From: a virus
Length of the DNA stretch: 52,953 nucleotides
Virus record (IMG/VR): IMGVR_UViG_3300022919_000001
Location: 1 to 52,953 of that record
Direction: 5' to 3' (one strand)
Part shown: positions 1 through 52,953 of the stretch, piece by piece
How the letters are laid out: each line of letters starts with the position of its first letter
Position numbering within the stretch: position 1 is the stretch's first letter
Position numbers and translations under genes: made by a program
The notes under the pieces: generated by a model
The model's input: only the letters and a program-made list of their open reading frames with translations
What the model was told of the DNA's origin: nothing
Databases searched by the model: none

Positions 1-127
1 TATAAGCAAGGAGTACGGGCGTTGGTATACTGGATCAGATGGTACTTATTATAGAACACCTAACCACATATCACCTGTTAAACGTGAATTAGCATTGCAG
101 GCTGGTTTCCCTGAAATACCGTTTGGG
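1..127. repeat. Terminal direct repeat identical to 52827..52953 (contig self-overlap; circular or circularly permuted genome)
   Basis: Base-by-base comparison shows the first 127 nt equal the last 127 nt. An ORF reads through the junction in frame. Confidence 0.95.
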
Positions 128-229
128 GAAGATGCTGAATACTCACGCAGGTTATTGCCATTGTTAAAAACGGAAACTAAAGTTGAAGGAAACATCTATC
201 ATTATGATTACTGGAACACTAAAAAATAG
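2..229 (+). CDS. C-terminal part of the GT2-like glycosyltransferase that starts at 52489 (wraps the junction)
   Basis: The frame continues from 52489..52953. Positions 2..127 duplicate 52828..52953, then ..EDAEYSRRLLPLLKTE.. follows to TAG at 227-229. Confidence 0.8.
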   Translation: MSKEYGRWYTGSDGTYYRTPNHISPVKRELALQAGFPEIPFGEDAEYSRRLLPLLKTETKVEGNIYHYDYWNTKK

Positions 230-488
230 AAAAGGCAAAATTACAATTTGCAAATTTAGCATGACTTCAATGGGAGAACAGTCTATGAAGCTATTGTTTT
301 CTAACTTTTACCCTATCCATATAGAAAGGGGCGCATTTGACGATTCATTTATTTATTCGGGATATTCTGAACATTTTAAAGAAATTAAAGAGGGTAATCC
401 AATACCTAAATATGAAGCCGTTTTGCATTATGAAAGAGATAGCGATTATGAGATATTTTCGAGAGTTGAGTTTAAACTAATTGGTTAG
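204..488 (+). CDS. Hypothetical protein inside the glycosyltransferase island
   Basis: ORF track 183..488 starts at TTG; the first ATG is at 204. Same strand as the island. The start is uncertain. Confidence 0.4.
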   Translation: MITGTLKNRKGKITICKFSMTSMGEQSMKLLFSNFYPIHIERGAFDDSFIYSGYSEHFKEIKEGNPIPKYEAVLHYERDSDYEIFSRVEFKLIG

Positions 489-489
489 T

Positions 490-1722
490 ATGATTATGAA
501 AAATAATATCCAACTATCCATCCTAATCCCCTCAATCCCTACACGATTTGACAAGGCAACTTCGTTGTATAATAACTTGCTTAACATGGTTGGCGATAAG
601 CAAATCGAGATACTCATGCTCACAGATAACAAAGTAATTACCATAGGCGAAAAACAAAACCGCTTAATGCAAATGGCTAACGGTAAATATTTCTGCTTCA
701 TCCATGACGATGATTCGCTTACATCACTCGATGAGATTTACGAATCTACATTTCAGGATGTAGATATTATTTGTTTTAAAGCACGATGCCTTAATTCGGA
801 TGGATCTGAATATATTGTTACGCAAAAGTTAGGCAATGAAGTTGAGCATAACACAGCAGACGGTAAATATTTAGACTGCAATCGGCCGCCGTTCCCTAAT
901 TGCGTTTGGCATAACAGGTTTAAAAAGTTTAAGTTTCCTAACATATCCTACTCCGAGGACTGGCAATGGGTGCAAAAGTGTTTAAAGGTTGCCAACACAC
1001 AATTGTTCATTGATAAGGTGTTATTTCACTACAATTTCAACATCGAAGCTACCGAGGCTTCAACGGAAACCAATAAACATTGGGTAAATCCTAATCCTGA
1101 TAAAGTTTACAAGCGGTGTGTGGTTAACTTGTCCACTGAAAAGTATTGGGCAGGGCAAGAGCGATTGGCAAAGAGCATAACTGCCTATCCCGTTCTGATG
1201 TACAGAAGCGAAGCTGAAGTTGGCGCACCACCACATAAAGAAAACAACTATGCCTTTAAGCCGTATAGCTTCATTAAGGCGTACGAAGCAGGTTTTAGGC
1301 AGATACTTTGGCTCGATGCTTCTATCAGAGCCATTAAGGACATTAAACCGATATTTGATATAATAGACAAGGACGGTTATTTCTTTCAAGATAGCGGATG
1401 GCCTAATTCAAGATGGACAAACGATCGTGCATTAAAATACTTTGGCACAAATGAGGGTGAAATGTTGAGTAGTGGTGTATTGGGACTTGACCTTGATAAT
1501 CCATTAGCCTACCAATTCTTTGACCAATGGACGCAGGCAATGCGAGATGGCATATTTAATGGTGATTGGGAAAACCACCGACACGACCAATGTGCGGCTT
1601 CGCTAATCGCTCACAAATTAGGAATGAAACTACAGGATGGTAATACGTTCTTTGTGTACGGCAAAGAAGATGAGCCCACTATAAGTGATAAAACGGTTTT
1701 ATTAGCTGATGGGATTTGTTAA
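490..1722 (+). CDS. Two-domain glycosyltransferase (N-terminal GT2-like domain plus C-terminal nucleotide-sugar transferase-like domain)
   Basis: LSILIPSIPTR.. and FCFIHDDDSL (DxD) are paralogous to the 52489 ORF. The C-terminal half carries LWLDAS and HRHDQ motifs. ATG 490 lies 2 nt after the previous stop. Confidence 0.75.
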   Translation: MIMKNNIQLSILIPSIPTRFDKATSLYNNLLNMVGDKQIEILMLTDNKVITIGEKQNRLMQMANGKYFCFIHDDDSLTSLDEIYESTFQDVDIICFKARCLNSDGSEYIVTQKLGNEVEHNTADGKYLDCNRPPFPNCVWHNRFKKFKFPNISYSEDWQWVQKCLKVANTQLFIDKVLFHYNFNIEATEASTETNKHWVNPNPDKVYKRCVVNLSTEKYWAGQERLAKSITAYPVLMYRSEAEVGAPPHKENNYAFKPYSFIKAYEAGFRQILWLDASIRAIKDIKPIFDIIDKDGYFFQDSGWPNSRWTNDRALKYFGTNEGEMLSSGVLGLDLDNPLAYQFFDQWTQAMRDGIFNGDWENHRHDQCAASLIAHKLGMKLQDGNTFFVYGKEDEPTISDKTVLLADGIC

Positions 1723-1949
1723 ATAAATTTATTATGATAATACAATTAAACGAAACCGATTTAGTAAATACAGATAATATATTTACTGCTAAAAGATTAA
1801 CAAAAATACCTATTGGGAATGGCGATGGTTCTACTAAAGATAGTTTTAGAATTTGGATAAGTTCTATACATGGGAGTTCAGACACATTCTATTTTGACAA
1901 TGAAGTGGATTTAAATAAAGCATGGATAAAATTAAGAGGCAACATATGA
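1716..1949 (+). CDS. Hypothetical protein
   Basis: ORF track; alternative ATG at 1734. Its stop overlaps ATG 1946 of the next gene (ATGA). Confidence 0.4.
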   Translation: MLNKFIMIIQLNETDLVNTDNIFTAKRLTKIPIGNGDGSTKDSFRIWISSIHGSSDTFYFDNEVDLNKAWIKLRGNI

Positions 1950-2563
1950 AATACTACGCACAAAATTTAGAGGATCAATTCGTTCACCAATACTTCGGCG
2001 ATTATAAAGGAACGCTATTAGAAATAGGTGCAAATTCAGGGGAGTATTTAAGCAACTCATTAGCCCTTATACAAGCAGGGTGGAATGCACATCTAATCGA
2101 ACCCGGGCGCACTTTCTCCGACCTTGTTAAGCTCCATTATACTAATCCTAAAGTACATTTATACAATTATGCTATTGGCGAAACAGAAAGCGTAACTACG
2201 TTTTACGAATCAGGGGCGCACGTTATGGGCGGTAACGATAGTGGTTTAGTAAGCAGCTTAGACTTTGATGAAACCCTACGTTGGCGCAATGCAGGTGTTT
2301 CCTTTACAGAAGCTACGGTACAGGTTAAACCGTTTGCTGATTTTTATAAAGAAGCGGGTGAGCCTGTATTGGATTTTATTAGCATTGATGCAGAGGGGCA
2401 CGATTGGGATATTTTACAGCAGATAGATTTGGGCAAGGTGGGGTGTAAGTGTTTATGTATTGAGTGGAATGGGGATACCAGCCTATACAATAAGTTTCGT
2501 GATTACTGCAAAGGGTATAAATTAGCGCATGTTAACAGGGAGAACCTAATTTTTACGATATGA
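1922..2563 (+). CDS. FkbM-family methyltransferase
   Basis: LLEIGANSGEYLSNS matches the SAM-binding motif typical of the FkbM family. The alternative coupled start is ATG 1946. Confidence 0.75.
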   Translation: MDKIKRQHMKYYAQNLEDQFVHQYFGDYKGTLLEIGANSGEYLSNSLALIQAGWNAHLIEPGRTFSDLVKLHYTNPKVHLYNYAIGETESVTTFYESGAHVMGGNDSGLVSSLDFDETLRWRNAGVSFTEATVQVKPFADFYKEAGEPVLDFISIDAEGHDWDILQQIDLGKVGCKCLCIEWNGDTSLYNKFRDYCKGYKLAHVNRENLIFTI

Positions 2564-2709
2564 AGTTGTGGCAATACTTATTCAACCATAAAAAAAGTGT
2601 TGAACAAATGCAACGTGAGCAAAATAGGCTAAACGCTGAAATAAGGGCTATGTCATTTCAATCTGTTAAATTTAAAAAGTGTTGTGAATTTAAAATAGGA
2701 GCCAATTGA
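2560..2709 (+). CDS. Small hypothetical protein (49 aa)
   Basis: Hand-called. ATGA overlap with the upstream stop and TTGA overlap with the downstream start. Contains two copies of the AAAAAGTGTTG motif. Confidence 0.3.
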   Translation: MKLWQYLFNHKKSVEQMQREQNRLNAEIRAMSFQSVKFKKCCEFKIGAN

Positions 2710-3254
2710 TACATTACATATCCCCCTACTCCACCTCAAAGAACATCGGCAAAGCCATTAACGATAATATTCGCCAACTTAACCCAAATGATGAAGATTG
2801 GCTAGTTTTAATCGACCATGACGTTCTATTTTTGCTCCCCGACACAAAAGCACGCCTCGAACGCATCCTATCAACAACAAATTACGACATTTTAGGCTGC
2901 GTAACAAACCGCTTAGCCATGCCGTACCAATGCGTACAGGGAATGTTCGACGAAACTGATATTCGCAAACACATTGAAGTAGCCCAAATCCTAGAATCAG
3001 ACGAAGTACAACCCTACATGCACATTTTAGCAGCATTTTGCCTATGCTTTCAGGTCAAAACGTGGAGAAAATTAGGTGGATTTGCCGAAAATAGCATACA
3101 ATTTGATACTACTTTCTCGCTAATGGCTGAAAAGAGTGGGTTAAAGAAGGGATTAATGACGGGAGTTTACCTATTTCACGCATACAGGATGTGGTCTGAC
3201 AACCCTAAACAGGACGTGGCGCATTTGCTTCCTGATATACCGCAGCAAGAGTAG
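2706..3254 (+). CDS. GT-A fold glycosyltransferase-like protein
   Basis: WLVLIDHDVLFL (DxD-like) and the overall GT2-like layout. The TTG start is coupled to the upstream ORF. Confidence 0.6.
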   Translation: MIHYISPYSTSKNIGKAINDNIRQLNPNDEDWLVLIDHDVLFLLPDTKARLERILSTTNYDILGCVTNRLAMPYQCVQGMFDETDIRKHIEVAQILESDEVQPYMHILAAFCLCFQVKTWRKLGGFAENSIQFDTTFSLMAEKSGLKKGLMTGVYLFHAYRMWSDNPKQDVAHLLPDIPQQE

Positions 3255-4569
3255 TTTTACCAGTTTGCACGTAATGCTCATTCATATACTGCTCTTTTTT
3301 CTCACCGTATTTAAGCACAGCCCTCATTTCATTTGGTGTTAAAACTCCTTCAGGTATAGATTTAAGGTAATCTGCAACATCTTTCATGTTTACCGCCATT
3401 TCAGGTAGCTGCGTATAGTCCCACTCTAAAGCATCTACGCCGTAACCCTCTGCCAACATGATTGTAAACGCCTCGCCTATCGCATCGCATATAGGTGCAA
3501 TAGCATCATAAACTAATTTAAGGGTTTCAGTGCCAACATTGTTATCTGTGCTTGCCTTTTGGTTGTGATAGCTTAGTGGCACATGGTATGCACGGTAAAC
3601 ATCTTCTTCACTTACGCCGATAACCTCTAATAATTTCAAATCACCAATTGGCAATCCTATTTGCTGCCATGCTAAAGATATTGAAGAGGGAAAAACACGG
3701 CTTAACTCGTCGTTTGACTTGCGAGCTTCAACCATTTTATCCTTTAGCTGCGTCTTTTGTTCAGGCGTTAACTGATCCTCTTTATCCCTCGGAGATAGCA
3801 CACCAAATACACCACCATTCTTAGCTTGCTTGGTAGTTTGCGTCTTACCCTCTTTAATTGCCCGTAAACTTTCAGCATAAGCCCTTAATGGCGCAACACC
3901 GTACAGATATTGCATTGTCCTGTCAACTGGGGCAAAGTTTCCTGTCTTAATATGCTGTATTTCTTCTTTCTCAAACCTTTTCAGGTCATAGCTTTGCAGA
4001 ATGTAGCCACGTATTGGGTTTAAAAAATCCTCCACATCAGCAGCAATCTCCATATTAGGAAAGCAGAACAACTCTTTTACTTTCCCTTTGCCAACTCTAA
4101 TCGGGTGAACGTAGGTATTACCCTGGTATAAGTAGCTTAGTATTGTAGTCCACATTAATTGCGTACCTGTTTGGTATGGATTAGCTTTGCCGTTAGTAAG
4201 CAATGCTTTCAAATCTGAAATATCCACCTCCTCAATAGCCAGCATTTTCATTACGTATGCTTGAACTGGATCTGTTTTTGCCAATTCTTTAGCCTTTTGC
4301 AGTTTAGCTTTATCTTTTATCTTATATCCAACAATGGGGCAGTTAAGTACTTTTTTGGTTAACAAGTCGGTTACTTCGTACGTTGCGCCAATTGTTCTGA
4401 ACGTATTGTAATAGTCTATTGCATCGGGGTTAATAGTAGGTAAGGCGTTATTCAGCCCTATATTAATCATTTGCAAAGCATTGGCATAGCTAACTGCTGC
4501 CTTGCTTGCTATTGCCTCATTAACTTTTTTGTTAATCTGTGAGCCAAATATTAAATCTACTATTCCCAT
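3205..4569 (-). CDS. Portal protein (HK97-family-like)
   Basis: 454 aa, downstream of the terminase genes on the same strand. The C-terminal ..LTPNEMRAVL.. is typical of portals. Confidence 0.8.
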   Translation of the reverse strand: MGIVDLIFGSQINKKVNEAIASKAAVSYANALQMINIGLNNALPTINPDAIDYYNTFRTIGATYEVTDLLTKKVLNCPIVGYKIKDKAKLQKAKELAKTDPVQAYVMKMLAIEEVDISDLKALLTNGKANPYQTGTQLMWTTILSYLYQGNTYVHPIRVGKGKVKELFCFPNMEIAADVEDFLNPIRGYILQSYDLKRFEKEEIQHIKTGNFAPVDRTMQYLYGVAPLRAYAESLRAIKEGKTQTTKQAKNGGVFGVLSPRDKEDQLTPEQKTQLKDKMVEARKSNDELSRVFPSSISLAWQQIGLPIGDLKLLEVIGVSEEDVYRAYHVPLSYHNQKASTDNNVGTETLKLVYDAIAPICDAIGEAFTIMLAEGYGVDALEWDYTQLPEMAVNMKDVADYLKSIPEGVLTPNEMRAVLKYGEKKEQYMNEHYVQTGKTTLAAVYQEANAPRPV

Positions 4570-4595
4570 GACGGTAAAAATAGGTAAATAGTATT

Positions 4596-4630
4596 ATAAA
4601 ACAAAAAACCCAACTTTTTAGGGTTGGGTT
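4596..4630 (-). terminator. Rho-independent terminator downstream of the tRNA-like genes
   Basis: Stem AACCCAAC/GTTGGGTT (4607-4614 with 4623-4630), followed on the minus strand by a T-rich run. Confidence 0.55.
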
Positions 4631-4675
4631 ACAAAAGTAGCAGGATAATGTTTCTAAATCGCTCTTTCACAAAAT

Positions 4676-4779
4676 CCTATAATGGTGGACTCGAACCACC
4701 AAACCAAAGATCATATTTAACGACGACTTTATGGCGCTTCCGTCAATCTACTGCTGGTTACCTGTTTCGCCAATTATAT
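4676..4779 (-). tRNA. tRNA-like gene B (non-canonical, about 103 nt)
   Basis: T arm GGTGG-TTCGAGT-CCACC. All-AT acceptor ATATAAT/ATTATAG with a 1:72 mismatch. TGGCGA follows the acceptor. No 5-7-5 anticodon arm was found by eye. Confidence 0.35.
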
Positions 4780-4794
4780 TTTATACTACTTTAG

Positions 4795-4892
4795 TGCAAC
4801 GGGTAGGATTCGAACCTACAACACGGAGATACCTCGAAATATCTTTATCCGCACCAGCTACCTGTTACGTCTACCAATTGCGCCACCGTTGC
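4795..4892 (-). tRNA. tRNA-like gene A (Leu-type D arm, 97 nt, no canonical anticodon arm)
   Basis: Acceptor GCAACGG/CCGTTGC, D arm TGGCGCAATTGGTAGACGT, T arm GTAGG-TTCGAAT-CCTAC. The 47-nt central part lacks a 5-7-5 arm. Confidence 0.5.
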
Positions 4893-4966
4893 TTTTTAAA
4901 AAAGGATAAATCAGCCTTGCGCTTCATTATCCCCATACCTAAACGTTAAATGAAGATTTTGTTAGT

Positions 4967-5263
4967 TTAGTCGTCAAAAGTTTGTCTATTGCTATCATAG
5001 TGAGGAATTAATTCAATAGCCTTTAACACATCGGTTATATTATAGGCCATTAAACTACCATCAAAGAAGTCAACTATCAACCCATCGGGTTTAGTTATAT
5101 CTTCCCAACTTGGAAAACAATGGTCGTTATCATCAATAAATACAGAAACATCCCATCCGCCTTCTCTACCTGTAGAATAATAACTTATCGGTTCAAACTC
5201 AATAAATGTAGGCTTATAGCCTTTAGCGATTAACGCTTTCTCTATCTTTTGTTTATTTTTCAT
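4967..5263 (-). CDS. Hypothetical protein
   Basis: ORF track; last gene of a coupled chain of small minus-strand genes. Confidence 0.55.
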   Translation of the reverse strand: MKNKQKIEKALIAKGYKPTFIEFEPISYYSTGREGGWDVSVFIDDNDHCFPSWEDITKPDGLIVDFFDGSLMAYNITDVLKAIELIPHYDSNRQTFDD

Positions 5264-5441
5264 CTTTAAAAATTATTAATAAACTATCATAAATACTTCT
5301 ACATGTTTCAGTACTTGGGTAGCACAATGTTAGATTATATCCGTCTTTTTTTGTATAAATTTTAATATGCTTTCCTTTGCCAAAGGCGTCACTATCTATA
5401 TCAGCGAATAAATTATCTCCTAATTCTATTTCTCTAATCAC
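5253..5441 (-). CDS. Hypothetical protein
   Basis: ORF track; GTG start overlaps the upstream stop (GTGA). Confidence 0.5.
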   Translation of the reverse strand: MIREIELGDNLFADIDSDAFGKGKHIKIYTKKDGYNLTLCYPSTETCRSIYDSLLIIFKDEK

Positions 5442-5593
5442 CTTACACTTTTTAAAATCACACTATTACCATATTTATGCCTTAAAAGAGCGATACTATT
5501 ATTCTCGTCTATTACTTTGCCGTTTAGGGTTGCCTGCCAGTATTTTATAGGGCGGCGTTCGGTATTTGGTTGGGGGAGTTGGTAAAGCTTCAT
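5438..5593 (-). CDS. Small hypothetical protein (51 aa)
   Basis: Hand-called: MKLYQLPQPNTERRP... ATGA overlap with the upstream gene and GTGA overlap with the downstream gene. Confidence 0.4.
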   Translation of the reverse strand: MKLYQLPQPNTERRPIKYWQATLNGKVIDENNSIALLRHKYGNSVILKSVR

Positions 5594-5832
5594 ACCCTGC
5601 CAAACTTATCATATACATGCCGTGTTATTTTATAATAATCTTCAGGTATATATGTTCTATAATTAATAATTAATTCAAGTTTACCTAACTGTAAAGTAAA
5701 TTCAGTATACCATCTATGAGGTATAAAATCCATAAAGCCATTATCGTTAGGAACTTCATGTTTTTCAAGAACTCCGTGGTTAAAGTCACTAACGCATTCG
5801 GATTGTTTAATGAGTGCTAATATTTCTTCCAT
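5590..5832 (-). CDS. Hypothetical protein
   Basis: ORF track; operon context. Confidence 0.55.
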   Translation of the reverse strand: MEEILALIKQSECVSDFNHGVLEKHEVPNDNGFMDFIPHRWYTEFTLQLGKLELIINYRTYIPEDYYKITRHVYDKFGRV

Positions 5833-5836
5833 CTCC

Positions 5837-6127
5837 TTAAAATATTAAATTCTGAACTAAACAACCTCTCCACGCAGCGGCCTCAATATCCCAATAGCTA
5901 AACATGCCTTTATTACTCGGCTTATCGGTTTTACGCTCATACTTAACATCTAACGTTCCAACAGCCTTACGTATGCTGCCATCTACTTTTTTGTAGCTGA
6001 AGGTTACGCTGCCGATTAATAGTTGTATCTGCAACTTGATTACTGACCATGCATAGCTAAGAGCCTCTGCGAATGAATTAAATTTGTCGGCTACTTGCCA
6101 TGCTGTAAGAAATACTCTGCGTTTCAT
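5837..6127 (-). CDS. Small beta-barrel protein (DUF2693-like, tentative)
   Basis: The motif YKKVDGSIRKAVGTL resembles the family as I recall it. Not searched. Confidence 0.5.
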   Translation of the reverse strand: MKRRVFLTAWQVADKFNSFAEALSYAWSVIKLQIQLLIGSVTFSYKKVDGSIRKAVGTLDVKYERKTDKPSNKGMFSYWDIEAAAWRGCLVQNLIF

Positions 6128-6149
6128 ATCTTTATCGTTTGGTATAGAA

Positions 6150-6179
6150 CAAAGATACTGTTTAATTGAGCATTGTCAA
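6150..6179 (-). promoter_or_regulatory. Bacteroidota-type promoter (-7 TATCTTTG, TTG 19 nt upstream)
   Basis: Minus-strand TATCTTTG at 6150-6157 and TTG at 6177-6179, 23 nt upstream of ATG 6127. Confidence 0.5.
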
Positions 6180-6190
6180 TAGACAAATGA

Positions 6191-6373
6191 TTATTTATTT
6201 GTCATATTTTCGTTACATTCTACAAATATCTGTTTACCTATTGGCAGGTACTCGCCATTGTAAAGCGCAAAGGTCTGGCAATTAACCTTGCTGTATTTCT
6301 TAGATTGCCTTACGTTTTGGTGGCTTGTGTTGTTTTCGTTAGCTGTTTGCTGTATCGTCTTGAGTGTTGTCAT
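6191..6373 (-). CDS. Hypothetical protein
   Basis: ORF track. TATCTTTG box at 6378-6385, only 5 nt from the ATG, suggests a near-leaderless transcript. Confidence 0.5.
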   Translation of the reverse strand: MTTLKTIQQTANENNTSHQNVRQSKKYSKVNCQTFALYNGEYLPIGKQIFVECNENMTNK

Positions 6374-6401
6374 ATAGCAAAGATACGTATTTTAGTATTA
6401 A

Positions 6402-7562
6402 TCACCAGCCGAAATCAACTTCTTTAGGCACATTAATATTCAACTTATTCAAAGCAACGTAACGCAGCGGATCAATTAAGTGATTAAACTTATCAATAGG
6501 CACATTCATTGCCCTGCCTGTCACCCTATCAACTTTCCATTTGTATTTACCCAACTCCGAACGTAGGTTAACTGAATTTCGGGTTACATTAATTTTGTAC
6601 CGCCTCAATATATCAATGCCGTTCTTAATACTATCCGGCCCTTTATTGGCACCGTAAACATTCAAACCCAATTGCTTTAGTTCCTCAATACTTTTCGGCT
6701 CTGCACTATCGGCAATTATCTCATCGTTACCAACAATACCCTTTAGTTCCCTATGTATATCAGGATTAGTAAGCCCTGTTTGATATATCAATTCATTAAC
6801 CCATAATTCACCATTTTGCAAGTAAACAGCTAATGCGCCCGTCTCATCATTCGTAAATCCAAAATCAAGTCCATAAGCCACTAATTTCGCATCTTGTGGT
6901 ATTGCTTCACAAACAAACCAATTAGATATTACCAAACCTTCGATTTTACCCGTCAATCCTCTTGCGTAAACCCTCCAAAGTTCTTGGTCGACATCTTTTA
7001 ACGCTTCGATTTTATCTCTCGTTATATCGCTTAAAAATGGGTTGTGGCGGTGGTCGCTAATTATGAGCTGCGTTGCTGGCTTTCCGAGTAGGTTATCATG
7101 CACCCAAAAAGTGTTGTTTGGGTTATAGTCAATATATATCCGTCGGGAGGTTCTTAATGATAATTCGGTATAAAATTCAAATGGTATACCGTTAGCTTCG
7201 TTAATGAATAGGTAGTCACGTTTGCCGGATTTAGCGTCCTGTGCATTATCATAAGAATTGAACTCAATCTTACTGCCGTTCTTCATGTAGAATATTCGGT
7301 CTGCCTTGTTGTAAGACTTAACCAAATACTTTAATTCCTCGCTACCATCATAGATATTAAGCGCATCCCTTAAAGCACCAACTTTTAAGTTTGGTATATC
7401 CTGACCTACTACCGTAACCACCCGCTTAGGTTCAGCACACGCCAAAACAAAAAGCACCTGCATTATGGCATAAGTCTTGCCGCTGCTGGTGCCTCCCTGA
7501 TTAACTACTACATGTCCTGTAGCATTATAGTTCGCTAAATATAAATCAGTCGCTTGAAACAT
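6402..7562 (-). CDS. terL: Terminase large subunit
   Basis: Walker A GGTSSGKTYA near the N-terminus, 386 aa, overlaps the small subunit gene, upstream of portal. Confidence 0.85.
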   Translation of the reverse strand: MFQATDLYLANYNATGHVVVNQGGTSSGKTYAIMQVLFVLACAEPKRVVTVVGQDIPNLKVGALRDALNIYDGSEELKYLVKSYNKADRIFYMKNGSKIEFNSYDNAQDAKSGKRDYLFINEANGIPFEFYTELSLRTSRRIYIDYNPNNTFWVHDNLLGKPATQLIISDHRHNPFLSDITRDKIEALKDVDQELWRVYARGLTGKIEGLVISNWFVCEAIPQDAKLVAYGLDFGFTNDETGALAVYLQNGELWVNELIYQTGLTNPDIHRELKGIVGNDEIIADSAEPKSIEELKQLGLNVYGANKGPDSIKNGIDILRRYKINVTRNSVNLRSELGKYKWKVDRVTGRAMNVPIDKFNHLIDPLRYVALNKLNINVPKEVDFGW

Positions 7563-8037
7563 CTTTTTCGCTTCCTGCTAATGGTACGCCCGATGTTGTT
7601 ATGATAGGTTGGAAATTAAGGTTGGTTATTGGTTTGGATTGTTCGTTGTCTTGAGCAAACACGCCAATTATTTTTCCGATCATTTCAGTAGCTTTATTAG
7701 CACCTGAGCTATCAAATTCATAAACAGGATTCCCATATTCATCTTCAACTGGAATAAACTCTTTTAATCCTGCATCCCATTGAACTACTGGCTTTGCCTT
7801 TACACAAGCATCCGAAATATGTTCAAAACGCTTCATTACCCACTCTTTTGTTAGTCCCGATTTTTCAGAATATTCAGCCCTTAATGATTGTAAATATTCC
7901 TGTATATCCTCTCGCTGTAACAATTGCCATGCTTGTTGCTTTGCTGTATCAGTACTAAAACCTGCATAAATAGCTGATTGAGTGCCATTTAAAGTCTCAA
8001 AGTACCTATCTGCAAAACGTTTATGTTGATCTAGCAT
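7546..8037 (-). CDS. terS: Terminase small subunit
   Basis: MLDQHKRFADRYF..NGTQSAIYAGFS..TAKQQAWQLL is typical of small terminases. Start taken at the internal ATG 8037, not 8076. Confidence 0.75.
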   Translation of the reverse strand: MLDQHKRFADRYFETLNGTQSAIYAGFSTDTAKQQAWQLLQREDIQEYLQSLRAEYSEKSGLTKEWVMKRFEHISDACVKAKPVVQWDAGLKEFIPVEDEYGNPVYEFDSSGANKATEMIGKIIGVFAQDNEQSKPITNLNFQPIITTSGVPLAGSEKDVSSD

Positions 8038-8080
8038 AGTAAAGAAAAGTAAAGTTTTTACCCCAAACTTACACAAAATT

Positions 8081-8296
8081 TTATAAAGTCAAGGGGGATT
8101 TAAGGAATTCTTTTAATAAAGGCCGTATAAAGTCCTTAGCAGCCTCGCTACAATCTTTTGGCACACGGAAGTTAATAGTTACCGTTTCAATCTTTTTAGT
8201 AGCGTATGGGGCACGTTTGGTGCCTGAGCGAACGCCACGGGGTTTACCGTGTATGTCTTGCGCTATTTCAATAAGTTTTCTATCTACTTTATCCAT
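8081..8296 (-). CDS. Hypothetical protein
   Basis: ORF track; operon context. Confidence 0.5.
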   Translation of the reverse strand: MDKVDRKLIEIAQDIHGKPRGVRSGTKRAPYATKKIETVTINFRVPKDCSEAAKDFIRPLLKEFLKSPLTL

Positions 8297-8330
8297 TTTT
8301 AGGTTTTAATATCGGTAAATTTAAAGTCGC

Positions 8331-8549
8331 TTAGATTATCTCTAAGCGGCCTGCGTTAATGCTTTCTAAAAGGTCAGATATTTTTTGTGTCATTTTAGTC
8401 ATGACGTTTTTGTTAGCCTTGTAAGTAAACTTATCGCTGTTGATAGCTACTGAAATATTTTTGTCTGTTATACGGGTAATTGTTAAAATACTACCAGTAG
8501 TGTTGTTTTTTAATTGAGTTCCGTTTTCTAAGTCTTTTAAAGTTTTCAT
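8331..8549 (-). CDS. Hypothetical protein
   Basis: ORF track; a promoter-like box lies just upstream. Confidence 0.5.
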   Translation of the reverse strand: MKTLKDLENGTQLKNNTTGSILTITRITDKNISVAINSDKFTYKANKNVMTKMTQKISDLLESINAGRLEII

Positions 8550-8570
8550 ATCTTTTTCTTTTTGTTACAC

Positions 8571-8601
8571 CAAAGATAAAACATATATTTTAATTCTGCA
8601 A
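8571..8601 (-). promoter_or_regulatory. Bacteroidota-type promoter (-7 TATCTTTG)
   Basis: Minus-strand TATCTTTG at 8571-8578 and TTG about 20 nt upstream. Confidence 0.45.
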
Positions 8602-8630
8602 ATCTTTTTTAAACTATTTTCATTCTTTCC

Positions 8631-8828
8631 TCATATTATCTCAAAAAGATTAAATATATAATTTATTGCTTCTGGATTATCTGTATAGTCATCTTTATAA
8701 ACAACTACGCCAATGTTAGTATGGTTATCAACCTCTAATGTAGCTTTTATTTCACAGAACATAGGGTCTGCAATAGATAACTCACGGTTATATCCTATCG
8801 AATTAATGTATACTGATTTTATTTTCAT
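8631..8828 (-). CDS. Hypothetical protein
   Basis: ORF track; overlaps the stop of the VRR-NUC gene. Confidence 0.5.
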   Translation of the reverse strand: MKIKSVYINSIGYNRELSIADPMFCEIKATLEVDNHTNIGVVVYKDDYTDNPEAINYIFNLFEII

Positions 8829-9292
8829 CTTATATTAAAAAGTTGTTGGGGGTTGAAAAAATCAGCAAGGTCTTTAATGGCCTGCTCTAATGTATTTACC
8901 TCAATAAACTTACCACCTTGTAATTCATTTGCCTTTATGAATCGCAGTTGTGCCTCACTCAATGTATCGCCGGGTAATTTTATATCTAACATCAATAAGC
9001 ATCCACGCCAATACCCTGTTATGTCTGTCACGCCTGCTAATACGCCGATACTTTTTCGCTTTGATAATGAAGATACAAAATTTTTTTTATGTAATTCAAA
9101 AATCTGAACCAAGAAGTTAGGTATCTTATCGCCGCAAACTCGCTTTACTTGTTGTTGTATAAAAGTATCAGGTATAAACTCATTTGGTGTGTGCCAAAAA
9201 TTACCCCTTGTTTCAGGATAGGTATTGTAGATATGTTGGAATACCTCTTGTTGGAGGCGGTCATGGGTGTATTTAATATTATTTTGTTTCAT
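8825..9292 (-). CDS. VRR-NUC domain nuclease
   Basis: GVLAGVTDITGYWRGCLLMLDIKLPGDTLSEAQLRFI matches the VRR-NUC core. Start set at ATG 9292 (MKQNN); the longer ORF only translates the iterons. Confidence 0.7.
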   Translation of the reverse strand: MKQNNIKYTHDRLQQEVFQHIYNTYPETRGNFWHTPNEFIPDTFIQQQVKRVCGDKIPNFLVQIFELHKKNFVSSLSKRKSIGVLAGVTDITGYWRGCLLMLDIKLPGDTLSEAQLRFIKANELQGGKFIEVNTLEQAIKDLADFFNPQQLFNIR

Positions 9293-9293
9293 T

Positions 9294-9432
9294 TGGTATA
9301 AGCATTTAGTATGGGTACATCTATTCGGTATGGTATGCCCCCTTATATATAGGGGGCTGCATATACCATACCATATATATGGTATTTGGTATGGCCTTTT
9401 GGTATGCCCATACCATATATAAACCATACCAT
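9294..9432. repeat. Iteron field: about 10 copies of GGTAT(G)/(C)ATACC in both orientations plus a GCCCCC..GGGGGC inverted repeat; candidate origin or operator
   Basis: GGTAT at 9295, 9327, 9332, 9381, 9388, 9401; ATACC at 9364, 9369, 9410, 9426. Palindrome TACCATATATATGGTA; GGTATGCCCATACC at 9401-9414. Confidence 0.7.
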
Positions 9433-9433
9433 A

Positions 9434-10522
9434 TTAAAATGGCGGTTCTTCATTATTAACTTCTGGTGCATCATTAATATTTTTTGGTGTAAATCTATTA
9501 TCCTTTTCCTTAAATTCATTGCGTGGGGTTAATGAATAAAAGGTTTTAACGCCTCTTTTTTCTGCTTTATAAATATATCCCTGTTGTATGTAAAAACCTA
9601 TGAATTTTTTTGTTTTCTCAACACCCATTGCCATGCCATACATTTCAAATGACGCAGATACTAATACGCAAAGTTCGCCATATGGTATTTGTGTTTCTAT
9701 ACCGAATGCCTGCTCCAAACAATCATAATGTGTATTTTTAGCGATGTCTATAGGCAAAGTCTTTTTAGAATTGCTTTCGCCGCTTGTTATTTTAGGTTGA
9801 TAATTTACAATAAATGGCCTACCATGTTCGTCACGATCAAATGCAAATATTGTAAAAGGCTCTCCACGTGTAAATTCAGGCTCGCAGATAGTTAGTTTTT
9901 TATCGTCTTGGCTAACTTTAATAACAGTTTCAGACTTGTTTATCATTTCAGTACCCAAATGCCCACGTGCATGTTCATTGCCTTTATTTTGGTGTATTAT
10001 AGACAATATGTGGCAATCAAAACTATCTGCCCACCTCATAAGGTTGCCAGTAATAATAGTTGCCTCATCTGGGTTATTTATATCAAATACAAGGTCGCGT
10101 ATACCGTCAATGATAACCATGTCAGGCTTAATGGTAGTTATAAGAAATTCAACAATTTCAATTCTTATAGATGGGTTGTGAATTTTAAGGTCGTAATATT
10201 TTAAATGTTCTGATGCGTGTATTTCGGCAATATGCAATACCCAACTTTGTGTACGGCTACCATAATATGCGCCTTGCTCTGTATCAATCCAAAGAATATC
10301 CATTTCTTGTAAAATAGCTTGCGCCACTACCCATGCGCTGCAAGTTGTTTTACCGCTTTTTGCTTTACCTATAAGAGTAGAAATAGATTTTTTTGTAAAA
10401 ACAGGTATGCCATCCATGCCAAAAACTACCTCTGGTTTAGGTATTTCAATCCCTTGCGGTATTAAAGCCTGCTCTGATAATTCCTGAATATTAATTTGTT
10501 CCTTTGGCTTTACTTCTTGCAT
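9434..10522 (-). CDS. RecA-like/AAA ATPase (RepA/DnaB-C-like replication protein)
   Basis: Walker A GKAKSGKTT and Walker B MVIIDGIRD; sits beside the helicase and primase genes. Confidence 0.65.
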   Translation of the reverse strand: MQEVKPKEQINIQELSEQALIPQGIEIPKPEVVFGMDGIPVFTKKSISTLIGKAKSGKTTCSAWVVAQAILQEMDILWIDTEQGAYYGSRTQSWVLHIAEIHASEHLKYYDLKIHNPSIRIEIVEFLITTIKPDMVIIDGIRDLVFDINNPDEATIITGNLMRWADSFDCHILSIIHQNKGNEHARGHLGTEMINKSETVIKVSQDDKKLTICEPEFTRGEPFTIFAFDRDEHGRPFIVNYQPKITSGESNSKKTLPIDIAKNTHYDCLEQAFGIETQIPYGELCVLVSASFEMYGMAMGVEKTKKFIGFYIQQGYIYKAEKRGVKTFYSLTPRNEFKEKDNRFTPKNINDAPEVNNEEPPF

Positions 10523-10561
10523 TTTAGTTAAAAGTTTTAAACTTGTATATAGCCAAAAAAA

Positions 10562-10717
10562 TTAGTTAAGGTCAATTAAGATATAGCTACCCATCTTTTT
10601 GTGCTTTATCTTTCCGCTTTTAACTTTTTTATAAACCGCCTGTACCGTAATACTATGCTCTATAGCGTAATCCTTTACGGTTTTGAATTTTTTAATGTCC
10701 GTTGGTTCTGATTCCAT
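10562..10717 (-). CDS. Small HTH DNA-binding protein (excisionase/MerR-like HTH, 51 aa)
   Basis: Hand-called: MESEPTDIKKFKTVKDYAIEHSITVQAVYKKVKSGKIKHKKMGSYILIDLN. Confidence 0.5.
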   Translation of the reverse strand: MESEPTDIKKFKTVKDYAIEHSITVQAVYKKVKSGKIKHKKMGSYILIDLN

Positions 10718-10753
10718 TTTGTAAATATAATAAATTGGTTTAAAGTTTACAAC

Positions 10754-12301
10754 CTATTTTAAAGTTATATCAGTATAATAAATTTTACCTTTTTCTTTTT
10801 TCAACATAGCAGATTGTACGTTATACCATTTGTCAGAATAGCCCATGCAGGTGCCGAAATCACGTAAAAAATTATCCTTTGTGTGATGGTCTTTCTCTAA
10901 TTCCAATTTCCTATTTGATTTAGCCACCCTGATAGCAAATTGTAACTTTTGTTTTATTTTGGCGTATACAGACAATTCAGCAGGTGACAAAGTAGATAAT
11001 CTCCTGCCAACAAGTTCATCATACTTTTTGGTAATATCAATTAATACCCCTTGCTTTAACTCCGCTTCGTCTAAAGGCTGTTCATGTTGGCAGTATTCGC
11101 AAACCCTCGCCATTAATGATATAATGCTGCCGCAATTAAAACACTCCTTAATAGTATACGTGCCGAGCGCATCGGATTCTTTTTTCTTATCATCTTGCGC
11201 TTTCCACAACTCGCTCCAATTCCTGTCAAAGTAGTACAAGCCATGCCTGCGCCAGTTGTCGCCGTAATCATAACTTTTAAATTTCATAGGCATAGGATGC
11301 GGCTTTTTTCGGTTTGCCCTGAACATGCTTTGCATATAAAGTATGAAGCTACCAAACGCCCTGTACAACATTAATAAATCTACTTCTGGAAAGTCAAAGC
11401 CAGTAGTATATGAAGATACGGAAACAAGTATATCACATCCACTTTTTAAATCCTTGAATTTATAAACTTCTTGCTGTTCAGTTGTGCCTATTTCTTTTAA
11501 TAATTCCGTTTTGCTATGCCCTATAGCGCAATTAAAACCAGCTTGCATCAACTTATTATAGGTATCATGCGCATTCTTTATAGATGCACAAAAAACCATA
11601 CACTTAGTAAATTTACCCTGCTCATTGCGCAAATCTTCAATAAGACCATCATATAAACCAGACTGCGAAAACCATTCATTTTGTGAAGTTTCGGTATACT
11701 CACCACTTGCATTTTTAGTAAGGTGGTTTTCCATTTCCTTTTTACCACGTGCGATATGTTGATTAGTACAAATCCAATCGTTTTGAATAAACCAATCTAT
11801 TTGCTCACTCGGTATGCAGTCCTTATAATAAACAGGTAGATGTTTTGCGTATTTATAATGCGGTGTTGCTGTGAAGCCTGCCGTTAAGCGGTTATGTAAA
11901 TAGTCTAGTATTTTATTAAATATACCGCTGTGGCATTCATCAACCAACGTAATAACTTTTTTGGGTAGGTTATTAAATTGATCTAATAAATATATTCTGC
12001 TAATAAGCGTTTGCGCCATTGCAACATAAACCTTGCCGCATTCAACTTGAAGGTTATCAGGGGTATTTGGGTTAATTCCGATTGCTTTAGCCTCCTTTAT
12101 ATTTTGCACGTAAATATTTATGCGGTCTGTTAAAATTAAAACAGGGCTACCCTTTGCGGCGGCATTCCACGCAATAGTAACAAACTGTTTGGTCTTACCA
12201 GTCCCGCCCGGTGCCTGTACTATTATATGCTCTTTATCACGCATAGCAATAGCGGCTAATTTATTGTGGTTTATTTGATAGTCACGTAATTGAAAACTCA
12301 T
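10754..12301 (-). CDS. DEAD/DEAH-box (SF2) helicase with C-terminal zinc ribbon
   Basis: Motif I QAPGGTGKT, motif II DECH, and CFNCG..CEYC near the C-terminus. Confidence 0.8.
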   Translation of the reverse strand: MSFQLRDYQINHNKLAAIAMRDKEHIIVQAPGGTGKTKQFVTIAWNAAAKGSPVLILTDRINIYVQNIKEAKAIGINPNTPDNLQVECGKVYVAMAQTLISRIYLLDQFNNLPKKVITLVDECHSGIFNKILDYLHNRLTAGFTATPHYKYAKHLPVYYKDCIPSEQIDWFIQNDWICTNQHIARGKKEMENHLTKNASGEYTETSQNEWFSQSGLYDGLIEDLRNEQGKFTKCMVFCASIKNAHDTYNKLMQAGFNCAIGHSKTELLKEIGTTEQQEVYKFKDLKSGCDILVSVSSYTTGFDFPEVDLLMLYRAFGSFILYMQSMFRANRKKPHPMPMKFKSYDYGDNWRRHGLYYFDRNWSELWKAQDDKKKESDALGTYTIKECFNCGSIISLMARVCEYCQHEQPLDEAELKQGVLIDITKKYDELVGRRLSTLSPAELSVYAKIKQKLQFAIRVAKSNRKLELEKDHHTKDNFLRDFGTCMGYSDKWYNVQSAMLKKEKGKIYYTDITLK

Positions 12302-13263
12302 ATCAAATTATCTAAAATGTAATCACATAAATCATAGCCTTTCGGATTATTGCCCGGTATACAATCAACCATCCAGTCGGCAGTAATTAATTGCCGTAAT
12401 TGTGTGCATTTATCTAACCATTGCTGTTCAGCACCGCAATCAGGAATAAGCGAGATGGTGCGCCCTTTCAATACGTGGCATCGTTGCGCTGAAAGGTTCG
12501 TTAATGATCCGCTTGCAAGCCAAATAAAATCAGGGTAAATGACAGATGCAACAATTGCCGTCTTTTCAGATTCTACTATTTTAATTGCAGCATCGGGACG
12601 TTTCGTAAGCAGATGTTCACCAAACAAACATTGCGATAAAACATAGTCTTTCATTCGTGCGGCTTGGTGTACCCATGTTATTAAAGGTTTTGGCTCCTTA
12701 ATTCGCTTGCCAGTTTCTGGGTTGTAAACCATTATTTTACCGCCCCTGATTCTACCGTCAATATCGAATTGCCAAAATATATTTGCTCCATGCCAGTGTT
12801 TAGACGTACCTAATCGGTAATTTTGAATTAAGCCCAAAGCAATTCCAACGTCAAATATTTTACGCAGCCATGTAAAAAAGTGGTTAGGCTGTCCCGTATT
12901 AAATGTGCGGTCAAATAATGCGTAGTCGATGTATGAGGTTGGCAAATCAATCGCAGCTACAAACTTCCAGTTATTATCTTCGGGTGGCATGTTGCAGAAG
13001 TTAACAAGCCATAGTAAGGCTTCTGTATAACCAAATCCCTGCACCGCCATAACGAAATCAATAACATCTCCGCTTTTGCCAGATGAGAAGCATTTGAATA
13101 TGTTTTTTGTGGGGTGTACAGTAAACGATGGTGTACGCTCGTTGCTAAATGGTGATGCTCCCTTATATCCACTACCGTCACGCTTTAGTTGTACAAAGTG
13201 GCCTATAACCTCGACGATGTTGGCTTTTTCTTTTACGTACTTTATTTGTTCTAACTTGGTCAT
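12298..13263 (-). CDS. Primase-like protein (degenerate CHC2 zinc-finger region plus Toprim-like domain)
   Basis: ASPFSNERTPSFTV..FKCFSSGKSGD aligns to CPFHxEKTPSF..CFGCGxxGD with 3 of 4 zinc ligands lost. ESEKTA and LIPDCGA are Toprim-like. Confidence 0.65.
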   Translation of the reverse strand: MTKLEQIKYVKEKANIVEVIGHFVQLKRDGSGYKGASPFSNERTPSFTVHPTKNIFKCFSSGKSGDVIDFVMAVQGFGYTEALLWLVNFCNMPPEDNNWKFVAAIDLPTSYIDYALFDRTFNTGQPNHFFTWLRKIFDVGIALGLIQNYRLGTSKHWHGANIFWQFDIDGRIRGGKIMVYNPETGKRIKEPKPLITWVHQAARMKDYVLSQCLFGEHLLTKRPDAAIKIVESEKTAIVASVIYPDFIWLASGSLTNLSAQRCHVLKGRTISLIPDCGAEQQWLDKCTQLRQLITADWMVDCIPGNNPKGYDLCDYILDNLI

Positions 13264-13270
13264 GTATCAT

Positions 13271-13311
13271 AAAAAAAGCCGGGTTACGTCTGGTGAAGGA
13301 AACGCCCCGGC
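13271..13311 (-). terminator. Hairpin plus T7 tract ending the IbrAB-like operon
   Basis: GCCGGG (13278-83) pairs with CCCGGC (13306-11). A7 on the plus strand gives T7 on the minus strand. Confidence 0.45.
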
Positions 13312-13391
13312 CTATGATTAATAAACCCAATTATTACGCAAATATAAGCCTTCACCCTTAATTTGCCTAAATTTTAATACCCTGCAATATA

Positions 13392-13745
13392 CTAATTTTC
13401 TTTCAAAATTACCACTCCATGCCCTTTTCTTTTTAACCCATTATCGTATAATACAGCTAATTTATGATGTATTGCTTGTTCCGATTTGCCTATCTTTTTA
13501 CCAACTTCCCTATAAGACATGCGCATGTAATTTCTCCGCAAATATCTAACTTCTGCTTGCGTCCAGTAAACATTTTTACCGTAAATAAATGACTTGGCAG
13601 CCTCGCATTCTATATCATTGGCTAATTTTTCAGCACCGCCATAGTTATTTATTAGGCTATTAAAGATAGCAAGCAACTCCCTGCCGCTTTCGCTCCATTC
13701 GTGTTGGTTCATTAGAAAAGGTTGGTTAAAGTGTTTCGGGTTCAT
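13392..13745 (-). CDS. Myb/SANT-like HTH protein
   Basis: WTQAEVRYLRRNYMRMSYREVGKKIGKSEQAIHHKL. The start is uncertain: ATG 13745 or 13712. Confidence 0.55.
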   Translation of the reverse strand: MNPKHFNQPFLMNQHEWSESGRELLAIFNSLINNYGGAEKLANDIECEAAKSFIYGKNVYWTQAEVRYLRRNYMRMSYREVGKKIGKSEQAIHHKLAVLYDNGLKRKGHGVVILKEN

Positions 13746-14397
13746 CTTCCAATATTTCAGGCTCCCAAGCCATACTAAATTCAGCATCTTTAAAAGCCTC
13801 TGCCAAACCTGTTATTTGGGTTAGTCTCAAAACTTCGTCGGCATCCATACCTAAATGTTTAGATATTTTAGCGTCCGACCAATTGCGGCGTTTGAGATCA
13901 ATAACAATATCACTCATTCCATCTATTGAGTGCTTGCCTCTTGCTCTATTGTGCTGAACTGTAGCAGCCATACGGTCTGAAATATCTTCCTGATCTGAAC
14001 GGATTGTAACTACAGGTAAATAACCTTGTATACGCTGCTTAATATCTTCATCATTTTTGCCGCACAAATGACGGTGAAACCCATCAATAACTTCACGCCC
14101 GTTATCAGCTTTCATTGTAACGATTGGCTGAGTGTAACCGCTTGATTGAATTGATAATTTAAGCAACTCCATTTCTGGTTTTGCCACACTATTTGGGTTG
14201 TAGCTATTAGCATATACATTTTCATTTTCAACCCATAGCACACAGTCTACAGGCTCATTTTTAAAAGGCGAAACATCGTGCAATAACAACCTGCAAGCGT
14301 TTAGCAAAGCAACCTTTTCGCCCAATTCACAATTATTAATCTTTTCGGATATTTCACCCATTATTTTTAGCAGGTGTTCGGTTTCGTGACTATTCAT
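13726..14397 (-). CDS. ParB/Srx-like nuclease-domain protein (IbrB-like)
   Basis: The IDGFHRH motif of the ParB N-terminal domain. 8-nt overlap with the upstream PP-loop gene. Confidence 0.7.
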   Translation of the reverse strand: MNSHETEHLLKIMGEISEKINNCELGEKVALLNACRLLLHDVSPFKNEPVDCVLWVENENVYANSYNPNSVAKPEMELLKLSIQSSGYTQPIVTMKADNGREVIDGFHRHLCGKNDEDIKQRIQGYLPVVTIRSDQEDISDRMAATVQHNRARGKHSIDGMSDIVIDLKRRNWSDAKISKHLGMDADEVLRLTQITGLAEAFKDAEFSMAWEPEILEDEPETL

Positions 14398-15601
14398 ATT
14401 GATATTCTTTAAGTTTTTTACGTTTTTCCATTAATTTTAAATACTTCGCATATGCCTCTGTTTTGTGCTGCGTAAATCCCAATCCCTTGCACCAATAATC
14501 ATTCCTTAGAAGGGATTTACATACACGTCGCCAAGAAGGCGCCAGCCTTTCAGCTTCCATTTTATAATCAGCTTCATCTGGTATACCATCAGGATAGCCG
14601 CGCTCGCACCACCATTTATAAAACACACTGATTTTGTTTTGAAATTGAGTTTTAGTTTTATCTGGCATAGATGCCAATAGTAACTGTGCATATGACTTCC
14701 AAGTATGATGAGCGGGTTTGGTTATTTTATTATATCCGTTAATACTGCCCGTTTCCTGAATATACAACGCCCCTGAATTAGCACCGTTTACCCTTGCTAC
14801 AACTTTAGCCCATGTTTCTGGTTCAATCAAATGGAATAGCCATAATCCCCTGCGCTGATCGTCACCGTACGGTTGGCAAATACGCATTTGAGATAATGTT
14901 AAACCAGCTTTGTGCATATAGTCATAAAGTCGGTTATGTGGCATATCAGGGCGTGTTGAGTGCCAATGCCAAATGTCTTGAACCTTCCAATCGTAAATAG
15001 GGTAAATATTGTACAAATCCGGCAAAACCTGCGTAGTCCAAATTTGGTCATTATAACGAACTTTTGTTTTGCTGGCAATAGTACGCCATCTGTTTAAACT
15101 TTCGTCGGTACGGATACCGACGAAACAAGCGCAGGGCTTGCCTTGTGCGTACCACCTGCCAAATTCAGGTACAAATTCCTCGAACTCCATATCCTGAATG
15201 TAAAATGGGAATTCTGTTTTACATACATTTTTTGGCTTCTCTCTAATCCAGTCTTTTTTACGGGATTCTTCCCAACATACCCAATGAGGCTCATAAACAG
15301 ATACCGCGTTACGTAAGTGTAACGGTACACAAATCCAATACGGTTCAATGTGATCTTTGTATAATTCAAAGCATTTTTGCATATGGTCAATGGTTAGTTT
15401 ATATTGCCCCTCCAAATCAACCAGCATAACCGCAACTTTACGACCGCGTTTAATAGCTTCATCCATTACAAGGTGAAGCATAATTGTACTATCCTTACCG
15501 CCACTAAATGAAATATAAATTTTCTCAAAGTTGTCAAACGTATATGAGATACGTTGCTTTGCGCCCTCAAGTACGTTATAAGGTAAAATCTTCTTTGACA
15601 T
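14390..15601 (-). CDS. PAPS-reductase-family PP-loop ATP pyrophosphatase with long C-terminal extension (IbrA-like)
   Basis: ISFSGGKDSTIMLHLV PP-loop motif. 403 aa, i.e. about 200 aa beyond the catalytic domain. Adjacent to the ParB-like gene. Confidence 0.75.
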   Translation of the reverse strand: MSKKILPYNVLEGAKQRISYTFDNFEKIYISFSGGKDSTIMLHLVMDEAIKRGRKVAVMLVDLEGQYKLTIDHMQKCFELYKDHIEPYWICVPLHLRNAVSVYEPHWVCWEESRKKDWIREKPKNVCKTEFPFYIQDMEFEEFVPEFGRWYAQGKPCACFVGIRTDESLNRWRTIASKTKVRYNDQIWTTQVLPDLYNIYPIYDWKVQDIWHWHSTRPDMPHNRLYDYMHKAGLTLSQMRICQPYGDDQRRGLWLFHLIEPETWAKVVARVNGANSGALYIQETGSINGYNKITKPAHHTWKSYAQLLLASMPDKTKTQFQNKISVFYKWWCERGYPDGIPDEADYKMEAERLAPSWRRVCKSLLRNDYWCKGLGFTQHKTEAYAKYLKLMEKRKKLKEYQYE

Positions 15602-15956
15602 AAGTAAAATTATTTTCGGTTTCCCATTCTTTAATTACAATATCAGCGCATTTATTAGCGTAAAATTGCTGTTCTTTTGTTAGTTCTTTCCAAGCCATAC
15701 GGGTTTCAAATTCTGTACTGCCAACTTCTATACAGCAAGCCGCTTGCCCCACCCATGATTTACGATTACTGCCAGCATTTGATAAATTATGATTTGTTGA
15801 TACAGGCCACATGGATATTACCCGCCGCATTGCCTCTAAAGGTTCTTGTAAAAGTTGTTTAGATTTTTCAATCTGTTCAATTTTTACTTCTTTACCCCAC
15901 ATTCCATTTTGGTAATCCTCCCAAGTTCTGTAGTCCGCGTAAAATCTTTTAGCCAT
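15576..15956 (-). CDS. Hypothetical protein, first gene of the IbrAB-like operon
   Basis: ORF track. Overlaps the PP-loop gene start by 26 nt. A promoter-like TATATTTG box lies at 16058-16065. Confidence 0.55.
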   Translation of the reverse strand: MAKRFYADYRTWEDYQNGMWGKEVKIEQIEKSKQLLQEPLEAMRRVISMWPVSTNHNLSNAGSNRKSWVGQAACCIEVGSTEFETRMAWKELTKEQQFYANKCADIVIKEWETENNFTYVKEDFTL

Positions 15957-16080
15957 AAAATAAAAAAGCCTTCGGGTTCAAAATGGTTGCCGCCAAATAT
16001 CCCCCAAAGGCTAATTAAAAAGTCTTTGATACGCCCGGCAAAGCGTTTATGTAAAATCAAATATAAGAAATAAATTACAT

Positions 16081-16515
16081 TTATTGATAGTATTTTTCAC
16101 CCTTGCGCAATATCATTACTTCACGGGTTTTAGTTAGTAAATCTGCAATAAAGGCTTTATGTTCATCGGTAATAACATCGTTTAGTATTGCCCATCTGCC
16201 GGCTATCTTAATCTGCTTTTGGCATTTAAAGTCGTTCCTGATAGCCGCGATAATTGTTTTACTTAGCCCGTTTGTTTTGATATTTTCGATAGCTAACTCA
16301 ACAGGGTGTTTATTATCGAACCGTTCGTCATGGCTGCGTTTTCTCGCATAAGACGAGCCTTTAATAATTGTATCGAGATCGGCTTGCAAAGTGCGGGTTT
16401 TTACTACACCTACCTTAGGGCTATACTGTTCGGTAGGAAAAGGATAATTTATATTTTCGCCAATAATCAATTTTAGCTTACTGGCATTAACTTTAATATC
16501 TGATAGCTTTTTCAT
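16081..16515 (-). CDS. Hypothetical protein
   Basis: ORF track; coupled to the upstream ORF (4-nt overlap). Confidence 0.55.
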   Translation of the reverse strand: MKKLSDIKVNASKLKLIIGENINYPFPTEQYSPKVGVVKTRTLQADLDTIIKGSSYARKRSHDERFDNKHPVELAIENIKTNGLSKTIIAAIRNDFKCQKQIKIAGRWAILNDVITDEHKAFIADLLTKTREVMILRKGEKYYQ

Positions 16516-16784
16516 TTAATTGAATTTAAATATTCTAACTGTAGTTTTTCAGCCTGCGTTAACGGTTTGTTTGATTTGCGCTCTTTAGGTTCTGCTATTT
16601 TGATAGGCGCAAAATCGGGTTTGGTATCACTCAACAAATCACTATTAACAGGAAACCTCACACCGCCAAACTCACAGATTAACACCCCGATATGATCTGA
16701 AATAATCTGCACTTCGCTACCTTGCGCAGCATAAAGTATTTTACCAGTTCCGTGTGATCGTATATCTGTGAGTAGGTAGGGCAT
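16512..16784 (-). CDS. Hypothetical protein
   Basis: ORF track. Confidence 0.5.
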   Translation of the reverse strand: MPYLLTDIRSHGTGKILYAAQGSEVQIISDHIGVLICEFGGVRFPVNSDLLSDTKPDFAPIKIAEPKERKSNKPLTQAEKLQLEYLNSIK

Positions 16785-16836
16785 AATCTCTCTTTTATCT
16801 TATTTGTTGGTAGGGGGTTAATACATATAGGCAGGT

Positions 16837-17358
16837 TTAATATATCTTAAATCCTAAATTTATTATGTATTCAATATGCTTTTCTTTGGTATCTAATAAA
16901 ATATTATTCAACCCTCTATACATAAAAAACTCTTGGTCATAAATTAAAAATGTGTGTAGTTTTTTATGGTCAAAGTCACTCATTTCAATAACATCTTTTA
17001 GGTGCTGTTTGTGGTAACTCCAATGGTGTAATTCATTATTTTGGTTGAGTGTTTTAATATGTTGGGTAGCCCTACATGCGTTTGCTTTTTCAGGATAATT
17101 TTGTTTCCATGTTTTACCTGTAAAATTAAAAGGCTTATAAGGCTTAGCCGATGTTCGATAAAGTCTTACATTTTTTTCGCGTCCCCTCGCTCTTTCTTTC
17201 TCAACCCAATCAATATTGTTTCTTAAAAAGGATAACCTTTCTTTTACTCCATTTTTTTTACACTCAATACATTGGTGTAAATATCCATCAGCACAATTTT
17301 TGTGTTTATAAAAATCAGACAATGGTTTTTCTATATTACATATTTTACACTTTTTCAT
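16837..17358 (-). CDS. HNH endonuclease (free-standing)
   Basis: N-terminal CxxC..CxxC and NELHHWSYH..HKKLH HNH-type motifs. Confidence 0.7.
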   Translation of the reverse strand: MKKCKICNIEKPLSDFYKHKNCADGYLHQCIECKKNGVKERLSFLRNNIDWVEKERARGREKNVRLYRTSAKPYKPFNFTGKTWKQNYPEKANACRATQHIKTLNQNNELHHWSYHKQHLKDVIEMSDFDHKKLHTFLIYDQEFFMYRGLNNILLDTKEKHIEYIINLGFKIY

Positions 17359-17373
17359 TATGTAAATATATGT

Positions 17374-17399
17374 AAAAAGGCAATAAAAAACAAATTGCC
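17374..17399 (-). terminator. Terminator after the exonuclease gene
   Basis: GGCAAT/ATTGCC stem (17379-84 with 17394-99), then T5 on the minus strand. Confidence 0.5.
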
Positions 17400-17402
17400 A
17401 TT

Positions 17403-18260
17403 CTAATACATGTATGCAGGTTTATCGCACACATATATACCATCATACGATTCTGCCCAAAAATCGTATGACTGATTAAAGTTTTCCTTTAAAAGACATT
17501 CATTGAACTTATCAACTATATCTGAATAGTCTTGCAGTCCCTGTTGTATTAAAGATTTATCGAGTTTATGAACGGAAACCCCCCCCTTTGCGTCACAACA
17601 TATTATGTAGAACGGAAGCATAGTTTTTTCTGCGGTTAAATACATTGCAGCCTGCCCATGATACCACATACTAATAATAGTGCGCTGTGCGGCACGTGGC
17701 GAAGCGTCAGGCACCTTTTTTATATCAACACGTATCTTTGCACCGCCAGCGTCATAATAACCTGTAAAACCAAAGTTTTTAAACTTCCATTCTAATCGCA
17801 CCTCACGGTTTGGGCAAAGGTTAAGTATCTTTTTAGCCGCTCTGTTATGGGTGATGTTAGCCGCAATTATTGTAGCCTGTTGGAATTGGTTAAGCGGTAT
17901 AACTTCGCCTGTGCATGTTGATAAAAATTCCGCCTTCCATTCTTTGTAAACTTTCGTTGCACGTGGATTGCCGCCGCCAATTTCGGCTATCTTATCAGCG
18001 TCATCTAATACGGTAAACCGATCCTCAAACCTTTCAGGCTCTAAAACTAAGCAATGTATAAGCGTACCTAATAACATTGCATCGGTCTGTTTTTTCTCCC
18101 TGAAAACATAATCTATAAAATCGTTTGGAGAATTTCTAAAAGCCTTTAGCGAACTGAACGATAGCGTTTTGCTACCGTCCATTAAATCGCTTATAAGTTG
18201 ATCTATTTTTGATTGCCTATCTTCTAAGATTAGGACTTCGTCTATTTGTTCGGTTTCCAT
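17403..18260 (-). CDS. PD-(D/E)XK exonuclease (RecE/exonuclease VIII-like)
   Basis: LGTLIHCLVLEP and RVDIKK motifs; lies just upstream of the recT-like gene. Confidence 0.65.
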   Translation of the reverse strand: METEQIDEVLILEDRQSKIDQLISDLMDGSKTLSFSSLKAFRNSPNDFIDYVFREKKQTDAMLLGTLIHCLVLEPERFEDRFTVLDDADKIAEIGGGNPRATKVYKEWKAEFLSTCTGEVIPLNQFQQATIIAANITHNRAAKKILNLCPNREVRLEWKFKNFGFTGYYDAGGAKIRVDIKKVPDASPRAAQRTIISMWYHGQAAMYLTAEKTMLPFYIICCDAKGGVSVHKLDKSLIQQGLQDYSDIVDKFNECLLKENFNQSYDFWAESYDGIYVCDKPAYMY

Positions 18261-18262
18261 GA

Positions 18263-18451
18263 TTAAAATTTTATGACGTTTACGTTTTTAAGGACTTTAG
18301 ATGTTCGTGTCATTTCATCGCAATACAATGAAAAACACAATGAAAGTAAGGCTTTATCAGGGCCAGCACGGTTGTAACTTTCCGCACTGGCTTTTATCTG
18401 ACACTTTAGCAATTCCCTTACTTCTTTTCGGGTAAAGGTTTCCTGCGGCAT
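18263..18451 (-). CDS. Hypothetical protein
   Basis: ORF track; lies between the annealase and exonuclease genes. Confidence 0.45.
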   Translation of the reverse strand: MPQETFTRKEVRELLKCQIKASAESYNRAGPDKALLSLCFSLYCDEMTRTSKVLKNVNVIKF

Positions 18452-19257
18452 TATGCTTTAGCAGCCTCCTTTTCAGCTTTCTTAATAGCCTGTTTACGTG
18501 CGCCAAGTGCCTTAATAAACACTTCCTGCCCGTGTAAAGCTGAATTATCGTTATATATAGCTGTTACCTCATCAAGAGTTTTTGCATCCTCTATAGCCGT
18601 TAAAATCGCTTCATCAACTACAATTTCAGCAGGTGTTTCAATTTCGGTATAGTCGGTTTCCTCTGTAGTTGGCGCAAATGTATTACGGTTAAAATCGTAG
18701 TCATGCTCACTATCAATACCGCTTAATGAGTAAGCCTGCTTTAATGCGTGTGCCTCGGCAACTTTTTTAATCATGCTGCCCGGATTTGTTTTCCAAGCAT
18801 TATAACCCTTGTTAAATTCTTTAAAGTCAGCCCATGCAATAAATGCATCCATACCCTCACGCTTAACGATAGCGTAAGCGCCTACAATGTTGCCCCTATT
18901 AGCCTGCGTAAATTCATGCTCAATGTGGCCGCTAACAATGTTCATTTTAAATTTATCCCCCTCGCATACATAAGCAGAGCGAATGCCTTTAAAGTCTTTT
19001 TTACGTTGGGCGTTGGCAAGGAAACCGTCACGGCCTGCAAATATTAACATATCGCTACCCGACTTATAGCACCATATTTCTTTTTGAAATGGGTTAAGTC
19101 CCGTACTTGCGGCAACCGCTAAGAAGTATTTTAACTCCGCATCGGTAGTACCTTTAGCTACTGAATTTTTAATAATGTCAATATCTGTACTAGAGAATTG
19201 ACTGATTGCTGATTGTTCATTTTGGCTGATTTGTAAGCCGTCTTTTTTTTGTGTCAT
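18451..19257 (-). CDS. recT: RecT/Bet-family single-strand annealing protein
   Basis: ..STGLNPFQKEIW..FAGRDGF..GAYAIVKR..WKTNPGSMIKKVAEAHALKQAY pattern typical of Bet/RecT. Confidence 0.75.
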   Translation of the reverse strand: MTQKKDGLQISQNEQSAISQFSSTDIDIIKNSVAKGTTDAELKYFLAVAASTGLNPFQKEIWCYKSGSDMLIFAGRDGFLANAQRKKDFKGIRSAYVCEGDKFKMNIVSGHIEHEFTQANRGNIVGAYAIVKREGMDAFIAWADFKEFNKGYNAWKTNPGSMIKKVAEAHALKQAYSLSGIDSEHDYDFNRNTFAPTTEETDYTEIETPAEIVVDEAILTAIEDAKTLDEVTAIYNDNSALHGQEVFIKALGARKQAIKKAEKEAAKA

Positions 19258-19372
19258 GTTGTTAAATATTAAGTTGTTAAGTATTTATGGAATTTCTGTT
19301 TTTCCATATTAATTTATTTAGTTGTTAGTTTAAAAAGTTCGCCTTAAATACTGTCTTTTGCTTACATTTTTC
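19258..19372 (-). ncRNA. Putative right-end / omega-RNA (reRNA) region of the TnpB element
   Basis: 115-nt gap 3' of tnpB. 7-bp hairpin TATGGAA..TTCCATA (19286-19308). GTTGTTA(A/G) occurs three times, at 19258, 19273 and 19321. Boundaries are not defined. Confidence 0.25.
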
Positions 19373-20485
19373 CTACTTCACAGCCCCGACCAATGTCGGC
19401 AACTCCATAGGCTCACTGGCTCGTAATAAGCCTGAATTTCTTATATTTATGGCTGCGTTAACGTCACGGTCAATAGTTAAGCCGCAATCGCAATTATACA
19501 CACGCTCAATTAATGGCATATCTTTTATGTTGCCGCATCCTGAACAAGTTTTAGATGTTGGCTCAAACCTGCCTACTGCAATTAACTTTCGTCCCTTCCA
19601 ATCAGCTTTATATTTCAACATGGTAGCAAACTTACTCCAAGATGCATCTGAAATTGATAAAGCTAATTTTCTATTTTTAACCATATTTTTAACAGCTAAA
19701 TCTTCTATACAAATAGTACCGTATTGATTGGTTATCTCATTTGATACGTTATGCAAAAAGTGGTTGCGCTGATTAGTTATGCGTTCATGTAGTATTGATA
19801 CTCTTAAATTTGCTTTTTTACGGTTGGCCGATCCTTTTTTCTTACGGCTTGCTCTGCGCTGTAATACCGCCAGCCTGTCTAATGATTTTCGTAATAGATT
19901 AGGCGATTCGTATTCTTTACCATCCGATAGCACCGCAAATGTTTTTATCCCTAAGTCTATCCCTACAGTACCGCTATTATGCGGAAATGGGATATTTTCT
20001 GTTTGTACTAAAATAGAAGCGTAATATTTATTAGTTGGCGTTTTTGATATAGTTGCAGATTTTACCACGCCATTAAAAGCCCGATGTTGAATTACTTTTA
20101 TGCCCTCTCTGAACTTGCCTATAAAAAGAAAACCATTTTTAATAATTATACTCTCCTTAACAAAAAATGAATTTTTGCCTGATTTTTTCTTAAGGGCTGG
20201 AAATCCTGAACCCTTAAAAAATTTACTATACGCAACGTCCATGTTAAGTATCGCCTTATCCATAGAATCCCTCGTAACTTCATTTAGCCAAGGCAAATCT
20301 TTCTTTAAGTCGGTAAGTTGCTTTTGCAAGTCGTATGCAGATAGACTATGCTTACTGCCTCTATACGCTGCTATTTTAGTTTCCAAAGCCAAATTATAAA
20401 CAAAGCGAACACACCCGAAATGCTTTTCGAGCAACACTTTTTGAGTGCCTGTAGGATATATTCGATATTTATAATATTTATACAT
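19373..20485 (-). mobile_element. tnpB: TnpB (IS200/IS605-family OrfB, RNA-guided endonuclease) without tnpA
   Basis: MYKYYKYRIYPTGTQKVLLEKHFGCVRFVYN. RuvC triad motifs GIDLG, CIEDL and DRDVNAAINI. Zinc ribbon CSGCG..CDCG. Confidence 0.85.
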
Positions 20486-20527
20486 ATTCGTCCCTTTTCA
20501 TATCGCTAAGTGTTGTAGTGGGGGTGG

Positions 20528-20755
20528 TTAAAGCCACTCGCCTGTTTTTTTGTAATGGTTAAATTGTAAATCAGAAAACTCGCTTTCGCAGATGAATTTC
20601 ATATCAGCAAGCGTTTCTTTATCAAAAAACGCCTCGTTAACAGGTGCGCCAACTTCATTTTTAATGCCTAATAATATGGCATGTATCCCATCAACATCGC
20701 CTTCAATTTCGTACTCAATAGTGTAGTTATCGTATTGCAGTGTGTAAGTTTTCAT
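20528..20755 (-). CDS. Hypothetical protein
   Basis: ORF track. Confidence 0.5.
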   Translation of the reverse strand: MKTYTLQYDNYTIEYEIEGDVDGIHAILLGIKNEVGAPVNEAFFDKETLADMKFICESEFSDLQFNHYKKTGEWL

Positions 20756-20789
20756 ATCTTCCTGTGTTTAATGTTTGGAAAGGGTGGGG

Positions 20790-20948
20790 TTAAAGGAAAT
20801 GTAAATTCAATATATACAGCGCCAATTCTTTAGCTTCGTCTTTTGTAAGAGATATAGCGGTATCAAGCCTACCATGCTGTTTTATTTTGAATTCAGAAGT
20901 TTCCGTATTAAAATATACTTCTATATTATCGTTTATAATTACCATCAT
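20790..20948 (-). CDS. Small hypothetical protein (52 aa)
   Basis: Hand-called; its start overlaps the stop of the upstream small ORF. Confidence 0.35.
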   Translation of the reverse strand: MMVIINDNIEVYFNTETSEFKIKQHGRLDTAISLTKDEAKELALYILNLHFL

Positions 20949-21124
20949 CTTAATTTGAAGCTACCCTTTGTTGTGTTGAAATTTAAAGACCTATCTTTTT
21001 CGTCAATAAAAATCTGATAGGCAACTGCACCGTTACCTACGTTTAAGTCAATTATTTTTTTAATGCTCCGCAAAACATATTCATCCATGCTTTCAGCGCC
21101 TAATATTGGTTCGTAAGTTTTCAT
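20945..21124 (-). CDS. Small hypothetical protein (59 aa), first gene of the leftward early operon
   Basis: Hand-called: MKTYEPILGAESMDEYV... A promoter box lies 27 nt upstream. Confidence 0.4.
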   Translation of the reverse strand: MKTYEPILGAESMDEYVLRSIKKIIDLNVGNGAVAYQIFIDEKDRSLNFNTTKGSFKLR

Positions 21125-21150
21125 TTTGCTCTTTTCCTTTTAGTTCGGTA

Positions 21151-21182
21151 CAAATATAGGGGGTGGTTTTGGTAATTGCAAA
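21151..21182 (-). promoter_or_regulatory. Leftward promoter (-7 TATATTTG, TTG 20 nt upstream)
   Basis: Minus-strand TATATTTG at 21151-21158 and TTG at 21179-21181. Confidence 0.5.
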
Positions 21183-21213
21183 TAAAAATAAAAAATAAAT
21201 TTTAAAATATTTT

Positions 21214-21243
21214 TTGCAAATGTAAATATTAGTTGTATGTTTG
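21214..21243 (+). promoter_or_regulatory. Rightward promoter (TTG, 19 nt, TATGTTTG)
   Basis: TTG at 21214-16, a 19-nt spacer, then TATGTTTG at 21236-43. Confidence 0.55.
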
Positions 21244-21283
21244 TATTGTAATAATTAAACAAATCATTTTAAAACTATCTCAC

Positions 21284-21496
21284 ATGACACACCAACAGCG
21301 TAAAGACAAAATTACTAAAGGCATAATAGATGCCTTTAAAAAACAGTTCCCACATTTAGAGCCTTGCACAGATGAGTTTGAAACTATTTGGCCTTTAAGT
21401 GTTTGGGATATGATACATACAGAAACCCGAAGTTTCGATGTTAAATTGAAGCTAACTACAGGTAAAGTTTTAGAAATAACTGAAAACCTCGGGTAA
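21284..21496 (+). CDS. Hypothetical protein
   Basis: ORF track 21233..21496. Start moved to ATG 21284 because the promoter box lies inside the longer ORF. Confidence 0.5.
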   Translation: MTHQQRKDKITKGIIDAFKKQFPHLEPCTDEFETIWPLSVWDMIHTETRSFDVKLKLTTGKVLEITENLG

Positions 21497-21497
21497 T

Positions 21498-21722
21498 ATG
21501 TCAACTATAACAATAGAACTTAGCAAGCTAATAAACTTACTAAATCAGCAGAAAGATTTAGTAGCCGAAAAACTACTTTCAGAAACTTACGTGTATAACA
21601 CTGAAAGCACTGATTCGCACACAAAGTCTATACAGAACATTGATAAGGAAAAGTTTAAACGCGTTGCTGTTTCTGCTAAATTACCGAGGGATATTGAAAC
21701 GCTAAAGGAATATATATTATGA
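21498..21722 (+). CDS. Hypothetical protein
   Basis: ORF track. Confidence 0.5.
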   Translation: MSTITIELSKLINLLNQQKDLVAEKLLSETYVYNTESTDSHTKSIQNIDKEKFKRVAVSAKLPRDIETLKEYIL

Positions 21723-21886
21723 AAATACTAAAATTCATAATCGCGCACTCTACATATAAACGTGTTTGGCGTGTGACCTATCAAGACGGCAGGAATACAT
21801 ACCCGCTATCTTATAATGAAGCAAAGCCTTTAAGTGAAATATTTAAAGGTAAATTATGGATTGATTATGATAATGGAATTTGGTAA
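21719..21886 (+). CDS. Small hypothetical protein (55 aa)
   Basis: Hand-called; ATGA overlap with the upstream stop. Confidence 0.4.
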   Translation: MKILKFIIAHSTYKRVWRVTYQDGRNTYPLSYNEAKPLSEIFKGKLWIDYDNGIW

Positions 21887-21976
21887 TTAAAATACCGTGT
21901 GCCGTGAGATAGTCACGGTCTGCTACCGCAACGCTCACAAGGCTTGCGGATTTGGCAGTAAAAAGACTTTTATATT

Positions 21977-22189
21977 ATGGCTAAAAGAGAAATACCAACA
22001 AAAAGAATTACACCCGCTGAAATAGCCGCAATGGCTATAGGTGAAACGCGCGAAGTACATGGAATGGTTTTAGGAACGTTTAAAACCTATGTAAGTAAGG
22101 CAAAGAAAATTGATCCTACCCTGCGCATTAAGTACTCCGATATGGTCGCTAATTTTGTAACCGCTAAACGTATATCAAATGACCACTAA
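21977..22189 (+). CDS. Hypothetical protein
   Basis: ORF track. Confidence 0.5.
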   Translation: MAKREIPTKRITPAEIAAMAIGETREVHGMVLGTFKTYVSKAKKIDPTLRIKYSDMVANFVTAKRISNDH

Positions 22190-22481
22190 CCAACTCAACC
22201 GCCTAACACCCGAATTGAAAGACCTTATAGGCCACAGTTTCCCCTACTTTGAGGAACAGCCACCACAAACACAGCGCAGGATAATAGAGGTAGCTAACAA
22301 CGCCTACACCCTCGGTAGTGAGGGGAAGTTATTCTCTGCCTTTATAAAGTCGCTGTTAGATAGTGGCGGGTATACAATCACAGAGTTAAGGGCAAAAGAC
22401 CCTGCATTATTGAAAGAGGTATTTGATTATTGGGTTAATGAATTGCCTGATTACGAATTACCTCAACCCCAATCTAAATAA
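22179..22481 (+). CDS. Hypothetical protein
   Basis: ORF track. Confidence 0.5.
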   Translation: MTTNQLNRLTPELKDLIGHSFPYFEEQPPQTQRRIIEVANNAYTLGSEGKLFSAFIKSLLDSGGYTITELRAKDPALLKEVFDYWVNELPDYELPQPQSK

Positions 22482-22534
22482 CATGGAAAAGCTCTTACCC
22501 CCGCCATATATAGGCGGTAAAAGAAAAAAGAATT

Positions 22535-22663
22535 ATGATTAAAGCAGAGGAACCAATTTACAAAGGCTATATGGATTTGGAATTAATGTACTGGAAAAAT
22601 CCAACACCTGACACGTCTAAATTTGCTGTTAGCTATTTATTTATAACATATTCACTTAATTGA
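22535..22663 (+). CDS. Small hypothetical protein (42 aa)
   Basis: Hand-called; ends 1 nt before the next ATG. Confidence 0.3.
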   Translation: MIKAEEPIYKGYMDLELMYWKNPTPDTSKFAVSYLFITYSLN

Positions 22664-22664
22664 T

Positions 22665-22850
22665 ATGAGCATTAACCCACATAAAAACCAAATCGAATTG
22701 GCTGATAATAAAGGCCACGTTTATTTATCATTTGATAATGACGATACAACCCATACGCTATTAAGCACACCGCAAGGAACATTAATTATCCCCGAATCGG
22801 AAGCTGTAAAAATGGCTAATGAGATTTTAAATAACTATTACAGCCTTTAA
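22665..22850 (+). CDS. Hypothetical protein
   Basis: ORF track. Confidence 0.5.
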   Translation: MSINPHKNQIELADNKGHVYLSFDNDDTTHTLLSTPQGTLIIPESEAVKMANEILNNYYSL

Positions 22851-22910
22851 CCCCCTCTCACCCTCTCTTTATGCGGGTGGGGGAAAGAAAAAACACTTAA
22901 AAATAATTAT

Positions 22911-23324
22911 ATGGAAACTAAAAAATTAGAACTTACAGAAGAAAATGAGGAAGATAAGCCTATAGGCTTTCTACCGAGATTGTTTTTGGGACTACTAATA
23001 AGTTTTGCCTTATTTGTATTTTGCTACGGCTTAGACTCAATGGCATTTCACAATAGATACTTTAATCAGTTATATGGAAAGCAAAATTCTTATAAAGTTC
23101 CGCCCAATTACCAAATAGTATCAAACGGGAAATACTACGCTATAAAAGTTATTAAAGGATATGATTCAGGGCAGTATCTTTATCACGGCAAGTATGGAAT
23201 TGAACCATATTATAAAGAGATAGCCTACGATTTGTTTTTAGATAGCGCAAATGCAAAAGCTGTTTTAAAAAGCTATATCGACGGTAAAAATGAAGACGCT
23301 CAAACATTAAACGACTTCAAATGA
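22911..23324 (+). CDS. Membrane-anchored protein (one N-proximal TM helix)
   Basis: Hydrophobic stretch LFLGLLISFALFVFCYGL after an acidic N-terminus. Confidence 0.55.
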   Translation: METKKLELTEENEEDKPIGFLPRLFLGLLISFALFVFCYGLDSMAFHNRYFNQLYGKQNSYKVPPNYQIVSNGKYYAIKVIKGYDSGQYLYHGKYGIEPYYKEIAYDLFLDSANAKAVLKSYIDGKNEDAQTLNDFK

Positions 23325-23485
23325 AAAACCCAATTTACCTAACCCTACTATGCCTTATGGTTGTGGGGTGTGAAGAATCCGAAAAGCCGTCAAGTTATAT
23401 ATCAAATATCGGTATTAGAGTAGTGCCTGACGGCGTAACAACATTAACAAACGTAACTTTTAACCCAATAAAATCATTAAAATAA
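23321..23485 (+). CDS. Small lipoprotein (54 aa)
   Basis: Hand-called: MKNPIYLTLLCLMVVGCEE has a lipobox-like VVGC. ATGA overlap with the upstream stop. Confidence 0.45.
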   Translation: MKNPIYLTLLCLMVVGCEESEKPSSYISNIGIRVVPDGVTTLTNVTFNPIKSLK

Positions 23486-23489
23486 AACC

Positions 23490-23828
23490 ATGAAAACAAC
23501 TCTAATTACACTAACAGCATTATTACTTGCGGCGGCAGGGTTTGGGCAGACGCTTGTATTGCAGACTCTTGAGGATAAAGACCCAGGATTTAAAATAAAC
23601 ACTTCAACAAGCCTATCGGGAAGCACGTTGTTTGTGGGCACGCAATTACCACCTGCAACCATTATGTTTTCGGGCAGATCGGGTAGCCTACTTAAAATCA
23701 ATATGATTAAAAACGGCAAGGTTACAGATATACATAGCCCAACTGGCTACGATAGCCTAATCCTATCATTCGATAAAAAGCGAATGGTTTGGAAAAACGA
23801 CAGTACATTAATTTTAATCAACAAATAA
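23490..23828 (+). CDS. Secreted protein (Sec signal peptide)
   Basis: MKTTLITLTALLLAAAGFGQ leader. Confidence 0.55.
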   Translation: MKTTLITLTALLLAAAGFGQTLVLQTLEDKDPGFKINTSTSLSGSTLFVGTQLPPATIMFSGRSGSLLKINMIKNGKVTDIHSPTGYDSLILSFDKKRMVWKNDSTLILINK

Positions 23829-23835
23829 CAACAAA

Positions 23836-24132
23836 ATGAAAAAAATCATCATCACATCCGCAATCTTATTATCAACCACTACTTCTTTCGCTCAATCAAA
23901 AACAGAGCCTAAAGCAGCCCCTACAAAGCCTCAATATCAAAAGGTAGTACAAATACCCGTCGAGGACTTTCAATTGCTCACACAGCAGTTAAACGAGCGC
24001 AAGAACACCGTTATCTATCAACCTAACATTAAGCCCGATGAAGCAGTGCAGATGCAGAAAGGCATTGACGCTTATTTGGTGGAATTGGGTAAAAGGGTGA
24101 AATTGGACAGCGTACTAATCCAACCAAAATGA
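23836..24132 (+). CDS. Secreted protein (Sec signal peptide)
   Basis: MKKIIITSAILLSTTTSFAQ leader. Confidence 0.55.
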   Translation: MKKIIITSAILLSTTTSFAQSKTEPKAAPTKPQYQKVVQIPVEDFQLLTQQLNERKNTVIYQPNIKPDEAVQMQKGIDAYLVELGKRVKLDSVLIQPK

Positions 24133-24296
24133 GAAACCCAAGAGTAAGCGGAAGCGGCCATTTGTTCGGCATACTGGCAACGACAGTATATTGCCTGCTA
24201 AACTTTTTCAAGTACGAAAGCCTTATGCACATAGCTGCTTTGGTAATACTACTTGCTATGTTTACTTTGTCAATTAAGAAGAGAGGCGAAAGGTGA
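24129..24296 (+). CDS. Small membrane protein (55 aa)
   Basis: Hand-called; ATGA overlap; two hydrophobic segments. Confidence 0.4.
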   Translation: MRNPRVSGSGHLFGILATTVYCLLNFFKYESLMHIAALVILLAMFTLSIKKRGER

Positions 24297-24433
24297 ACAA
24301 GGCGTTAATTTCACTATTAGTACCATTAATACTACTTTTATATGTCTTAATTAGTAAAAAACATGAGCAAGTTAGCAACCATAATAGCAATCATACTTTT
24401 ACCTGTAATGGTAGTGGTTGCGTTATTGAATGA
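24293..24433 (+). CDS. Small membrane protein (46 aa)
   Basis: Hand-called. GTGA overlap upstream and ATGA overlap downstream. Hydrophobic LISLLVPLILLLYVLI. Confidence 0.35.
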   Translation: MNKALISLLVPLILLLYVLISKKHEQVSNHNSNHTFTCNGSGCVIE

Positions 24434-24846
24434 ACATAAACAATTTAAAAACAAATAACATGAGCATTTTCAAAAAAATCGCTGACTGGATAACAGGCGC
24501 AGCAAAAAAAGTATCTCAAGCCCTTAAAATAGGCAAGGATGTAGGAAACATTATCAAACAGGTTGTAGATAGCCCGTTGTTAGATGTAGTAGTTAATCTA
24601 ACTAAAACGCCATTAGATAACGGCGCATTGGCTTATGTCCGGCCAAGAATAGGCGCATGGCTTGAAGAAATTGGATGGGCAGAAAAGAAACTGTCTGACT
24701 TTTCAGAAAAGACCTTTCCACACGTTATGAACTCAATAGCTGCCGAGGTAGCTGTATTAGAGGCGGAATATAAAGAAGTTGAATTAAGCAGACCACAGGC
24801 CATTGCAAGTATTCAGGTAGTTTATGATCCTAAAATTGTGGCGTAA
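24430..24846 (+). CDS. Hypothetical protein
   Basis: ORF track; alternative ATG at 24460. Confidence 0.5.
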   Translation: MNINNLKTNNMSIFKKIADWITGAAKKVSQALKIGKDVGNIIKQVVDSPLLDVVVNLTKTPLDNGALAYVRPRIGAWLEEIGWAEKKLSDFSEKTFPHVMNSIAAEVAVLEAEYKEVELSRPQAIASIQVVYDPKIVA

Positions 24847-24932
24847 TGAAAGCAGAATATATTGCAATATTTTTATCCGGTATGACAGCGGGGTATTTTC
24901 TATGTTTCATTATAGTAAAAGCATATAAATAA
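24846..24932 (+). CDS. Tiny membrane peptide (28 aa)
   Basis: Hand-called; TAATG overlap; a single hydrophobic helix. Confidence 0.25.
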   Translation: MKAEYIAIFLSGMTAGYFLCFIIVKAYK

Positions 24933-24950
24933 CCCTACACTACCTTCAAT

Positions 24951-24986
24951 CCCCGCAATCGTTCTGAAAGCGGGGATTTGTTTTTT
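24951..24986 (+). terminator. Terminator between convergent blocks
   Basis: CCCCGC (24951-56) pairs with GCGGGG (24970-75), followed by TTTGTTTTTT. Confidence 0.7.
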
Positions 24987-25308
24987 ACTTACTTATCTCA
25001 TCTGCCTTAGCCTCTTTAACAGCATCAACAGAACTTTTTGGTATTGCCCCGCCTTTTGCTTGCAGATCAGGATTGGTTGTTGCTGATTTAGCCACAACTG
25101 AAATAACAGTTCCAGCCGTAACCATGTAAGATGCAGCGGTATATATTATTTCAGGGATAGCTACGTTGCCCTCTTTTAATCCAAGTAAAGCAACCCCGGT
25201 CGTTAACAGCGTTGCGCCAAAGGCAAATATCTTTTTAAAGAAAGTCGGGGTTTCTCCTGATAGTCTCGCTAACAGTTGCCCGAAAAAAGTTGTAGGAATT
25301 TTGTTCAT
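24985..25308 (-). CDS. Membrane protein downstream of the lysozyme (holin/spanin candidate)
   Basis: Two hydrophobic helices; 1-nt gap from the lysozyme gene. Confidence 0.5.
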   Translation of the reverse strand: MNKIPTTFFGQLLARLSGETPTFFKKIFAFGATLLTTGVALLGLKEGNVAIPEIIYTAASYMVTAGTVISVVAKSATTNPDLQAKGGAIPKSSVDAVKEAKADEISK

Positions 25309-25309
25309 A

Positions 25310-25789
25310 TTAACAGGTTTTTATATAATTATTGTATTCTTTAATGCGTCTATCGGTTAATCCACCAACAACAATCTTTTTACCATCTACAGTAGCCTTG
25401 TTCCACATTTTAAAGGCATCTAACAAAGGCTTTCCACTCACATACTGATTAACCAATCTCTGAACAGTAGATCCGTTAAAGCCGCCCGTACCTATATTAT
25501 AGGTAAGCGCAACAAGCGAGTTAAATTCATTCTGTTTAAGGTCGTCTCTAGTGGTTGAGTACACGCCGAGGCAATAGTTCTTAGCCATTAATCTAAACTG
25601 CCTGTAAGCCTCTGAAACGCTTGCTAATGGTTTATCCTGCATCGTTACTTTCTTACCTGTTTCTGGATAGTAAGTCATGCCTATACCAATAGTTGGTATT
25701 CCTGCCTTATCCCTATATGGATGCAGGACGCAACCCTCAAAATCGGCTATCAGTTTTACACCTGCATCATCTAATGTTTTTATTTCCAT
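25310..25789 (-). CDS. Endolysin, GH24 (T4-type) lysozyme
   Basis: DFEGCVLHPYRDKAGIPTIGIG contains the catalytic E, D and T pattern. Confidence 0.85.
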   Translation of the reverse strand: MEIKTLDDAGVKLIADFEGCVLHPYRDKAGIPTIGIGMTYYPETGKKVTMQDKPLASVSEAYRQFRLMAKNYCLGVYSTTRDDLKQNEFNSLVALTYNIGTGGFNGSTVQRLVNQYVSGKPLLDAFKMWNKATVDGKKIVVGGLTDRRIKEYNNYIKTC

Positions 25790-25944
25790 AAATCAATAAT
25801 AATCTTAGTCACTACTATAGCCACACTACCAAAAAACCAATAGCCGTATGTTTTCATTTGCTAATCCTGAATGCGAACCATACAGCAAAAACTATAAAGT
25901 CAAACAATACAATTATCGCTGTTCCATCCATAACACAAATGTAA

Positions 25945-26211
25945 CTATTTATCCTTCATTCTAATAAAACCGTACAATTGTATCATAACGATAAACATCG
26001 GTGCATTAAGGATAACCCGTGTTACCCATTCATCTAAATTAATCGACCATGTATAAGCTATTGCAGCCCCGCCGTACACCCATATTTTACTAAGGAATAG
26101 TCTGATAATCAATATTCGCAGTCTACCGTCCTTTGATCGCCAAAACTCGTACGCTATAAAGGCTGATAATAGGGCTATAACAATAAGAAATAATAAGGCA
26201 ATATCTTTCAT
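25945..26211 (-). CDS. Membrane protein (holin candidate)
   Basis: ORF track; three hydrophobic segments. Confidence 0.5.
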   Translation of the reverse strand: MKDIALLFLIVIALLSAFIAYEFWRSKDGRLRILIIRLFLSKIWVYGGAAIAYTWSINLDEWVTRVILNAPMFIVMIQLYGFIRMKDK

Positions 26212-26414
26212 CGTCTATTTTCTAAAAGTGTTTTTAAACCTGCTAATACATTGGTGTTTTCATTAATTACCCGGCTACTATCCTCAAACTGCTTTTCAGT
26301 AGTTTTTTTCCATTCTCCTCTTTCATCGCTATGGCGTTTCTCTATTCTCAAAACATACCACGCAAGTCCTGCAATTACAATTCCCTGTAGTCCGTATTGT
26401 GCGAGATCGTTCAT
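26208..26414 (-). CDS. Small membrane protein
   Basis: ORF track; one TM segment (GLQGIVIAGLAWYVL); 4-nt overlaps with both neighbours. Confidence 0.5.
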   Translation of the reverse strand: MNDLAQYGLQGIVIAGLAWYVLRIEKRHSDERGEWKKTTEKQFEDSSRVINENTNVLAGLKTLLENRR

Positions 26415-26692
26415 AATCTATTTCTCAATTCAAAAACAGCGTTGCCAAGCGTTTCTATCTTATCGCTAAGATTATCCAGTTTAGGTGCCATGCTTCTGCC
26501 TATCTCGTCTTGAACTATTGAGCGTATTGCGTTATCCCGTCCGTCTTTAATCAACCTAAATCCTAGATCAAGCCCTTTCCATCCTAATATAAGGGAAGTC
26601 CACACAACGGCGTTATCCTTTATCCATAACAGAAGATCTATGTACCAGTGATTAGGTGGGCTTGTCATTATATTATTCGTTAAATGCTTCAT
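26411..26692 (-). CDS. Small membrane protein
   Basis: ORF track; one TM segment. Confidence 0.5.
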   Translation of the reverse strand: MKHLTNNIMTSPPNHWYIDLLLWIKDNAVVWTSLILGWKGLDLGFRLIKDGRDNAIRSIVQDEIGRSMAPKLDNLSDKIETLGNAVFELRNRL

Positions 26693-27032
26693 GCCTTTTT
26701 CCTGAAATTAAAATCATTAAAGAGGTTACAAAAACCAAACCACAAAAGCATTCAATTAATTTGTAAGTATTAGTAACAGCCCCTTGATAATTTAAAATCA
26801 TAACGATAAAAATAGACATAATCGAAAGTAAACATATTTTTTTAAATTGCTGTAAGTACGGCTCGCCATTGTCACCTATCAAAAGGTAAAACAAGATCAA
26901 CGATGCATTAGGGGCGTAGTACATCGTCTTGCTATCCGTCCAGTTTACCTTATCCGTTTGCTGTAATAACATTGAGAAACAAACCCAAAGGCAATAGTGC
27001 AAAAGATAAGATATTGTTAAAACTGTTCTCAT
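26673..27032 (-). CDS. Multi-pass membrane protein
   Basis: ORF track 26673..27089. Start set at ATG 27032, which overlaps the stop of the upstream 45-aa ORF (ATGA). Confidence 0.5.
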   Translation of the reverse strand: MRTVLTISYLLHYCLWVCFSMLLQQTDKVNWTDSKTMYYAPNASLILFYLLIGDNGEPYLQQFKKICLLSIMSIFIVMILNYQGAVTNTYKLIECFCGLVFVTSLMILISGKRHEAFNE

Positions 27033-27166
27033 CCCGGATCTGCTACACATTCTTTTTTTTCTGCGTCCCAGTGGTATCCTGGAGAACATGTAACAGGCTC
27101 GTTTCCGTTTGTGGTCACTACCTTTTCTTCCTTTTTAGGTTCCTCTTTTTCGTTTTCGTTTGGCAT
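27029..27166 (-). CDS. Small acidic/Cys-containing protein (45 aa)
   Basis: Hand-called: MPNENEKEEPKKEEKVVTTNGNEPVTCSPGYHWDAEKKECVADPG. Confidence 0.35.
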   Translation of the reverse strand: MPNENEKEEPKKEEKVVTTNGNEPVTCSPGYHWDAEKKECVADPG

Positions 27167-27186
27167 GATATGTTTGTTTTAAAGTG

Positions 27187-30012
27187 TTAGTGTGCAACCC
27201 ATGTTGTACCATTATAAAAGACAGGGGTTACAATTGAGCCTCCACCAACTATCGTTACAAGGTATGATGGCGCTAAAGCATCTGTTACGTAAGTCATTTG
27301 GCCTACTACCCCTGTCGGCAATGTAGCTACTGTATATCCCCCCGCTTTAACAGGGGCGTTAAATATTGCACTTCCGTCACCGTATATTAAAGCCGCACCA
27401 GCACCCGCTGCGCTTCTTATATCAATAACTGCGTGTGTTGCGTCCCCTCCGCCAAATGTAGCAGCCGAACCCGAAGCGTTTGAATTTATTGACCTAAACG
27501 GCGCGGTGCCTGTAGAGGATGAGCTTATTAAAAGAGGGGTTGCACCTGTTAGGGTATTAGAAACGTTTGTATAGACCCCATTTGTTACTGTAGCAGCATT
27601 ACCGCCTATATTCAGTGCTGATGCTGTTCCAGTTAACCCAGTACCCGCACCGCTAAATGAGGTTGCTGTTACTGAACCACCAAAAAACGAATTGCCTCCG
27701 TTAACATATAAAGAATATGGATTAGTTATAGTAACATTCGTACTTGCAACAGGTGCCCCCGCAACATATAAAGTTGAAGCATTCGTGTATGTACTAGCCG
27801 CCCCTGCTGCTAAAGTAGGTATGCCAATACTTGAAGTAACACTATGCGCTATAGTTCCAGCGTCAGCAGAACGGGTAATAGTACCCGCAGCAACATTAAA
27901 TATGCGTCCTATAGTACTACTTGTTGCAATTGTACTAACAGTACCTCCAACACCAATAACCCCGCTTGTAGCACCACTACCGAAAAAATTACTTACACCT
28001 GCGGTCGTAAGGTTGGCGTTGTTATCTATTGTAAGTTTATTTGTTCCACCTATAGCAATAGTGCGCGGAGTTCCGCTGCCCCCGGCTTCAGTAAGAATTG
28101 TATAAACATTACTATTCCAAAAAGTCCTTACTCTTTCAAAATTTGTGGTTTGGTCAACAGTAAGGTAATTAGCTATACCTGTCGATGTTGAGCCAAACGT
28201 TAACGTATGCGTTGGTGGAAGAGTACTTGATTGTCCGCCGATGCCGATAAGACCTGCTGATGTGATGAATAAAGCTGTTGTAGACGCTGCCGCAGTTGCG
28301 CCGTTAACATTTAATGAAAGCGTTTTAGCGCTTCCAGATGAAAAAATAGCATTATTGTTGCTGTCATAACCAACCCACGCTCTTCCCTGAAAACTAATAA
28401 GGGACCCTGTATTGGTATTATCCCCTATAAATAAAGCACCATTAGTTGTAATGTTATTTGTGTTAACATGGATATTTGCAAGTGGTGTTGTTGTGTTAAT
28501 ACCTAAAGGAACTGTACTAAATAAGAACGTAGGAGCAACTCTAAATTTTTCAGAGCCGCTATTACCTATCTGAAATTTGTCGCCGGCAAAGTCAAAGTAG
28601 GCAAAATTTGATGCGTTTGAATGACCTGTCGAATACTTATAGTTTCCTAAATTATCGTATCCTGTTATCGCTGAATATCCATTAGTAGAAAGATTTTGAA
28701 TAGAGATTACCCCTGCTACTGATGAAGTATTAGCTTCTGTAAACTTATAGGGATGGGGTATCACACCTGTAGAGCCGCTACCAAAAATACCTGTTCCCGA
28801 AATAGCTAAGTTACCTACGTTTGTAAGGTTTTGGGCGTTTAGGTTAACTGGTCCAGATGCTAATGAATATGGTACATAACTCCCCAATATAGTTGACATC
28901 GGCGCAATCCTTGCAAACTCCCCACTTGATTTTTTAACGACTCCGCTATCTGTTAATGCTCCTGTATTAGTATTTGTATTAAATATTGGTGCTTTAAACT
29001 TTGCGCTTCCTGTTAAATAGGAATATTCCAAAGCGGATGTATAATCACTGCTTAATCCCGAAGCACCATACCTCAATAGCCTTAAATCATACCCATTGCT
29101 CTGCGTTTCTCTTGACCATGCCCATCTTGGTTTAGACACACTGGCACTGTCAATATAGAATATTTGAGTTGACCTATCAGTAGTTGCGCTTGTTAGACCT
29201 ATGTCGTTAAAGGCACCGCTACCCGCCCCTGGATTAAGCGCATGCGTACCTACTTTAATTGTTGGCAGGTTGAGTTGCCCTGTCATGGTATCACCTGCTT
29301 TTAGTACAGCTGTGGTATGTAAACTATCTGCGTAGCGTTTTGTAATTAAAGACCTTGCTGTAAAGTTAGCCTCATAGTCACCTGAATTTATTAATCCCTT
29401 ACTAAAAAAACGGTCATTAACAAAGGGTGGACCGTAAGGACTAAAATTTATGCCTTGATTAGTCCCGTTAGCGTCATTTTCTATACCTATATATACTTGA
29501 TTGGGGTTTAATGTAAGTCTACCTGACACAGTCCCGTTAGATGCTCTTCCCACAACTGTTTGTGCAGGAGGTGCTATATCCAATATAGCACTATTGGATG
29601 AATGATCTCCCAAAAGGATAAAATTACTTGCCGTTTCAGCCGTAAAAGCCCCCCCAACATATCCGCTACCTGTTATATTAAAATCAGCTGTTTGGGGGGT
29701 AGTGGTATTCTTAATAAAATTACCGCTCCCTATATAAACCCAATTAGCATTTGCAATACCCCCAACTAAAGTAAAGGTTGAATCTTTATTGCTGCTATAC
29801 TGCACCATCATACCTATCTTACGCCTTGCGGGGGTTATGGCATTACGGGTGGTGTAGTTGTAGGTTGTTGTATATCCACCTGCCTGTAATGAATCTAAGG
29901 TAACAGGATATGTATCAGCCGGGCCAATAGTTGTTACGTAGCCAGCTAAGGGCACTTGCGCCAAAGCGGCTGTACTTATAAATAGTGAGAGTATGAATAG
30001 TAGCTTTTTCAT
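27187..30012 (-). CDS. Tail-fibre-like protein (941 aa) with N-terminal Sec-type signal peptide
   Basis: Leader MKKLLFILSLFISTAALAQ. GDTMTGQLNLP fibre motif. C-terminal ..TVATLPTGVVGQMTYVTDA..GGGSIVTPVFYNGTTWVAH fibre-tip motif. Rich in G, S, T and N. Confidence 0.7.
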   Translation of the reverse strand: MKKLLFILSLFISTAALAQVPLAGYVTTIGPADTYPVTLDSLQAGGYTTTYNYTTRNAITPARRKIGMMVQYSSNKDSTFTLVGGIANANWVYIGSGNFIKNTTTPQTADFNITGSGYVGGAFTAETASNFILLGDHSSNSAILDIAPPAQTVVGRASNGTVSGRLTLNPNQVYIGIENDANGTNQGINFSPYGPPFVNDRFFSKGLINSGDYEANFTARSLITKRYADSLHTTAVLKAGDTMTGQLNLPTIKVGTHALNPGAGSGAFNDIGLTSATTDRSTQIFYIDSASVSKPRWAWSRETQSNGYDLRLLRYGASGLSSDYTSALEYSYLTGSAKFKAPIFNTNTNTGALTDSGVVKKSSGEFARIAPMSTILGSYVPYSLASGPVNLNAQNLTNVGNLAISGTGIFGSGSTGVIPHPYKFTEANTSSVAGVISIQNLSTNGYSAITGYDNLGNYKYSTGHSNASNFAYFDFAGDKFQIGNSGSEKFRVAPTFLFSTVPLGINTTTPLANIHVNTNNITTNGALFIGDNTNTGSLISFQGRAWVGYDSNNNAIFSSGSAKTLSLNVNGATAAASTTALFITSAGLIGIGGQSSTLPPTHTLTFGSTSTGIANYLTVDQTTNFERVRTFWNSNVYTILTEAGGSGTPRTIAIGGTNKLTIDNNANLTTAGVSNFFGSGATSGVIGVGGTVSTIATSSTIGRIFNVAAGTITRSADAGTIAHSVTSSIGIPTLAAGAASTYTNASTLYVAGAPVASTNVTITNPYSLYVNGGNSFFGGSVTATSFSGAGTGLTGTASALNIGGNAATVTNGVYTNVSNTLTGATPLLISSSSTGTAPFRSINSNASGSAATFGGGDATHAVIDIRSAAGAGAALIYGDGSAIFNAPVKAGGYTVATLPTGVVGQMTYVTDALAPSYLVTIVGGGSIVTPVFYNGTTWVAH

Positions 30013-30968
30013 TAGTTCGTTATAATTGTTGGAGTGGTAGCAGAAAATGTACTGTTAGATGTATACACGTTATAGTTTTGGGTGTATCCGTTAACGTTAG
30101 TAACCGAAACGACCGTTTTTGTAAATGCACCTATGCTTTCAAAACCACCCACCAAAATGGATGTTAAGTCACCTAATGAGGCTGCATAAGCGTAATACAC
30201 ATAATTGCTGCCGCTCGATGTAATTGTAAAGCCCGTATTTGCTTTGGCTCCATTAAGTTGTTTTTCGCCCCCTGCAACAGCAAGAATTATCGTATTATCA
30301 GGTGTTGCACTTGCTGATCTACCCCAATATCTACCGGGCAACCAAGTATCGGTAGTTGTGGCTATAGCTGTTTTACCATCCGATGTGGTAACGGTAAGCG
30401 TATAAGTCCGATTAGTATTACTTGGCGTTGTTACCGATTGAGTGCCTGAAACGGTTCCAGGCTGTGCAGGTTGAGAGCCAAAAACACTTAACGATCCGGG
30501 ACTAATAACTGCCGTACTTATTGTGGCTGTAGCCGCTTGCCTGCCATAACTCCACGAAAGACTGTGTGTCGCATCAGATACGCCTAACTCATAAGTTGTA
30601 CCCCCGCTTAATGATGCTGTAGGTACTTGTGTTTGTTTATATAATTGATAAAATACCTCTTGCGGCGTACCTGTTGTTACAACCTGCCCAACTGTCGGAA
30701 CACTGCTTACTGTCCATCCATTTACGGTGCCGCCTGCTGTTATAGCCGCCTGTGTTGCGGTGCCAATATAGTCATTAAACTGCTTCCCGGTAACCAGTTG
30801 AAAGTATTTGCCCAACGTAGTATTATACATCTGCACCTGTGTGCTATCCTTATACCGCCAACCAGTTGGCGTAAAGGCTGTTGAGCCGCTAATTTGCGTG
30901 GTTGAGTTTGTCGGTGCTTGCCCCAATGAAGCAAGGGGTAATAGGAGTAAGATTAAGAGTTTACGCAT
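30012..30968 (-). CDS. Thr/Ser-rich protein (318 aa) with Sec-type signal peptide, fibre-associated
   Basis: Leader MRKLLILLLLPLASLGQ. Its stop overlaps the start of the 941-aa ORF by 1 nt. Confidence 0.55.
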   Translation of the reverse strand: MRKLLILLLLPLASLGQAPTNSTTQISGSTAFTPTGWRYKDSTQVQMYNTTLGKYFQLVTGKQFNDYIGTATQAAITAGGTVNGWTVSSVPTVGQVVTTGTPQEVFYQLYKQTQVPTASLSGGTTYELGVSDATHSLSWSYGRQAATATISTAVISPGSLSVFGSQPAQPGTVSGTQSVTTPSNTNRTYTLTVTTSDGKTAIATTTDTWLPGRYWGRSASATPDNTIILAVAGGEKQLNGAKANTGFTITSSGSNYVYYAYAASLGDLTSILVGGFESIGAFTKTVVSVTNVNGYTQNYNVYTSNSTFSATTPTIITN

Positions 30969-31082
30969 ACGATTATGAATGTGGTTATAGCATATAGGTT
31001 GATTAAACCTGTTAGGTAGCCGAATGATTTAATAGCGAATTGCATATAGTGTAAAAATACACACACACCTACAAAGTATAAA

Positions 31083-31118
31083 AAAAAGTGTTGTGCTATT
31101 AAAAAATCACTAACTTTG
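31083..31118 (+). promoter_or_regulatory. Promoter with AAAAAGTGTTG element and TAACTTTG -7 box
   Basis: 11-mer at 31083-31093 and TAACTTTG at 31111-31118, 5 nt before ATG 31123. Confidence 0.5.
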
Positions 31119-31122
31119 TATT

Positions 31123-31293
31123 ATGCGTAAAAACAAAATTGAGGGCAGAATAGCCAATTCGGGCCGTAAAAAAGAGTTACAAAACCCTATAGTTGTAACT
31201 TTTAAAGTAGAAAAGGAAAAATTAACTGATGTTAGAAAGCGGCATGGCATAGGTTTAAACAGGCTTTTGAGAGATTTTTTCAATAAATTATAA
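31123..31293 (+). CDS. Small ribbon-helix-helix-like protein (56 aa)
   Basis: Hand-called: ..NPIVVTFKVEKEKLTDVRKRHGIGLNRLLRDFFNKL shows a beta-strand plus two helices pattern. Confidence 0.45.
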   Translation: MRKNKIEGRIANSGRKKELQNPIVVTFKVEKEKLTDVRKRHGIGLNRLLRDFFNKL

Positions 31294-31303
31294 TTATTTT
31301 TAT

Positions 31304-31341
31304 AAAAAGTGTTGCATTATTAAAAAGTAGTTGTATCTTTA
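31304..31341 (+). promoter_or_regulatory. Promoter with AAAAAGTGTTG element and TATCTTTA -7-like box
   Basis: 11-mer at 31304-31314 (TTG at 31312-14), a 19-nt spacer, then TATCTTTA at 31334-41. Confidence 0.5.
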
Positions 31342-31365
31342 CATCATAATCAAACAACACAAATT

Positions 31366-31665
31366 ATGAAAACTGAAATTGAAATATTCGACGTAACAGA
31401 AACCCGCAACGGTGTAAAAGTTGACTACTCATTGCAAGACGATAACGGCACCGCAAATGTTAACATGGTTATCTCTTATGAAAGTATTGAAAACTATATT
31501 GTTGAAAACCAACTAAACTTAGAAACTTTCACTAATTGGAAATATGTTTCTTTGGAGTGTGACGGACTTGATGAACGGGTTATACCTGTAGATGAATATC
31601 TTACCGAAAACCTGCGTGACGTTGTTAAGGATTATCTTACCACTAACCTACAGGAGGCCGCATAA
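31366..31665 (+). CDS. Hypothetical protein
   Basis: ORF track. Confidence 0.55.
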   Translation: MKTEIEIFDVTETRNGVKVDYSLQDDNGTANVNMVISYESIENYIVENQLNLETFTNWKYVSLECDGLDERVIPVDEYLTENLRDVVKDYLTTNLQEAA

Positions 31666-31820
31666 TGAAAACAACCTACTCTTGCCTAATAGAAATGCGT
31701 CAAAGTGCATTATGGGCTGTTGAAATGTGGTCTGCTATGGGTATTCAATCCGAAGCTATCCGCTACTACAAAATACTTAACCGAATCGAAAACGCAATGT
31801 TTAATTATAAAGGGGTATGA
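31665..31820 (+). CDS. Small hypothetical protein (51 aa)
   Basis: Hand-called; TAATG overlap upstream and ATGA overlap downstream. Confidence 0.4.
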   Translation: MKTTYSCLIEMRQSALWAVEMWSAMGIQSEAIRYYKILNRIENAMFNYKGV

Positions 31821-32071
31821 AAACAGTAACAGTAAGGGACTTTGACCCGAAAAAAGATTTGAAGCCTGAACAGATAAAGGCTTATGAATTAGGTGTAAAA
31901 GACACCATTAATAAATTCAATCAGAAAATAACATCAGATTGGTTTAATAATGAAATGATACAAAAAGAAGGTGAATCGCCTGAAAAATATCAGGCACGTT
32001 TAAGAGGTATGTGCGTTGAGTTGATGTGTTCCAATAGGGGTTACGCTTCTTGTTTTACCACTAACCTTTAA
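31817..32071 (+). CDS. Hypothetical protein
   Basis: ORF track. Confidence 0.55.
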   Translation: MKTVTVRDFDPKKDLKPEQIKAYELGVKDTINKFNQKITSDWFNNEMIQKEGESPEKYQARLRGMCVELMCSNRGYASCFTTNL

Positions 32072-32081
32072 CCCATAAGAT

Positions 32082-32399
32082 ATGAAAACGGAATTGAAAG
32101 TAGGCGACCAATTATTTGCAGATACGAGGTATCACGGTTTAGCCTTAGTAACTGTTGAAAGGTTAACAAAAACCACCGCTGTTTTAAGTGACGGCGAAAA
32201 GTTAGATAATCCAACATTTGACCATGTTAAGTCGAAAGGAAGCAGTGGCGGTTACATATCAACTTATTACAGGCTTATAACTGATAGCCTAAAAGAGCAA
32301 TACACCCGTCAAAATGCCCTTAGAAAAGTAAAGGCTATTAAATGGGATGATATTTCAACCGAACAACTATTAACTTTAATCACCACCCTTAACAAATAG
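32082..32399 (+). CDS. Hypothetical protein
   Basis: ORF track. Confidence 0.55.
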   Translation: MKTELKVGDQLFADTRYHGLALVTVERLTKTTAVLSDGEKLDNPTFDHVKSKGSSGGYISTYYRLITDSLKEQYTRQNALRKVKAIKWDDISTEQLLTLITTLNK

Positions 32400-32404
32400 T
32401 AAAT

Positions 32405-32605
32405 ATGGAAACGGAGTATAGTAATCAATTTTTACCACTTACAATAGTTGGTGACGATATAACCTTAATACGAGCAGCAGGTAACAGAAGCGGTACGATA
32501 GGGATAGAAGTTAAAATATCAATGGTAGACGGAGTTGATATAATGGTTCAATTATTAGAAAACTTTGGTGACGAATGGGTTCTTAGAATGGTTAAAGAAC
32601 TTTAA
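32405..32605 (+). CDS. Hypothetical protein
   Basis: ORF track. Confidence 0.5.
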   Translation: METEYSNQFLPLTIVGDDITLIRAAGNRSGTIGIEVKISMVDGVDIMVQLLENFGDEWVLRMVKEL

Positions 32606-32613
32606 TTAATTAT

Positions 32614-32781
32614 ATGAAAACAGAGATAACAACAAACAGTAAATATCCAGTTTTTATAGATTGGCAAGAGGATATGTTAGTTACTACTTCCGACAAAGGG
32701 CAAGAGGTAATATACGACAAATCCGAAGCCATCCAACTACGCAACTTTTTAAACCAACTTAATTTAGGAGAAGAAAAATAA
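32614..32781 (+). CDS. Small hypothetical protein (55 aa)
   Basis: Hand-called: MKTEITTNSKYPVFIDW... Confidence 0.4.
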   Translation: MKTEITTNSKYPVFIDWQEDMLVTTSDKGQEVIYDKSEAIQLRNFLNQLNLGEEK

Positions 32782-32783
32782 TT

Positions 32784-33215
32784 ATGTTAAAATCAGCAAT
32801 AATAAGAAAACAAGACAGAGACACCGCATTGATACTATCATTATTAGGACAGGGTGGCATACCAATAGAAGTTGAAACAGGTATTTATGAAAGCCCAAGT
32901 TTCAGCTTTGGTAACACTATTCAGAATGCCAAAGAAGATTATTTCGACTTTGAAGGTTTTGGCCCATATGGCGTATGTGACAATATAGACCAAGTTAAAG
33001 ATCGGTATTCAAAGTGGCTTAACAACCCCGAATTGGATTTCTGTATATCTTTTACTAAGGTATCAAAATCAGATCAGCCATCGGATGGCGGTTGGAGGTG
33101 GCATAAATGGGGTGAGTACATCGGAACTAAAGACCCTCAACATGAATACCTTTATGACGAAGGAAACCATATACAGGAAGTTTATGTTTATCATATTTAT
33201 CAGTTACTAACTTAA
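32784..33215 (+). CDS. Hypothetical protein
   Basis: ORF track. Confidence 0.55.
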   Translation: MLKSAIIRKQDRDTALILSLLGQGGIPIEVETGIYESPSFSFGNTIQNAKEDYFDFEGFGPYGVCDNIDQVKDRYSKWLNNPELDFCISFTKVSKSDQPSDGGWRWHKWGEYIGTKDPQHEYLYDEGNHIQEVYVYHIYQLLT

Positions 33216-33220
33216 ATCAT

Positions 33221-33343
33221 ATGGACTTACTATTCACCCTAACTGCCCTAATACTCGGCGTATTATTCAGAAAGCAAATCCGCTTTTACCTCGAAAAGAA
33301 CCCGAACGATGATAGCGATGTTAATTGGATGAAAGGGAAGTGA
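33221..33343 (+). CDS. Small membrane peptide (40 aa)
   Basis: Hand-called: MDLLFTLTALILGVLF... Confidence 0.3.
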   Translation: MDLLFTLTALILGVLFRKQIRFYLEKNPNDDSDVNWMKGK

Positions 33344-33348
33344 AATAA

Positions 33349-33466
33349 GCGGGGGTAGCTTAAGCCACAAGAGCATAAGGTAAGTGTACATTAGCCTTAC
33401 TATGGTAGTGGATGGCAGAGCAAGGCGGTTATGCCCAGTGTGAAAGTTCAAATCTTTCTCCCCGCT
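33349..33466 (+). tRNA. tRNA-like gene C (about 118 nt, non-canonical)
   Basis: Acceptor GCGGGGG/TCCCCGC, D arm GCTT-AAGCCACAA-GAGC, T arm GAAAG-TTCAAAT-CTTTC. The anticodon position holds a 10-bp hairpin with a GTAC tetraloop, followed by a 42-nt extra region. Confidence 0.45.
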
Positions 33467-33504
33467 CAAATTAAACAGGCACCCACCTGCTAAATGGGTA
33501 AAAT

Positions 33505-33646
33505 GGGGTAGTACATGGATGTTTTGGGCTGTAAGTAAGTGCGCAATGAACGCAGCCGAACGAAACGAAAAGCGGATTGATTACCTGCACGTAGTTTTGG
33601 AAACGTAGACACACAACGTTTTCGGGTTCGATCCCCGAGTACTCCA
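33505..33646 (+). tRNA. tRNA-like gene D (about 142 nt, non-canonical)
   Basis: T arm TCGGG-TTCGATC-CCCGA. 3' acceptor GTACTCC pairs with GGGGTAG at 33505 (one G:U pair, one mismatch). The interior is long and unassigned. Confidence 0.3.
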
Positions 33647-33688
33647 CACTATCGCCAAGGTAGTATAATTGTGTTTGGTTTAGGTTTA

Positions 33689-33725
33689 ACAGCGTGCCGA
33701 CTGCGAGAGGGAGCCGCTGTTTTTT
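33689..33725 (+). terminator. Terminator after the tRNA-like pair
   Basis: ACAGCG pairs with CGCTGT across a 20-nt loop, followed by T5. Confidence 0.45.
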
Positions 33726-33751
33726 AAAAGGAATTAATTAGAAATATAGAT

Positions 33752-34159
33752 ATGGAAAATCAAAGTTTAAATTCATTGTACAAAATACTGTTTACGCACC
33801 TATCGCAAAAAGATAGTAAAACAGGAATTGTTTGCTACTTATTTGCTTCATCAGATGAGGCGGTTTACGAATGGTTAAAATCAGAACCTACTATTGGTAA
33901 CGGTGATTACAATCCATGTATTTCGGGTAAACTATATTCAAGTTGGGCAGATGAGGAAACGGAAGAAGAAATTGAAGAAGGCGAGCCGTCATTTAAAGAA
34001 AGAGTAATTGAATGTAAGGGCAGAATGTTTGATGATTATTGGGAACCGTCTGATTTATATTACGGTGCAACAGAGTACGGATGGGAATGGGTTTCAGATG
34101 TTGACGACGACTTTAAACAACAGTTGATAGATTTAGATATGGCCTTTGTTGTGAAATGA
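33752..34159 (+). CDS. Acidic hypothetical protein
   Basis: ORF track. Acidic runs: ADEETEEEIEEGE and SDVDDDF. Confidence 0.55.
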   Translation: MENQSLNSLYKILFTHLSQKDSKTGIVCYLFASSDEAVYEWLKSEPTIGNGDYNPCISGKLYSSWADEETEEEIEEGEPSFKERVIECKGRMFDDYWEPSDLYYGATEYGWEWVSDVDDDFKQQLIDLDMAFVVK

Positions 34160-34317
34160 TCCTATTTATTTACGCAGCCGACCCCTACCCTATAAACAAA
34201 ATATACTACGTCCGAATGTATAACAACAGTTACTTCAGCGGACACCAAGAAATGTACAGATACACAGCCCACCGCAACGATATACCGCTTGGGTGGGGAT
34301 TTAAAAGGAAAGGATAA
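34156..34317 (+). CDS. Small hypothetical protein (53 aa)
   Basis: Hand-called; ATGA overlap. Confidence 0.4.
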   Translation: MILFIYAADPYPINKIYYVRMYNNSYFSGHQEMYRYTAHRNDIPLGWGFKRKG

Positions 34318-34323
34318 AAAGAT

Positions 34324-34617
34324 ATGAAACACGAAGTAGAATTAAAACCTAAAAACAGATTAACGGTAAGCGAGTTAACAGACTATGACAATATTGGTGT
34401 AATTGACGCTAATGGCGATAAAGGATTTACACATTTTTACTCTTTAAATGTTTACATCTTTGGTAAAGACGGTAGAACATCATGGGCGGGCGGCGGTAGA
34501 ACAATTCAAGATGCCTTTAATGTTGCTGCCGACAAATGTGCAGCAACATGTCAAATAGTAAAGATATTTAAGTTCGACACACGAAAGGAGTTATTTTTAT
34601 GGCTGGCAGAAGACTAA
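34324..34617 (+). CDS. Hypothetical protein
   Basis: ORF track. Confidence 0.55.
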   Translation: MKHEVELKPKNRLTVSELTDYDNIGVIDANGDKGFTHFYSLNVYIFGKDGRTSWAGGGRTIQDAFNVAADKCAATCQIVKIFKFDTRKELFLWLAED

Positions 34618-34742
34618 TCAACGCAACCCACGACATTACCGAAAAGGATTTGGTGATGTACAACTGGCACAGAATGAAGTGCGAGGCAGCACTAAACAAA
34701 AATAAACAACCTAAAAAGAAATGGTGGGAGATATGGAATTAA
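34599..34742 (+). CDS. Small hypothetical protein (47 aa)
   Basis: Hand-called: MAGRRLINATHDITEKD... Confidence 0.3.
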   Translation: MAGRRLINATHDITEKDLVMYNWHRMKCEAALNKNKQPKKKWWEIWN

Positions 34743-34879
34743 GAATTAAAGACAGAATCGCAGAGTTAAGAATTATGCAAATTCAAGCTGGTGATGACTA
34801 TGAATTTTGTGAACAAATGGAGTATGCCATTAAAGAGTTGAGCAAATTATTATTACCAATAAATGAAAATTTAATATGA
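34733..34879 (+). CDS. Small hypothetical protein (48 aa)
   Basis: Hand-called; ATGA overlap with the next ORF. Confidence 0.3.
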   Translation: MELRIKDRIAELRIMQIQAGDDYEFCEQMEYAIKELSKLLLPINENLI

Positions 34880-35052
34880 AAAGTAAAGATGAACTATTGG
34901 CAGAGGCTCACACTATTTTATCATTCTTGTATTTACGTGACGATTTAAATCTATCTATAGAGGCTAAATCTGATATATACGATTTGTGGTTTGAAGAAGG
35001 CAAGCAATTTGTAAAAGACTATAGGGATTCATGGTTAGAGGGAAACCTTTAA
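34876..35052 (+). CDS. Small hypothetical protein (58 aa)
   Basis: Hand-called: MKSKDELLAEAHTIL... Confidence 0.4.
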   Translation: MKSKDELLAEAHTILSFLYLRDDLNLSIEAKSDIYDLWFEEGKQFVKDYRDSWLEGNL

Positions 35053-35072
35053 CGCCATCAACAAAGCACTAA

Positions 35073-35255
35073 ATGGAAAGTAACCAAGAAAATGATTTGC
35101 CAATAGTAAGAACTTTTATATCCGAAAGATACAAAGATTATAATATCAGGCAAAAAGGAAATTACTATTTTATATTTAGAAATAACACAGTTATGGACGA
35201 CAATATATTTTCATCTGTTTTTAAAGCATCATTATATCTTATACGTAACTATTAA
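35073..35255 (+). CDS. Hypothetical protein
   Basis: ORF track. Confidence 0.5.
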   Translation: MESNQENDLPIVRTFISERYKDYNIRQKGNYYFIFRNNTVMDDNIFSSVFKASLYLIRNY

Positions 35256-35449
35256 TGGAAAGTAAGATGAGTAAAGAGGAAAAGATGTTAGCCGTGTGTA
35301 CTGCTATTGCCCACTATATTCATAGCAATGAACATAAAAAGGCTTTTTACTTGTTAGAAAAGTTTATTGAGCCAGCTACCGACCGCATCGCCCAACTCGA
35401 AAGCGAACTGCAAATGTTACAGGATTATTTGATAAAGGAGGGGAAATAA
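35255..35449 (+). CDS. Hypothetical protein
   Basis: ORF track. Confidence 0.5.
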   Translation: MESKMSKEEKMLAVCTAIAHYIHSNEHKKAFYLLEKFIEPATDRIAQLESELQMLQDYLIKEGK

Positions 35450-35734
35450 ATGAAAACAATTATACAACCAAACGAACTTAGAGTGGGAAATTATATTTAT
35501 GATGACTTTGATGAAGTCCATATAGTTGAGCGCGTAGAATCGCAACGGCACAATGATTGGAATGGTAGCGATCCATCATTAGTAGTATTTAGCAAACTGA
35601 ATGATAAATACGATAATATGTATACATGTGATATTGTTTCAGGTATACCATTAACCGAAGAATGGTTGGTTAATTTGGGCGCAAAAGAATATATGGGAGT
35701 ATGGCAGTATGCTATCCCTATAGGGGGCTATTAA
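35450..35734 (+). CDS. Hypothetical protein, probably the 5' part of a frameshifted gene
   Basis: ORF track. The stop comes just after a G5 run (35723-27), and the +1 frame stays open to 35891. Confidence 0.55.
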   Translation: MKTIIQPNELRVGNYIYDDFDEVHIVERVESQRHNDWNGSDPSLVVFSKLNDKYDNMYTCDIVSGIPLTEEWLVNLGAKEYMGVWQYAIPIGGY

Positions 35735-35891
35735 ATTATTCTTTAGGAAACAGTCAAATATATGGTATTCTGAACTTGGCGGCATTTACATGGGAGATAG
35801 ATTTAAATTTGTACATGAGGTACAGAACATTTACTATATCATGAAAGGGTCTGAAATTTTAAACCACCCTAAACCAGCTATCAAATTCTAA
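35724..35891 (+). pseudogene. +1-frame continuation of the 35450 ORF (frameshift, indel or assembly error at G5)
   Basis: The +1 frame reads ..KLFFRKQSNIWYSELGGIYMGDRFKFVHEVQNIYYIMKGSEI.. with no ATG near its beginning. That looks like the continuation of a protein. Confidence 0.4.
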
Positions 35892-36272
35892 AGACCCAGT
35901 ACCGTTGTCAAGTATAGTTATAGAGGCAAGGGTGTCTTTATCTTCGTCTGTAAAGTTATACCGTACTAATACAGGAGCATAGCCGGAATTGGTATCTACC
36001 GTATCGCTTTCTGCGACCGTCATGTTAACTATTGGGCGTAAGGCATTTGTTGCAAAATCAACACCGTTTACCATTGTAATTGGCAGTGCAGTGCCAGATT
36101 CATAAAAAACATTACTACCCGATATACCACCGCTAACAACCAACCCCTTAGTAATAAAGTCATTATCACCTAAATCGTCAATTGTATACGTCTCCTTATA
36201 TCCTGCCTTGTTATCAACACGCAGATAACCGCCTAAAGACTTTATTATATCTAAAAACTTTGCGTTTCTCAT
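35859..36272 (-). CDS. Tail/fibre-associated protein (last gene of the tail operon)
   Basis: ORF track; 4-nt overlap with the fibre gene. Confidence 0.5.
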   Translation of the reverse strand: MRNAKFLDIIKSLGGYLRVDNKAGYKETYTIDDLGDNDFITKGLVVSGGISGSNVFYESGTALPITMVNGVDFATNALRPIVNMTVAESDTVDTNSGYAPVLVRYNFTDEDKDTLASITILDNGTGSLEFDSWFRVV

Positions 36273-37258
36273 GTTGTTAATATGCCAGTAAAGTATAAAA
36301 CAATATTTGATTTAGGCGAAATATCTATCGCTGTTTGTCCTGCGAATGGATTTAACGAAGCATCCCTGATACTTGGTGACACGGTATTATTATTCGCCCC
36401 GTTGTATTGTATGCCGCCGCTACCAGCAACACCGCCAATATTAGATGGAATACTCACCTTTAATTCAGGCAAATTAGCAAAAGCGATTGTTTTTGAGTTA
36501 TCCCCGTAACTACCCCCAAGCGTATCGCCTGTCTTATACCCTCTCAAATAAGTATCACCCAAATCAGGCAGTCCATTTGTGCCCCATAGGACAGCGTTTT
36601 CATAAGGTGTGCCTACTTTACCAAAACCACTTATAAAGTCCCATGAAGCGGCTGTATGGCCTGAATACATAGGCTTAAAGGCATACACCGTACCCGCCAC
36701 CCATTGAGTTCCGACGCCCCCACTTCCACCGCTCGGTATAACAGGTTGCTCATCTAACTGATAGTATAAGATAAACATTGTGTAATCAACGCCAACTAAT
36801 CCCGTTAAATATAGAGTGGTTGCCTCGTCAAAATAAGCGTCAACATCTAAGCAAGATATATCATTAGGCAAAACAATGCTACCCACTTCAGTACCCCCAT
36901 CCGTACTACCTAAATTCAGAGTAACCTCTGCACCTGAATTATTAATGAAATAGATCTTAGCTAAAGTGGATTGATTGCGAAATATGCCTGCAATAGTTTT
37001 ATTGCCGCTTGTTTCAATATATGGTATAACCTTGCAATTGGTAACGTTATTGAAGTAGGCGATAAAATATGGTAGTTCTGAATATTTCTTTGTTCCGTCG
37101 CCAACTTTAAAGTTAACAGCCAATCCCTCGTCGTTATACACCAACGCCATTTCACCCGCAAGAATCGGCCCTAACTCATCTTCTACAGATAGCCAATAAT
37201 CATTGGTTGCGATTTTATTCTTAACCCTTGCGTTTAATATGGTAGTAGGTATTGCCAT
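36269..37258 (-). CDS. Tail fibre / receptor-binding protein with phage tail-collar-like C-terminal region
   Basis: N-terminal ..GEMALVYNDEGLAVNFKVGDGTKKYSELPYF fibre motif. C-terminal ..GLPDLGDTYLRGY..TIAFANLPE is collar-like. Confidence 0.65.
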   Translation of the reverse strand: MAIPTTILNARVKNKIATNDYWLSVEDELGPILAGEMALVYNDEGLAVNFKVGDGTKKYSELPYFIAYFNNVTNCKVIPYIETSGNKTIAGIFRNQSTLAKIYFINNSGAEVTLNLGSTDGGTEVGSIVLPNDISCLDVDAYFDEATTLYLTGLVGVDYTMFILYYQLDEQPVIPSGGSGGVGTQWVAGTVYAFKPMYSGHTAASWDFISGFGKVGTPYENAVLWGTNGLPDLGDTYLRGYKTGDTLGGSYGDNSKTIAFANLPELKVSIPSNIGGVAGSGGIQYNGANNNTVSPSIRDASLNPFAGQTAIDISPKSNIVLYFTGILTT

Positions 37259-39207
37259 TAGTTACTCAATTGCTTGTCGTTACTTGAATAATATTTCTCT
37301 GTTAATTCTATTTCATCGTTCCTGCACTCCATAGCTATTAGCGTAACCGTGCATAATTCAACATTGTATTTTGCATTTAAAGGTAAGTATTTTTCTGTGC
37401 CAAAACTATCTATCATGTAAATTTGGTCAAAACTCCAATTTCCGTTTCGTACTTTAATTGTTCCATTAAATATCTTACTAGCTTTATATAAAAACCTCAT
37501 CATTGAATTTGCTGTTAAGCCAGTTAATGTGCCGTCATAAAATAACCCGTCCCTGAAATAACATTGTGCATCTGATTCGCTCCAATTGGTCATAAAGTTA
37601 CTAATCATGTACCCGCCAAAAGAGCTACTTATTTTTAATGTACGCGGGTCAATTGTCGTGTTGCGACTTGGTATGTAGGTACTTTCGTAAACATCATTGG
37701 CGTTTTCAACCGATACGGATATATTATCCAGTCTATATTGCTGTCCCGGCTTTAATAAAAACTCTACCACAATATCGGATGTGTCCCCCGCTGCTGGTTG
37801 CACTAACGGCATCGGCATTATTATATTTCTAAATTTATCAAAGTCTACCTTTGCTACCTCATTATAAGCAAGCCCCGGTATTACTATAGGTATATCAGTT
37901 GGAGTTGTCTGCCAAAAACCAAACTGATTTAAATAGTAAACAATTATGCCTACATTAAATATTACACGTATTTTAAATGGTTCTGTATCCCAAACAATAA
38001 CATTATCAACAGAAGGGAAACCATTAACAGGGCTGAATAAGAAACTGAAATTAATCACCTTAACTAAGGTTTGTGTATCTATCGGTAATCCATCTTCATT
38101 AATTACACCACCGTCAGATTTTAGCGTATAGTAATCATTTGTAGGTGAAATACTAAGCAAAAATGCAGAGTGCCCGTTCCTTCCATCTAACGAATCGCCT
38201 ATTTGAACAGACCCTCCAGTTCCATAAAATCCCCAATATTTTAATCCGCTCCCTTCTTCTGTATCTTGAGAACCGTTAGGCAGTACATTTTCCCTCACAT
38301 TCGCTTCATATTCAACCTTAACAGTTTTTATACCCTGCTTAGTTGTGATTAAAGCATCCTGCCCCTGAAATTGATATCCACTTCTGCCTATTTGCTTTAA
38401 TACATTTTCATACCCACCAGACACAACTAACGGCCCAAAATTTGCAGCGACTTGTTTATAGTCAAAAGTTCCACTAACAATATCGTTAATCCTGCGAATC
38501 ACCCATTTACCATCACATTGAGATATACGACACTGCATAGAACGCAGCATTTCCTCCAGTATATCGCCACACTTTTTAATTTGACCAGTATCGCCGCCGC
38601 TTTGTGACGCTTGGTAGGAATAGAAGCCCTGATTGTCAACCGCCCACTCTACGCTACCTGAAAAAACATCCTCGCCTAAAAACGCACTACATTGCAATGT
38701 GTTTGTCCACCTTATAGGCAATGGTATCCCTAAATTAGACGGGCTGAATAATATTTGCCTAAAGTAGTTTATAGGGCATCTGCCGCCTAATAAATCAGCG
38801 TGGGTATAATCTATGTCAGCAAGCATAGAAAGCCCGTCTATAGCCTCTAAATTAACTGTTGTGGGGGCTGATAACAATTGCCGTTGTATGCCCTCTATTT
38901 TAAGGTAGCCAGTCCATTTTAGATTAGCCCCGTTGTACATAGAAACAGTAAAATCCCTATCCTGTGCGTTCTGTAATTCGTTTACATCAATGTTATCTTG
39001 ATTATATATAGATATTGATAGGGTGCTTGGGAATAGCACAGTATATGGGTCATCTGCATTGCCTTCTCCATCGTAAGAAATGATGCCAACGTTACCACGA
39101 ACGCCACGTAACGAAATAGGGGTGCTTGTCAAGGATGCATCGCTAATATCAATACGCCATGCCTGATTATCATCTGAGTTAAATGGTATGGTATATCTAA
39201 CGGCCAT
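37258..39207 (-). CDS. Distal tail / baseplate-hub-like protein
   Basis: 649 aa, immediately after the tape measure gene. Called from position only. Confidence 0.5.
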   Translation of the reverse strand: MAVRYTIPFNSDDNQAWRIDISDASLTSTPISLRGVRGNVGIISYDGEGNADDPYTVLFPSTLSISIYNQDNIDVNELQNAQDRDFTVSMYNGANLKWTGYLKIEGIQRQLLSAPTTVNLEAIDGLSMLADIDYTHADLLGGRCPINYFRQILFSPSNLGIPLPIRWTNTLQCSAFLGEDVFSGSVEWAVDNQGFYSYQASQSGGDTGQIKKCGDILEEMLRSMQCRISQCDGKWVIRRINDIVSGTFDYKQVAANFGPLVVSGGYENVLKQIGRSGYQFQGQDALITTKQGIKTVKVEYEANVRENVLPNGSQDTEEGSGLKYWGFYGTGGSVQIGDSLDGRNGHSAFLLSISPTNDYYTLKSDGGVINEDGLPIDTQTLVKVINFSFLFSPVNGFPSVDNVIVWDTEPFKIRVIFNVGIIVYYLNQFGFWQTTPTDIPIVIPGLAYNEVAKVDFDKFRNIIMPMPLVQPAAGDTSDIVVEFLLKPGQQYRLDNISVSVENANDVYESTYIPSRNTTIDPRTLKISSSFGGYMISNFMTNWSESDAQCYFRDGLFYDGTLTGLTANSMMRFLYKASKIFNGTIKVRNGNWSFDQIYMIDSFGTEKYLPLNAKYNVELCTVTLIAMECRNDEIELTEKYYSSNDKQLSN

Positions 39208-42200
39208 TTTTGTTACGATCTAAAACAAATTGTATATCCTTACCGCTTATGGTCGCTACTAACTGCCCTGTTGCACCTACCTGAACACCTGAAACAACAC
39301 CCTGTTGCGTAAATCTACCTATAATAGATGATGTGTAAGCTGCTTGCTGTTGGCGTAATAATTCGGTTTGCTTCTTAGCCTCATCTAATTGCTGTTTTTG
39401 TAGTTCTTCCTGCTTTTTACGTGCAGATGCAGAGCCAAATATGCCGCCAATTAAACCTACTACACCCCCTACAACAGCGCCTGCAACCGTACCAATAACA
39501 GGCACAACGCTACCGATAGCTGCCCCCGCTGCTGCGCCACTTAATGCCCCCCCTGCACCTTGTCCAATTGTAGAAGTTTTAGGCGTTGCAGCCGATATAA
39601 CGCCACCTAATATGCCTGCACCCGCTATACCTGCGCCTAATCCTGTTATTTTACCATCCTTAAATAAACCGCCTGTACCTGCTGAAATAGCTTTACTCAA
39701 CGCGCTTGCCAAACCGTTAAGCACAATATCATTGAATACCTTGTTTAATGATGAGGATAGCTTAGCCGTTAAATCAGCGAATATGCTTGCAAATGTTCCT
39801 TGTGTATAAGTCTCTGCGGTGGTTAATGTATCTATAAAGTCCTGCCCGAAGTTGCGGAGTGAGCGTGATATAGTATTAGCTAATTGGTTTTCTGCTTTAT
39901 CGGCATCTTTTTGTTGCTTTTTGTTAATCTTTGAAAAGAAATCTAAGAAATCTTGCGCTCCCCTGTCCGCGTATTTTTTATTAATAGCAGCCTCAGCAAT
40001 TGGCTTACCTGAATTTAGGCTTGCTATTATCTCCGCATTGCCCTTAGCAAGTGCTAATTCTCTATCATAAAAAGCCTTTAGCGAGGCAAGTTCTTTTTCT
40101 TTACTTTCAGCGGCTTTTATACCATACTGATCATTTATTCTTTGTATTTCATTTGATACTCGTAATGCTTCTTTTATTTGAGCATCGCCAATCTCTTTAT
40201 TAAATGGGTCAACAATAGAACCTTTAGCGCCTAAAGCCTGCTCGATTAAATTATTGCCATCTGCTTGGCTAATACCTTTTTTACCATTGGTTTTTTGAAA
40301 GGCATCTTGAAGCAACTTTACATTTTCAATAAAAGAATTAATCTCTTTATTTAAACCACCGTACTCATCAAGTATTTTCCTAAGATCCAACTGGTATCCG
40401 CTTAGACCTGATTGCCCAGATGATTTTTTTGCCTTTTCTAATATGGTAGTTAATTGGTCTTGTAGTGAAACTACTTTTTGAGTTTGCGCTAATTGCGCAT
40501 TTGTGTTTTTACCTAACAAAGCGTCTAATTCAGCTTGCTTTTGCTTAATAGCAAGAACGTTTGCTTCAAGGTCTGCTTTGGTTTTTATAAACGGCTGTTG
40601 GTCTTGTAGCAACCGAATTTCTTTCTCTAAATTTAATACAAGTCCACTATCAACCGGATTTGTTAATTTACTTTGAGCATCAATTGAAGCTTTGTTGAAT
40701 TTATCTATTTCCTGCCGTGCTTTGAATGCGTCTATACGGAATGTTGCAGCAGCATCTTTAGCTGCTAATAAAGCATTTTTAGCATTTGCAGCCGCCGATG
40801 AAGCATCGTTTAATTCACTTGTACCCGCACCGCCACCAGCCGCACCGCCACGATTAGGCGCAAACCTTAGTTTATTATACTCTTCAAGTTTTTTATTATA
40901 TTCTGATTGCGCATCAATAACAGCTTTATCTGCACCTGCCAAAGCAACAGTATTTTCAACAAGTTTTTTTGTAGCTTCAGCGGATAATGATTGAGCGGCA
41001 GCAGCTATACCAGTTTGTACAAGATTAAACCGAAGTTTACTATAAGCCGCAGATAATTGGTCTACAAAACCAACTCCTTTTTCTAAATTTCCAAATTCTT
41101 TAGGCCATGATTTTTGTAGTTCATCTAACGCTTTAACGTTGTTATAGCGAGCATCGGAGTTATTTTTAAGCGATTGAAATAAAATATCAAGTTTTGTTAC
41201 CTCTGTATCGTAACTTGCCGCAGCTTTTGCTGATACTTGAGAAACTTTATCTAACGTGCCTATATAATCCTGTAATGCTTTTTTCTGCTTCTCTAACTCA
41301 TTGGTATGTTCAGCCGCTTTCCTTGCGTTTGCTTGTTGTATTTGTTGATAAATTACAAATCCTGAAACAACGGCTGAAACCGCTAAAATAACCGCTCCAA
41401 ACCCGCTAAACAGTCCAGCTAAGGCCGCTTTAGCAACGTTAGCAGATGTAGCGACACCGCCATTTGCTACAATTGCAGCACTTGTAGAAGCTACATAGGC
41501 AGGTATAACCTCCACTAACCGAGTTACGTTATTGCCTATAGCGCCTAAGTTATTAGCTGCATAAGGAGCATCCTGTATGATACGACCTAATTCTATACCA
41601 ACACCGTTATAGCTACTGCCTGCCCTGCGTGTAGCATTTGCTAATACCGTTTGAGCATCAGCGGCACGTAAACCTGTATTTCGTAATGTATTTAGTTGTG
41701 TATTTGCCTCAACAAGACGTGTGTTATATAGTGCAATATCACGGGTATTTGTAGCTGACCTTAAAGCTTTTTCTAAATTCCTTACTTTATTTTCAGCATC
41801 AATAATTAATGATCCTGTGGTACGAAATTGAGCATAGGGGTCTGTTATACCTTTAGCAGCTTGCTTTTGCGCCTCAACGCTTTTAGTAAGGCTATCGATA
41901 GTATTTTTAAATGATTGAACCCTTGCATCCAAAGGATCAAAGCCGTTCTTTAATAACGAATCAATTGTAGATTGGTAAGCCCTTATTTGACCCTGTGAGT
42001 TTTGAATGCTTTGCCCGAATAGTTGCGCATTTCCATTTAAAACAGATAGCTTAACTGATAGTGCATCTATGGCCGCCTGCCCCTGTTGGTCTTTAAATGC
42101 CTGACTTCCTTGTATTGCGGCATTGGTATAGTCTTTAATCTTACCTGTAATGATAGTAAGCGCACCACCTATTGAGTTTAAATCTTTTTCGGTTGTAGCA

Positions 42201-42325
42201 CCTAAAAGATTTATTTTAAGGTTATTTGCAGTTTGCTGAAGGTTTTCTAAAATGCCCTTAGCTGCATTGGCTGCACTATTTAACCCTGTTACGGAACCTG
42301 TGATATCGTAGCGCAATTCTGCCAT
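39197..42325 (-). CDS. Tape measure protein
   Basis: 1042 aa, alpha-helical Q/A/K-rich, with a Gly/Ala-rich hydrophobic segment near the C-terminus. Follows the chaperone pair. Confidence 0.85.
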   Translation of the reverse strand: MAELRYDITGSVTGLNSAANAAKGILENLQQTANNLKINLLGATTEKDLNSIGGALTIITGKIKDYTNAAIQGSQAFKDQQGQAAIDALSVKLSVLNGNAQLFGQSIQNSQGQIRAYQSTIDSLLKNGFDPLDARVQSFKNTIDSLTKSVEAQKQAAKGITDPYAQFRTTGSLIIDAENKVRNLEKALRSATNTRDIALYNTRLVEANTQLNTLRNTGLRAADAQTVLANATRRAGSSYNGVGIELGRIIQDAPYAANNLGAIGNNVTRLVEVIPAYVASTSAAIVANGGVATSANVAKAALAGLFSGFGAVILAVSAVVSGFVIYQQIQQANARKAAEHTNELEKQKKALQDYIGTLDKVSQVSAKAAASYDTEVTKLDILFQSLKNNSDARYNNVKALDELQKSWPKEFGNLEKGVGFVDQLSAAYSKLRFNLVQTGIAAAAQSLSAEATKKLVENTVALAGADKAVIDAQSEYNKKLEEYNKLRFAPNRGGAAGGGAGTSELNDASSAAANAKNALLAAKDAAATFRIDAFKARQEIDKFNKASIDAQSKLTNPVDSGLVLNLEKEIRLLQDQQPFIKTKADLEANVLAIKQKQAELDALLGKNTNAQLAQTQKVVSLQDQLTTILEKAKKSSGQSGLSGYQLDLRKILDEYGGLNKEINSFIENVKLLQDAFQKTNGKKGISQADGNNLIEQALGAKGSIVDPFNKEIGDAQIKEALRVSNEIQRINDQYGIKAAESKEKELASLKAFYDRELALAKGNAEIIASLNSGKPIAEAAINKKYADRGAQDFLDFFSKINKKQQKDADKAENQLANTISRSLRNFGQDFIDTLTTAETYTQGTFASIFADLTAKLSSSLNKVFNDIVLNGLASALSKAISAGTGGLFKDGKITGLGAGIAGAGILGGVISAATPKTSTIGQGAGGALSGAAAGAAIGSVVPVIGTVAGAVVGGVVGLIGGIFGSASARKKQEELQKQQLDEAKKQTELLRQQQAAYTSSIIGRFTQQGVVSGVQVGATGQLVATISGKDIQFVLDRNKNGR

Positions 42326-42337
42326 ATTGCCCCTAAA

Positions 42338-42651
42338 TTACATAAATTCTTTAAATAAAGCCTTAGCCTGCGCCAAAGACGTAATAAATTGCTTTTTATT
42401 TTCGTCGTCTAAAGGTAAAGGCCATATAGATTGAGGGTTGGCGAACTTAGAAGCACCCATCCCACCGAAAGTTTGAATAAATGCCATTAGATGCCTTGTG
42501 CGGTTCCATTCCTTATCTTCACGGCGTTGGTAACCTGTGAACATCAACCAAAAATCCTTAAGCAATAGCGATTTTACTTCTTTAGGCTTTAAGCCCATTT
42601 CGTAACAGTAGACTAAGATTTGGCCGACGCTGAGGTCTTTGTTTTTTTTTT
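42338..42651 (-). CDS. C-terminal (-1 frame) part of the tail assembly chaperone frameshift product
   Basis: The -1 frame is open from the A10 run (42642-42651) through the 42338..42598 ORF: ..KKKNKDLSVGQILVYCYEMGLKPKE.. with no stop. Confidence 0.6.
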
Positions 42652-43002
42652 GGCGGGAGTGGCGGGAACTGTTCCAGTTAAATGCTCTAACATGGTTTTA
42701 CCAAAGAATTTACTATTCTCAAAGTCATTCAATATGCCTTGCAATTTCTCTTGCGGCATTTCGTCAATAGCAACCCTTAATTTAGGCAAAGAAACATCAA
42801 AAACCTCATCGTAAACATCGCAACCGTTTTTAACAGCCGATAAAATCAATACAGCGATAGCCCTTTGATTTTTAATAATGTCAGTCCTATCTGCAATCAT
42901 AGCAATACCATCAATATCACATTCCATCATATCGCAATAGTTTTCTATTGCCCCCATGCCCCATTGAAGTGGGTATTCTTTATTTAGAATTGTAATCTGC
43001 AT
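42613..43002 (-). CDS. Tail assembly chaperone (G-like, zero-frame product)
   Basis: 129 aa, directly upstream of the tape measure, with an A10 slippery run 9 codons before its stop. Confidence 0.7.
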   Translation of the reverse strand: MQITILNKEYPLQWGMGAIENYCDMMECDIDGIAMIADRTDIIKNQRAIAVLILSAVKNGCDVYDEVFDVSLPKLRVAIDEMPQEKLQGILNDFENSKFFGKTMLEHLTGTVPATPAKKKTKTSASAKS

Positions 43003-43156
43003 CTGCTAATTGCTTGGCTTTGTTTAAAGACGGTTTAGTTGTTTTGGAGTATGTAAGGTTGTGACGGGTTGTTTTACATCCGCAATCACACTCATGTGTA
43101 TATGAAATAAACCAAAGTCCATCACGAACTTTGGTTATATTTTGCACCTTAATCAT
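42980..43156 (-). CDS. Small Cys-containing protein (58 aa)
   Basis: Hand-called: MIKVQNITKVRDGLWFISYTHECDCGCKTTRHN... Confidence 0.35.
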   Translation of the reverse strand: MIKVQNITKVRDGLWFISYTHECDCGCKTTRHNLTYSKTTKPSLNKAKQLADADYNSK

Positions 43157-43157
43157 A

Positions 43158-43622
43158 TTAGGTGGTTTTTGGCGGGAATGTAGCGGTTAATGCACCTGTA
43201 CCCTGAAATGTAGCTGACGTAGTATTTGCGCCATCTGTAGGTGCTGTAATGCTAAAATTGGTAAGTATAGCCGCACCCTCGTAAATCATATCATTGTCGG
43301 CAAATTGCTGACCTACTTTTGTACGAAATAGCACACTTGGTATATTTACATCGCCGTCAACAAATAGTTTACCTAAGTTAACACCGTTGTTGCCAGTTGC
43401 AAAGCTATCTTTTAGCAATGACGGTGAAACATCTATGCTCCACTCTCTGCTATCAGCAGTGAAGTTTTTAAACGGAACATCATCCCCCTCTGATTCCAAC
43501 TCTTTACAAAGCGGATCCTCCGATGTGTTTACAACCATGTTTAAGGTGGCCTCGGCTTGGCATTGTAGCCATTGGTCGCCAATTTGAACGCCTATTATCT
43601 TACCGGGAATTTGATTTGCCAT
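43158..43622 (-). CDS. Major tail (tube) protein, paralogue A
   Basis: Position upstream of the chaperones. Shares GK(I/L)IGV..G, W(S/G)..V and ITAP(T/S)DG..(F/L)QG(T/S)G motifs with 43961..44437. Confidence 0.65.
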   Translation of the reverse strand: MANQIPGKIIGVQIGDQWLQCQAEATLNMVVNTSEDPLCKELESEGDDVPFKNFTADSREWSIDVSPSLLKDSFATGNNGVNLGKLFVDGDVNIPSVLFRTKVGQQFADNDMIYEGAAILTNFSITAPTDGANTTSATFQGTGALTATFPPKTT

Positions 43623-43628
43623 GACTTT

Positions 43629-43958
43629 TTACTTTTTAAATGTAATATTACTAAGAATTTCTTTAATTCTATTATTTTGAGAAAAAATATTTAATATGAT
43701 GTGAAATTCACCAATACTTCTAACCTCTGCCGACCATGCCGTTTTACCTAATTCATCGTTTAAAATAACAAATTCGCATTTATCGCCTAATTTAAGGGGC
43801 TGGTCAGCGTTGAATATTCCGTAAATAGTTAAGGTTTTTTCCTCTTTGATGTAGGCAACTTTGCCATCTTGTATTATGGGGGTGGAGTGCAGGTCTAATA
43901 CTACCTCGTTGGAGCAACTAAAGGTGCCGTTATGTGTTATGAATGCGGAGCCTGTCAT
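43629..43958 (-). CDS. Hypothetical tail-module protein
   Basis: ORF track; lies between the two tube-like genes. Confidence 0.5.
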   Translation of the reverse strand: MTGSAFITHNGTFSCSNEVVLDLHSTPIIQDGKVAYIKEEKTLTIYGIFNADQPLKLGDKCEFVILNDELGKTAWSAEVRSIGEFHIILNIFSQNNRIKEILSNITFKK

Positions 43959-43960
43959 AA

Positions 43961-44437
43961 TCAGAAACCCTCATCCACTAAAGTATCCCACGGTGTCTCT
44001 GGCGGCATCGCATCTATCAAAAGGCTGTAATCTTGAATAGTATGCTGTAACGGCCCTGAACCCTGCAATTGTATATTCCAACTTGCACCACCATCAGACG
44101 GGGCTGTAATATCCCCGCTTGTAAATAATGCTGTACCTGAAAATATTAACTCAATAGTTGAACTTGGACGGGTGGAGAAAAAAACGCTTAACGGTATCTC
44201 ATCAAAGTAATTACTCAACAACACGGTTTTAATATCCGCACCAACAGCCTCTAAAAGTAATCCGCCGTTAACAGACAGCCCCCAACTACGCAACCCATTT
44301 ATAAACTCTGCCCATCTGCCACTATCAACGGCGGCGGTCGGTAAATTCTCCTGACTAAAATTTATTGTAGATGATATTTCGCAGCTAATAAAAGCACCGC
44401 CTACCATAACCCCTATTAATCTACCTGCTACTGCCAT
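43961..44437 (-). CDS. Tail tube-like protein, paralogue B
   Basis: See 43158..43622 for the motifs shared along the length. Confidence 0.55.
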   Translation of the reverse strand: MAVAGRLIGVMVGGAFISCEISSTINFSQENLPTAAVDSGRWAEFINGLRSWGLSVNGGLLLEAVGADIKTVLLSNYFDEIPLSVFFSTRPSSTIELIFSGTALFTSGDITAPSDGGASWNIQLQGSGPLQHTIQDYSLLIDAMPPETPWDTLVDEGF

Positions 44438-44859
44438 TATGTTGTAGTTAATTGATTAAGCCAATGTTGATAGGTAACGACACGGCGATAAATTGAATTG
44501 GTTGGCGTGTCAACGTCGAGAGATACGGAATCAATAAAAAACGTGTCTTTAACGTCGAAACCTGCTACCTGTATCTCGCTTGCTACTACACTCAATAAGT
44601 TTTCCTCTAAATCATTTATAGCTACACTGCTGGCCATACCTTGTTGCTGAATGGAAACACACTCAATAGTTATTGAACACATCCATTCATAACCGCATTT
44701 GCGCCGTTCTGTTTCGTTTTTAGTTTGAGTGCTAATTAGGTAGTATAGCGGCGGTATAGATACATTGATAGGTACTTTCTTTTCCCAAACAGGCGCATAG
44801 GTAGCCAAAGCCGTTGCATAGGCTGCTCTTATGTATTTGTCGGGGTTGATTACTATCAT
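44437..44859 (-). CDS. Tail terminator / tail completion-like protein
   Basis: Position between the gp10-like and tube genes; 140 aa. Confidence 0.45.
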   Translation of the reverse strand: MIVINPDKYIRAAYATALATYAPVWEKKVPINVSIPPLYYLISTQTKNETERRKCGYEWMCSITIECVSIQQQGMASSVAINDLEENLLSVVASEIQVAGFDVKDTFFIDSVSLDVDTPTNSIYRRVVTYQHWLNQLTTT

Positions 44860-44940
44860 GTTGTAAATATAAGAAAAAAGCGCAAATCAAAACGACCTGC
44901 GCTAATTAACAAAACTGATATGAAAACCCTTACAAATATA

Positions 44941-45354
44941 CTATTTATTCAACTTATTAATCTCTTCTTCAACAAAAAGTAAAACTTTATCCCTATTCTT
45001 AAATATCGCTGGAAAGAAAAACGGGGCCGCAGGAATCCGACCGCTACCGTCAACATAAAACTTTATAGCCTCCTCTTTGACTTCGGGAGGCATAGACGCT
45101 AAGTAAGCCGCTGCAAAATCACCCGTACCAAATTCATTATAAGCAGATAGGTCGTCACCTCCAATAACAGTTGTGGTAGTTTCCGATTGTGTAACATATA
45201 TCTTTGAAGCTAAGTTACCCTTCGCTTTACTCTTAGCATCGGCAGCAATCATATCCGCAGCACGTTTCTCGCCTTTTTTCTTAGCCTTATTTACATCGGC
45301 TTGCAGTTTACGCAGCCTTGCCAATTCCCTATCAAGTCCCGAAATAGCGGTCAT
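44941..45354 (-). CDS. HK97 gp10-like head-tail protein
   Basis: Size, position, and the N-terminal ..LDRELARLRKLQADV..AADMIAADAKSKAKGNL pattern. Confidence 0.55.
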   Translation of the reverse strand: MTAISGLDRELARLRKLQADVNKAKKKGEKRAADMIAADAKSKAKGNLASKIYVTQSETTTTVIGGDDLSAYNEFGTGDFAAAYLASMPPEVKEEAIKFYVDGSGRIPAAPFFFPAIFKNRDKVLLFVEEEINKLNK

Positions 45355-45725
45355 GTTGTAATATCAATATCCTGTTTAACGCATAATAAACGAATGTAAC
45401 GCACTGGAACATCAACGGGAACAATGCCTTTAATAAAATACGTTGCACCATTACATAACACTACCATATCCTTTTGAGGCGTGAAATTGTCACGTTGCCT
45501 TATTATATACCAACAATCCTGATTAAGTACGCTTGCACCTGCCTCTACTGCTATTTGGCTACGATCTGAAATCTTTTCCTGAATAGCCATTGTGGTTAAG
45601 ATTTGTTGCAGACTTGCGGTAGTACCGCCAAATCCATCGGGTGCGCTTACCTGATTAAAGAACGTTACTTTAAATCGGAAGCGTCCGGGGTCGTATGAGT
45701 GCTTATTTTCGTAGGGGCGTTTCAT
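45351..45725 (-). CDS. Head-tail adaptor / head closure protein
   Basis: RFRFKVTFFNQVSAPDGFGGT.. is typical of the head-tail joining family. Confidence 0.55.
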   Translation of the reverse strand: MKRPYENKHSYDPGRFRFKVTFFNQVSAPDGFGGTTASLQQILTTMAIQEKISDRSQIAVEAGASVLNQDCWYIIRQRDNFTPQKDMVVLCNGATYFIKGIVPVDVPVRYIRLLCVKQDIDITT

Positions 45726-46096
45726 ACAAAATTAGCTACACTGTTAGTTATTATGTAATGAGACTTGCAATCAAATCCGTAATTACCAATGCTCGGCGAT
45801 AATGATACTTTCCCGTCGGAATGGTTCATTGAAAAACGCCACCCATTATCATTTAAAGGCGTTATGGTTTGATTGCCACAACCACATAAGCATAAATGAT
45901 TAGCTGTTTTATACGCAATGCTAACATATAATATACCTTGCTCCATATCTTTTGCTTCGGGTATGGTTACGCAATATTTAGCTTTTATTTCTACTTTTTT
46001 TAATGTTTTCATAACTGATCTAAATGGCCTTTCGCAATGTGGACACGTCATGCCTAAAAAATATCCTGATACATCTGTGCAATATAAACAATCCAT
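45722..46096 (-). CDS. Zinc-ribbon protein (DUF6527-like, tentative) inserted in the connector module
   Basis: CMDC..CPHC at the N-terminus and ..HLCLCGCGNQ..SLSPSIGN..CKSHYII core. Start set at ATG 46096, 4 nt after the connector stop. Confidence 0.5.
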   Translation of the reverse strand: MDCLYCTDVSGYFLGMTCPHCERPFRSVMKTLKKVEIKAKYCVTIPEAKDMEQGILYVSIAYKTANHLCLCGCGNQTITPLNDNGWRFSMNHSDGKVSLSPSIGNYGFDCKSHYIITNSVANFV

Positions 46097-46100
46097 GCAT

Positions 46101-46574
46101 TTAAATTGTGGGGCTACGTCTGTACTGATTAATAAGTATCTGCACATCAACAGGCAACTGAACGCTATACACATCCTTATTCTCAAACAAATAAGTAATC
46201 AACTTATAAGCCGCTTCGATTAGGGGTGCAGGTATCTCCCCAACATCGCTATACCCAACAGTTGCCGTAATTGTACTTTGTGATGGGCATATGATACGCA
46301 AGCCGAGTGGTAAGAATTTCTCCTTATAATTCGCATACGCTGAACCATCATGATCGACTCCATCAATAGTAATAGGGTAGTAAGGCAACACAGTTTCACA
46401 TCCATAAGCGATAAAGGTTTCAACACGCTCATATAATCGGTAGCAAGTATATTGCTCTACCCATCCAATAGCTGTTTGTATCAATCGGGTAATTTCAGCA
46501 TCTCTATCCGATATGCCTGTCATTACCAATTCGGCTTTGGCTTGTTCTAAAGTGATTACGTCGAGTGCTGTCAT
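46101..46574 (-). CDS. Head-tail connector (gp6-like)
   Basis: MTALDVITLEQAKAELVMTGISDRDAEITRLIQTAIGWVEQYT is typical of gp6-like connectors. Confidence 0.65.
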   Translation of the reverse strand: MTALDVITLEQAKAELVMTGISDRDAEITRLIQTAIGWVEQYTCYRLYERVETFIAYGCETVLPYYPITIDGVDHDGSAYANYKEKFLPLGLRIICPSQSTITATVGYSDVGEIPAPLIEAAYKLITYLFENKDVYSVQLPVDVQILINQYRRSPTI

Positions 46575-47050
46575 GCTGCTTTTCTTTGATTGTCAACAGC
46601 TTTTATAACCCATTCAGGCAAGCCGTAAAGTTCTTGTATATCATTAAAGTAAACAGGTTCTTTATTAACCCATTCTAGTATTTTAGTTTCTATTTCTCCG
46701 CCACCTAATTTACGCCAATAATCTTTTGATAGTTCAAATAAAAATAGCGTTCCATCATTAACACTTTCAGACCATTGTTTAATTTGAAAGTTTACAGCGG
46801 CTTTTGTAAGCAGTAATTGATTTAATAGTCCAGGCTCTTTACACGGTTTATTTTTACCCTCGCTTTCAATATAATAAAGGCATTCTTTAGCCGATAATTC
46901 ACCGCCTGAAATAGCGGTATGTTTTGGGTTTAATGTCCCGCAAAAGTTAAAGCTACCTATATTGGACAGATAAAAGTTATAATCTCGCTCAAAGCCTTTA
47001 GAGTACTTCATAAACCAAAAGTAATAAAAAAAGGCCATACATTTCTGCAT
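46571..47050 (-). CDS. Hypothetical protein (non-structural insert candidate)
   Basis: ORF track; alternative start at ATG 47011. Confidence 0.5.
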   Translation of the reverse strand: MQKCMAFFYYFWFMKYSKGFERDYNFYLSNIGSFNFCGTLNPKHTAISGGELSAKECLYYIESEGKNKPCKEPGLLNQLLLTKAAVNFQIKQWSESVNDGTLFLFELSKDYWRKLGGGEIETKILEWVNKEPVYFNDIQELYGLPEWVIKAVDNQRKAA

Positions 47051-47076
47051 AGCCTTTTCTGAAAAACAATTATCAC

Positions 47077-47760
47077 TTATTGCTCTAAGTATTTAAAAGT
47101 TGTATTGTTTCTAAAAGCACCATTTAGTTTTGGGATAAGTGTATCTTTCAATATACCATTAGATTCAGCTGCCTGCCTTGCTGTATCGTATATTATTCCA
47201 GTAGCCGTATCAATTACTTTTTTACCTATTTTTAAGCCCCTAATTCGGTGCATTTCAGACCAATTAGGGTTTGCCATTCTACTTTTTATATTATTTAAAG
47301 CATGCTCTTTAGTGAATTTTACGCCCTTTTTAGTAGCACTTACTTTTCTTCCTATTTCTGGGTTTCTTTTTTTACCTCTTAATGGTGCAATCCTCTTTTC
47401 TATTAATTCAGGTGAATGCTTTTTACCTAGATGCTTTTGCCTATTTAGTTCTTTAGACGCTTCGCTATGTTTACCAAAAGAACCACCGCTTCTGCAATTC
47501 ATGTGATTATCATCTAACCACGTATTGTAATAATCAATCCAATAACACTCCCTTGCATTCAAGTCGCAAATTTCACAATATTCGATTACCTCAAATATGT
47601 GCTTCTCTACTCCGTATTTTTTAAAACTTCTTTCCAAAATACGTTGCCCTTTTGCACCGCTGTTTCTGTATTGTCTAAACCTGCCTTCAATATTAATACT
47701 TTGCCCAATGTATAGATTGCCATTCGGATTTGTTATTTTGTATATACCAGATATGCTCAT
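47077..47760 (-). mobile_element. GIY-YIG homing endonuclease (free-standing)
   Basis: SGIYKITNPNGNLYIGQSINIEGRFRQYR GIY-YIG core. The basic repeat-rich C-terminal half looks like a DNA-binding region. Confidence 0.8.
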
Positions 47761-47789
47761 AATGTAAATCTACACAAAATTGAAGTGAA

Positions 47790-47823
47790 ACAAAAATAAA
47801 GGGAGCTTTTTATTTCTCCCTTT
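47790..47823 (-). terminator. Strong terminator after the major capsid gene
   Basis: AAAGGGAG (47798-805) pairs with CTCCCTTT (47816-23), followed by a T-rich tract on the minus strand. Confidence 0.7.
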
Positions 47824-47830
47824 ATGATTA

Positions 47831-49141
47831 TTAAGTTGTAATGGTAAGTAACAACTTTTTGAATGCCTCTGGGTAATTGATACTCAAAGCTATTCTGCCC
47901 TCAAGTCTTACCGTGATTACATTTTTCTCCACATTATCCTTGTTTTGCTCAAAGTAGCCCATTGTCATGGCTCTACGTTGCCAAATAGCGGCACCTCTCG
48001 CAAAGTCACCTACTAAGCCCTCAGCATCGCTAAATACATTTGACCAGTAGATTGCGATACCAGCGATACGCATAGTACCGTTAGCATCAAATACGATTGG
48101 ATAGGTATACTCATCGGTATTACCTTTGTTAATCCATATCTCTTGCCATGCAACAGCAGAAATAACAGCAGCGTTTGCTCTGCGTTTAAGTTTACGCACT
48201 TGGGTAACACCTGCAACCACTTTGTCAATTATGTTAGATGCTGCAGTTACGCTACCTTGTGGGAATGATTGATTACCTGCCTGATACCATAATCCTAACA
48301 GGTTAGTGCCTGTACCGTCCCCTTTGAAGATTTGGTAATCTTCTGCATCAAGATACGCTTGTGGTAATTCGTAAGCTAACCATGCGCGGAAACCAACAAC
48401 GTCATCTAACAACTCATCCTGTACGTCAAGTAAACCTGCAATTTTACGAACAGGAGCTTCGGCGGTGTCACCAGTGTAGCCTAAAGTTGGTTTTTGTGCG
48501 CCAGCCGCTACAGTGGCAAAGCCTGCGGTTTCACCTGTATAAGTAAACTGTACGTATTTAACCAAATCCGAAATGGTTGGGTAAACAGGTATGATGTTAC
48601 GAGCGTGAAAGTCATCGTGACCTGGACCAACAATCGGCGTAAATTGCGGTGCAACACCCCCAGATGGAACGCCCAACGCTTTAATTGTTGCGTTAAAGTC
48701 CTCATCTTTGTCATCACCAATAGTTACGTTAAACTTAGCACGTTGACCTGAAAAGAAGTCCTTAATCATTTGCTCACCATCAGGAGTAGAGAATTTCTCA
48801 ATGATGTGGTCGCTAAAGCCTTTCATACGGGTGTTAATTTCACCCATTTTAGAACGCTTCATTGCGGCTTCAAGTTCCTCCATTTTAGTGGCGTACTCTT
48901 TAGCCTGCTTTTCAGTAGCCTCCTTAATGGCTTCTTTTTGCTCGTCATTTAAGTTAGCAATTAAGTCTGCCTGCTCTTTTTTCAGGTCGGCTTTCATGCC
49001 TTCAATAGCTTTTTCGGCAGCATCTTTTGCCGCTTGTTTGTTCTGCTCAATTTCGTAAGCTGCTTTTTGATCCAAATACTTTTCCTTTTGGTAATCGGTC
49101 AATGCCTCAAACTCCGCAGGGGTTTTTAATTTAAAGTCCAT
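47831..49141 (-). CDS. Major capsid protein, HK97 fold, with N-terminal delta (scaffold-like) domain
   Basis: 436 aa. The first 110 aa or so are a K/E/A coiled coil. ..FKGDGTGTNLLGLW.. motif. Follows the protease-like gene. Confidence 0.85.
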   Translation of the reverse strand: MDFKLKTPAEFEALTDYQKEKYLDQKAAYEIEQNKQAAKDAAEKAIEGMKADLKKEQADLIANLNDEQKEAIKEATEKQAKEYATKMEELEAAMKRSKMGEINTRMKGFSDHIIEKFSTPDGEQMIKDFFSGQRAKFNVTIGDDKDEDFNATIKALGVPSGGVAPQFTPIVGPGHDDFHARNIIPVYPTISDLVKYVQFTYTGETAGFATVAAGAQKPTLGYTGDTAEAPVRKIAGLLDVQDELLDDVVGFRAWLAYELPQAYLDAEDYQIFKGDGTGTNLLGLWYQAGNQSFPQGSVTAASNIIDKVVAGVTQVRKLKRRANAAVISAVAWQEIWINKGNTDEYTYPIVFDANGTMRIAGIAIYWSNVFSDAEGLVGDFARGAAIWQRRAMTMGYFEQNKDNVEKNVITVRLEGRIALSINYPEAFKKLLLTITT

Positions 49142-49148
49142 GTTGTTT

Positions 49149-49988
49149 TTAATTTAAAAGTTGTGAAATACTTAATTTACTTACCGTACTGCGTTCCTGC
49201 GGGTTCGGCTTTTCTGTTTTATTTTCGGGAGTGTCTTTCGACGGCTCATTATCTTTAATATTGCCCGTAACGGGGTTGCTGCCAAATACTACAAGGCTAC
49301 TTTCTCTAACATTTTTAGCTTCCTGAATGATAAAGAAGTATGGTATATACTCAAACTCATCCTTATTAGCTATTTTACCTATGTAGTTATCGTAATTCTT
49401 TTTTAGTGTTACATCTTCGGGGTCGTTGCTATCCATTGCAAATAGGATTGTAACGTACTGCATCCTTACGCTGGCCTCAATTGCATCTCCACTTTCCAAC
49501 CATGCTTTTGCCTTTTCGTGTATCACCTTATCTTTAGCAACCTTATAAACCAATACCTGCGTATCGCCTGCGTATGGTTGCCCTAATAAAGCAAATGGCA
49601 TATCTACAATTAACATTTCTACATGCTCTTTACGAACGATTGTATTATCTATTGTCAATTGGTGGTCTGCTACTAAGTAGTTTTGACCTTGTTGCTCCTT
49701 AACTGATTTATTCCATATACCATCAACATGTAAATCCTCATGGCTGTCTAATATCCAAGTGGTGTTTACAGCGATGTAATAATATGCCGGATCAATGTTT
49801 AAGGCCTTAACATTATCACTCTCTTTAAGAACACGGCAAGTAACAGATGAACCCTTAAGATAAGACTTCTGTATATCGGCCTTTTTGAAAGCGATTAAAT
49901 CATTGTATGACTTGCGTAAATCAGCAAACAAATCCTCCTTAGTGGCGAATTGTTTATCTGCAAAATACCTTGATTTAATTACAGTCAT
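49149..49988 (-). CDS. Prohead protease-like protein (putative)
   Basis: Position immediately upstream of the capsid gene; 279 aa. No catalytic motif confidently recognised. Confidence 0.5.
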   Translation of the reverse strand: MTVIKSRYFADKQFATKEDLFADLRKSYNDLIAFKKADIQKSYLKGSSVTCRVLKESDNVKALNIDPAYYYIAVNTTWILDSHEDLHVDGIWNKSVKEQQGQNYLVADHQLTIDNTIVRKEHVEMLIVDMPFALLGQPYAGDTQVLVYKVAKDKVIHEKAKAWLESGDAIEASVRMQYVTILFAMDSNDPEDVTLKKNYDNYIGKIANKDEFEYIPYFFIIQEAKNVRESSLVVFGSNPVTGNIKDNEPSKDTPENKTEKPNPQERSTVSKLSISQLLN

Positions 49989-50113
49989 TTAGAGAATGGT
50001 TTTTTAACGCCTTTAATCTTGGCTTTAATGGCCTCTTTAGCTTTATCGGGCAGGTTTTTGTTAGCTAATTCTTTTAGCTGCTCCTCTTGCTTTTGTTGTG
50101 CTGTAGTGTCCAT
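49985..50113 (-). CDS. Small basic protein (42 aa), first gene of the head operon
   Basis: Hand-called; ATGA overlap with the protease-like gene. Confidence 0.35.
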   Translation of the reverse strand: MDTTAQQKQEEQLKELANKNLPDKAKEAIKAKIKGVKKPFSK

Positions 50114-50178
50114 TGGTGTAAAAATACATTTTGCATACTAAAACCTAATAAAAAATAAAATTGCTTATATAATATATA

Positions 50179-50394
50179 ATGCTTATAATTGCCTTTAATA
50201 TGACACTACAGGAAGTTATTATTGATTTACGTAGCCGTAAGAAGGTTTACTTAGATGCAGGCTTAAAACAGGCTTATTTTAGCCAAATGTTAACTAAGAT
50301 TGAAAACGGGGTATCAAAGCCTGATACTACCCGAAGATTTTTAGGTTTGTTTGGTTACGAAGTAGAAAGGGAGATGTTATGGCAGAAGAAATAA
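50179..50394 (+). CDS. Small HTH-like protein at the start of the plus-strand island
   Basis: ORF track; first ATG at 50200. ..LKQAYFSQMLTKIENGVSKPD.. looks like a Cro/CI-type HTH. Confidence 0.45.
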   Translation: MLIIAFNMTLQEVIIDLRSRKKVYLDAGLKQAYFSQMLTKIENGVSKPDTTRRFLGLFGYEVEREMLWQKK

Positions 50395-50930
50395 TATGGA
50401 AAGATATTAGGGGCTATAACGGTGTTTACTCAATATCAAATACTGGTATTGTTAGAAGAAACGCTGTCCCTGTTAATAGAGTTTCTAGGTATGGTAACAT
50501 ATATCAATCTACTTTTAAAGAGGTTCTTAATAAGTATACTCTAAATAGAGATGGCTATTATTATGTAGGTTTGTGTATTAATGGCAAACCAAAGCAGCAC
50601 AAGGTACATAGATTAGTTGCTGAACATTTTTGTGAAAAGCAAGAGGGGAAAAACCATGTTGATCATATAGACGGTAACAAACTAAATAATTATAGTTATA
50701 ACTTAAGATGGTGTACGCACGCCGAAAATATCTCTTTTGCATGGGATAATGGTATTTACAATAATGTCGGATCTAATCACGGCATGTCTAAATTAGATGA
50801 AATATCTGTTTGTGAAATAAAAAAACTGATACAAAGTGGCGAACGTAACTATATAATTGCTAAAAAATTCGGTGTAAGTCAACCGACTATTTGTGATATA
50901 AGAAAGGGTAGAGCATGGAACCACGTATAG
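50379..50930 (+). mobile_element. HNH homing endonuclease (NUMOD4-like N-terminus, HNH_3-like core, C-terminal HTH)
   Basis: WKDIRGYNGVYSISNTGIV, HRLVAEHF..VDHIDGNKLNNYSYNLRWCTHAEN, and IIAKKFGVSQPTICDI. Confidence 0.8.
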
Positions 50931-51544
50931 CCGTTTGCATAACAACCACCCCAAACCGTAAGCAATTATTTGAGCAATCATTTAAGCATCTAAGAGAAAA
51001 TACCCCGAATGACGTTTCTTATAAAATATACTTAGATGAAAAATATGAAGGTATAGCTAAGGCAAAAAACAAGTGCCTTGCTATGTGCGATGGTTTTGAT
51101 TTCGTGTTCCTTTTAGATGACGATATTTTTGCCCTTGATAAGTCATGGACTGACGAGTATATAAATTCAGGTCTTGAACACGCTATGTATATTTTTGACA
51201 GGAGATTGTTAATCAAGTCAGAGCAATACTTTAGTTATGATTTACCCCGAGGATGCATGCTTTTCTTAACCCGAAAAGCAATTGATACGGCGGGGGGCAT
51301 GGATGAAGATTTCAAAGTTTGGGGGTATGAGCATGCCGAATATTCTCGTCGGATTTTTAATATGGGCTTAACACCTGCGCCTTTTATTGATATACCAAAT
51401 GTTATAGATTTGTTTTACTCATACGATAAGTGGCAGGCTTGCAAGTCAAGTGTTAGCGATAGTCAGCGAATGCAATCAATTCCTGCCAATTACCACCTCT
51501 ATCAACAAAAATATTATAGTAAAGAATTTAAACCGTTTAGATGA
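50915..51544 (+). CDS. Glycosyltransferase family 2-like
   Basis: GIAKAKNKCLAMCDGFDFVFLLDDDIF (DxD) and GGMDEDFKVWGYEHAEYSRRIFNMG. Confidence 0.75.
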   Translation: MEPRIAVCITTTPNRKQLFEQSFKHLRENTPNDVSYKIYLDEKYEGIAKAKNKCLAMCDGFDFVFLLDDDIFALDKSWTDEYINSGLEHAMYIFDRRLLIKSEQYFSYDLPRGCMLFLTRKAIDTAGGMDEDFKVWGYEHAEYSRRIFNMGLTPAPFIDIPNVIDLFYSYDKWQACKSSVSDSQRMQSIPANYHLYQQKYYSKEFKPFR

Positions 51545-51699
51545 AAACAATATCAGTTACAAATAATATAGCCAACTACAGCACGGTTGGCGCTAAGATA
51601 GATGGCAAGATAGATGCAGTTCAACCTTTATTTCGGGATAAAAACTACACTAGATTCGTAAGATATATTATTATTCACTCTTTTATTTCAGCGAATTAA
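51541..51699 (+). CDS. Small hypothetical protein (52 aa)
   Basis: Hand-called; ATGA overlap upstream and TAATG overlap downstream. Confidence 0.35.
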   Translation: MKTISVTNNIANYSTVGAKIDGKIDAVQPLFRDKNYTRFVRYIIIHSFISAN

Positions 51700-52367
51700 T
51701 GAAAATCAGTATAATACATCCGAGCCGAGGCCGTGCAGAAATGGCTTATAAAACATTTTGTAACTGGCGCGAAAATGCATTTTTTCTTGGTCATGAATAC
51801 ATCCTTTCATTAGATACCGATGATAATGTTGATTCGTATTGGAAGTTATTTATAGATTATGATTTAGCTATAATGACAAACCATAATAAATCAGCTATTG
51901 AAGCCATTAATAAAGCAGTCCAAACAGCAAGCGGGGATTTAATAATAGTTATTTCAGACGATTTCGACTGTTTGCCATATTGGGACAGCCAGTTGTTAGA
52001 GGCATTAGCCGGCCGTGAAGATTTCTTAGTTAAAACCCAAGACGGTATACAAAAGACGCTTATAACATTGCCTATAATGGATAGGGTGTATTACGAGCGG
52101 TTTGGGTATGTGTACCACCCTGACTATTTACACATGCACTGCGATGAAGAAATGACTATTGTAGGACACATGTTGGGACGTGTAATTGATTTGCCTTTAG
52201 TATTCCCGCATAATCACTATACGGTTGGCGGCATGCAAATGGATGCTATTAACACTAAGAATAACGCAACGTGGGCGCATGGTGCAGCTACATTGGAACG
52301 AAGGGCTAAAGATAATTTCGGAATTGAAAATCCTTTGGTTAGGAGGGAGGATATTGTATGGCGGTAG
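51699..52367 (+). CDS. GT-A fold glycosyltransferase-like protein
   Basis: MKISIIHPSRGR.., LSLDTDDNV and IVISDDFDCLPYW (DxD-like). Confidence 0.55.
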   Translation: MKISIIHPSRGRAEMAYKTFCNWRENAFFLGHEYILSLDTDDNVDSYWKLFIDYDLAIMTNHNKSAIEAINKAVQTASGDLIIVISDDFDCLPYWDSQLLEALAGREDFLVKTQDGIQKTLITLPIMDRVYYERFGYVYHPDYLHMHCDEEMTIVGHMLGRVIDLPLVFPHNHYTVGGMQMDAINTKNNATWAHGAATLERRAKDNFGIENPLVRREDIVWR

Positions 52368-52492
52368 TTTTAATTGTATCACTTATATCAAATCTCATTC
52401 TTTGTGTTAAGTATTTTATTGTAAAAGAGCGAAACGATAACCAGCGTGTTATAATTTCAGACTTAACAAAACATATTAATAACAGCAAATGA
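52358..52492 (+). CDS. Small membrane peptide (44 aa)
   Basis: Hand-called: MAVVLIVSLISNLILCV... ATGA overlap with the next gene. Confidence 0.3.
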   Translation: MAVVLIVSLISNLILCVKYFIVKERNDNQRVIISDLTKHINNSK

Positions 52493-52953
52493 GCGATATA
52501 ACCCTTTCAATCCTTATAGCCAATATGCCGAGCCGATGGGTTAAGTTTGGGCACATGCAAGCCTTTATTTGCGAAAACGCAGAAGATGCTGGGTTATTAG
52601 ATTATATCGAAATTATCGGCGATGCTAGTATGGATTACAACATCGGCACCAAACGCAATAAACTACTCCAAAAAGCTAAAGGCGAATACATAGTATTCAT
52701 TGACGACGACGACCATATTTCACCAGATTATGTAAGTAAGATTTTTAAAGCCTGCCAAAGTGGCGCAGATTGCATCGGCATAAGCGGCATAATAACAACC
52801 AACGGCCATGATAAAAGGCAATGGCATATAAGCAAGGAGTACGGGCGTTGGTATACTGGATCAGATGGTACTTATTATAGAACACCTAACCACATATCAC
52901 CTGTTAAACGTGAATTAGCATTGCAGGCTGGTTTCCCTGAAATACCGTTTGGG
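52489..52953 (+). CDS. Glycosyltransferase family 2-like, N-terminal part (continues at 128..229 across the junction)
   Basis: LSILIANMPSR.., IGTKRNKLLQKAKGEYIVFIDDDDHIS (DxD). The frame is open at the window end and in frame with 2..229. Confidence 0.8.
   Translation, partial: MSDITLSILIANMPSRWVKFGHMQAFICENAEDAGLLDYIEIIGDASMDYNIGTKRNKLLQKAKGEYIVFIDDDDHISPDYVSKIFKACQSGADCIGISGIITTNGHDKRQWHISKEYGRWYTGSDGTYYRTPNHISPVKRELALQAGFPEIPFG
52827..52953. repeat. Terminal direct repeat identical to 1..127
   Basis: See the feature at 1..127. Confidence 0.95.

What the first reader, a model, noticed from the sequence alone, without database searches (positions are those of the whole stretch)
4676..4892. 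Pair of tRNA-like genes with canonical acceptor, D and T arms but no canonical anticodon arm
- **Element A** (complement 4795..4892, 97 nt):
  - perfect 7-bp acceptor GCAACGG/CCGTTGC;
  - a D arm nearly identical to bacterial class II tRNA-Leu (TGGCGCAATTGGTAGACGT);
  - T arm GTAGG-TTCGAAT-CCTAC.
- I scanned every 17-nt window of A's 47-nt centre and found no 5-bp/7-nt/5-bp arm. The best hairpin is AGATA[TTTCGAGG]TATCT, which has an 8-nt loop with U at the second position, embedded in a longer CGG..CCG helix.
- **Element B** (complement 4676..4779):
  - T arm GGTGG-TTCGAGT-CCACC;
  - an all-AT acceptor with a 1:72 mismatch;
  - the segment AACAGGTA(A/G)C shared with A, so the two look like diverged paralogues.
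- A terminator follows the pair (4596..4630).
- Possible explanations:
  - tRNAs with insertions or an expanded anticodon loop (quadruplet decoding);
  - degraded tRNA genes;
  - tRNA mimics, for example decoys for tRNA-targeting host nucleases or for modification enzymes.
- My folding is manual and could be wrong.
Basis: partly seen in the sequence, partly recalled or inferred. Interest (0 to 1): 0.6.

Follow-up and report, generated by a model that had tools for sequence, protein, structure and literature searches.

The report
Anticodon-less tRNA-shaped phage RNA genes
Two adjacent genes of this leaf-litter phage encode RNAs that keep the upper body of a leucine-type tRNA but cannot read codons. 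One belongs to an apparently undescribed, very conserved family of crAss-like and other phages in which the anticodon loop is base-paired to an enlarged variable arm. Its job is unknown.

Summary
Element A (4795-4892, minus strand) and element B (4676-4779, minus strand) have tRNA acceptor, D and T arms but no 5/7/5 anticodon arm. ARAGORN finds no tRNA in the whole phage. Rfam's tRNA model accepts A only by skipping 39 nt.

B is not a decayed tRNA. It belongs to a family I found in about 110 viral and metagenome contigs: crAss-like phages, 140-225 kb gut phages, and marine and soil phages. The family shows 18 different acceptor stems that covary, and a nearly invariant centre. Covariation supports two interlocking helices. 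The 6-nt "anticodon loop" pairs with the apical loop of an 8-9 bp variable arm, forming a pseudoknot, so the RNA cannot decode.

A is a Leu-type class II frame with A73, a 3-bp mini-hairpin in place of the anticodon arm and a long bulged variable arm. I found only one partial relative.

The A+B cassette is absent from the two closest phages. B often lies beside the terminase gene or inside tRNA clusters, and in crAss-like phages it sits directly upstream of the amber-suppressor tRNA.

The closest precedents are the T5 RNA1 and T4 species 1 stable RNAs, whose function is unknown. This scan has noted similar anticodon-less tRNA-Leu-shaped RNAs on other DNA. The most likely role is a tRNA-processed stable RNA whose module binds a conserved host factor; that role is inferred.

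The parts
4795..4892 (-). Element A: 98-nt tRNA-Leu-shaped RNA gene without an anticodon arm. Acceptor 4886-4892 pairs with 4796-4802. Discriminator A is at 4795.
   Evidence: Rfam tRNA 36.0 bits with 39 nt in place of the anticodon arm. ARAGORN finds nothing. Scores 38.9 bits against the B-family model through its frame only.
4867..4885 (-). A: U8-G9 plus a class II Leu-type D arm (3-bp stem, loop carrying G18 G19).
   Evidence: Sequence. Alignment with phage tRNA-Leu genes. Same frame as the SPP1 and T5 RNA1 tRNA-like RNAs.
4855..4864 (-). A: 3-bp mini-hairpin with a 4-nt loop, at the place of the anticodon arm.
   Evidence: RNAfold minimum-free-energy and centroid structures. Single sequence, so no covariation test was possible.
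4823..4852 (-). A: long arm next to the T arm: 4 bp, a 4-nt bulge, 5 bp and an 8-nt loop. This is the position of a class II variable arm.
   Evidence: RNAfold. Three nucleotides separate it from the T stem, as in class II tRNAs.
4803..4819 (-). A: T arm, 5 bp with a UUCGAAU loop.
4676..4779 (-). Element B: 104-nt member of a conserved phage family of tRNA-shaped RNAs with a pseudoknot. Acceptor 4773-4779 pairs with 4677-4683 (A1.G72 mismatch). Discriminator G is at 4676.
   Evidence: Covariance model R1: 100.3 bits, E 3e-25. Homologue in crAssphage cr60_1.
4736..4751 (-). B: 16-nt remnant of the anticodon arm. It has two outer pairs, three purine-purine oppositions, and a 6-nt loop whose 5 nt (4741-4745) form helix S1.
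   Evidence: Outer pairs are 100% pairable with one-sided changes only. S1 covaries.
4721..4725 (-). B: 3' strand of S1, lying in the apical loop of the variable arm.
   Evidence: Across the family, S1 shows A-U changed to G-C in 3 sequences, G-C changed to A-U in 1, and U.G or U-A in 35 and 18.
4704..4734 (-). B: enlarged variable arm, helix S2 (4727-4734 pairs with 4704-4711). It encloses the S1 3' strand and an A/U-rich loop.
   Evidence: S2 pair types: C-G 31 / U-A 18 / A-U 6 at one pair; C-G 53 / U-A 3 at another; U.U changed to C-G, U-A or U.G at a third.
4684..4700 (-). B: T arm, 5 bp with a UUCGAGU loop.
   Evidence: Four of the five T-stem pairs covary in the family.
4607..4630 (-). 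Intrinsic terminator after the pair, just upstream of the portal gene (3205-4569, minus strand).
   Evidence: Terminator scan. Portal identified by PHROGs.
4898..4932 (-). Weak hairpin plus T run between the upstream ORF (4967-5263, minus strand) and A.
   Evidence: Read from the sequence. Not called by the terminator scan.

Best explanation
A and B are genes for stable, non-decoding RNAs derived from class II (leucine-type) tRNAs.

Shown:
- Both keep the acceptor/T minihelix, the D arm and the elbow nucleotides (U8, A14, G18 G19, T loop). These are what RNase P, RNase Z, the CCA-adding enzyme and other tRNA-binding proteins read.
- In B's family, the 16-nt remnant of the anticodon arm presents a 6-nt loop that pairs with the apical loop of an enlarged 8-9 bp variable arm. 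This is an H-type pseudoknot. No anticodon is free, and the centre is almost invariant while the acceptor and T stems drift by compensatory changes.
- A has a 3-bp mini-hairpin instead of the anticodon arm and a 9-bp bulged variable arm.
- The A+B pair is an accessory cassette in the late (terminase-portal) region.

Inferred:
- The two RNAs are cut out of the late transcript like tRNAs and accumulate.
- The tRNA frame gives processing, stability and access to tRNA-binding machinery.
- The conserved module is the working part: it binds, and so titrates, blocks or recruits, a conserved host (Bacteroidota) factor of the tRNA, translation or defence machinery.

My odds:
- B is a real functional RNA: 0.9.
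- B has the pseudoknot: 0.85.
- B is non-decoding: 0.9.
- A is a maintained gene: 0.6.
- The binding/titration mechanism: about 0.35.
For: Family size and conservation:
- A 16-mer of B's centre occurs in 64 IMG/VR contigs, 59 of them tRNA-shaped.
- Wider patterns add metagenome contigs, 2 MAG contigs and core variants.
- The 49 distinct sequences carry 18 different acceptor stems. Mean column conservation is 0.53 for the acceptor against 0.95 for the D arm and centre.

Structure (56 distinct sequences):
- 92.1% of cells are paired, against 76.4% in shuffles.
- 16 pairs show double changes; 0 of 500 shuffles reach this.
- S1 and S2 each have at least 2 covarying pairs.
- Sliding the partner strand drops pairing to 36-68%.

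Frame:
- The frame is Leu-type. In a Chitinophagaceae MAG that carries B, the best host matches to the B model are tRNA-Leu (42.1 and 35.7 bits), and its anticodon-stem 5' strand resembles B's.

Genomic context:
- B is co-oriented with neighbouring genes.
- It lies 8 nt upstream of tRNA(CUA) in 7 of 7 crAss-type loci.
- It follows tRNA-Leu(UAA) in the large gut phages.
- It lies within 2 kb of the terminase large-subunit gene in 5 independent lineages.
- In L026 it has its own TAnnTTTG-type box, inside a 38-nt flanking duplication.
- The cassette is absent between the same two genes in L067 and upstream of portal in L066.

Precedents:
- T5 RNA1 is annotated 'tRNA-like stable RNA with unknown functions'. 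T4 rnaC is annotated 'small, stable RNA'. Both align to the same frame.
Against: - There is no expression data.
- The binding partner is unknown and nothing here points to one.
- Core conservation is inflated by ascertainment, because members were found by exact core or D-arm words.
- A has no family. No homologue was found in IMG/VR or GenBank phages. The only relative is one 58-nt near-identical piece with a different acceptor strand in another leaf-litter sample. Its fold rests on one sequence, with a z-score of -1.25.
- The window's B is the weakest member of its family: a 2-bp D stem, an A/U acceptor with a 1:72 mismatch, and one broken S2 pair.
- No promoter box lies directly upstream of A.
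Confidence: 0.5

Rival explanations
1. Aminoacylated but non-decoding tRNA-like RNAs. A would be charged by LeuRS and B by LeuRS or SerRS. They would then act as an amino-acid donor, as a sink for synthetase or EF-Tu, or as a codon-independent entrant into the ribosomal A site, because in B the anticodon-like loop is already paired to a built-in codon-like strand.
For: [quoted passage not shown] The whole anticodon arm can be deleted with only a 2.5-fold loss of affinity (PMC2377443).
- A has A73 and all of these core elements.
- B keeps the core and a long variable arm. SerRS reads the long variable arm (my own knowledge of bacterial tRNA-Ser identity, not tested here).
- S1 pairs the loop triplet with a matching triplet in the variable loop.
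Against: - B's discriminator varies: G 27, A 11, U 7, C 4 of 49. A73G/U/C costs LeuRS 45-143-fold.
- The acceptor stems share no identity pair, and no G3:U70 is present.
- The S2+S1 rod of about 14 bp is longer than a 5-bp anticodon stem.
- No CCA is encoded, which is neutral.
- No charging data exist.
Confidence: 0.2
2. Decoys or inhibitors aimed at host anti-phage enzymes that attack tRNAs: anticodon nucleases, or toxins that modify or cut the acceptor end.
For: - The genes are accessory and patchily distributed.
- They sit in late-gene neighbourhoods.
- The tRNA upper body is intact.
- The general precedent of phage tRNA genes countering tRNA-targeting defences is my own knowledge, not tested here.
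Against: - No anticodon loop is exposed, so this is a poor decoy for anticodon nucleases.
- An acceptor-end decoy would not need an invariant 50-nt pseudoknot.
- No defence gene or counter-defence partner is linked in the loci examined.
Confidence: 0.12
3. Decayed tRNA genes (pseudogenes) without function.
For: - A has no detectable family.
- The window's B has a weakened D stem and acceptor.
- Truncated 98-nt B variants and tRNA-Leu fragments exist in the large gut phages.
Against: - For B: about 110 loci with compensatory changes in four helices.
- For A: perfect acceptor and T stems with an exact T loop, whereas random decay would hit these too.
- A second sample holds A's core (2 differences in 58 nt) on a different acceptor strand.
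Confidence: 0.08
4. True decoding tRNAs of unusual build. A would use its 8-nt loop (quadruplet or UCG anticodon). Alternatively, both are tRNA genes with short intervening sequences that are removed.
For: - Rfam's tRNA model aligns both A and the cr60_1 copy of B with an 'insert'.
- ARAGORN at low threshold proposes a 4-nt anticodon for A and a 29-nt intron for B.
Against: - The ARAGORN models are mutually inconsistent and use poor stems.
- In B, the outer two pairs of the putative anticodon stem are unpaired in 43 and 37 of 49 sequences. The third nucleotide covaries with the 'insert' instead.
- Sequence 3' of the 'insert' is variable, so no conserved anticodon loop would result.
- No bulge-helix-bulge or group I features are present.
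- A's loop sits on a 9-bp bulged arm offset from the core.
Confidence: 0.04
5. A packaging-associated RNA that works with terminase or portal, as the phi29 pRNA does.
For: - B lies within 2 kb of the terminase large-subunit gene in 61 of 110 loci, representing 5 independent lineages and 3 different terminase families. In the window it lies between the terminase and portal genes.
- SPP1's tRNA-like RNA also lies in the head-gene operon.
Against: - The RNA centre is invariant, while terminase and portal are unrelated at sequence level across the carriers.
- The large gut phages keep B in tRNA arrays away from terminase.
- Module boundaries are common landing sites for accessory genes.
Confidence: 0.05

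Closest known systems
Phage T5 RNA1 (GenBank AY543070, misc_RNA 30501-30644, 'tRNA-like stable RNA with unknown functions')
   Same: - Encoded among tRNA genes.
- Has a Leu-type D arm, a T arm and an acceptor, with a large block (76 nt) in place of the anticodon arm when aligned to model R1.
- Function unknown.
   Different: - No sequence similarity in the centre.
- Its host is a proteobacterium.
- It scores only 18.5 bits with the B model.
Phage T4 species 1 and species 2 RNAs (rnaC, rnaD; NC_000866 70908-71171)
   Same: - A tandem pair of small stable RNAs at the end of a tRNA cluster.
- The 3' 92 nt of rnaC align as an acceptor, a T arm and a long hairpin next to the T arm.
- Annotated only as small, stable RNAs, with no function given.
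   Different: - Different sizes (139 and 119 nt).
- No shared centre.
- rnaD does not match the frame.
Class II bacterial tRNA-Leu (Rfam RF00005)
   Same: - Shares the D arm, U8, A14, A15, G18 G19, the T loop, and a long arm directly 5' of the T stem.
- Host tRNA-Leu genes are the best cellular matches to the B model.
- A has A73.
   Different: - No 5/7/5 anticodon arm.
- In B the loop is locked to the variable arm.
- B's discriminator is not fixed.
Anticodon-less tRNA-Leu-shaped RNAs of Firmicutes phages (SPP1, phi3T), noted earlier in this scan
   Same: - Same design. The SPP1 copy (NC_004166 6647-6756, unannotated) shares A's frame almost letter for letter in the D arm and the inner acceptor.
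   Different: - The central modules are unrelated.
- Those notes are unpublished AI notes.
- B's module and its Bacteroidota-phage range are distinct.
tmRNA tRNA-like domain, and YrlA (bacterial Y RNA)
   Same: A tRNA upper half joined to a non-decoding domain that contains or adjoins pseudoknots or helices.
   Different: - tmRNA: no tag reading frame, no G3:U70, ARAGORN tmRNA search empty, Rfam 5.2 bits.
- YrlA: 14.7 bits against a gathering score of 69. In YrlA the RNA ends lie in the Ro-binding stem rather than at the acceptor (from memory, not tested here).

Membership tests
Canonical tRNA (Rfam RF00005) | 7-bp acceptor, D arm with G18 G19, 5-bp T stem with a T loop | tested here: met
   A: all perfect. 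B: acceptor 6 of 7, D stem 2 of 4, T arm perfect.
Canonical tRNA (Rfam RF00005) | Anticodon arm: 5-bp stem with a 7-nt loop presenting an anticodon | tested here: not met
   ARAGORN finds 0 genes in the window. Rfam skips 39 nt in A. In B's family the loop is paired in S1 and the stem's outer pairs fail.
Canonical tRNA (Rfam RF00005) | Score at or above the gathering threshold (29 bits) | tested here: inconclusive
   A scores 36.0 bits and the cr60_1 copy of B 35.2 bits, both through the frame only. The window's B has no hit.
tRNA gene with an intron | Excision leaves a conserved canonical anticodon arm; a splice motif is present (bulge-helix-bulge or group I core) | tested here: not met
   No consistent arm across 56 sequences. 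The ARAGORN intron models are inconsistent. No Rfam intron hit.
tmRNA | tRNA-Ala-like domain with G3:U70 plus a tag reading frame and pseudoknots | tested here: not met
   ARAGORN tmRNA search finds nothing. Rfam tmRNA scores 5.2 bits. Pair 3:70 is G-C, A-U, U-A, C-G or G-U (once), and G:U is not conserved there.
YrlA / bacterial Y RNA | Match to RF02553 | tested here: not met
   14.7 bits against a gathering score of 69, spanning A and B jointly.
Phage 'tRNA-like stable RNAs' (T5 RNA1, T4 species 1 type) | tRNA acceptor, D and T frame with a large non-anticodon centre, encoded with or next to tRNA genes | tested here: met
   Frame alignments of T5 RNA1 and T4 rnaC to R1. B lies in tRNA arrays or next to tRNA(CUA). 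This is a descriptive class, not a homology family.
Phage 'tRNA-like stable RNAs' (T5 RNA1, T4 species 1 type) | Detected as a stable processed RNA in infected cells | not testable with these tools
   No RNA run holds the locus.
B family (model R1, defined here) | Leu-type frame plus S1 (loop to variable-loop) and S2 (variable arm) helices, with the conserved centre | tested here: met
   Window B: 100.3 bits, S1 5 of 5 pairs, S2 5 of 8 standard pairs (U.U, A.C and G.A oppositions). Window A: 38.9 bits through the frame only, so A is not a member.
LeuRS substrate (leucine identity) | A73, the U8-A14, G18-U55 and G19-C56 core, and variable-arm orientation (PMC2377443) | tested here: inconclusive
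   A has A73 and the core nucleotides. B's family has A73 in only 11 of 49. Charging itself is not testable here.

The most novel reading that the evidence does not exclude
B-family RNAs are charged tRNA-shaped molecules that carry their own codon. The anticodon-like loop paired to the codon-like strand of the variable arm imitates a cognate codon-anticodon helix. This would let the RNA enter ribosomal A sites without an mRNA codon, in the way tmRNA-SmpB or an IRES pseudoknot does. Late in infection it could then rescue, stall or reprogram ribosomes, for example at reassigned stop codons in crAss-like phages, where the gene abuts the suppressor tRNA.
Probability: 0.06. Interest if true: 0.9.

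Novelty: new variant of a known kind. Interest (0 to 1): 0.6.

Why it matters
- Small tRNA-like stable RNAs of T4 and T5 are still annotated in GenBank without a function. As I recall, without checking here, they were first described decades ago.
- This locus shows the same design in Bacteroidota phages. It also gives a sharply defined, covariation-supported family that reaches into crAss-like phages, the most abundant viruses of the human gut, where it sits 8 nt from the amber-suppressor tRNA.
- The self-locked fold (anticodon loop paired to the variable arm) is a concrete structure that can be probed, mutated and used as bait. That makes the old question of what these RNAs do directly testable.
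- Standard tRNA finders miss these genes, and in the one GenBank phage record I found holding B (cr60_1) the gene is unannotated.

Tried and rejected
- **Intron or insertion reading:** ARAGORN with intron and low-score options gave Thr(GGU) with a 5-nt 'intron', Ile(GAU) with a 29-nt 'intron', and '?(UCGA)'. These models are inconsistent with each other and with the family alignment.
- **Rfam tRNA model's anticodon stem for B:** the outer two pairs are unpaired in most sequences. It is rejected in favour of S2.
- **Homologues of A:** four pattern scans of IMG/VR gave nothing or only chance hits in coding DNA. blastn against 50,697 phage records also found none.
- **Third tRNA-like element:** a pattern scan for the centre of the element at 33349-33466 gave 0 hits.
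- **Expression:** no RNA holder was listed for the locus.
- **Literature:** no paper or preprint describes such an RNA in crAss-like or other phages. No paper holds the core 14-mer. The 2023 catalogue of 10,006 viral structured RNAs mentions tRNA-like candidates only in general terms, and its supplements are not held.
- **Antisense ORFs:** 4731-4949 and 4624-4794 (plus strand) have no Pfam match.
- **RNAfold on single sequences:** z-scores were not significant. For B this is expected, because the fold is a pseudoknot.
- **16S rRNA resemblance:** an 8-nt identity of B's loop region to a 16S rRNA segment (recalled from memory) was judged too short to pursue.
- **T4 review:** PMC150520 could not be read.

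Full report
**1. Setting**

Its DNA is held by a leaf-litter metagenome run that may be its source.

The two elements lie on the minus strand between a 98-aa ORF (4967-5263) and the portal gene (3205-4569). The terminase large-subunit gene (6402-7562) is 1.6 kb upstream. A weak hairpin with a T run precedes A. A clear terminator (4607-4630) follows B. A and B are 15 nt apart.

**2. The observation**

ARAGORN calls no tRNA in the whole phage.

- **Element A.** Rfam's tRNA model accepts A (36.0 bits against a gathering score of 29) only by aligning acceptor, D arm and T arm and skipping 39 nt where 17 should be.
- **Element B.** B gets no Rfam match.
- **Forced models.** Pushing ARAGORN with intron or low-threshold options gives models that contradict each other.

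**3. B belongs to a large, conserved family**

blastn found one relative, in crAssphage cr60_1. It is unannotated and sits 8 nt upstream of a tRNA with anticodon CUA, followed by tRNA-Met and the terminase gene.

| Search | Result |
|---|---|
| 16-mer from the shared centre, IMG/VR | 64 contigs, 59 of them the same tRNA-shaped gene |
| Looser patterns, metagenome contigs | 55 contigs (a few are chance hits) |
| Looser patterns, species genomes | 2 MAG contigs |
| D-arm and other patterns | members with changed cores |
| GenBank phage records | 1 of 50,697 holds it |

The carriers fall into these groups:
- crAss-like phages;
- gut phage contigs of 140-225 kb, where B sits in arrays of up to 11 tRNA genes;
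- smaller phages from marine (TARA), wetland and soil samples.

The Chitinophagaceae MAG, the crAss-like carriers and a TAnnTTTG-type box in front of B in L026 point to Bacteroidota hosts. That host assignment is an inference.

**4. Structure of the B family**

I built covariance model R1 from 19 members. It retrieves all members at 89-127 bits. Ordinary tRNAs in the same loci score at most 35.5 bits.

On 56 distinct sequences:
- All 7 acceptor pairs and 4 of 5 T-stem pairs show compensatory changes.
- 92.1% of cells are paired, against 76.4% in shuffles.
- 16 pairs have double changes; 0 of 500 shuffles reach this.
- Sliding the partners lowers pairing to 36-68%.

Two further helices interlock.

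*Helix S1.* It joins five nucleotides of a 6-nt loop to the apical loop of the next arm.

| S1 pair behaviour | Counts |
|---|---|
| A-U replaced by G-C | 3 sequences with three different acceptor stems |
| G-C replaced by A-U | 1 counted sequence (plus three truncated relatives) |
| U.G or U-A | 35 and 18 |

*Helix S2.* It is the arm directly 5' of the T stem.

| S2 pair | Pair types |
|---|---|
| First variable pair | C-G 31, U-A 18, A-U 6 |
| Second variable pair | C-G 53, U-A 3 |
| Usual U.U opposition | becomes C-G, U-A or U.G in the long forms |
| A.C opposition | invariant |

The alternative stem used by the Rfam tRNA alignment fails in its two outer pairs (6 of 49 and 12 of 49 paired).

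Read against a host tRNA-Leu, the layout is that of a class II tRNA:
- After the D arm comes a 16-nt remnant of the anticodon arm.
- Its outer two pairs are always pairable (one-sided changes only, no statistical power).
- Its inner three oppositions are purine-purine.
- Its loop forms S1.
- S2 stands where the long variable arm stands, followed by two U and the T stem.

Long forms (125-136 nt) add a hairpin and an A-rich run in the variable loop. No anticodon is exposed in any member. I therefore regard decoding as excluded.

**5. What does not fit a normal tRNA identity**

The 49 distinct sequences carry 18 different acceptor stems. The discriminator is G in 27, A in 11, U in 7 and C in 4.

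LeuRS depends on A73. A73G/U/C costs 45-143-fold, whereas the whole anticodon arm can be removed with a 2.5-fold loss of affinity (PMC2377443). Uniform leucylation of the B family is therefore unlikely.

**6. Element A**

A has a Leu-type D arm, the core nucleotides and A73. It thus meets the published LeuRS requirements, but charging is untested.

Where the anticodon arm should be, it has 13-14 nt that can form a 3-bp hairpin with a 4-nt loop. Next comes a 9-bp arm with a 4-nt bulge and an 8-nt loop, then three nucleotides, then the T stem. That is the position of a class II variable arm, not of an anticodon arm.

- **Relation to B.** A scores 38.9 bits against R1 through the frame alone, so it is not a member of B's family.
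- **Homologues.** I found none in IMG/VR or GenBank phages.
- **One partial relative.** A 151-nt contig from another leaf-litter sample matches A's nucleotides 7-64 with 2 differences and then continues into a different acceptor strand. This hints at a conserved core on an exchangeable stem. It is one low-depth contig.
- **Similar frames elsewhere.** A's frame is nearly the same as that of an unannotated tRNA-like RNA in phage SPP1 and of T5 RNA1.

**7. Context**

- **Accessory cassette.** The two closest phages (portal identity 78% and 62%) lack the cassette. In L067 the same upstream ORF is followed after about 90 nt by portal.
- **Terminase neighbourhood.** In 61 of 110 loci, terminase is within 2 kb of B. 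These represent five independent lineages with three terminase families.
- **Upstream partner gene.** In two other small phages, B is preceded by another non-canonical tRNA-like gene (L097, L035). In the large gut phages it is preceded by tRNA-Leu(UAA).
- **Flanking repeats.** Direct repeats of 38 nt (L026) and 27 nt (L035) suggest insertion as a cassette.
- **Other tRNA-shaped genes.** The window has no decoding tRNA, but it has a second pair of tRNA-like elements near 33349-33650.

**8. Interpretation**

*Shown:*
- B is a conserved, structured, non-decoding tRNA-shaped RNA gene with a pseudoknot.
- A shares the design.
- The pair is accessory and lies in the late region.

*Inferred:*
- Both are processed and stabilised like tRNAs.
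- The invariant module is the working part, binding a conserved host factor.

*Rivals:* a charged non-decoding RNA (0.2), a defence decoy (0.12), decay (0.08, essentially for A only), unusual decoding or splicing (0.04), and a packaging RNA (0.05).

**9. Comparison with what is known**

T5 RNA1 and T4 species 1/2 are annotated stable RNAs of unknown function with the same frame.

This scan has noted 'anticodon-less tRNA-Leu-shaped' RNAs in phages of Firmicutes and others before. I checked only the SPP1 and T5 examples myself.

I found no paper describing B's family or its fold.

I therefore rate it a new variant of a known but unexplained kind.

Noticed in passing
window 33349-33466 (+) and about 33505-33650 (+): A second pair of tRNA-like elements sits in a 400-nt gap between ORFs. 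The first has a 7-bp acceptor, a T arm with a UUCAAAU loop, and a centre of about 65 nt (R1 21.5 bits). The second ends in a T arm plus acceptor-like strand (R1 13.2 bits). Neither has an Rfam hit or an ARAGORN call, and a 22-mer of the first has no IMG/VR match.
   Followed up: partly
L097 609-706 (-); L035 4409-4496 (-): Other small phages carry a second non-canonical tRNA-like gene just upstream of their B copy, as the window does. The L097 gene has the same T arm and discriminator as window A but a different centre.
   Followed up: partly
L026 5812-5849 and 5969-6006; L035 4235-4261 and 4496-4522: Direct repeats of 38 nt (95% identical) and 27 nt (78%) flank the B gene or the tRNA-like pair. 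In L026 the repeat carries a TAnnTTTG-type box. In L035 it duplicates the start of the downstream ORF. This looks like a cassette-insertion signature.
   Followed up: partly
L075, L077, L089, L105, L167, L074: Large gut phages hold shortened B variants (98 nt; the 3' strand of S2 is fused to the T stem) and B/tRNA-Leu hybrids or tRNA-Leu 3' fragments next to B. This suggests recombination between B and the neighbouring tRNA-Leu gene, or assembly artefacts.
   Followed up: no
L140 (SPP1, NC_004166) 6647-6756 (+): Model phage SPP1 has an unannotated 110-nt tRNA-Leu-shaped RNA without an anticodon arm, between genes 10 and 11 of the head operon. GenBank annotates overlapping hypothetical ORFs there.
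   Followed up: partly
window 4632-4639 (-): A TACTTTTG box (Bacteroidota -7 type) lies between B and the terminator stem, about 60 nt upstream of the portal start. It may be the portal promoter, overlapping the terminator.
   Followed up: no
L001 (cr60_1) and 6 other crAss-type loci: In crAss-like phages B always directly precedes the tRNA(CUA) amber-suppressor gene (spacing about 8 nt) and lies 234-1869 nt upstream of an intein-bearing terminase gene.
   Followed up: partly

Follow-up and report, generated by a model that had tools for sequence, protein, structure and literature searches.

Proteins of the IbrA/IbrB family form a pair that is annotated under these names in cultured phages such as those of Streptococcus thermophilus and that is covered by a SEED subsystem. 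The pair occurs in E. coli K-12, where the proteins are termed YbdN and YbdM, in dairy Streptococcus phages and in fish-pathogen Flavobacterium phages and, with at least 8,000 clusters of IbrA homologues at 90% identity, it ranks among the larger phage and bacterial protein pairs that still lack a biochemical function. In E. coli, Eib is expressed more strongly in the presence of ibrB (Sandt et al., 2002, as cited in PMC7649339). This transcriptional effect, described for E. coli only and taken here from the citing work, is the sole experimental phenotype of the family that we could trace. In K-12, ybdNM is repressed by CitR, in a report that describes no DNA phenotype (PMC9068703). A full-text literature search returned no paper that settles the biochemistry of the family, as had been presumed in a first-pass annotation of the locus described here, and for none of its members does the same literature report a modified nucleotide, binding to DNA or ATPase activity. 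Comparable pairings are found in systems that act on DNA, where DndB accompanies DndC and host IscS can replace DndA (PMC10853773), DpdB assists DpdA (PMC12839542), and a phage ParB homologue was experimentally shown to activate a DNA thymine dioxygenase on double-stranded DNA (PMC13229309).

We have analysed a stretch of viral DNA of 52,953 nucleotides (IMG/VR record IMGVR_UViG_3300022919_000001), hereafter referred to as the window, which contains a complete 52.8-kb tailed-phage genome with an IbrA/IbrB-type cassette located among replication and recombination genes. By homology, we assign this cassette as a phage copy of the very large known IbrA/IbrB (YbdN/YbdM) family, and the pair itself is not new.

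Organization and genomic setting of the cassette

The cassette encompasses four co-oriented open reading frames (ORFs) between positions 13392 and 15956 of the minus strand (Table 1). Their coordinates are identical to those of the first-pass annotation, and the motifs SFSGGKDST (IbrA residues 30-38) and IDGFHRH (IbrB residues 104-110) are both present in the translations. The initial description as four overlapping genes applies to X and IbrA, which share 26 nt, and to IbrA and IbrB, which share 8 nt, whereas the 62-nt overlap between IbrB and the ORF following it exists only with the first ATG of the latter and vanishes if the in-frame ATG at 13712 is used. Since X, IbrA and IbrB overlap at their ends in that order, their translation is suggested to be coupled. 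A 21-nt match between the start region of X and another gene start at 21968-21988 probably reflects the context of translation initiation.

Table 1. Features of the cassette and its borders, with positions in the window.
Feature	Position	Strand	Description
Upstream intergenic region, putative promoter	15957-16080	-	124 nt; TATATTTG box at 16058-16065
X	15576-15956	-	126 aa; all-helical, acidic; conserved third component without named family
IbrA/YbdN-type enzyme	14390-15601	-	403 aa; N-terminal PP-loop ATP-pyrophosphatase (PAPS-reductase clade) and C-terminal DUF3440
IbrB/YbdM-type ParB/Srx-fold protein	13726-14397	-	223 aa; C-terminal helix-turn-helix (HTH)
HTH regulator-like ORF	13392-13787	-	131 aa, or 106 aa from ATG at 13712; lineage-specific
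Hairpin and U7, likely intrinsic terminator or attenuator	13266-13318	-	RNA fold

The TATATTTG box upstream of X, which had been proposed as promoter, is present and recurs in identical form at 13339-13346, but the pattern TAnnTTTG is found 37 times on one strand and 33 times on the other, where base composition alone would predict about 29 for each. With a count this close to chance it is statistically undistinctive and, on its own, no evidence of a promoter. A sigma-70 scan of the upstream region likewise remained at chance level (12 found, 14.6 expected). The hairpin and U7 of the proposed terminator are real, with a folding energy of -21.6 kcal/mol and a z-score of -2.76. They lie 3 nt upstream of the ATG that starts the primase gene (13263) and were not called in a generic consensus terminator scan. 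The entire cassette is enclosed in a co-directional minus-strand block extending from about 8.8 to 20.5 kb, and its autonomy as an operon is plausible.

Its position in a phage replication block was also recovered, the flanking genes in the window encoding RecT, an exonuclease, an HNH endonuclease, a primase and a helicase. Across 94 related loci, the recurrent neighbours comprise PD-(D/E)XK exonuclease (24), primase/helicase (15), SSB (8), NinG/Rap (7) and HNH (5) genes, and the Microcystis phage Mwe-JY13 displays the same replication and recombination setting. Megablast comparison of a 25-kb part of the window with the phages in GenBank revealed no close cultured relatives, and blastn with the cassette found only patches of 64-70%. 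A glycosyltransferase cluster at the genome junction was considered as a source of DNA-glycosylating partners and discarded, since its Pfam types (GT2, GT7C and FkbM methyltransferase) look glycan-directed and show no link to the cassette.

The last ORF of the cassette matches PHROG 14101 and 323, transcriptional regulator (1.8e-9). It had been counted as a member of the module, but none of 93 related loci has a homologue, and the ORF is lineage-specific and lies outside the conserved part.

Sequence and structural relationships of IbrA

In IbrA, a PAPS_reduct domain (Pfam PF01507, 2.1e-11, 44.6 bits, cut-off 22.5) is followed by a C-terminal extension that corresponds to DUF3440 (PF11922, 8.6e-36, 123.8 bits, cut-off 25), the domain that the first-pass annotation had suggested to look for. 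The protein matches PHROG 2302 (6e-84), aligns over its full length with YbdN of E. coli K-12 (43% identity over 397 aa, E-value 2e-121) and is basic (pI 9.0). Its SFSGGKDS loop is intact and, together with a GIRxDESxxR motif and about 15 aromatic residues, invariant across 81 diverse IbrA sequences. None of the cysteines is invariant in the same set: C242, C361 and C371 are conserved to 93-95% and lost independently, and the C157/C159 'CAC' pair is conserved to only 52% and 64%. A universal three-cysteine Fe-S site assembled from C242, C361 and C371 was therefore rejected, as different sequences lose different cysteines, and with no invariant cysteine and independent loss of the best-conserved ones there is neither an obligatory three-cysteine [4Fe-4S] site nor an obligatory cysteine dyad.

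Viromics routinely counts the IbrA family as a sulfur-metabolism 'cysH' auxiliary gene, which would make the window protein a viral PAPS reductase boosting sulfate assimilation of the host. Such a role would agree with the PAPS_reduct domain, with the structural match to the CysH fold, with the names 'phosphoadenosine phosphosulfate sulfurtransferase' or 'PAPS reductase' that sources assign to relatives, and with a viromics preprint that assigns the DUF3440 clade to viral CysH (10.1101/2021.01.05.425418). It is at odds with the low scores against CysH models, which amount to 23.4 bits for TIGR02057 (cut-off 254.2), 23 for TIGR00434 (165.1) and 21.2 for NF002537 (154); what IbrA has in common with CysH is the fold only. 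The protein also contains a canonical ATP-type SGGKDS loop and lacks the C-terminal ECGLH catalytic cysteine and its ECG motif. In light of the ATP-type PP-loop, the missing catalytic cysteine and the obligate linkage to a ParB-like gene and X among replication genes, we consider a function as CysH extremely unlikely and argue that the 'cysH' label of the IbrA family is wrong.

The pairing of a PP-loop enzyme with a ParB-like protein also recalls DndC/DndB, and a minimal pair of this type might perform phosphorothioation by borrowing IscS from the host, which can substitute for DndA (PMC10853773). Although IbrA shows similarity to DndC in NCBIfam and in PADLOC, the former amounts to 26.8 bits for the equivalog TIGR03183 with its cut-off of 290.4, and the latter (1.8e-8, 31.8 bits) is a local match of residues 160-246. 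No DndA/IscS, DndD or DndE was found among the window ORFs scanned, in agreement with the initial description, or among the recurrent neighbours of the 94 loci, and IbrB has no match to the DndB model of PADLOC. In PADLOC, the similarity of IbrA is confined to weak local matches to the PP-loops of DndC and BrxP, and no known defence system is supported. We thus regard a Dnd-like activity as very unlikely. The absence of an invariant cysteine in IbrA, which steers the candidate chemistry away from phosphorothioation, the lack of desulfurase, DndD and DndE, and the roughly tenfold shortfall in the scores of CysH and DndC models together render both CysH-like and Dnd-like reactions unlikely as judged from sequence, and the chemistry of the module is probably neither sulfur-based nor redox. 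Excluding an obligatory sulfur or redox chemistry in turn narrows the products to be sought by mass spectrometry.

In structural comparisons with Foldseek, matches to CysH, the PAPS domain of FAD synthase, CysD and FMN adenylyltransferase (FMNAT; E-values of 7e-8 to 1e-5) are restricted to the N-terminal 230 residues and are followed by the tRNA enzymes TtuA, TilS and NcsA. The DUF3440 domain of about 170 residues is poorly modelled (pLDDT about 50-80) and found no structural match. PP-loop enzymes often use tRNA or small molecules, and the substrate of IbrA could consequently be an RNA or a nucleotide. IbrA might then adenylylate a nucleotide or metabolite, as do CysD and FMN adenylyltransferase, or modify a tRNA base in the manner of TilS and TtuA-type enzymes, as a way of escaping or disabling a defence of the host or of changing nucleotide pools, with IbrB acting as nucleotide-processing ParB/Srx enzyme instead of a DNA loader. 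Besides the ranking of the structural neighbours, this would be consistent with NTPase and nuclease activities of ParB/Srx members and with their proposed role as nucleotide degraders in conflict systems (PMC10853773, PMC12839542). The HTH of IbrB and the replication-gene setting point in another direction, as do the lack of PADLOC matches beyond the weak ones described above and the absence of a phage tRNA gene in an ARAGORN search. The size of DUF3440 and the basic pI of IbrA would also better suit a polymeric substrate. A small-molecule or RNA enzyme system appears on balance clearly unlikely.

The ParB-like partner IbrB

IbrB matches the 'ParB-like' PHROG 2159 (4.7e-66) and YbdM of E. coli K-12 over its full length (47% identity over 212 aa, E-value 1e-72), while its Pfam ParB_N match is weak (0.018, 15.5 bits, cut-off 26.3). 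With a PAPS_reduct and DUF3440 enzyme adjoining a ParB/Srx-like protein, the IbrA/IbrB-type pairing recognized in the first-pass annotation is borne out. The protein is acidic (pI 5.0), and the motifs YNPN, DGFHR and HNRARGKH are invariant across 77 sequences. No PADLOC model, including DndB and DpdB, was matched, and a Dpd-type 7-deazaguanine system was dismissed for this reason and because the neighbours include no TGT-like gene. We also rejected a role of IbrB as chromosome or plasmid partition protein, since ParB_N remains below threshold, DGFHR replaces the GERR of the GERRxRA box, no ParA is encoded nearby and no parS-like site is repeated in the window, where a search for parS-like or other repeated IbrB target sites yielded no convincing family.

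The features of IbrB bear on what we consider the main rival to a modifying activity, namely a transcriptional co-activator or anti-silencing function, in which IbrB, as a ParB-like nucleotide switch with an HTH, would bind DNA of the phage or the host and turn on a set of genes, and IbrA and X would supply or regulate its nucleotide ligand or modify the regulator, with no covalent mark on DNA. The name of the family originates from genetics, in the enhanced Eib expression with ibrB (PMC7649339, citing Sandt et al., 2002), IbrB carries an HTH, a regulator-like gene directly follows the pair in the window, and in the S. thermophilus phage CHPC1230 the pair occupies a moron position after the lysin. 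However, the catalytic motifs of both proteins, the PP-loop of IbrA and DGFHR and HNRARGKH of IbrB, are invariant across distant members, which favours enzymology over mere binding. No integrase was detected in a scan of window ORFs with a length of 300 aa or more, and activation of prophage genes is thus not literally applicable to this phage. The association with genes for exonuclease, SSB and primase points to DNA metabolism, and genes could also be activated as a consequence of marking the DNA. Taken together, we find a role as co-activator rather doubtful.

X as a third conserved protein

The first ORF of the cassette had been listed as a 126-residue protein of no assigned function, a view that did not withstand comparison with related loci. 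Homologues of X adjoin IbrA in 73 of the 94 loci. Arrangements include X-IbrA-IbrB (26), IbrB-X-IbrA (22) and an IbrB-X fusion preceding IbrA (17), in which X constitutes the C-terminus of IbrB. One of these fusion proteins (P0361) exceeds the Pfam threshold for ParB_N. Clustering of the family gave 2,820 clusters at 90% identity and, with the threshold lowered to 50%, 826 representatives; its invariant residues are W12, E13, W50, N64, G70, Q71 and A104. X is present in most of the close viral relatives of the cassette and absent from the loci of E. coli K-12, Neisseria, Cedecea, Enterobacter, Vibrio and the S. thermophilus phage.

X has a pI of 5.5, and its helical AlphaFold2 model is of high confidence (pLDDT 93.7). 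Pfam gave no match, with scattered noise only in 21 diverse members that were also scanned, and neither did PHROG or the PADLOC defence models; sequence and profile searches against the PDB returned nothing meaningful. In Foldseek searches, the model found no corresponding fold in the PDB (best E-value 2.6) and a single unnamed homologue in BFVD, and hhalign detected no relation to IbrA. The names 'AlkC' and 'protoheme ferro-lyase', each carried by a single homologue, were treated as annotation noise. From its conserved linkage and its fusions, we regard X as a conserved, so far unnamed third partner of IbrA and IbrB. This subunit, which many phages carry as a fusion with IbrB, determines which proteins a reconstitution should contain and may explain why the expression of two genes could fail for the phage clade.

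Proposed function

We tentatively propose, as a possibility held with some reserve, that the module carries out a ParB-guided, ATP-dependent, non-sulfur modification of nucleic acids. IbrB, with its nucleotide-binding ParB/Srx fold and its HTH, would engage DNA, and X, physically tied to IbrB, would recruit or activate IbrA. As PP-loop ATP pyrophosphatase, IbrA would adenylate a nucleic-acid group, for instance the carbonyl of a base or a phosphate, which may then be open to substitution or tagging. For the phage, this might mean shelter from nucleases of the host or a means of controlling gene expression. That DNA is the target, how the three proteins share the work and what the phage gains are our inferences. 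The self-protective DNA modification or anti-restriction activity suggested in the first-pass annotation is likewise a hypothesis.

In a more specific version, which we consider somewhat improbable, X-IbrA-IbrB would install an undescribed covalent mark on DNA in an ATP-dependent, non-sulfur reaction, with a ParB-type loader and X as specificity or adaptor subunit of new fold, candidate marks being an adenylylation or the amination of an adenylate-activated base carbonyl. A modifying activity in general would be in line with the precedents of phage ParB/dioxygenase, DpdB/DpdA and DndB/DndC, and with the domain content, the full-length homology to YbdN/YbdM, the invariant motifs, the linkage to X and the replication-gene setting of the cassette. 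It is weakened by the acidic nature of IbrB and the lack of a parS-like repeat in the window, by the poorly modelled DUF3440 with no structural counterpart, and by the transcriptional nature of the only phenotype traced in a family with no reported activity. If the more specific version is correct, thousands of viral 'cysH AMG' calls, together with ybdNM of E. coli, would represent a new class of DNA modification.

Comparison with known systems

The closest described proteins are IbrA/IbrB of E. coli ECOR-9 and YbdN/YbdM of K-12 (COG3969-type), which share the domain architecture, the overlapping order of A followed by B and the invariant motifs of the window pair; the identities reported here refer to the K-12 and not to the ECOR-9 proteins. 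X is missing from the K-12 locus, whereas the window pair is accompanied by X, as in most of its close viral relatives, and resides in a phage replication block, not beside a LysR regulator, and the activation of eib reported in E. coli is not directly transferable to this cassette. CysH, CysD and FMNAT have an N-terminal fold in common with IbrA, whose PP-loop is of the ATP type found in CysD and FMNAT, but IbrA contains the additional DUF3440 and has obligate ParB-like and X partners. DndB/DndC likewise combine a ParB/Srx-superfamily protein carrying a DGxHR-type motif with a PP-loop ATP pyrophosphatase of the PAPS-reductase clade; Dnd systems, however, have no counterpart of DUF3440 or X, and unlike DndC, IbrA has no conserved Fe-S cysteines or cysteine dyad. 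DpdA/DpdB and the phage thymine dioxygenases that depend on ParB (5mYOX176/ParB176) both combine an enzyme that modifies DNA with a ParB-like accessory protein by which it is assisted or activated. The cassette is not a member of either system by sequence, since DpdA is a transglycosylase and 5mYOX an Fe/2OG dioxygenase whereas the catalytic partner in the window is a PP-loop protein, and IbrB carries an HTH in contrast to the 5mYOX-associated ParB with no obvious DNA-binding domain. By analogy, the module would nevertheless most plausibly work like DpdA/DpdB or a ParB-dependent thymine dioxygenase.

Organization of the cassette

The four minus-strand open reading frames that the first-pass annotation had assembled into an operon were all recovered, and the motifs SFSGGKDST and IDGFHRH, which it had noted, are present in the translated PP-loop protein IbrA and the ParB/Srx-like protein IbrB, respectively. 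The coordinates of these genes and of other features of the window are compiled in the table. The small protein X precedes IbrA with an overlap of 26 nucleotides and IbrA in turn overlaps with IbrB by 8 nucleotides. The overlap of 62 nucleotides between IbrB and the terminal HTH ORF exists only if the first ATG of the latter is used, and disappears with an in-frame ATG at 13712. Since the HTH ORF is without a homologue in any related locus, we place it outside the conserved module, contrary to its previous description as a member of the operon. At the start of X, the sequence TTTTATTTTATGGCTAAAAGA is 95% complementary over 21 nucleotides to the start of a plus-strand gene, with both proteins opening with the residues MAKR, which probably reflects a common translation-initiation context or chance.

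Features of the cassette and of other regions of the window
Feature	Position	Strand	Length
Terminal direct repeat, two copies	1-127 and 52827-52953		127 bp
Glycosyltransferase cluster	50379-52367 and 481-3254	+	
Rfam tRNA match	4795-4892	-	98 nt
Hairpin-U7	13266-13318	-	
Second TATATTTG box	13339-13346	-	
HTH ORF	13392-13787	-	131 aa
IbrB, ParB-like	13726-14397	-	223 aa
IbrA, PP-loop protein	14390-15601	-	403 aa
X	15576-15956	-	126 aa
X start region, TTTTATTTTATGGCTAAAAGA	15945-15965		21 nt
TATATTTG box, putative promoter	16058-16065		
Two small ORFs	16081-16784	-	144 and 90 aa
TnpB-type gene	19373-20485	-	
Plus-strand gene start matching X start	21968-21988	+	21 nt

Upstream of the cassette, which is enclosed by a long co-directional gene block, the box TATATTTG is present, but the general pattern TAnnTTTG has 37 occurrences on one strand and 33 on the other, compared to about 29 per strand estimated from base composition, and a scan for sigma-70 promoters gave a result at chance level. 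A promoter at this site is thus plausible and should be regarded as putative. At the opposite end, the predicted hairpin followed by a T-tract folds as hairpin-U7 (–21.6 kcal/mol, z = –2.76) but is absent from a consensus terminator scan. This element stops 3 nucleotides ahead of the primase ATG, and a second TATATTTG box is located between it and the stop codon of the HTH ORF. Together, the two could act as promoter and leader-hairpin (attenuator) for the primase and helicase genes, instead of the hairpin simply terminating an operon.

Genomic setting

An exact direct repeat at its termini shows the window to be a closed phage assembly, either circular or circularly permuted, of about 52.8 kb (52,826 bp) with a GC content of 37.8%. 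Its gene products include the small and large subunits of terminase, a portal and a major head protein as well as tail-associated proteins, and none of the scanned ORFs of at least 300 residues is integrase-like. The cassette is flanked on one side by RecT, an ExoVIII-like exonuclease, an endonuclease VII/HNH protein and two unknown small proteins, whereas a primase, a helicase and an AAA_25 protein are found beyond the HTH ORF. The two small ORFs that separate the HNH endonuclease from the cassette match no Pfam or PHROG family and have no homologues in related loci. Clustering of three genes on either side of the module across loci identified PD-(D/E)XK exonucleases (three clusters in 24 loci, often immediately adjoining the module), primase/helicase (15 loci), SSB (8 loci), NinG/Rap (7 loci) and HNH endonucleases (5 loci) as recurrent neighbours, all belonging to the PHROG category 'DNA, RNA and nucleotide metabolism'.

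Beside RecT, inside the recombination block, resides a TnpB-type gene (Pfam HTH_OrfB_IS605, OrfB_IS605 and Cas12f1-like TNB; PHROG 506 at 9e-123). A plus-strand cluster, contiguous over the assembly junction, encodes an HNH endonuclease, four glycosyltransferases (GT7C-like, GT2 and two recognized through PHROGs alone) and an FkbM-type methyltransferase. This cluster looks glycan-directed, for host surface or virion glycosylation, and we found no link between it and the cassette. A match to the Rfam tRNA model (36 bits with a gathering score of 29), which is not called by ARAGORN, could represent a tRNA that is atypical or interrupted by an intron, or else a tRNA-like element.

X is a conserved third component

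In tblastn and HMM searches, a homologue of X directly adjoins IbrA in most of the fetched loci, which comprise 80 viral loci, two metagenomic contigs, 11 genome contigs and two loci of cultured phages. Based on simple gene calling in 94 loci including the window, the order X-IbrA-IbrB is found in 26, IbrB-X-IbrA in 22, a fusion of IbrB and X followed by IbrA in 17 and IbrA-IbrB without X in 14, with fragments and other arrangements in the remaining 15, proportions that are skewed to close relatives as the loci were retrieved by peptide patterns from IbrA of the window. In each fusion, a single ORF of about 375 residues begins with the IbrB part and ends with X; one such protein, P0361 of the representative library, exceeds the Pfam threshold for ParB_N. 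Because the position of X moves along with IbrB, and because of its repeated fusion to that protein, we conclude that X is a functional partner and a conserved third component of the module. It was found neither at the E. coli K-12 locus nor in loci of Neisseria, Cedecea, Enterobacter and Vibrio or of an S. thermophilus phage, and the three-gene form is thus a sub-architecture that is concentrated in the viral clade nearest to the window.

The X family contains 2,820 clusters at 90% identity, nearly all unnamed or 'hypothetical', and 826 representative clusters at 50% identity, which are mainly stand-alone proteins of 120-150 residues. No Pfam match was obtained for 21 diverse members, nor did X match a PHROG or a PDB sequence. 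Its confident AlphaFold2 model (pLDDT 93.7, pTM 0.87) contains seven helices. In Foldseek, no PDB structure matched this model significantly (best E 2.6), and BFVD yielded one homologue, which is unnamed. Residues W12, E13, W50, N64, G70, Q71 and A104 are invariant, and the clade of the window carries STNHNL where most members contain SCEHNL. X and IbrB are both acidic (pI 5.5 and 5.0) and IbrA is basic (pI 9.0).

Among library representatives P0372 and P0380, one contains an X domain that follows a small-terminase domain (Terminase_2, 1e-8) in the fused protein, and in the other the X domain precedes a weak DUF3440 fragment at the C-terminus; these fusions could be real or gene-calling artefacts. 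In the cultured cyanophage Mwe-JY13 of Microcystis (PP438406.1), the X homologue (2576-3001 of the fetched locus) is labelled 'ParB/sulfiredoxin', probably by transfer from IbrB-X fusion proteins.

IbrA combines an intact PP-loop with variable cysteines

IbrA exceeds the Pfam thresholds for PAPS_reduct (2.1e-11) and DUF3440 (8.6e-36), the latter confirming a C-terminal domain whose presence the first-pass annotation had proposed to check, and it matches PHROG 2302 (6e-84). Conversely, it remains roughly tenfold below every specific NCBIfam model, with 26.8 compared to 290 bits for DndC and 21-23 compared to 154-254 bits for CysH. Its AlphaFold model reaches high confidence solely in the N-terminal domain, and in Foldseek about 230 columns align to CysH, the PAPS domain of FAD synthase, APS reductase, CysD and FMN adenylyltransferase, followed by TtuA, LarE and TilS, with no structural match for the DUF3440 domain.

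In 81 non-identical sequences of 41-93% identity, the PP-loop S31-F-S-x-G-K-D-S38, D62, E64, Q66 and the motif G162-I-R-x-x-E-S-L-x-R171 are invariant, as are about 15 aromatic residues, chiefly tryptophans. From what is established for PP-loop enzymes, an ATP-type PP-loop that is intact in a member of the PAPS-reductase clade implies that the enzyme transfers an adenylyl group or activates its target as an adenylate. None of the cysteines is invariant in this set: C242, C361 and C371 are 93-95% conserved, with different sequences losing different ones, and C157 and C159 are conserved in only 52% and 64%. These features, together with the lack of an ECGLH motif in IbrA of the window, argue against a CysH-type catalytic cysteine, against a three-cysteine [4Fe-4S] site for sulfur insertion as in DndC and TtuA, and against the cysteine dyad described for DndC (PMC10853773). 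On the same grounds, phosphorothioation by the module is very improbable and an auxiliary metabolic role as CysH, under which viromics work places the DUF3440 clade (10.1101/2021.01.05.425418), is barely credible.

Potential function of the module

IbrB matches the 'ParB-like' PHROG 2159 strongly (4.7e-66) and Pfam ParB_N below threshold. It contains the invariant motifs YNPN, DGFHR and HNRARGKH and a conserved helix-turn-helix at its C-terminus, with DGFHR residing at the site of the ParB GERR box in an alignment to Noc. Precedents for ParB-family partners of DNA-modifying enzymes are provided by ParB176, which was experimentally shown to switch on a phage thymine dioxygenase on double-stranded DNA (PMC13229309), DpdB as partner of the DNA-modifying DpdA (PMC12839542) and DndB as partner of DndC (PMC10853773). 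In light of these systems, we tentatively favour a module that would be directed to DNA and modify or mark it in an ATP-dependent manner, by non-sulfur chemistry. IbrB would engage DNA, X, either tethered or fused to IbrB, would couple it to IbrA, and IbrA would adenylate the target group. That this group instead resides on a small molecule or a tRNA appears unlikely.

The main rival, a role as transcriptional co-activator, is in our view less probable than modification. No other function in the family is backed by experiment: expression of the E. coli prophage eib genes depends on ibrB, as reported in a study citing Sandt et al. 2002 (PMC7649339), and ybdNM is repressed by CitR (PMC9068703). 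DNA modification and co-activation are compatible, since activation could itself be brought about through a mark on DNA.

Relationship to known systems

Four assignments to known systems were rejected: Dnd, by the DndC score and the lack of a DndB match for IbrB in PADLOC; Dpd, by the equivalent lack of a DpdB match; CysH, by its model scores and the missing ECGLH motif; and partition ParB, by the sub-threshold ParB_N match and DGFHR at the GERR position. In full-text literature searches, we found no biochemical characterization of the IbrA/IbrB family, nor a prior description of a conserved third subunit with unmatched fold, of its fusion to IbrB or of the absence of conserved cysteines in IbrA. 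As judged by architecture, partner gene and full-length similarity, the pair is, as initially annotated, a member of the known IbrA/IbrB (YbdN/YbdM) family and ordinary as an occurrence. This assignment is based on the similarity to the E. coli K-12 proteins YbdN (43% identity to IbrA over 397 residues, E 2e-121, in direct comparison with the ybdM-ybdN-citR region) and YbdM (47% identity to IbrB over 212 residues, E 1e-72) and on Streptococcus thermophilus phage relatives already annotated as 'IbrA' and 'IbrB, co-activator of prophage gene expression'. The IbrA family is very large, with at least 8,000 clusters in a word-index search, thousands of them about 70% identical to the query, and relatives in 224 GenBank phage records. 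Among these, Mwe-JY13 (59% identity) displays the order IbrB-X-IbrA-YqaJ-(hypothetical)-RecT in a setting resembling that of the window, whereas in S. thermophilus phage CHPC1230 the pair occupies a moron position, unlike in either of the two.

What the first reader, a model, noticed from the sequence alone, without database searches (positions are those of the whole stretch)
19258..20527. Stand-alone, catalytically intact TnpB wedged between recT and an early gene
- The 370-aa ORF has the OrfB/TnpB N-terminus (YKYRIYPT..Q..L...FG..RFVYN), an intact RuvC triad (GIDLG, IEDL, DRDVNAAINI) and a CxxC..CxC zinc ribbon.
- No Y1 transposase (tnpA) is present anywhere in the genome.
- The flanks are very short: 42 nt upstream and 115 nt downstream.
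- The downstream flank, where the omega/reRNA scaffold and guide should lie, contains a 7-bp hairpin (19286..19308) and three GTTGTTA(A/G) repeats. A CCGAC-CAAT-GTCGG hairpin sits in the last codons of tnpB.
- By analogy with characterised IS200/605 TnpB systems, the guide would match the sequence abutting the right end. The nuclease would then cut related phage genomes that lack the insertion, giving homing during co-infection. Alternatively it could have been co-opted against competing elements.
Basis: partly seen in the sequence, partly recalled or inferred. Interest (0 to 1): 0.6.

Follow-up and report, generated by a model that had tools for sequence, protein, structure and literature searches.

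The report
Phage TnpB that shed transposon ends
A soil phage carries an intact RNA-guided nuclease gene (TnpB) that has lost both transposon ends but keeps a shortened, co-evolving guide-RNA scaffold, so it looks like a free-standing RNA-guided nuclease of phages rather than part of a jumping gene.

Summary
Window 19373..20485 (-) encodes a 370-aa TnpB, E 3e-62 to the solved ISDra2 TnpB, with an intact D177/E261/D341 RuvC triad and zinc ribbon. The complete 52.9-kb phage genome has no Y1 or serine transposase.

About 110 of 150 relatives are ordinary IS200/IS605-type elements. They have a left-end hairpin, and their guide RNA ends in a hairpin (stem 4) plus GTAGTTCAC followed by variable sequence.

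The window's TnpB belongs to a clade of at least 12 lineages (SH-aLRT 97), seen only on phage-like or short metagenome contigs. This clade has lost both hairpins.
- It keeps a 75-nt scaffold (19360..19434): three helices, 99% paired, 12 of 19 pairs with compensatory changes.
- It keeps a covarying pseudoknot.
- The predicted guide starts at 19359.

A 1,274-bp block is 97% identical in a second phage that otherwise shares 2 of 28 neighbouring genes. Alleles without tnpB also exist.

I read it as a transposase-independent TnpB cassette, possibly a homing or exclusion nuclease. No target, TAM or transcript was found.

The parts
19373..20485 (-). tnpB ORF (370 aa, stop TAG 19375-19373). Domain order is HTH/WED-REC, RuvC (D177, E261, D341), then a zinc-ribbon TNB domain.
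19360..19434 (-). Core omega-RNA scaffold, 75 nt, lacking stem 4. Order: stem 1, stem 2, stem 3, a 6-nt linker, the pseudoknot strand, then GC.
   Evidence: Gapless alignment of 12 clade members. 19 pairs, 99.1% of cells paired, 12 pairs with changes on both sides, 0 of 500 shuffles as high, slid controls about 40%. Covariance model R1 scores 91.6 bits here and at most 13 bits anywhere else in the window.
19418..19432 (-). Stem 1 hairpin (5 bp). Its loop AUUAC (19427-19423) is the 5' strand of the pseudoknot.
   Evidence: It is positionally equivalent to the stem-1 loop that carries the ISDra2 pseudoknot strand -105..-103 (PMC10097598).
19372..19411 (-). Stem 2 (19411-19407 pairs with 19376-19372), enclosing stem 3. 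Its 3' strand contains the tnpB stop codon.
   Evidence: 0 of 60 cells unpaired and 3 of 5 pairs with double changes. The C>U that creates the stop codon in the window and L181 is matched by G>A on the other strand, which gives V360M.
19382..19404 (-). Stem 3 (9 bp).
   Evidence: 6 of 9 pairs with double changes.
19362..19365 (-). Pseudoknot 3' strand GUAA, followed by GC (19361-19360). It corresponds to GUUC-AC of the canonical ...GTAGTTCAC end.
   Evidence: The loop and this strand covary: UUAC/GUAA, CUAC/GUAG, GGAC/GUCC, AAAC/GUUU, GUAU/AUAC. Matches are 10 of 12 within a sequence against 8 of 112 across sequences. 1 of 48 cells is unpaired. A second phage group covaries in the same way, GGUAA/UUACC and GGUGA/UCACC.
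19340..19359 (-). Predicted guide (16-20 nt, AAAAGACAGTATTTAAGGCG). This is inferred by analogy only.
   Evidence: Clade-wide sequence conservation stops at 19360. In ISDra2 the guide follows the pseudoknot strand after 2 nt. No target was found.
20486..20517 (-). 32-nt leader of tnpB. It has no hairpin and is not conserved in the other clade members.
20518..20532 (-). Phage backbone motif TTTAACCACCCCCAC. It includes the stop codon of the 75-aa gene.
   Evidence: The same motif precedes the two upstream early genes (21170 and 20792). It follows the 75-aa gene homologue in the tnpB-less loci L237 and L238.
19259..20532 (-). Block that is 97% identical to L014/L015 (a second phage) and flanked there by unrelated genes.
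19258..19339 (-). recT leader, holding the 7-bp hairpin (19286-19308) and the three TAACAAC repeats. It is not part of the omega-RNA scaffold.
   Evidence: A contig of run X3 covers 19204-19323 without tnpB beside it. L006 shares the last ~50 nt. The leader is absent downstream of the other clade members.
17403..19257 (-). Context: RecT (18451-19257), a 62-aa ORF, and a DUF3799 PD-(D/E)xK exonuclease (17403-18260), immediately downstream.
   Evidence: In L014 a 174-aa gene plus a YqaJ exonuclease stand in this place.

Best explanation
This is a free-standing TnpB-omegaRNA cassette that has adapted to life in phage genomes. It is not an IS200/IS605 transposon.

Shown:
- The nuclease is intact.
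- It belongs to a monophyletic clade, found only on phage-like or short metagenome contigs, that descends from canonical elements.
- The clade has lost both subterminal hairpins that a TnpA transposase would need: the left-end hairpin, and the right-end hairpin that doubles as omega-RNA stem 4.
- The clade retains stems 1-3 and the guide-proximal pseudoknot under strong compensatory evolution. This gives a naturally minimal scaffold of 75 nt ending at 19360.

Inferred:
- The tnpB mRNA is processed into an omega-RNA whose 16-20 nt guide is the sequence from 19359 downward.
- The TnpB-RNA complex cuts DNA that carries this sequence next to a TAM.
- With no transposase involved, the likeliest use is that of a homing endonuclease gene. 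It would cut co-infecting relatives that lack the cassette. The break would then be repaired from the tnpB-bearing genome, conveniently by the RecT/exonuclease pair encoded immediately downstream, or the rival would simply be excluded.
For: - Protein: (domains, catalytic triad, zinc ribbon).
- No transposase in the genome.
- Canonical relatives carry ...stem 4-GTAGTTCAC followed by a variable guide, and a matching left-end hairpin about 100 nt upstream of the ATG.
- The window's clade lacks both features.
- The clade is monophyletic: 12 rows, SH-aLRT 97, nested among canonical rows.
- No member at 55% identity or more in 401 sampled Bacteroidota genomes (best 53%), in one genome per species by pattern scan (best 48%), or in 50,697 deposited phage records (best 46%).
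- RNA: 19 pairs, 99.1% paired, 12 with double changes, 0 of 500 shuffles as high. The stop-codon mutation is compensated within stem 2. The pseudoknot covaries.
- Only one scaffold copy exists in the genome.
- Mobility or dispensability: a 1,274-bp block is 97% identical in L014, where only 3 of 29 genes have any homologue in the window. Alleles without tnpB exist next to recT (L006, L007, X3) and next to the 75-aa gene (L237).
- A 52-kb phage carries two diverged copies with different guides.
- The helix that reads the TAM in ISDra2 (F77, Q80) is nearly invariant in 63 canonical relatives (Q 63 of 63) but variable in this clade (D5, Q4, A2, G1). This is expected if the TAM no longer has to match a transposase's target site.
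Against: - No transcript data are available.
- No TAM is known for this clade.
- No sequence reading TAM plus guide was found in any relative, in 401 Bacteroidota genomes (8 one-mismatch hits against about 17 for the reversed control) or in 1.4 Mb of related loci.
- In ISDra2, stem 4 contacts the WED domain, and nobody has shown that a TnpB works without it.
- The variable TAM-reading residues could instead mean relaxed selection on DNA targeting.
- The block shared with L014 runs exactly from a repeated phage motif to the next start codon. Ordinary module shuffling between mosaic phages could therefore explain it without any nuclease.
- For 4 of the 12 sequences, the register of the pseudoknot strand was chosen by complementarity.
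Confidence: 0.55

Rival explanations
1. Domesticated nuclease with a fixed guide, used in conflict with the host, a defence island, a satellite or an unrelated competing phage. It would not home. The cassette is inherited vertically and reshuffled like any other early gene.
For: - The 100 nt after the scaffold, including the predicted guide, travel with the gene in the 97% block.
- Most clade members are packed tightly between phage genes with no spare flank.
- tnpB carries the same backbone motif and leader layout as the neighbouring early genes.
- Phage-borne TnpB derivatives with fixed guides are known (TldR; PMC10705468, seen).
Against: - The guides differ completely between clade members.
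- No match to bacterial genomes rises above the control.
- Presence/absence polymorphism at the same site is what a homing gene would show.
Confidence: 0.2
2. This is a canonical tnpA-less IS200/IS605 (IS1341-type) element with left and right ends, mobilised in trans by a host TnpA. Its omega-RNA scaffold lies in the 115-nt flank (the 7-bp hairpin) and its guide abuts recT.
For: - A TTTAA precedes the shared block, and canonical relatives appear to insert after TTTAN.
- The block shared with L014 ends 1-2 nt before the next gene.
- The hairpin followed by TACTTAAC loosely resembles a stem 4 followed by TAGTTCAC.
Against: - The covarying scaffold ends at 19360.
- The hairpin and repeats are absent from every other clade member and are present upstream of recT without tnpB.
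- No left-end hairpin exists.
- The TTTAACC... motif belongs to the phage backbone.
Confidence: 0.07
3. Decaying relic. An old IS insertion has had its ends eroded, the ORF is intact only by recency, and neither the protein nor the RNA has a function.
For: - Both ends are lost.
- The TAM-reading residues are variable.
- No target was found.
Against: - At least twelve lineages, down to about 55% identity, all keep the full ORF, the catalytic triad and the zinc ribbon.
- The RNA helices show compensatory changes that arose after the loss of stem 4. One of these lies within the window's own lineage.
- My rough count, not a formal test: 15 amino-acid changes for 38 nucleotide changes against L014, which indicates purifying selection.
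Confidence: 0.08

Closest known systems
ISDra2 TnpB with its omega/reRNA (IS200/IS605, Deinococcus radiodurans; PMC8612924, PMC10097598)
   Same: - Same protein architecture, with E 3e-62 to the solved chain.
- Same catalytic triad and zinc ribbon.
[quoted passage not shown]
- Stem 1 has a loop that forms a pseudoknot with the 3-4 nt lying two positions before the guide.
- Stems 2 and 3 are present.
   Different: - No tnpA, no left end, and no stem 4 or right-end hairpin.
- The scaffold is 75 nt rather than 116 nt.
- The TAM-contact residues differ (Y52>A, S56>Q, F77>D, Q80>D), so the TAM is not TTGAT.
- The gene sits in a lytic-type phage early operon under a phage leader.
tnpA-less IS1341-type elements and PATEs (trans-mobilised IS200/IS605 derivatives)
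   Same: There is no transposase in cis.
   Different: Those elements keep both TnpA-binding hairpins. Here both are gone, so trans-mobilisation by TnpA is not expected.
Free-standing homing endonuclease genes of T-even phages (SegF, SegB, MobE) and 'transposon non-restorative homing' (review PMC13565253; plasmid gene drive by IS605 TnpB, PMC11870625)
   Same: - The gene sits between conserved phage genes.
- It shows presence/absence polymorphism among relatives.
- A near-identical cassette occurs in otherwise divergent phages.
- Recombination genes lie next to it.
   Different: Recognition would be by RNA, not by protein. No such case has been demonstrated in phages; the review calls it theoretical. 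No target site has been identified here.
TldR (nuclease-dead TnpB-derived RNA-guided repressors, some phage-encoded; PMC10705468)
   Same: Both are TnpB derivatives that have left the transposon lifestyle and reside in phages.
   Different: TldRs have an inactivated or truncated RuvC domain. Here the triad is intact in every clade member.
TranC / early Cas12 (omega-RNA split into tracrRNA plus crRNA; PDB 9JFO hit)
   Same: Both remodel the guide-proximal part of the omega-RNA.
   Different: There is no array, no repeat unit and no second RNA locus in the genome. The guide stays contiguous with the scaffold.

Membership tests
TnpB (OMEGA RNA-guided nuclease, IS200/IS605-type) | Domain order HTH/WED-REC, RuvC, zinc-ribbon TNB | tested here: met
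   All three Pfam families score above their curated cut-offs. Full-length alignment to ISDra2 TnpB at E 3e-62.
TnpB (OMEGA RNA-guided nuclease, IS200/IS605-type) | RuvC D-E-D catalytic triad | tested here: met
   D177, E261 and D341 align to the ISDra2 catalytic motifs and are invariant in 26 relatives.
TnpB (OMEGA RNA-guided nuclease, IS200/IS605-type) | [quoted passage not shown] | tested here: met
   Three covarying helices and a covarying pseudoknot. Stem 4 is absent.
TnpB (OMEGA RNA-guided nuclease, IS200/IS605-type) | RNA-guided, TAM-dependent DNA cleavage | not testable with these tools
   This needs biochemistry or interference assays. No RNA-seq holder was listed.
IS200/IS605 transposon (mobile element) | Y1 transposase TnpA, or a serine TnpA for IS607 | tested here: not met
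   No PF01797 or PF00239 match at E<=1 in the complete genome.
IS200/IS605 transposon (mobile element) | Left-end subterminal hairpin | tested here: not met
   Canonical relatives have it about 100 nt upstream of the ATG. The window has only 42 nt there, made of a phage motif plus a leader with no hairpin. The other clade members abut the upstream gene.
IS200/IS605 transposon (mobile element) | Right-end subterminal hairpin (omega-RNA stem 4) | tested here: not met
   It is replaced by a 6-nt linker in the window, and is absent in all 12 clade members.
IS200/IS605 transposon (mobile element) | Insertion 3' of a fixed target/TAM, with the guide equal to the right flank of the empty site | tested here: inconclusive
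   A TTTAA precedes the block, but it belongs to a repeated backbone motif. No empty site with a guide match was found.
TldR (nuclease-dead TnpB-like repressor) | Loss of RuvC catalytic residues or a C-terminal truncation | tested here: not met
   The triad is intact.
Free-standing homing endonuclease gene | Presence/absence among close relatives at one site, with the cleavage site in the cassette-less allele | tested here: inconclusive
   Presence/absence is shown. The cleavage site is not identified.
Type V CRISPR-Cas / TranC | CRISPR array or separate crRNA units | tested here: not met
   No arrays or repeated units were found.

The most novel reading that the evidence does not exclude
A lineage of TnpB has become a transposase-independent, RNA-guided homing endonuclease gene of phages. 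It would spread between co-infecting phages by guide-directed cleavage of cassette-less alleles, followed by repair through the phage's own RecT/exonuclease. Freed from the transposase, it has discarded the transposon-end hairpins (leaving the smallest natural omega-RNA scaffold I know of, 75 nt), and its TAM specificity is free to drift.
Probability: 0.3. Interest if true: 0.8.

Novelty: new variant of a known kind. Interest (0 to 1): 0.6.

Why it matters
TnpB is the ancestor of Cas12, and its known biology is tied to a transposase: it restores the transposon after excision.

This clade would show what TnpB does once the transposase link is cut while the nuclease stays active. That step has been predicted ("non-restorative homing" in phages and plasmids; PMC13565253) but has not been documented in phages.

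It also makes the prediction testable. The system is compact and well defined: a 370-aa protein, a 75-nt scaffold, and a defined guide position.

Practically, a natural omega-RNA without stem 4 shows which parts of the scaffold evolution treats as dispensable. That is useful for designing miniature genome editors.

The variable TAM-reading helix suggests the clade may hold several TAM specificities.

Tried and rejected
- **Rfam.** At gathering and at E<=10 there was no omega-RNA family match. Only weak chance hits appeared.
- **Single-sequence fold.** The fold of the 3' region had z = -1.3, which is uninformative on its own.
- **Empty sites in IMG/VR.**
  - GTATTTAAGGCGAAC gave 25 chance hits with no extended similarity.
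  - The X3 junction 26-mer gave 0 hits.
  - The recT-leader hairpin 21-mer gave 0 hits.
- **Neighbour-gene search for a tnpB-less relative of the two-copy phage.** A YopX-like gene was used as the query; no relatives were found.
- **Guide targets.**
  - None elsewhere in the window, and none in the 1.4 Mb of held loci.
  - In 401 Bacteroidota genomes, hits did not rise above the reversed-pattern control.
  - A TTTAA plus guide-like site with 2 mismatches lies inside an unrelated ORF of L049. I judged it chance.
- **A split or trans guide RNA.** I found no GGTAGTTCAC-type unit, no anti-repeat match, no arrays and no second scaffold copy.
- **The flank hairpin plus TACTTAAC as a displaced stem 4 and pseudoknot strand.** Rejected, because it is absent in all other clade members and present without tnpB in X3.
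- **X3 loose end.** By eye, homology to the window's right flank seemed to resume at about 19357. Local alignment is not significant (95 of 2000 shuffles), and the piece aligns equally well to the motif/leader type of other early genes. It is therefore used only as evidence that a tnpB-less allele exists.
- **TTTAA as the TAM at the left junction.** Not accepted, because the motif is phage backbone.
- **Expression.** No RNA holder was listed among public runs.
- **sigma-70 promoter and terminator scan.** Nothing above shuffles that bears on the cassette, and Bacteroidota promoters are not covered by the scan.
- **Tool error.** A first attempt at a phylum-wide search failed for want of a genome handle.
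Full report
**1. The observation**

The window is a complete 52,953-bp phage genome with direct terminal repeats. The canonical relatives of its TnpB carry Bacteroidota-type TAnnTTTG promoters. The closest match in the one-genome-per-species pattern scan is a Sphingobacteriia MAG (48%).

ORF 19373..20485 (-) encodes 370 aa.
- It matches HTH_OrfB_IS605, OrfB_IS605 and Cas12f1-like_TNB, all above the curated cut-offs.
- It matches PHROG 506 at 9e-123.
- It aligns end to end with the solved ISDra2 TnpB at E 3.3e-62, and GIDLG, IEDL and DRDVNAAINI fall on the catalytic motifs.
- D177, E261, D341 and the zinc-ribbon cysteines are invariant in 26 relatives.

Neither a Y1 nor a serine transposase is encoded anywhere in the genome.

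The gene lies between a 75-aa early ORF and recT. recT is followed by a 62-aa ORF and a DUF3799 PD-(D/E)xK exonuclease.

**2. What the relatives look like**

Pattern-guided scans returned 80 metagenome loci, 78 viral loci and 6 genome loci. About 110 of roughly 150 non-redundant 3' regions end in the same way...GAAGC, a GC-rich hairpin, then (G)GTAGTTCA(C/T/A). Beyond that point the sequences share nothing.

This is the ISDra2 architecture.
- In ISDra2 the last hairpin is stem 4.
- The UUC of GUUCA(C/A) forms the pseudoknot with the loop of stem 1.
- The guide follows two nucleotides later (PMC10097598).

The same relatives carry a hairpin of nearly the same sequence about 100 nt upstream of the ATG, followed by an AT-rich promoter region. 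This upstream hairpin and stem 4 are, by position and likeness, the left-end and right-end subterminal hairpins that IS200/IS605 TnpA binds. That assignment rests on established knowledge of IS608 and ISDra2 and was not tested here. These relatives are therefore ordinary insertion sequences, many of them sitting in phage contigs.

TnpB as such is common in phages. 232 of 50,697 deposited phage records carry a homologue at E<=1e-40, though none exceeds 46% identity to this one.

**3. The window's own clade is different**

The closest relatives (55-97% identity) are L014/L015, L181-L183, L222-L225, the two copies in one 52-kb phage (L016/L019), and L103.

In all of them nucleotide conservation runs through ...GGAGTTGCCGAC-N4-GTCGGGGCTGTGAAG(C/T)AGGAA and stops within about 15 nt after that. 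There is no stem 4 and no GTAGTTCAC. Upstream there is no conserved left end. Several copies start within 0-3 nt of the preceding gene's stop codon.

In a quick maximum-likelihood tree of 93 TnpBs, these 12 rows form one clade (SH-aLRT 97). The clade is nested among canonical rows, and its sister (L104) still has a stem 4. L120 appears to have lost stem 4 independently.

Every clade member with enough context sits among phage genes.

I found no member at 55% identity or more in three searches:
- 401 sampled Bacteroidota genomes, where the best hit was 53% and had a stem 4;
- the pattern scan of one genome per species;
- the deposited phage records.

**4. The RNA is still there, and still evolving as an RNA**

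From stem 1 to GAAG, all 12 sequences align without a gap over 59 nt. On alignment A7 the three helices give the following counts.

| Measure | Result |
|---|---|
| Pairs | 19 |
| Cells paired | 99.1% |
| Pairs with changes on both sides | 12 |
| Shuffles reaching any measure | 0 of 500 |
| Pairing in slid controls | about 40% |

The helices in scaffold positions and window coordinates are:

| Helix | Scaffold positions | Window coordinates |
|---|---|---|
| Stem 1 | 3-7 / 13-17 | 19432-19428 / 19422-19418 |
| Stem 2 | 24-28 / 59-63 | 19411-19407 / 19376-19372 |
| Stem 3 | 31-40 / 45-53 | 19404-19395 / 19390-19382 |

Stem 2 is telling. In most members its 3' strand reads GCAGG. In the window and L181 it reads GUAGG, and that change creates the TAG stop, which is why these proteins are 370 and 368 aa rather than about 385. 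The opposite strand has changed from CCUGU to CCUAU, which costs a V>M change at residue 360. The RNA pairing was therefore maintained within the window's own lineage, after stem 4 had been lost.

The pseudoknot also survives. The core of the stem-1 loop pairs with the four nucleotides that follow a short linker, and the two covary:
- UUAC/GUAA in the window, L181 and L014;
- CUAC/GUAG in L182, L222, L223 and L225;
- GGAC/GUCC in L224;
- AAAC/GUUU in L016 and L103;
- GUAU/AUAC in L120.

The exact complement occurs within 30 nt in 10 of 12 sequences. Cross-pairings between sequences give 8 of 112. Only 1 of 48 cells is unpaired.

A caveat applies. In L182, L224, L103 and L120 the register was chosen by complementarity. 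In the other eight the strand sits at a fixed offset of 10-11 nt.

An unrelated group of large phages that keeps stem 4 shows the same rule: GGUAA/UUACC and GGUGA/UCACC.

The terminal hexamer GUAAGC thus corresponds to the canonical GUUCAC. In the window the scaffold ends at 19360, and the guide should start at 19359 (AAAAGACAGTATTTAAGGCG).

A covariance model of the 75-nt scaffold finds this one copy in the genome at 91.6 bits. The next best score is 13 bits. There is no array and no orphan guide unit.

**5. What the flanks are**

The sequence TTTAACCACCCCCAC lies directly upstream, and the stop codon of the 75-aa gene is part of it. This is a backbone motif of the phage.
- It precedes each of three consecutive leftward early genes, at 21170, 20792 and 20530.
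- It recurs in related contigs (L181, L183, X3).
- It follows the 75-aa gene's homologue in the tnpB-less loci L237 and L238.

The cassette's left edge therefore lies to the right of the motif, at 20517 or lower.

Downstream, the 7-bp hairpin and two of the TAACAAC repeats belong to the recT leader. A soil-metagenome contig (run X3) covers 19204-19323 with five differences and then continues into unrelated sequence that starts with the backbone motif, with no tnpB. L006 (RecT 82% identical, no tnpB) shares the last ~50 nt. None of these features follows the scaffold in any other clade member.

**6. Signs of mobility**

Window 19259-20532 is 97% identical to L014/L015 over 1,274 bp.
- On both sides the neighbours are unrelated genes: a 97-aa ORF in place of the 75-aa ORF, and a 174-aa gene plus a YqaJ exonuclease in place of RecT and DUF3799.
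- Of the 29 genes called on the 12.4 kb of L014, only three have any homologue in the window: TnpB at 96%, one at 92% and one at 51%.

The cassette has therefore been exchanged recently between otherwise very different phages. In both it landed in front of a recombination module.

I cannot tell from sequence whether this was guide-directed homing with co-conversion of the ~100-nt right flank, or ordinary shuffling at conserved intergenic islands. Such islands exist (16782-16821 and 20746-20792).

**7. Target and TAM**

I found no sequence matching the predicted guide next to a plausible TAM.

The canonical relatives seem to insert after TTTAN (tentative). In them, the REC helix that contacts the TAM in ISDra2 (K76, F77, Q80) reads N-S-Q-S-L-Q almost invariantly, with Q in 63 of 63. 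In the stem-4-less clade the same positions vary; the window has T-R-D-S-M-D.

That fits a nuclease whose TAM no longer has to coincide with a transposase's insertion site. It fits relaxed constraint equally well.

**8. Mechanism and verdict**

Shown:
- an intact TnpB;
- a scaffold lacking stem 4 but otherwise under strong RNA-level selection;
- loss of both TnpA-binding hairpins;
- a distribution limited to phage-like and short metagenome contigs;
- presence/absence polymorphism and recent exchange between phages.

Inferred:
- the RNA is cut from the tnpB mRNA, as in ISDra2 (PMC10278001, listed);
- the RNA guides cleavage of DNA matching 19359-19340;
- the cassette behaves like a free-standing homing or exclusion nuclease gene.

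Non-restorative homing by TnpB has been shown for plasmids (PMC11870625). For phages a 2026 review calls it theoretical (PMC13565253). My literature searches found only speculation about nuclease-active phage TnpBs.

I class the finding as a new variant of a known kind. The protein family and the principle are known. What I did not find described is a lineage that is transposon-end-less and stem-4-less yet still carries its guide RNA, seen here only on phage-like and short metagenome contigs.

Noticed in passing
window 20518-20532, 20782-20792, 21161-21170 (- strand); also ~16800-16815 (-) and 22847-22857 (+): A C-rich motif (T)TAACC(A)CCCC sits 27-37 nt before the start of consecutive small early genes, several of which begin ATGAAAACTTAC. 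It recurs in related contigs (L014, L181, L183, L237, X3). It is probably an early regulatory element, and possibly a recombination hot spot for gene shuffling.
   Followed up: partly
window 16837-17358 (-): A 173-aa ORF directly after the RecT/exonuclease module matches PHROG endonuclease VII / HNH endonuclease families (3.9e-10) but no Pfam family. It may be a protein-type free-standing homing endonuclease in the same swapped module.
   Followed up: partly
window 16782-19312 versus L014 9176-10440: The whole recombination module differs between the two phages: RecT, a 62-aa ORF, DUF3799 and the HNH-like ORF in the window, against a 174-aa gene plus YqaJ in L014. The two modules lie between two short, nearly identical intergenic islands. 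This is module exchange at conserved boundaries.
   Followed up: partly
L016 8001-9191 and L016 3342-4499 (= L019 8001-9158): One 52-kb root/soil phage carries two diverged stem-4-less tnpB copies (P0007 and P0010), each about 60% identical to the window's TnpB. They face away from each other in the divergent early regions and have different predicted guides.
   Followed up: partly
L218 ~8212-8290 (IMG/VR 3300045988_167254): In a group of 64-106 kb phages whose TnpB keeps stem 4, one copy has the stem 4 plus pseudoknot-strand unit duplicated in tandem: ...AATCACC-TT-[second unit]...GTTACC. Only the second unit matches that gene's stem-1 loop. It could be a nested insertion or the beginning of a repeat array.
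   Followed up: no
L120 4094-4165 and L209 (- strand, near 330-420): A more distant viral TnpB (48% identity) has lost stem 4 independently, and another has reduced it to a stem of about 4 bp. Both still show loop/strand complementarity, so shortening of this hairpin is recurrent in phage-borne copies.
   Followed up: partly
L049 118-147: TTTAA followed by an 18-mer with 2 mismatches to the predicted guide lies inside an unrelated ORF on a contig that carries a canonical TnpB 1.3 kb away. I judged it chance.
   Followed up: partly
window 19457-19650: Most of the 38 differences between the window and L014 cluster in the zinc-ribbon/TNB coding part. The scaffold (1 difference) and the 5' two-thirds of the gene are almost identical. 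This may be a recombination patch.
   Followed up: no

What the first reader, a model, noticed from the sequence alone, without database searches (positions are those of the whole stretch)
33349..33725. Second pair of over-long tRNA-like elements in a 540-bp non-coding gap, followed by a terminator
- The plus-strand gap 33344..33751 has no credible ORF.
- **Element C** (33349..33466):
  - acceptor GCGGGGG/TCCCCGC;
  - D arm GCTT-AAGCCACAA-GAGC;
  - T arm GAAAG-TTCAAAT-CTTTC.
- Where C's anticodon arm should be there is a 10-bp hairpin, TAAGGTAAGT[GTAC]ATTAGCCTTA. A further 42 nt follow before the T arm, for a total of about 118 nt.
- **Element D** (33505..33646) has T arm TCGGG-TTCGATC-CCCGA. 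Its 3' acceptor strand GTACTCC pairs only with GGGGTAG about 140 nt upstream.
- A hairpin plus T5 at 33689..33725 closes the unit.
- Together with the pair at 4676..4892, the phage carries four tRNA-shaped genes that all deviate in the anticodon region. That argues for a shared non-decoding function or an unusual processing step rather than random decay.
Basis: partly seen in the sequence, partly recalled or inferred. Interest (0 to 1): 0.65.

Follow-up and report, generated by a model that had tools for sequence, protein, structure and literature searches.

The report
Oversized tRNA-like genes in a phage
In a gene-free gap of a phage genome sit one clearly tRNA-derived gene and one weaker one; both keep a tRNA's upper half but have bloated middles that cannot read codons, an oddity seen in other phages whose use is still unknown.

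Summary
The sequence features are real, but the two elements are unequal.

**Element C (33349-33466)** is convincingly tRNA-derived. It has a 7/7 acceptor stem, U8-A9, a D stem closed by A26, and a perfect T arm. Its 67-nt middle cannot form a canonical anticodon arm.

**Element D (33505-33646)** has a perfect T arm. Its acceptor pairs at only 6 of 7 positions, which is chance level once a T arm is given. It has no D arm, and the T arm is absent from its minimum-energy fold.

- **Detection:** ARAGORN and Rfam call no tRNA, tmRNA, intron or ribozyme in the gap.
- **Homologues:** none was found in GenBank phages, IMG/VR, JGI metagenomes or 185,579 genomes.
- **Relatives:** phages with 60-78% identical flanking proteins lack the elements, as they lack the first pair. 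All four elements appear to be lineage-specific.
- **Terminator:** the hairpin belongs to an intergenic cassette conserved in relatives that have no tRNA-like genes.

**Best reading (about 0.4):** these are co-transcribed, non-decoding tRNA-like small RNAs. Their acceptor/T-arm half would serve as a handle for processing and stability, as in phage T4 RNAC/RNAD.

**Main rival (about 0.3):** decaying tRNA genes.

Oversized aberrant tRNA-like genes also occur in Lak megaphages and in an unrelated IMG/VR phage (L026). This is a new variant of a known, unexplained kind, of modest interest.

The parts
33349..33466 (+). Element C: a tRNA-derived gene of 118 nt. It comprises acceptor 33349-55 / 33459-65, U8 A9, D stem 33358-61 / 33371-74, A26, an aberrant 67-nt middle, T arm 33442-58 and discriminator T33466. 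No CCA is encoded.
   Evidence: - Sequence read.
- The strict scan (perfect T arm plus 7/7 acceptor) gives 2 hits against 0.125 in shuffles.
- Not called by ARAGORN or by Rfam at its gathering score.
- Only a truncated 16.7-bit tRNA hit covers 33425-33466.
- MFE -38.7 kcal/mol, z = -1.98.
33376..33441 (+). Aberrant middle of C (positions 27-48 of the tRNA numbering; A26 at 33375 completes the 67 nt between the D stem and the T arm): the hairpin TAAGG..CCTTA (33376-99) plus a 42-nt 'variable' region (33400-41).
   Evidence: - The hairpin has three competing registers within 3 kcal/mol. One has an 8-bp stem, a bulged G and the 7-nt loop GUGUACA.
- The global MFE prefers a 64-nt long arm closed by GCUU and the second GAGC, plus the small hairpin GGCG-GUUA-UGCC. 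That fold is -38.7 kcal/mol against -23.8 for the classical D-arm fold.
- No single deletion yields a loop with U33.
33467..33504 (+). 38-nt spacer between C and D, containing a weak hairpin ACCCA..TGGGT.
   Evidence: - MFE -4.9 kcal/mol, z = +0.14, so not distinguishable from shuffles.
- On the minus strand it was flagged as a terminator-like site, 33500-33480.
33505..33646 (+). Element D: a candidate tRNA-like RNA of 142 nt. It has a perfect T arm (33622-38), a 3' acceptor-like strand GTACTCC (33639-45), A73, and an imperfect 5' partner GGGGTAG (33505-11; 6/7 pairs, with G3-U70). There is no D arm and no anticodon arm. The 5' boundary is uncertain.
   Evidence: - Sequence read; scans.
- The T arm's position in a gap is highly non-random, but the acceptor pairing is at chance level.
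- The MFE does not form the T arm; z = -1.09.
- The only Rfam hit is 7.5 bits on the T arm.
- D never yields a tRNA in the deletion scan at the default ARAGORN threshold.
33664..33725 (+). Conserved intergenic cassette upstream of the 135-aa gene: ATTGTGtT-GGTTTAGGTTTA, then a hairpin 33690-33719 with apical loop GCGAG, then T6 (33720-25).
   Evidence: - The same cassette occurs in L041 (~525-590) and L051 (~1056-1115), where there are no tRNA-like genes.
- All three copies fold into a hairpin with a GCGAG loop on different stems: -12.9, -21.9 and -21.4 kcal/mol.
- Not called by the terminator scan.
33221..33343 (+). 40-aa ORF with a hydrophobic N-terminus. It ends 5 nt before C. It is context, and is absent at this position in relatives L040 and L043.
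   Evidence: ORF listed. No family hit. Relatives compared.
4795..4892 (-). Element A of the first pair: tRNA-like, 98 nt, with a type-II D arm. Its anticodon stem ACAGG/CUGGU encloses a 3-nt loop, and its variable arm is about 31 nt.
   Evidence: - Rfam tRNA 36 bits, with 39 nt where the model has 17.
- 7/7 acceptor and a perfect T arm.
- The same acceptor and T arm occur in canonical phage tRNA-Tyr (L068) and tRNA-Cys (L069).
4677..4794 (-). Element B of the first pair: a perfect T arm GGTGG-TTCGAGT-CCACC with a 6/7 AT-rich acceptor. It is a weak candidate, like D.
   Evidence: Fold z = -0.41.

Best explanation
C, and less certainly D, are non-decoding tRNA-like small-RNA genes derived from phage tRNA genes.

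**Proposed mechanism**
- They are transcribed with the upstream + strand genes. C starts 5 nt after a stop codon and has no terminator before it.
- Host tRNA-maturation enzymes then cut them out of the transcript.
- The intact acceptor/T-arm stack is the known minimal substrate for RNase P, 3' trimming and CCA addition.
- That half would therefore act as a handle for processing and stability.
- The enlarged middle (67 nt in C, about 108 nt in D) replaces the anticodon domain, so the RNAs cannot read codons.
- The products would be stable RNAs of about 118 and 142 nt, comparable to T4 RNAD (119 nt) and RNAC (139 nt).

**Shown:** tRNA ancestry of C; the T arm of D; absence of a canonical anticodon arm; co-orientation with flanking genes; a GC-rich, ORF-free island; lineage-specific presence.

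**Inferred:** transcription, processing, stability and any downstream role.
For: - **Anatomy:** C's features are as read.
- **Non-random placement:** T arms number 5 against 2.1 +/- 1.4 in shuffles, and 4 of the 5 sit on the coding strand of two gaps.
- **Strict tRNA-like hits:** 2 against 0.125 expected.
- **Ancestry of A:** it shares its top half with canonical phage tRNA-Tyr and tRNA-Cys genes.
- **No decoding arm:** ARAGORN and Rfam reject the elements. No excision restores U33 and a 7-nt loop on a 5-bp stem.
- **Length:** all four elements are longer than tRNAs, not shorter.
- **Composition:** GC is 0.45-0.47 across the gap against 0.30-0.40 in the flanks.
- **T4 precedent:** RNAD (119 nt) and RNAC (139 nt, with T arm CCGGG-TTCGAAT-CCCGG) are adjacent, expressed, and of unknown role (PMC3014915; PMC9697503).
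- **Independent phage:** L026 carries a strongly structured 129-nt tRNA-like element (z = -3.74). It is a paralogue of a 96-nt tRNA-like gene with the same acceptor and D arm.
Against: - No homologue of C or D was found in any collection searched.
- The elements are absent from the nearest relatives. There is therefore no covariation evidence and no sign of purifying selection.
- Fold stabilities are unremarkable: C z = -1.98, D z = -1.09.
- D's cloverleaf-like fold is not its MFE, and its acceptor pairing is at chance level.
- The four middles have nothing in common.
- No expression data are available.
Confidence: 0.4

Rival explanations
1. These are decaying tRNA genes (pseudogenes). The phage lineage acquired two small tRNA clusters that are no longer needed. 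Indels have wrecked the anticodon regions, while the GC-rich acceptor and T stems have simply not yet been hit.
For: - The elements are not conserved in any relative.
- The second element of each pair (B, D) has lost its D arm and has an imperfect acceptor.
- Fold z-scores are near those of shuffles.
- The middles are unrelated to one another.
- Homologues of the upstream 143-aa protein sit inside intact tRNA arrays in larger phages. An ancestral tRNA cluster at this spot is therefore plausible.
Against: - All four elements are longer than a tRNA, by 22 to about 70 nt. Neutral decay in compact phage genomes is usually deletional (general knowledge).
- Stems totalling 12 bp are perfect in A and C, and all four T arms are perfect. 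This sits alongside a completely rebuilt middle and is an uneven pattern for random decay.
- The close relatives have no tRNAs at all. The elements therefore look recently gained rather than anciently decaying.
Confidence: 0.3
2. They are unusual but functional decoding tRNAs. C would be a type-II, tRNA-Tyr-like molecule: an anticodon stem extended to 8 bp, the 7-nt loop G-U-GUA-C-A and a giant variable arm. Alternatively they are tRNAs with short introns removed by an unknown pathway, as proposed for Lak megaphages.
For: - One register of C's hairpin gives a 7-nt loop with U33 and GUA.
- A's top half matches a phage tRNA-Tyr(GTA).
- Phage tRNAs with atypically long variable arms are common in the fetched loci, for example an 85-nt and a 95-nt tRNA-Asn(GTT) and an 89-nt tRNA-Met.
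- Lak megaphages have oversized 'pseudo tRNAs' read as intron-bearing (PMC6784885).
Against: - The GUA-loop register is the least stable of the three: -3.5 against -5.0 and -6.5 kcal/mol.
- An 8-bp anticodon stem would change the anticodon-to-acceptor distance required for decoding (general knowledge).
- Position 37 would be C, not a purine.
- C lacks G18-G19.
- Lak introns sit at 37/38 between canonical exons and contain an inner mini-tRNA. Neither is true here.
- No excision gives a canonical loop.
- D has no candidate anticodon arm.
- No group I intron, bulge-helix-bulge motif or ribozyme is present.
- Long ORFs read normally in code 11, so nothing suggests the genome is recoded.
Confidence: 0.1
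3. The 3' halves are copies of a host tRNA or tmRNA 3' end. That would make them phage attachment (attP) cores for integration into a tRNA gene.
For: D consists essentially of a T arm plus a 3' acceptor strand ending in A73. This is the part that attP sites usually duplicate (general knowledge).
Against: - C's 20-nt T-loop/acceptor string occurs in only two of 185,579 species genomes: a Nanoarchaeota tRNA-Leu and a chance site.
- D's 21-nt string is absent from JGI metagenomes and its 24-nt string from IMG/VR.
- No integrase was found among about 36 proteins scanned.
- C also carries the 5' half of the tRNA.
Confidence: 0.03
4. D is a miniature tmRNA-like molecule: an alanine-accepting tRNA-like domain (G3-U70, A73) flanking a short tag-coding insert.
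For: - The acceptor GGGGUAG/GUACUCC has G1-C72, G2-C71, G3-U70, G4-C69 and A73.
- The 5' end GGGGUAGUACAUGGAU resembles E. coli tmRNA GGGGCUGAUUCUGGAU (from memory).
- A 19-codon frame (translating AAERNEKRIDYLHVVLET) ends in UAG inside D.
Against: - ARAGORN's tmRNA search finds nothing here, even at a lowered threshold.
- Rfam tmRNA families give only a 7.5-bit T-arm hit.
- At 142 nt it is far shorter than bacterial tmRNAs, and no pseudoknots are evident.
- The possible tag has no ..LAA-type ending.
- The acceptor pairing is at chance level.
Confidence: 0.02

Closest known systems
Phage T4 RNAD (species 2, 119 nt) and RNAC (species 1, 139 nt)
   Same: - Two adjacent small-RNA genes in a phage, co-oriented with tRNA or tRNA-like genes.
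- Almost the same lengths and order: 118 then 142 nt here, 119 then 139 nt in T4.
- RNAC ends in a perfect T arm followed by a short 3' strand, like D.
- Function unknown after 50 years (PMC3014915; PMC9697503).
   Different: - No sequence similarity.
- T4 RNAD has no T arm, whereas C is a nearly complete tRNA shell.
- The T4 RNAs sit in a cluster of eight canonical tRNAs, whereas this phage has none.
- RNAC is strongly structured (z = -4.57), unlike D (z = -1.09).
Oversized 'pseudo tRNAs' with enigmatic introns in Lak megaphages of Prevotella (Devoto et al. 2019, PMC6784885)
   Same: Phage tRNA genes that are much longer than expected, are rejected by bacterial tRNA models, and carry the extra sequence in the anticodon region.
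   Different: - Lak inserts are 79-114 nt, placed exactly at 37/38 between canonical exons with a readable anticodon.
- Each Lak insert holds an inner acceptor/T-arm mini-tRNA.
- C and D have no canonical exons, no readable anticodon loop and no inner T arm.
Canonical type-II phage tRNAs (e.g. L068 tRNA-Tyr(GTA), 91 nt) and long-variable-arm allo-tRNAs (PMC5389517)
   Same: - Acceptor, D-arm and T-arm design, with a long variable arm.
- A shares its acceptor and T arm exactly with L068 tRNA-Tyr.
   Different: - Those tRNAs have a 5-bp anticodon stem with a 7-nt loop and are called by ARAGORN and Rfam.
- A has a 3-nt loop.
- C has a 14-nt loop, or an 8-bp stem, and a 42-nt variable region.
- D has no anticodon arm.
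tmRNA tRNA-like domain
   Same: An acceptor/T-arm minihelix without an anticodon arm. D carries the G3-U70 and A73 alanine identity set.
   Different: No tag frame with a resume context, no pseudoknots, about 40% of the usual length, and no model match.
tRNA-like handles on other RNAs: gammaherpesvirus MHV68 tRNA-miRNA transcripts, plant-virus 3' TLS, engineered tRNA scaffolds (from my own knowledge; TLS reviews listed)
   Same: A tRNA top half is used for processing, stability or enzyme recruitment while the rest of the RNA does something else.
   Different: Those are eukaryotic or RNA-virus systems. Nothing links them to these elements by descent.

Membership tests
Canonical tRNA (Rfam RF00005 / ARAGORN) | 7-bp acceptor stem with a discriminator base | tested here: met
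   C pairs 7/7 (one G-U) with U73. D pairs only 6/7 with A73, which is at chance level.
Canonical tRNA (Rfam RF00005 / ARAGORN) | T arm: 5-bp stem and 7-nt loop TTCRANN, with G53-C61 | tested here: met
   Both C and D have it.
Canonical tRNA (Rfam RF00005 / ARAGORN) | D arm with U8, A14, G18-G19 and A21 | tested here: inconclusive
   C has U8, A9, a 4-bp D stem, A14 and A26, but its D loop AAGCCACAA lacks GG. D has no D arm.
Canonical tRNA (Rfam RF00005 / ARAGORN) | Anticodon arm: 5-bp stem and 7-nt loop with U33 and a purine at 37 | tested here: not met
   C has a 5-bp stem with a 14-nt loop, or an 8-bp stem with the loop GUGUACA (C at 37). D has none. No single excision repairs this.
Canonical tRNA (Rfam RF00005 / ARAGORN) | Length of about 70-95 nt and a score above the family threshold | tested here: not met
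   Lengths are 118 and 142 nt. ARAGORN finds 0 genes. Rfam gives 16.7 bits against a gathering score of 29 for C, and only a 7.5-bit T-arm hit for D.
tmRNA | tRNA-like domain with G3-U70, plus a tag reading frame, pseudoknots and a length of roughly 230-400 nt | tested here: not met
   D has G3-U70 only. There is no ARAGORN tmRNA call and no Rfam tmRNA match. It is 142 nt long.
tRNA interrupted by a group I intron | Catalytic core of more than 200 nt in the anticodon loop that matches the intron model | tested here: not met
   The inserts are 22-70 nt. No intron hit appears even at E <= 10.
Lak-type intron-bearing phage tRNA | Canonical exons with a readable anticodon; insert at 37/38; inner mini-tRNA within the insert | tested here: not met
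   No canonical exon junction exists. There is no inner T arm. Compared with Table S6 of PMC6784885.
Theta (minimal HDV-like) ribozyme flanking phage tRNAs | Nested P1/P1.1/P2/P3 helices with the core ACC-T-NC-NCGY-GGT and a catalytic C, starting within about 5 nt of the tRNA 3' end | tested here: not met
   A permissive structural scan, validated on a published example, gives no hit in either gap. The core motif occurs at chance level. The one 1-mismatch hit inside D has no P1, P1.1 or P2 partners. The motif was taken from PMC10879173.
T4 RNAC/RNAD-type phage stable RNAs | Sequence or structure homology to T4 rnaC/rnaD | tested here: not met
   There is no blastn similarity to any GenBank phage at the rnaC/rnaD locus. 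The resemblance is one of size, arrangement and T arm only.
T4 RNAC/RNAD-type phage stable RNAs | Accumulates as a discrete stable RNA, processed with the tRNAs | not testable with these tools
   No expression data are available for this contig.
attP core copying a host tRNA 3' end | Identity to a host tRNA or tmRNA 3' segment, with an integrase nearby | tested here: not met
   No bacterial tRNA carries C's 3' end. D's 3' end is absent from metagenomes and IMG/VR. No integrase was found among the proteins scanned. Not all 83 ORFs were scanned.

The most novel reading that the evidence does not exclude
The phage makes anticodon-less tRNA mimics that can still be charged.

- **Identity elements:** the acceptor ends carry classical anticodon-independent or acceptor-based sets. 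C has G1-C72, C2-G71, G3-C70 and U73 (glycine-like). D has G3-U70 and A73 (alanine). A has a type-II shell with A73 (Leu/Tyr-like). The decoding loop of each is disabled.
- **Possible roles:** such RNAs could carry aminoacyl groups for a non-ribosomal use. They could also act as decoys that soak up host factors recognising the tRNA body, such as tRNA-targeting defence nucleases, synthetases or EF-Tu.
- **Wider occurrence:** a similar 129-nt element in an unrelated phage (L026) would make this a wider, unrecognised class of phage RNA.
Probability: 0.1. Interest if true: 0.75.

Novelty: new variant of a known kind. Interest (0 to 1): 0.35.

Why it matters
- **If expressed and processed:** they would add a second, independent example to the unexplained T4 RNAC/RNAD class, in a small 53-kb phage that has no ordinary tRNAs.
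- **What that would suggest:** phages may repeatedly convert tRNA genes into non-decoding RNAs that exploit the host's tRNA-maturation machinery.
- **Why it is topical:** tRNA-targeting antiphage defences and phage counter-tRNAs are an active field (PMC10264068).
- **If pseudogenes:** they record a recent gain and loss of tRNA genes and are ordinary.
- **Practical point:** standard tRNA finders miss these elements entirely, so such genes are probably under-counted in phage genomes.

Tried and rejected
1. **Standard detectors.** ARAGORN was run at default settings, with introns up to 200 nt, and in tmRNA mode at a lowered threshold. The only output was an artefactual tRNA-Thr with a 175-nt 'intron' at 4794-5064 and spurious tmRNAs elsewhere. 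Rfam at E <= 10 on the gap gave only sub-threshold T-arm hits.
2. **Orthologues through flanking genes.**
   - The 135-aa downstream protein led to L040-L043. Their gaps are 70, 248 and 25 nt, and L042's contig holds only 54 nt upstream of the gene. None is similar to C or D.
   - The 143-aa upstream protein led to L002-L039 and L044-L049, with no T arms in the close relatives.
   - The portal protein led to L050 and L051, which have no pair-1 elements.
3. **Exact and gapped DNA patterns.** Patterns for C and D were scanned in IMG/VR, JGI metagenomes and GTDB genomes. There were no homologues and no host tRNA donor.
4. **blastn against GenBank phages.** The whole gap, and C and D separately, gave only chance hits at E >= 0.4.
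5. **Single-intron hypothesis.** All 6,883 single deletions of A-D were passed to ARAGORN. Many weak and mutually inconsistent calls appeared for A, B and C, and none for D at the default threshold. None had a canonical loop.
6. **Bulge-helix-bulge reading of C's hairpin.** The two 3-nt loops face each other rather than being staggered, so this was rejected by inspection.
7. **Theta/HDV-like ribozyme next to the elements.** Rejected.
8. **tmRNA reading of D.** Rejected.
9. **The 143-aa neighbour as a tRNA enzyme.** No Pfam, NCBIfam or PDB match. The predicted fold is confident but has no solved relative.
10. **Proteome scan for RNA ligase, endonuclease, CCA-adding enzyme or integrase.** None was found among about 36 proteins. 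Roughly 50 smaller ORFs were not scanned.
11. **Consensus fold of the cassette from a MAFFT alignment.** Uninformative because the stems were misaligned. Single-sequence folds were used instead.
Full report
**1. Setting**

The window is a phage-like contig of 52,953 bases with 37.8% G+C.
- It encodes a large terminase (6402-7562, minus strand) and a portal protein (3205-4569, minus strand).
- It also encodes a primase, a helicase, RecT, a PD-(D/E)XK nuclease, a TnpB-like protein and an HNH endonuclease.
- It has no close relative in GenBank phages.
- The finding lies in a block of small + strand genes. The order is: a 143-aa ORF (32784-33215), a 40-aa ORF (33221-33343), the gap (33344-33751), then a 135-aa ORF (33752-34159).
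- The gap is 408 nt.

**2. Checking the observation: element C**

Every feature described for C is present at the stated coordinates.
- The acceptor GCGGGGG/TCCCCGC pairs 7/7.
- U8-A9 follow, then the D stem GCTT/GAGC closed by A26.
- Next come a hairpin on TAAGG/CCTTA, 42 further bases, the T arm GAAAG-TTCAAAT-CTTTC, and discriminator T.
- The 5' half reads GCGGGGGTAGCTTAAGCCACAAGAGCA. Apart from its D loop this is a textbook tRNA 5' half.

**3. Checking the observation: element D**

- The T arm TCGGG-TTCGATC-CCCGA is perfect.
- The only upstream partner of GTACTCC is GGGGTAG, 141 nt away. It pairs 6/7, with G3-U70.
- D has no D arm and no candidate anticodon arm.
- Its minimum-energy fold does not even form the T arm.

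**4. Is this more than chance?**

- Perfect T arms occur 5 times in the window, against 2.1 +/- 1.4 in shuffles.
- Four of the five lie on the transcribed strand of two gaps of about 400 nt. About 0.016 would be expected there. The fifth, at 23193-23209, lies antisense inside an ORF.
- A perfect T arm followed by a 7/7 acceptor occurs twice (A and C), against 0.125 in dinucleotide shuffles; P(>=2) = 0.025.
- With one acceptor mismatch allowed, shuffles already give 1.9 hits per window.
- C is therefore a secure tRNA-derived element.
- D has a secure T arm, but its boundaries and its 'acceptor' are not established.
- The gap is also a G+C island, at 0.45-0.47 against 0.30-0.40 in the flanks.

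**5. What the detectors say**

- ARAGORN finds no tRNA or tmRNA in the window.
- Allowing introns yields only an artefact at 4794-5064.
- Rfam at gathering scores finds one hit in the window. This is element A (4795-4892, minus strand) as tRNA at 36 bits, with 39 nt where the model has 17.
- On the gap itself, even at E <= 10, Rfam reports only a truncated 16.7-bit tRNA match at C's 3' end and a 7.5-bit T-arm match in D. No intron, ribozyme or tmRNA is reported.
- The minus-strand ORFs overlapping C and D have non-ATG starts and no credible family match.

**6. Anatomy of the middles**

C's hairpin can pair in three registers within 3 kcal/mol:
- the MFE register, at -6.5 kcal/mol;
- an 8-bp stem with a bulged G and the 7-nt loop G-U-GUA-C-A, at -3.5 kcal/mol.

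Further points:
- For the whole molecule, the thermodynamically preferred fold keeps the acceptor and T arm. It replaces the D arm by a 64-nt irregular hairpin, closed by GCUU and a second GAGC.
- It also replaces the anticodon arm by the small hairpin GGCG-GUUA-UGCC. This fold is -38.7 kcal/mol, against -23.8 for the classical D-arm fold.
- I tested the intron idea exhaustively. All 6,883 single deletions of A-D were given to ARAGORN.
- Many mutually inconsistent, weak calls appear for A, B and C. None has U33, a purine at 37, a 5-bp stem and correct spacers together. D never gives a tRNA at the default threshold.
- C's 3+3 internal loop is not a bulge-helix-bulge motif.
- The elements therefore cannot decode in the usual geometry. 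No simple splicing restores a tRNA.

**7. Relatives**

- The downstream 135-aa protein has homologues at 64-78% identity. In their contigs the corresponding intergenic space is 70 nt (L040), 25 nt (L043) or 248 nt (L041). None resembles C or D.
- The upstream 143-aa protein has hundreds of homologues. The closest contigs (L044-L049, 63-75% identity) contain no T arm at all.
- The two closest portal relatives (78% and 62% identity) lack elements A and B. They retain the flanking ORF, terminator and promoter region.
- Exact and gapped patterns for C and D found nothing in IMG/VR or in JGI metagenomes.
- C's T-loop/acceptor string occurs in only two of 185,579 reference genomes. Neither is a plausible donor.
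- All four elements therefore look lineage-specific. No covariation test is possible. The 'copy of a host tRNA 3' half' idea is unsupported.

**8. Where they came from**

- A's T arm and acceptor (GTAGG-TTCGAAT-CCTAC / GCAACGG-CCGTTGC) recur in canonical tRNAs of other uncultured phages. These are a 91-nt tRNA-Tyr(GTA) in L068 and a 78-nt tRNA-Cys(GCA) in L069.
- Against the tRNA-Tyr, A keeps the acceptor, a type-II D arm and the T arm.
- A's anticodon stem ACAGG/CUGGU encloses only 3 nt, and its variable arm has grown to about 31 nt.
- This is direct evidence that at least one of the four is a remodelled phage tRNA. By analogy the same is likely for C.
- An independent case turned up in L026, from a 121-kb IMG/VR phage.
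- There, a 96-nt tRNA-like gene (41 bits, 8-nt anticodon loop) has a paralogue of 129 nt with the same acceptor and D arm.
- The paralogue has a 5-nt 'anticodon' loop on the perfect stem CCCAC/GUGGG and a 62-nt variable region. Rfam does not recognise it, and it is strongly structured (z = -3.74).
- It lies two genes upstream of a homologue of the 143-aa protein.

**9. The 'terminator'**

- The hairpin at 33690-33719 plus T6 is real, at -12.9 kcal/mol. Its loop is large, so the terminator scan did not call it.
- Together with the preceding ATTGTGtT-GGTTTAGGTTTA it forms a cassette. The cassette recurs upstream of genes in L041 and L051, where there are no tRNA-like elements.
- In all three copies the stems differ but the apical loop is GCGAG closed by U-A.
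- In IMG/VR only the L051 contig carries a true copy.
- The hairpin may well terminate the transcript that includes C and D. It is nevertheless a feature of the gene junction, not of a 'tRNA-like unit'.

**10. Most likely mechanism**

- C begins 5 nt after the stop codon of the 40-aa ORF, with no terminator in between. Both elements are co-oriented with the operon.
- The acceptor/T-arm coaxial stack is the known minimal substrate of RNase P, and of 3' trimming and CCA addition (established knowledge of tRNA maturation).
- I therefore propose that the operon transcript is cut at G33349 and after T33466, and perhaps around D. This would release stable tRNA-like RNAs of about 118 and 142 nt that cannot decode.
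- Cleavage would also define the 3' end of the upstream mRNA.
- The ancestry, the lack of a decoding arm and the arrangement are shown. Transcription, processing and any downstream role are inferred.
- I put this at about 0.4.
- The main rival is recently acquired tRNA genes in decay, at about 0.3. It explains the lack of conservation and the poor state of B and D.
- It explains less well why all four elements grew rather than shrank, and why 12 bp of stems stay perfect in A and C beside a completely rebuilt middle.
- Odd decoding tRNAs or spliced tRNAs (0.1), attP cores (0.03) and a mini-tmRNA (0.02) are disfavoured by the tests above.
- Theta (HDV-like) ribozymes flank tRNAs in many gut phages (PMC10879173). 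They are absent from both gaps.

**11. Comparison with what is known**

- **Phage T4.** The closest analogue in behaviour is the T4 pair RNAD (119 nt) and RNAC (139 nt). They are adjacent, follow tRNA-Arg, and RNAC ends in a perfect T arm. They are expressed, and their role is still unknown (PMC3014915; PMC9697503).
  - The resemblance in size and order (118 then 142 nt) is striking, but there is no sequence similarity.
  - The structural parallel is partial. T4 RNAD has no T arm, and RNAC is far more stable than D.
- **Lak megaphages.** These carry 'pseudo tRNAs substantially larger than expected', interpreted as intron-bearing (PMC6784885). Their inserts sit at 37/38 between canonical exons and contain an inner mini-tRNA, which is not the case here.
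- Membership in tRNA, tmRNA, intron-tRNA, theta-ribozyme and attP classes was tested and not met. See the membership table.

**12. Verdict**

The elements are tRNA-derived and non-decoding.
- The elements are best filed as a new variant of a known but unexplained kind: phage tRNA-like or aberrant tRNA genes.
- Interest is modest at 0.35. It would rise if the RNAs prove to be expressed and charged.
- The acceptor ends carry classical identity sets. These are G1-C72, C2-G71, G3-C70 and U73 in C, and G3-U70 and A73 in D (established identity rules, reviewed in PMC9976931).
- These identity sets leave room for a more novel 'chargeable, anticodon-less mimic' reading, at a probability of about 0.1.

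Noticed in passing
window 33664-33725; L041 ~525-590; L051 ~1056-1115 (= L055): A clade-specific intergenic cassette: ATTGTGaT-GGTTTAGGTT(T)A, followed by a hairpin. The stems differ between phages, but the apical loop is always GCGAG closed by U-A. It lies 20-30 nt upstream of a start codon. It could be a terminator with a protein-binding loop, or a regulatory hairpin.
   Followed up: partly
L026 2350-2478 and 246-341 (IMGVR_UViG_3300042348_001111): A 129-nt tRNA-like element has the same acceptor (AGTCAGG/CCTGACT) and D arm as a 96-nt tRNA-like gene in the same phage. It has a 5-nt 'anticodon' loop and a 62-nt variable region, and is strongly structured (z = -3.74). Rfam does not recognise it. 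It lies two genes upstream of a homologue of the 143-aa protein.
   Followed up: partly
window 32784-33215 (+): The 143-aa protein belongs to a widespread phage family with the invariant motif GGWRWHKWGEYIG..EYLYDE. It has no Pfam or NCBIfam domain. The AlphaFold model is confident (pLDDT 93.6) but has no match among solved structures. In 11 of 38 IMG/VR loci, tRNA genes lie within 3 kb of it.
   Followed up: partly
window 4677-4892 (-): The first pair (A and B) is bracketed by two terminator-like hairpins with T runs: GGATAA..TTATCC-T6 at about 4897-4933, and AACCCAAC..GTTGGGTT-T6 at about 4603-4631. It lies between a 98-aa ORF and the portal gene. The closest portal relatives (L050, L051) lack both elements.
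   Followed up: partly
L068 12262-12356; L010 3428-3512; L005 4350-4438; L023 4788-4872: Several phage tRNAs that ARAGORN calls class-I isoacceptors (Asn, Met, Cys) are 85-95 nt long and have long variable arms. An example is the tRNA-Asn(GTT) with arm TCTTGGGGATAAAACCCCTTAG. They may be allo-tRNA-like.
   Followed up: no
window 19373-20485 (-): A TnpB-like protein (HTH_OrfB_IS605, OrfB_IS605 and Cas12f1-like TNB domains) is encoded inside the phage. Its guide RNA region was not examined. A similar gene lies in relative L046 (9307-10377).
   Followed up: no
window 14390-15601 (-): A PAPS-reductase/PP-loop protein fused to DUF3440, next to the replication genes. It may be a DNA- or nucleotide-modification enzyme.
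   Followed up: no
window 33508-33516, 33659-33669 (+) and ~4781-4791 (-): The string GTAGTA(C/T)A occurs at the 5' end of D, just after D (GGTAGTATAAT, which looks like a -10 box), and between A and B. It could be promoter-like or coincidental.
   Followed up: no
L046 5436-6286; L047 7074-8011; L048 2110-3137: Relatives carry non-coding gaps of 850-1030 nt downstream of the 143-aa homologue (directly after it in L046, a few genes further on in L047 and L048). These gaps have no T arms and no Rfam hits. Their content is unknown.
   Followed up: no
window 33583-33595 (+): ACCTGCACGTAGT inside D differs by one base from the conserved core of theta (HDV-like) ribozymes, ACC-T-GC-ACGT-GGT. The required P1, P1.1 and P2 partners are absent, and such one-mismatch hits occur at chance frequency.
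   Followed up: yes
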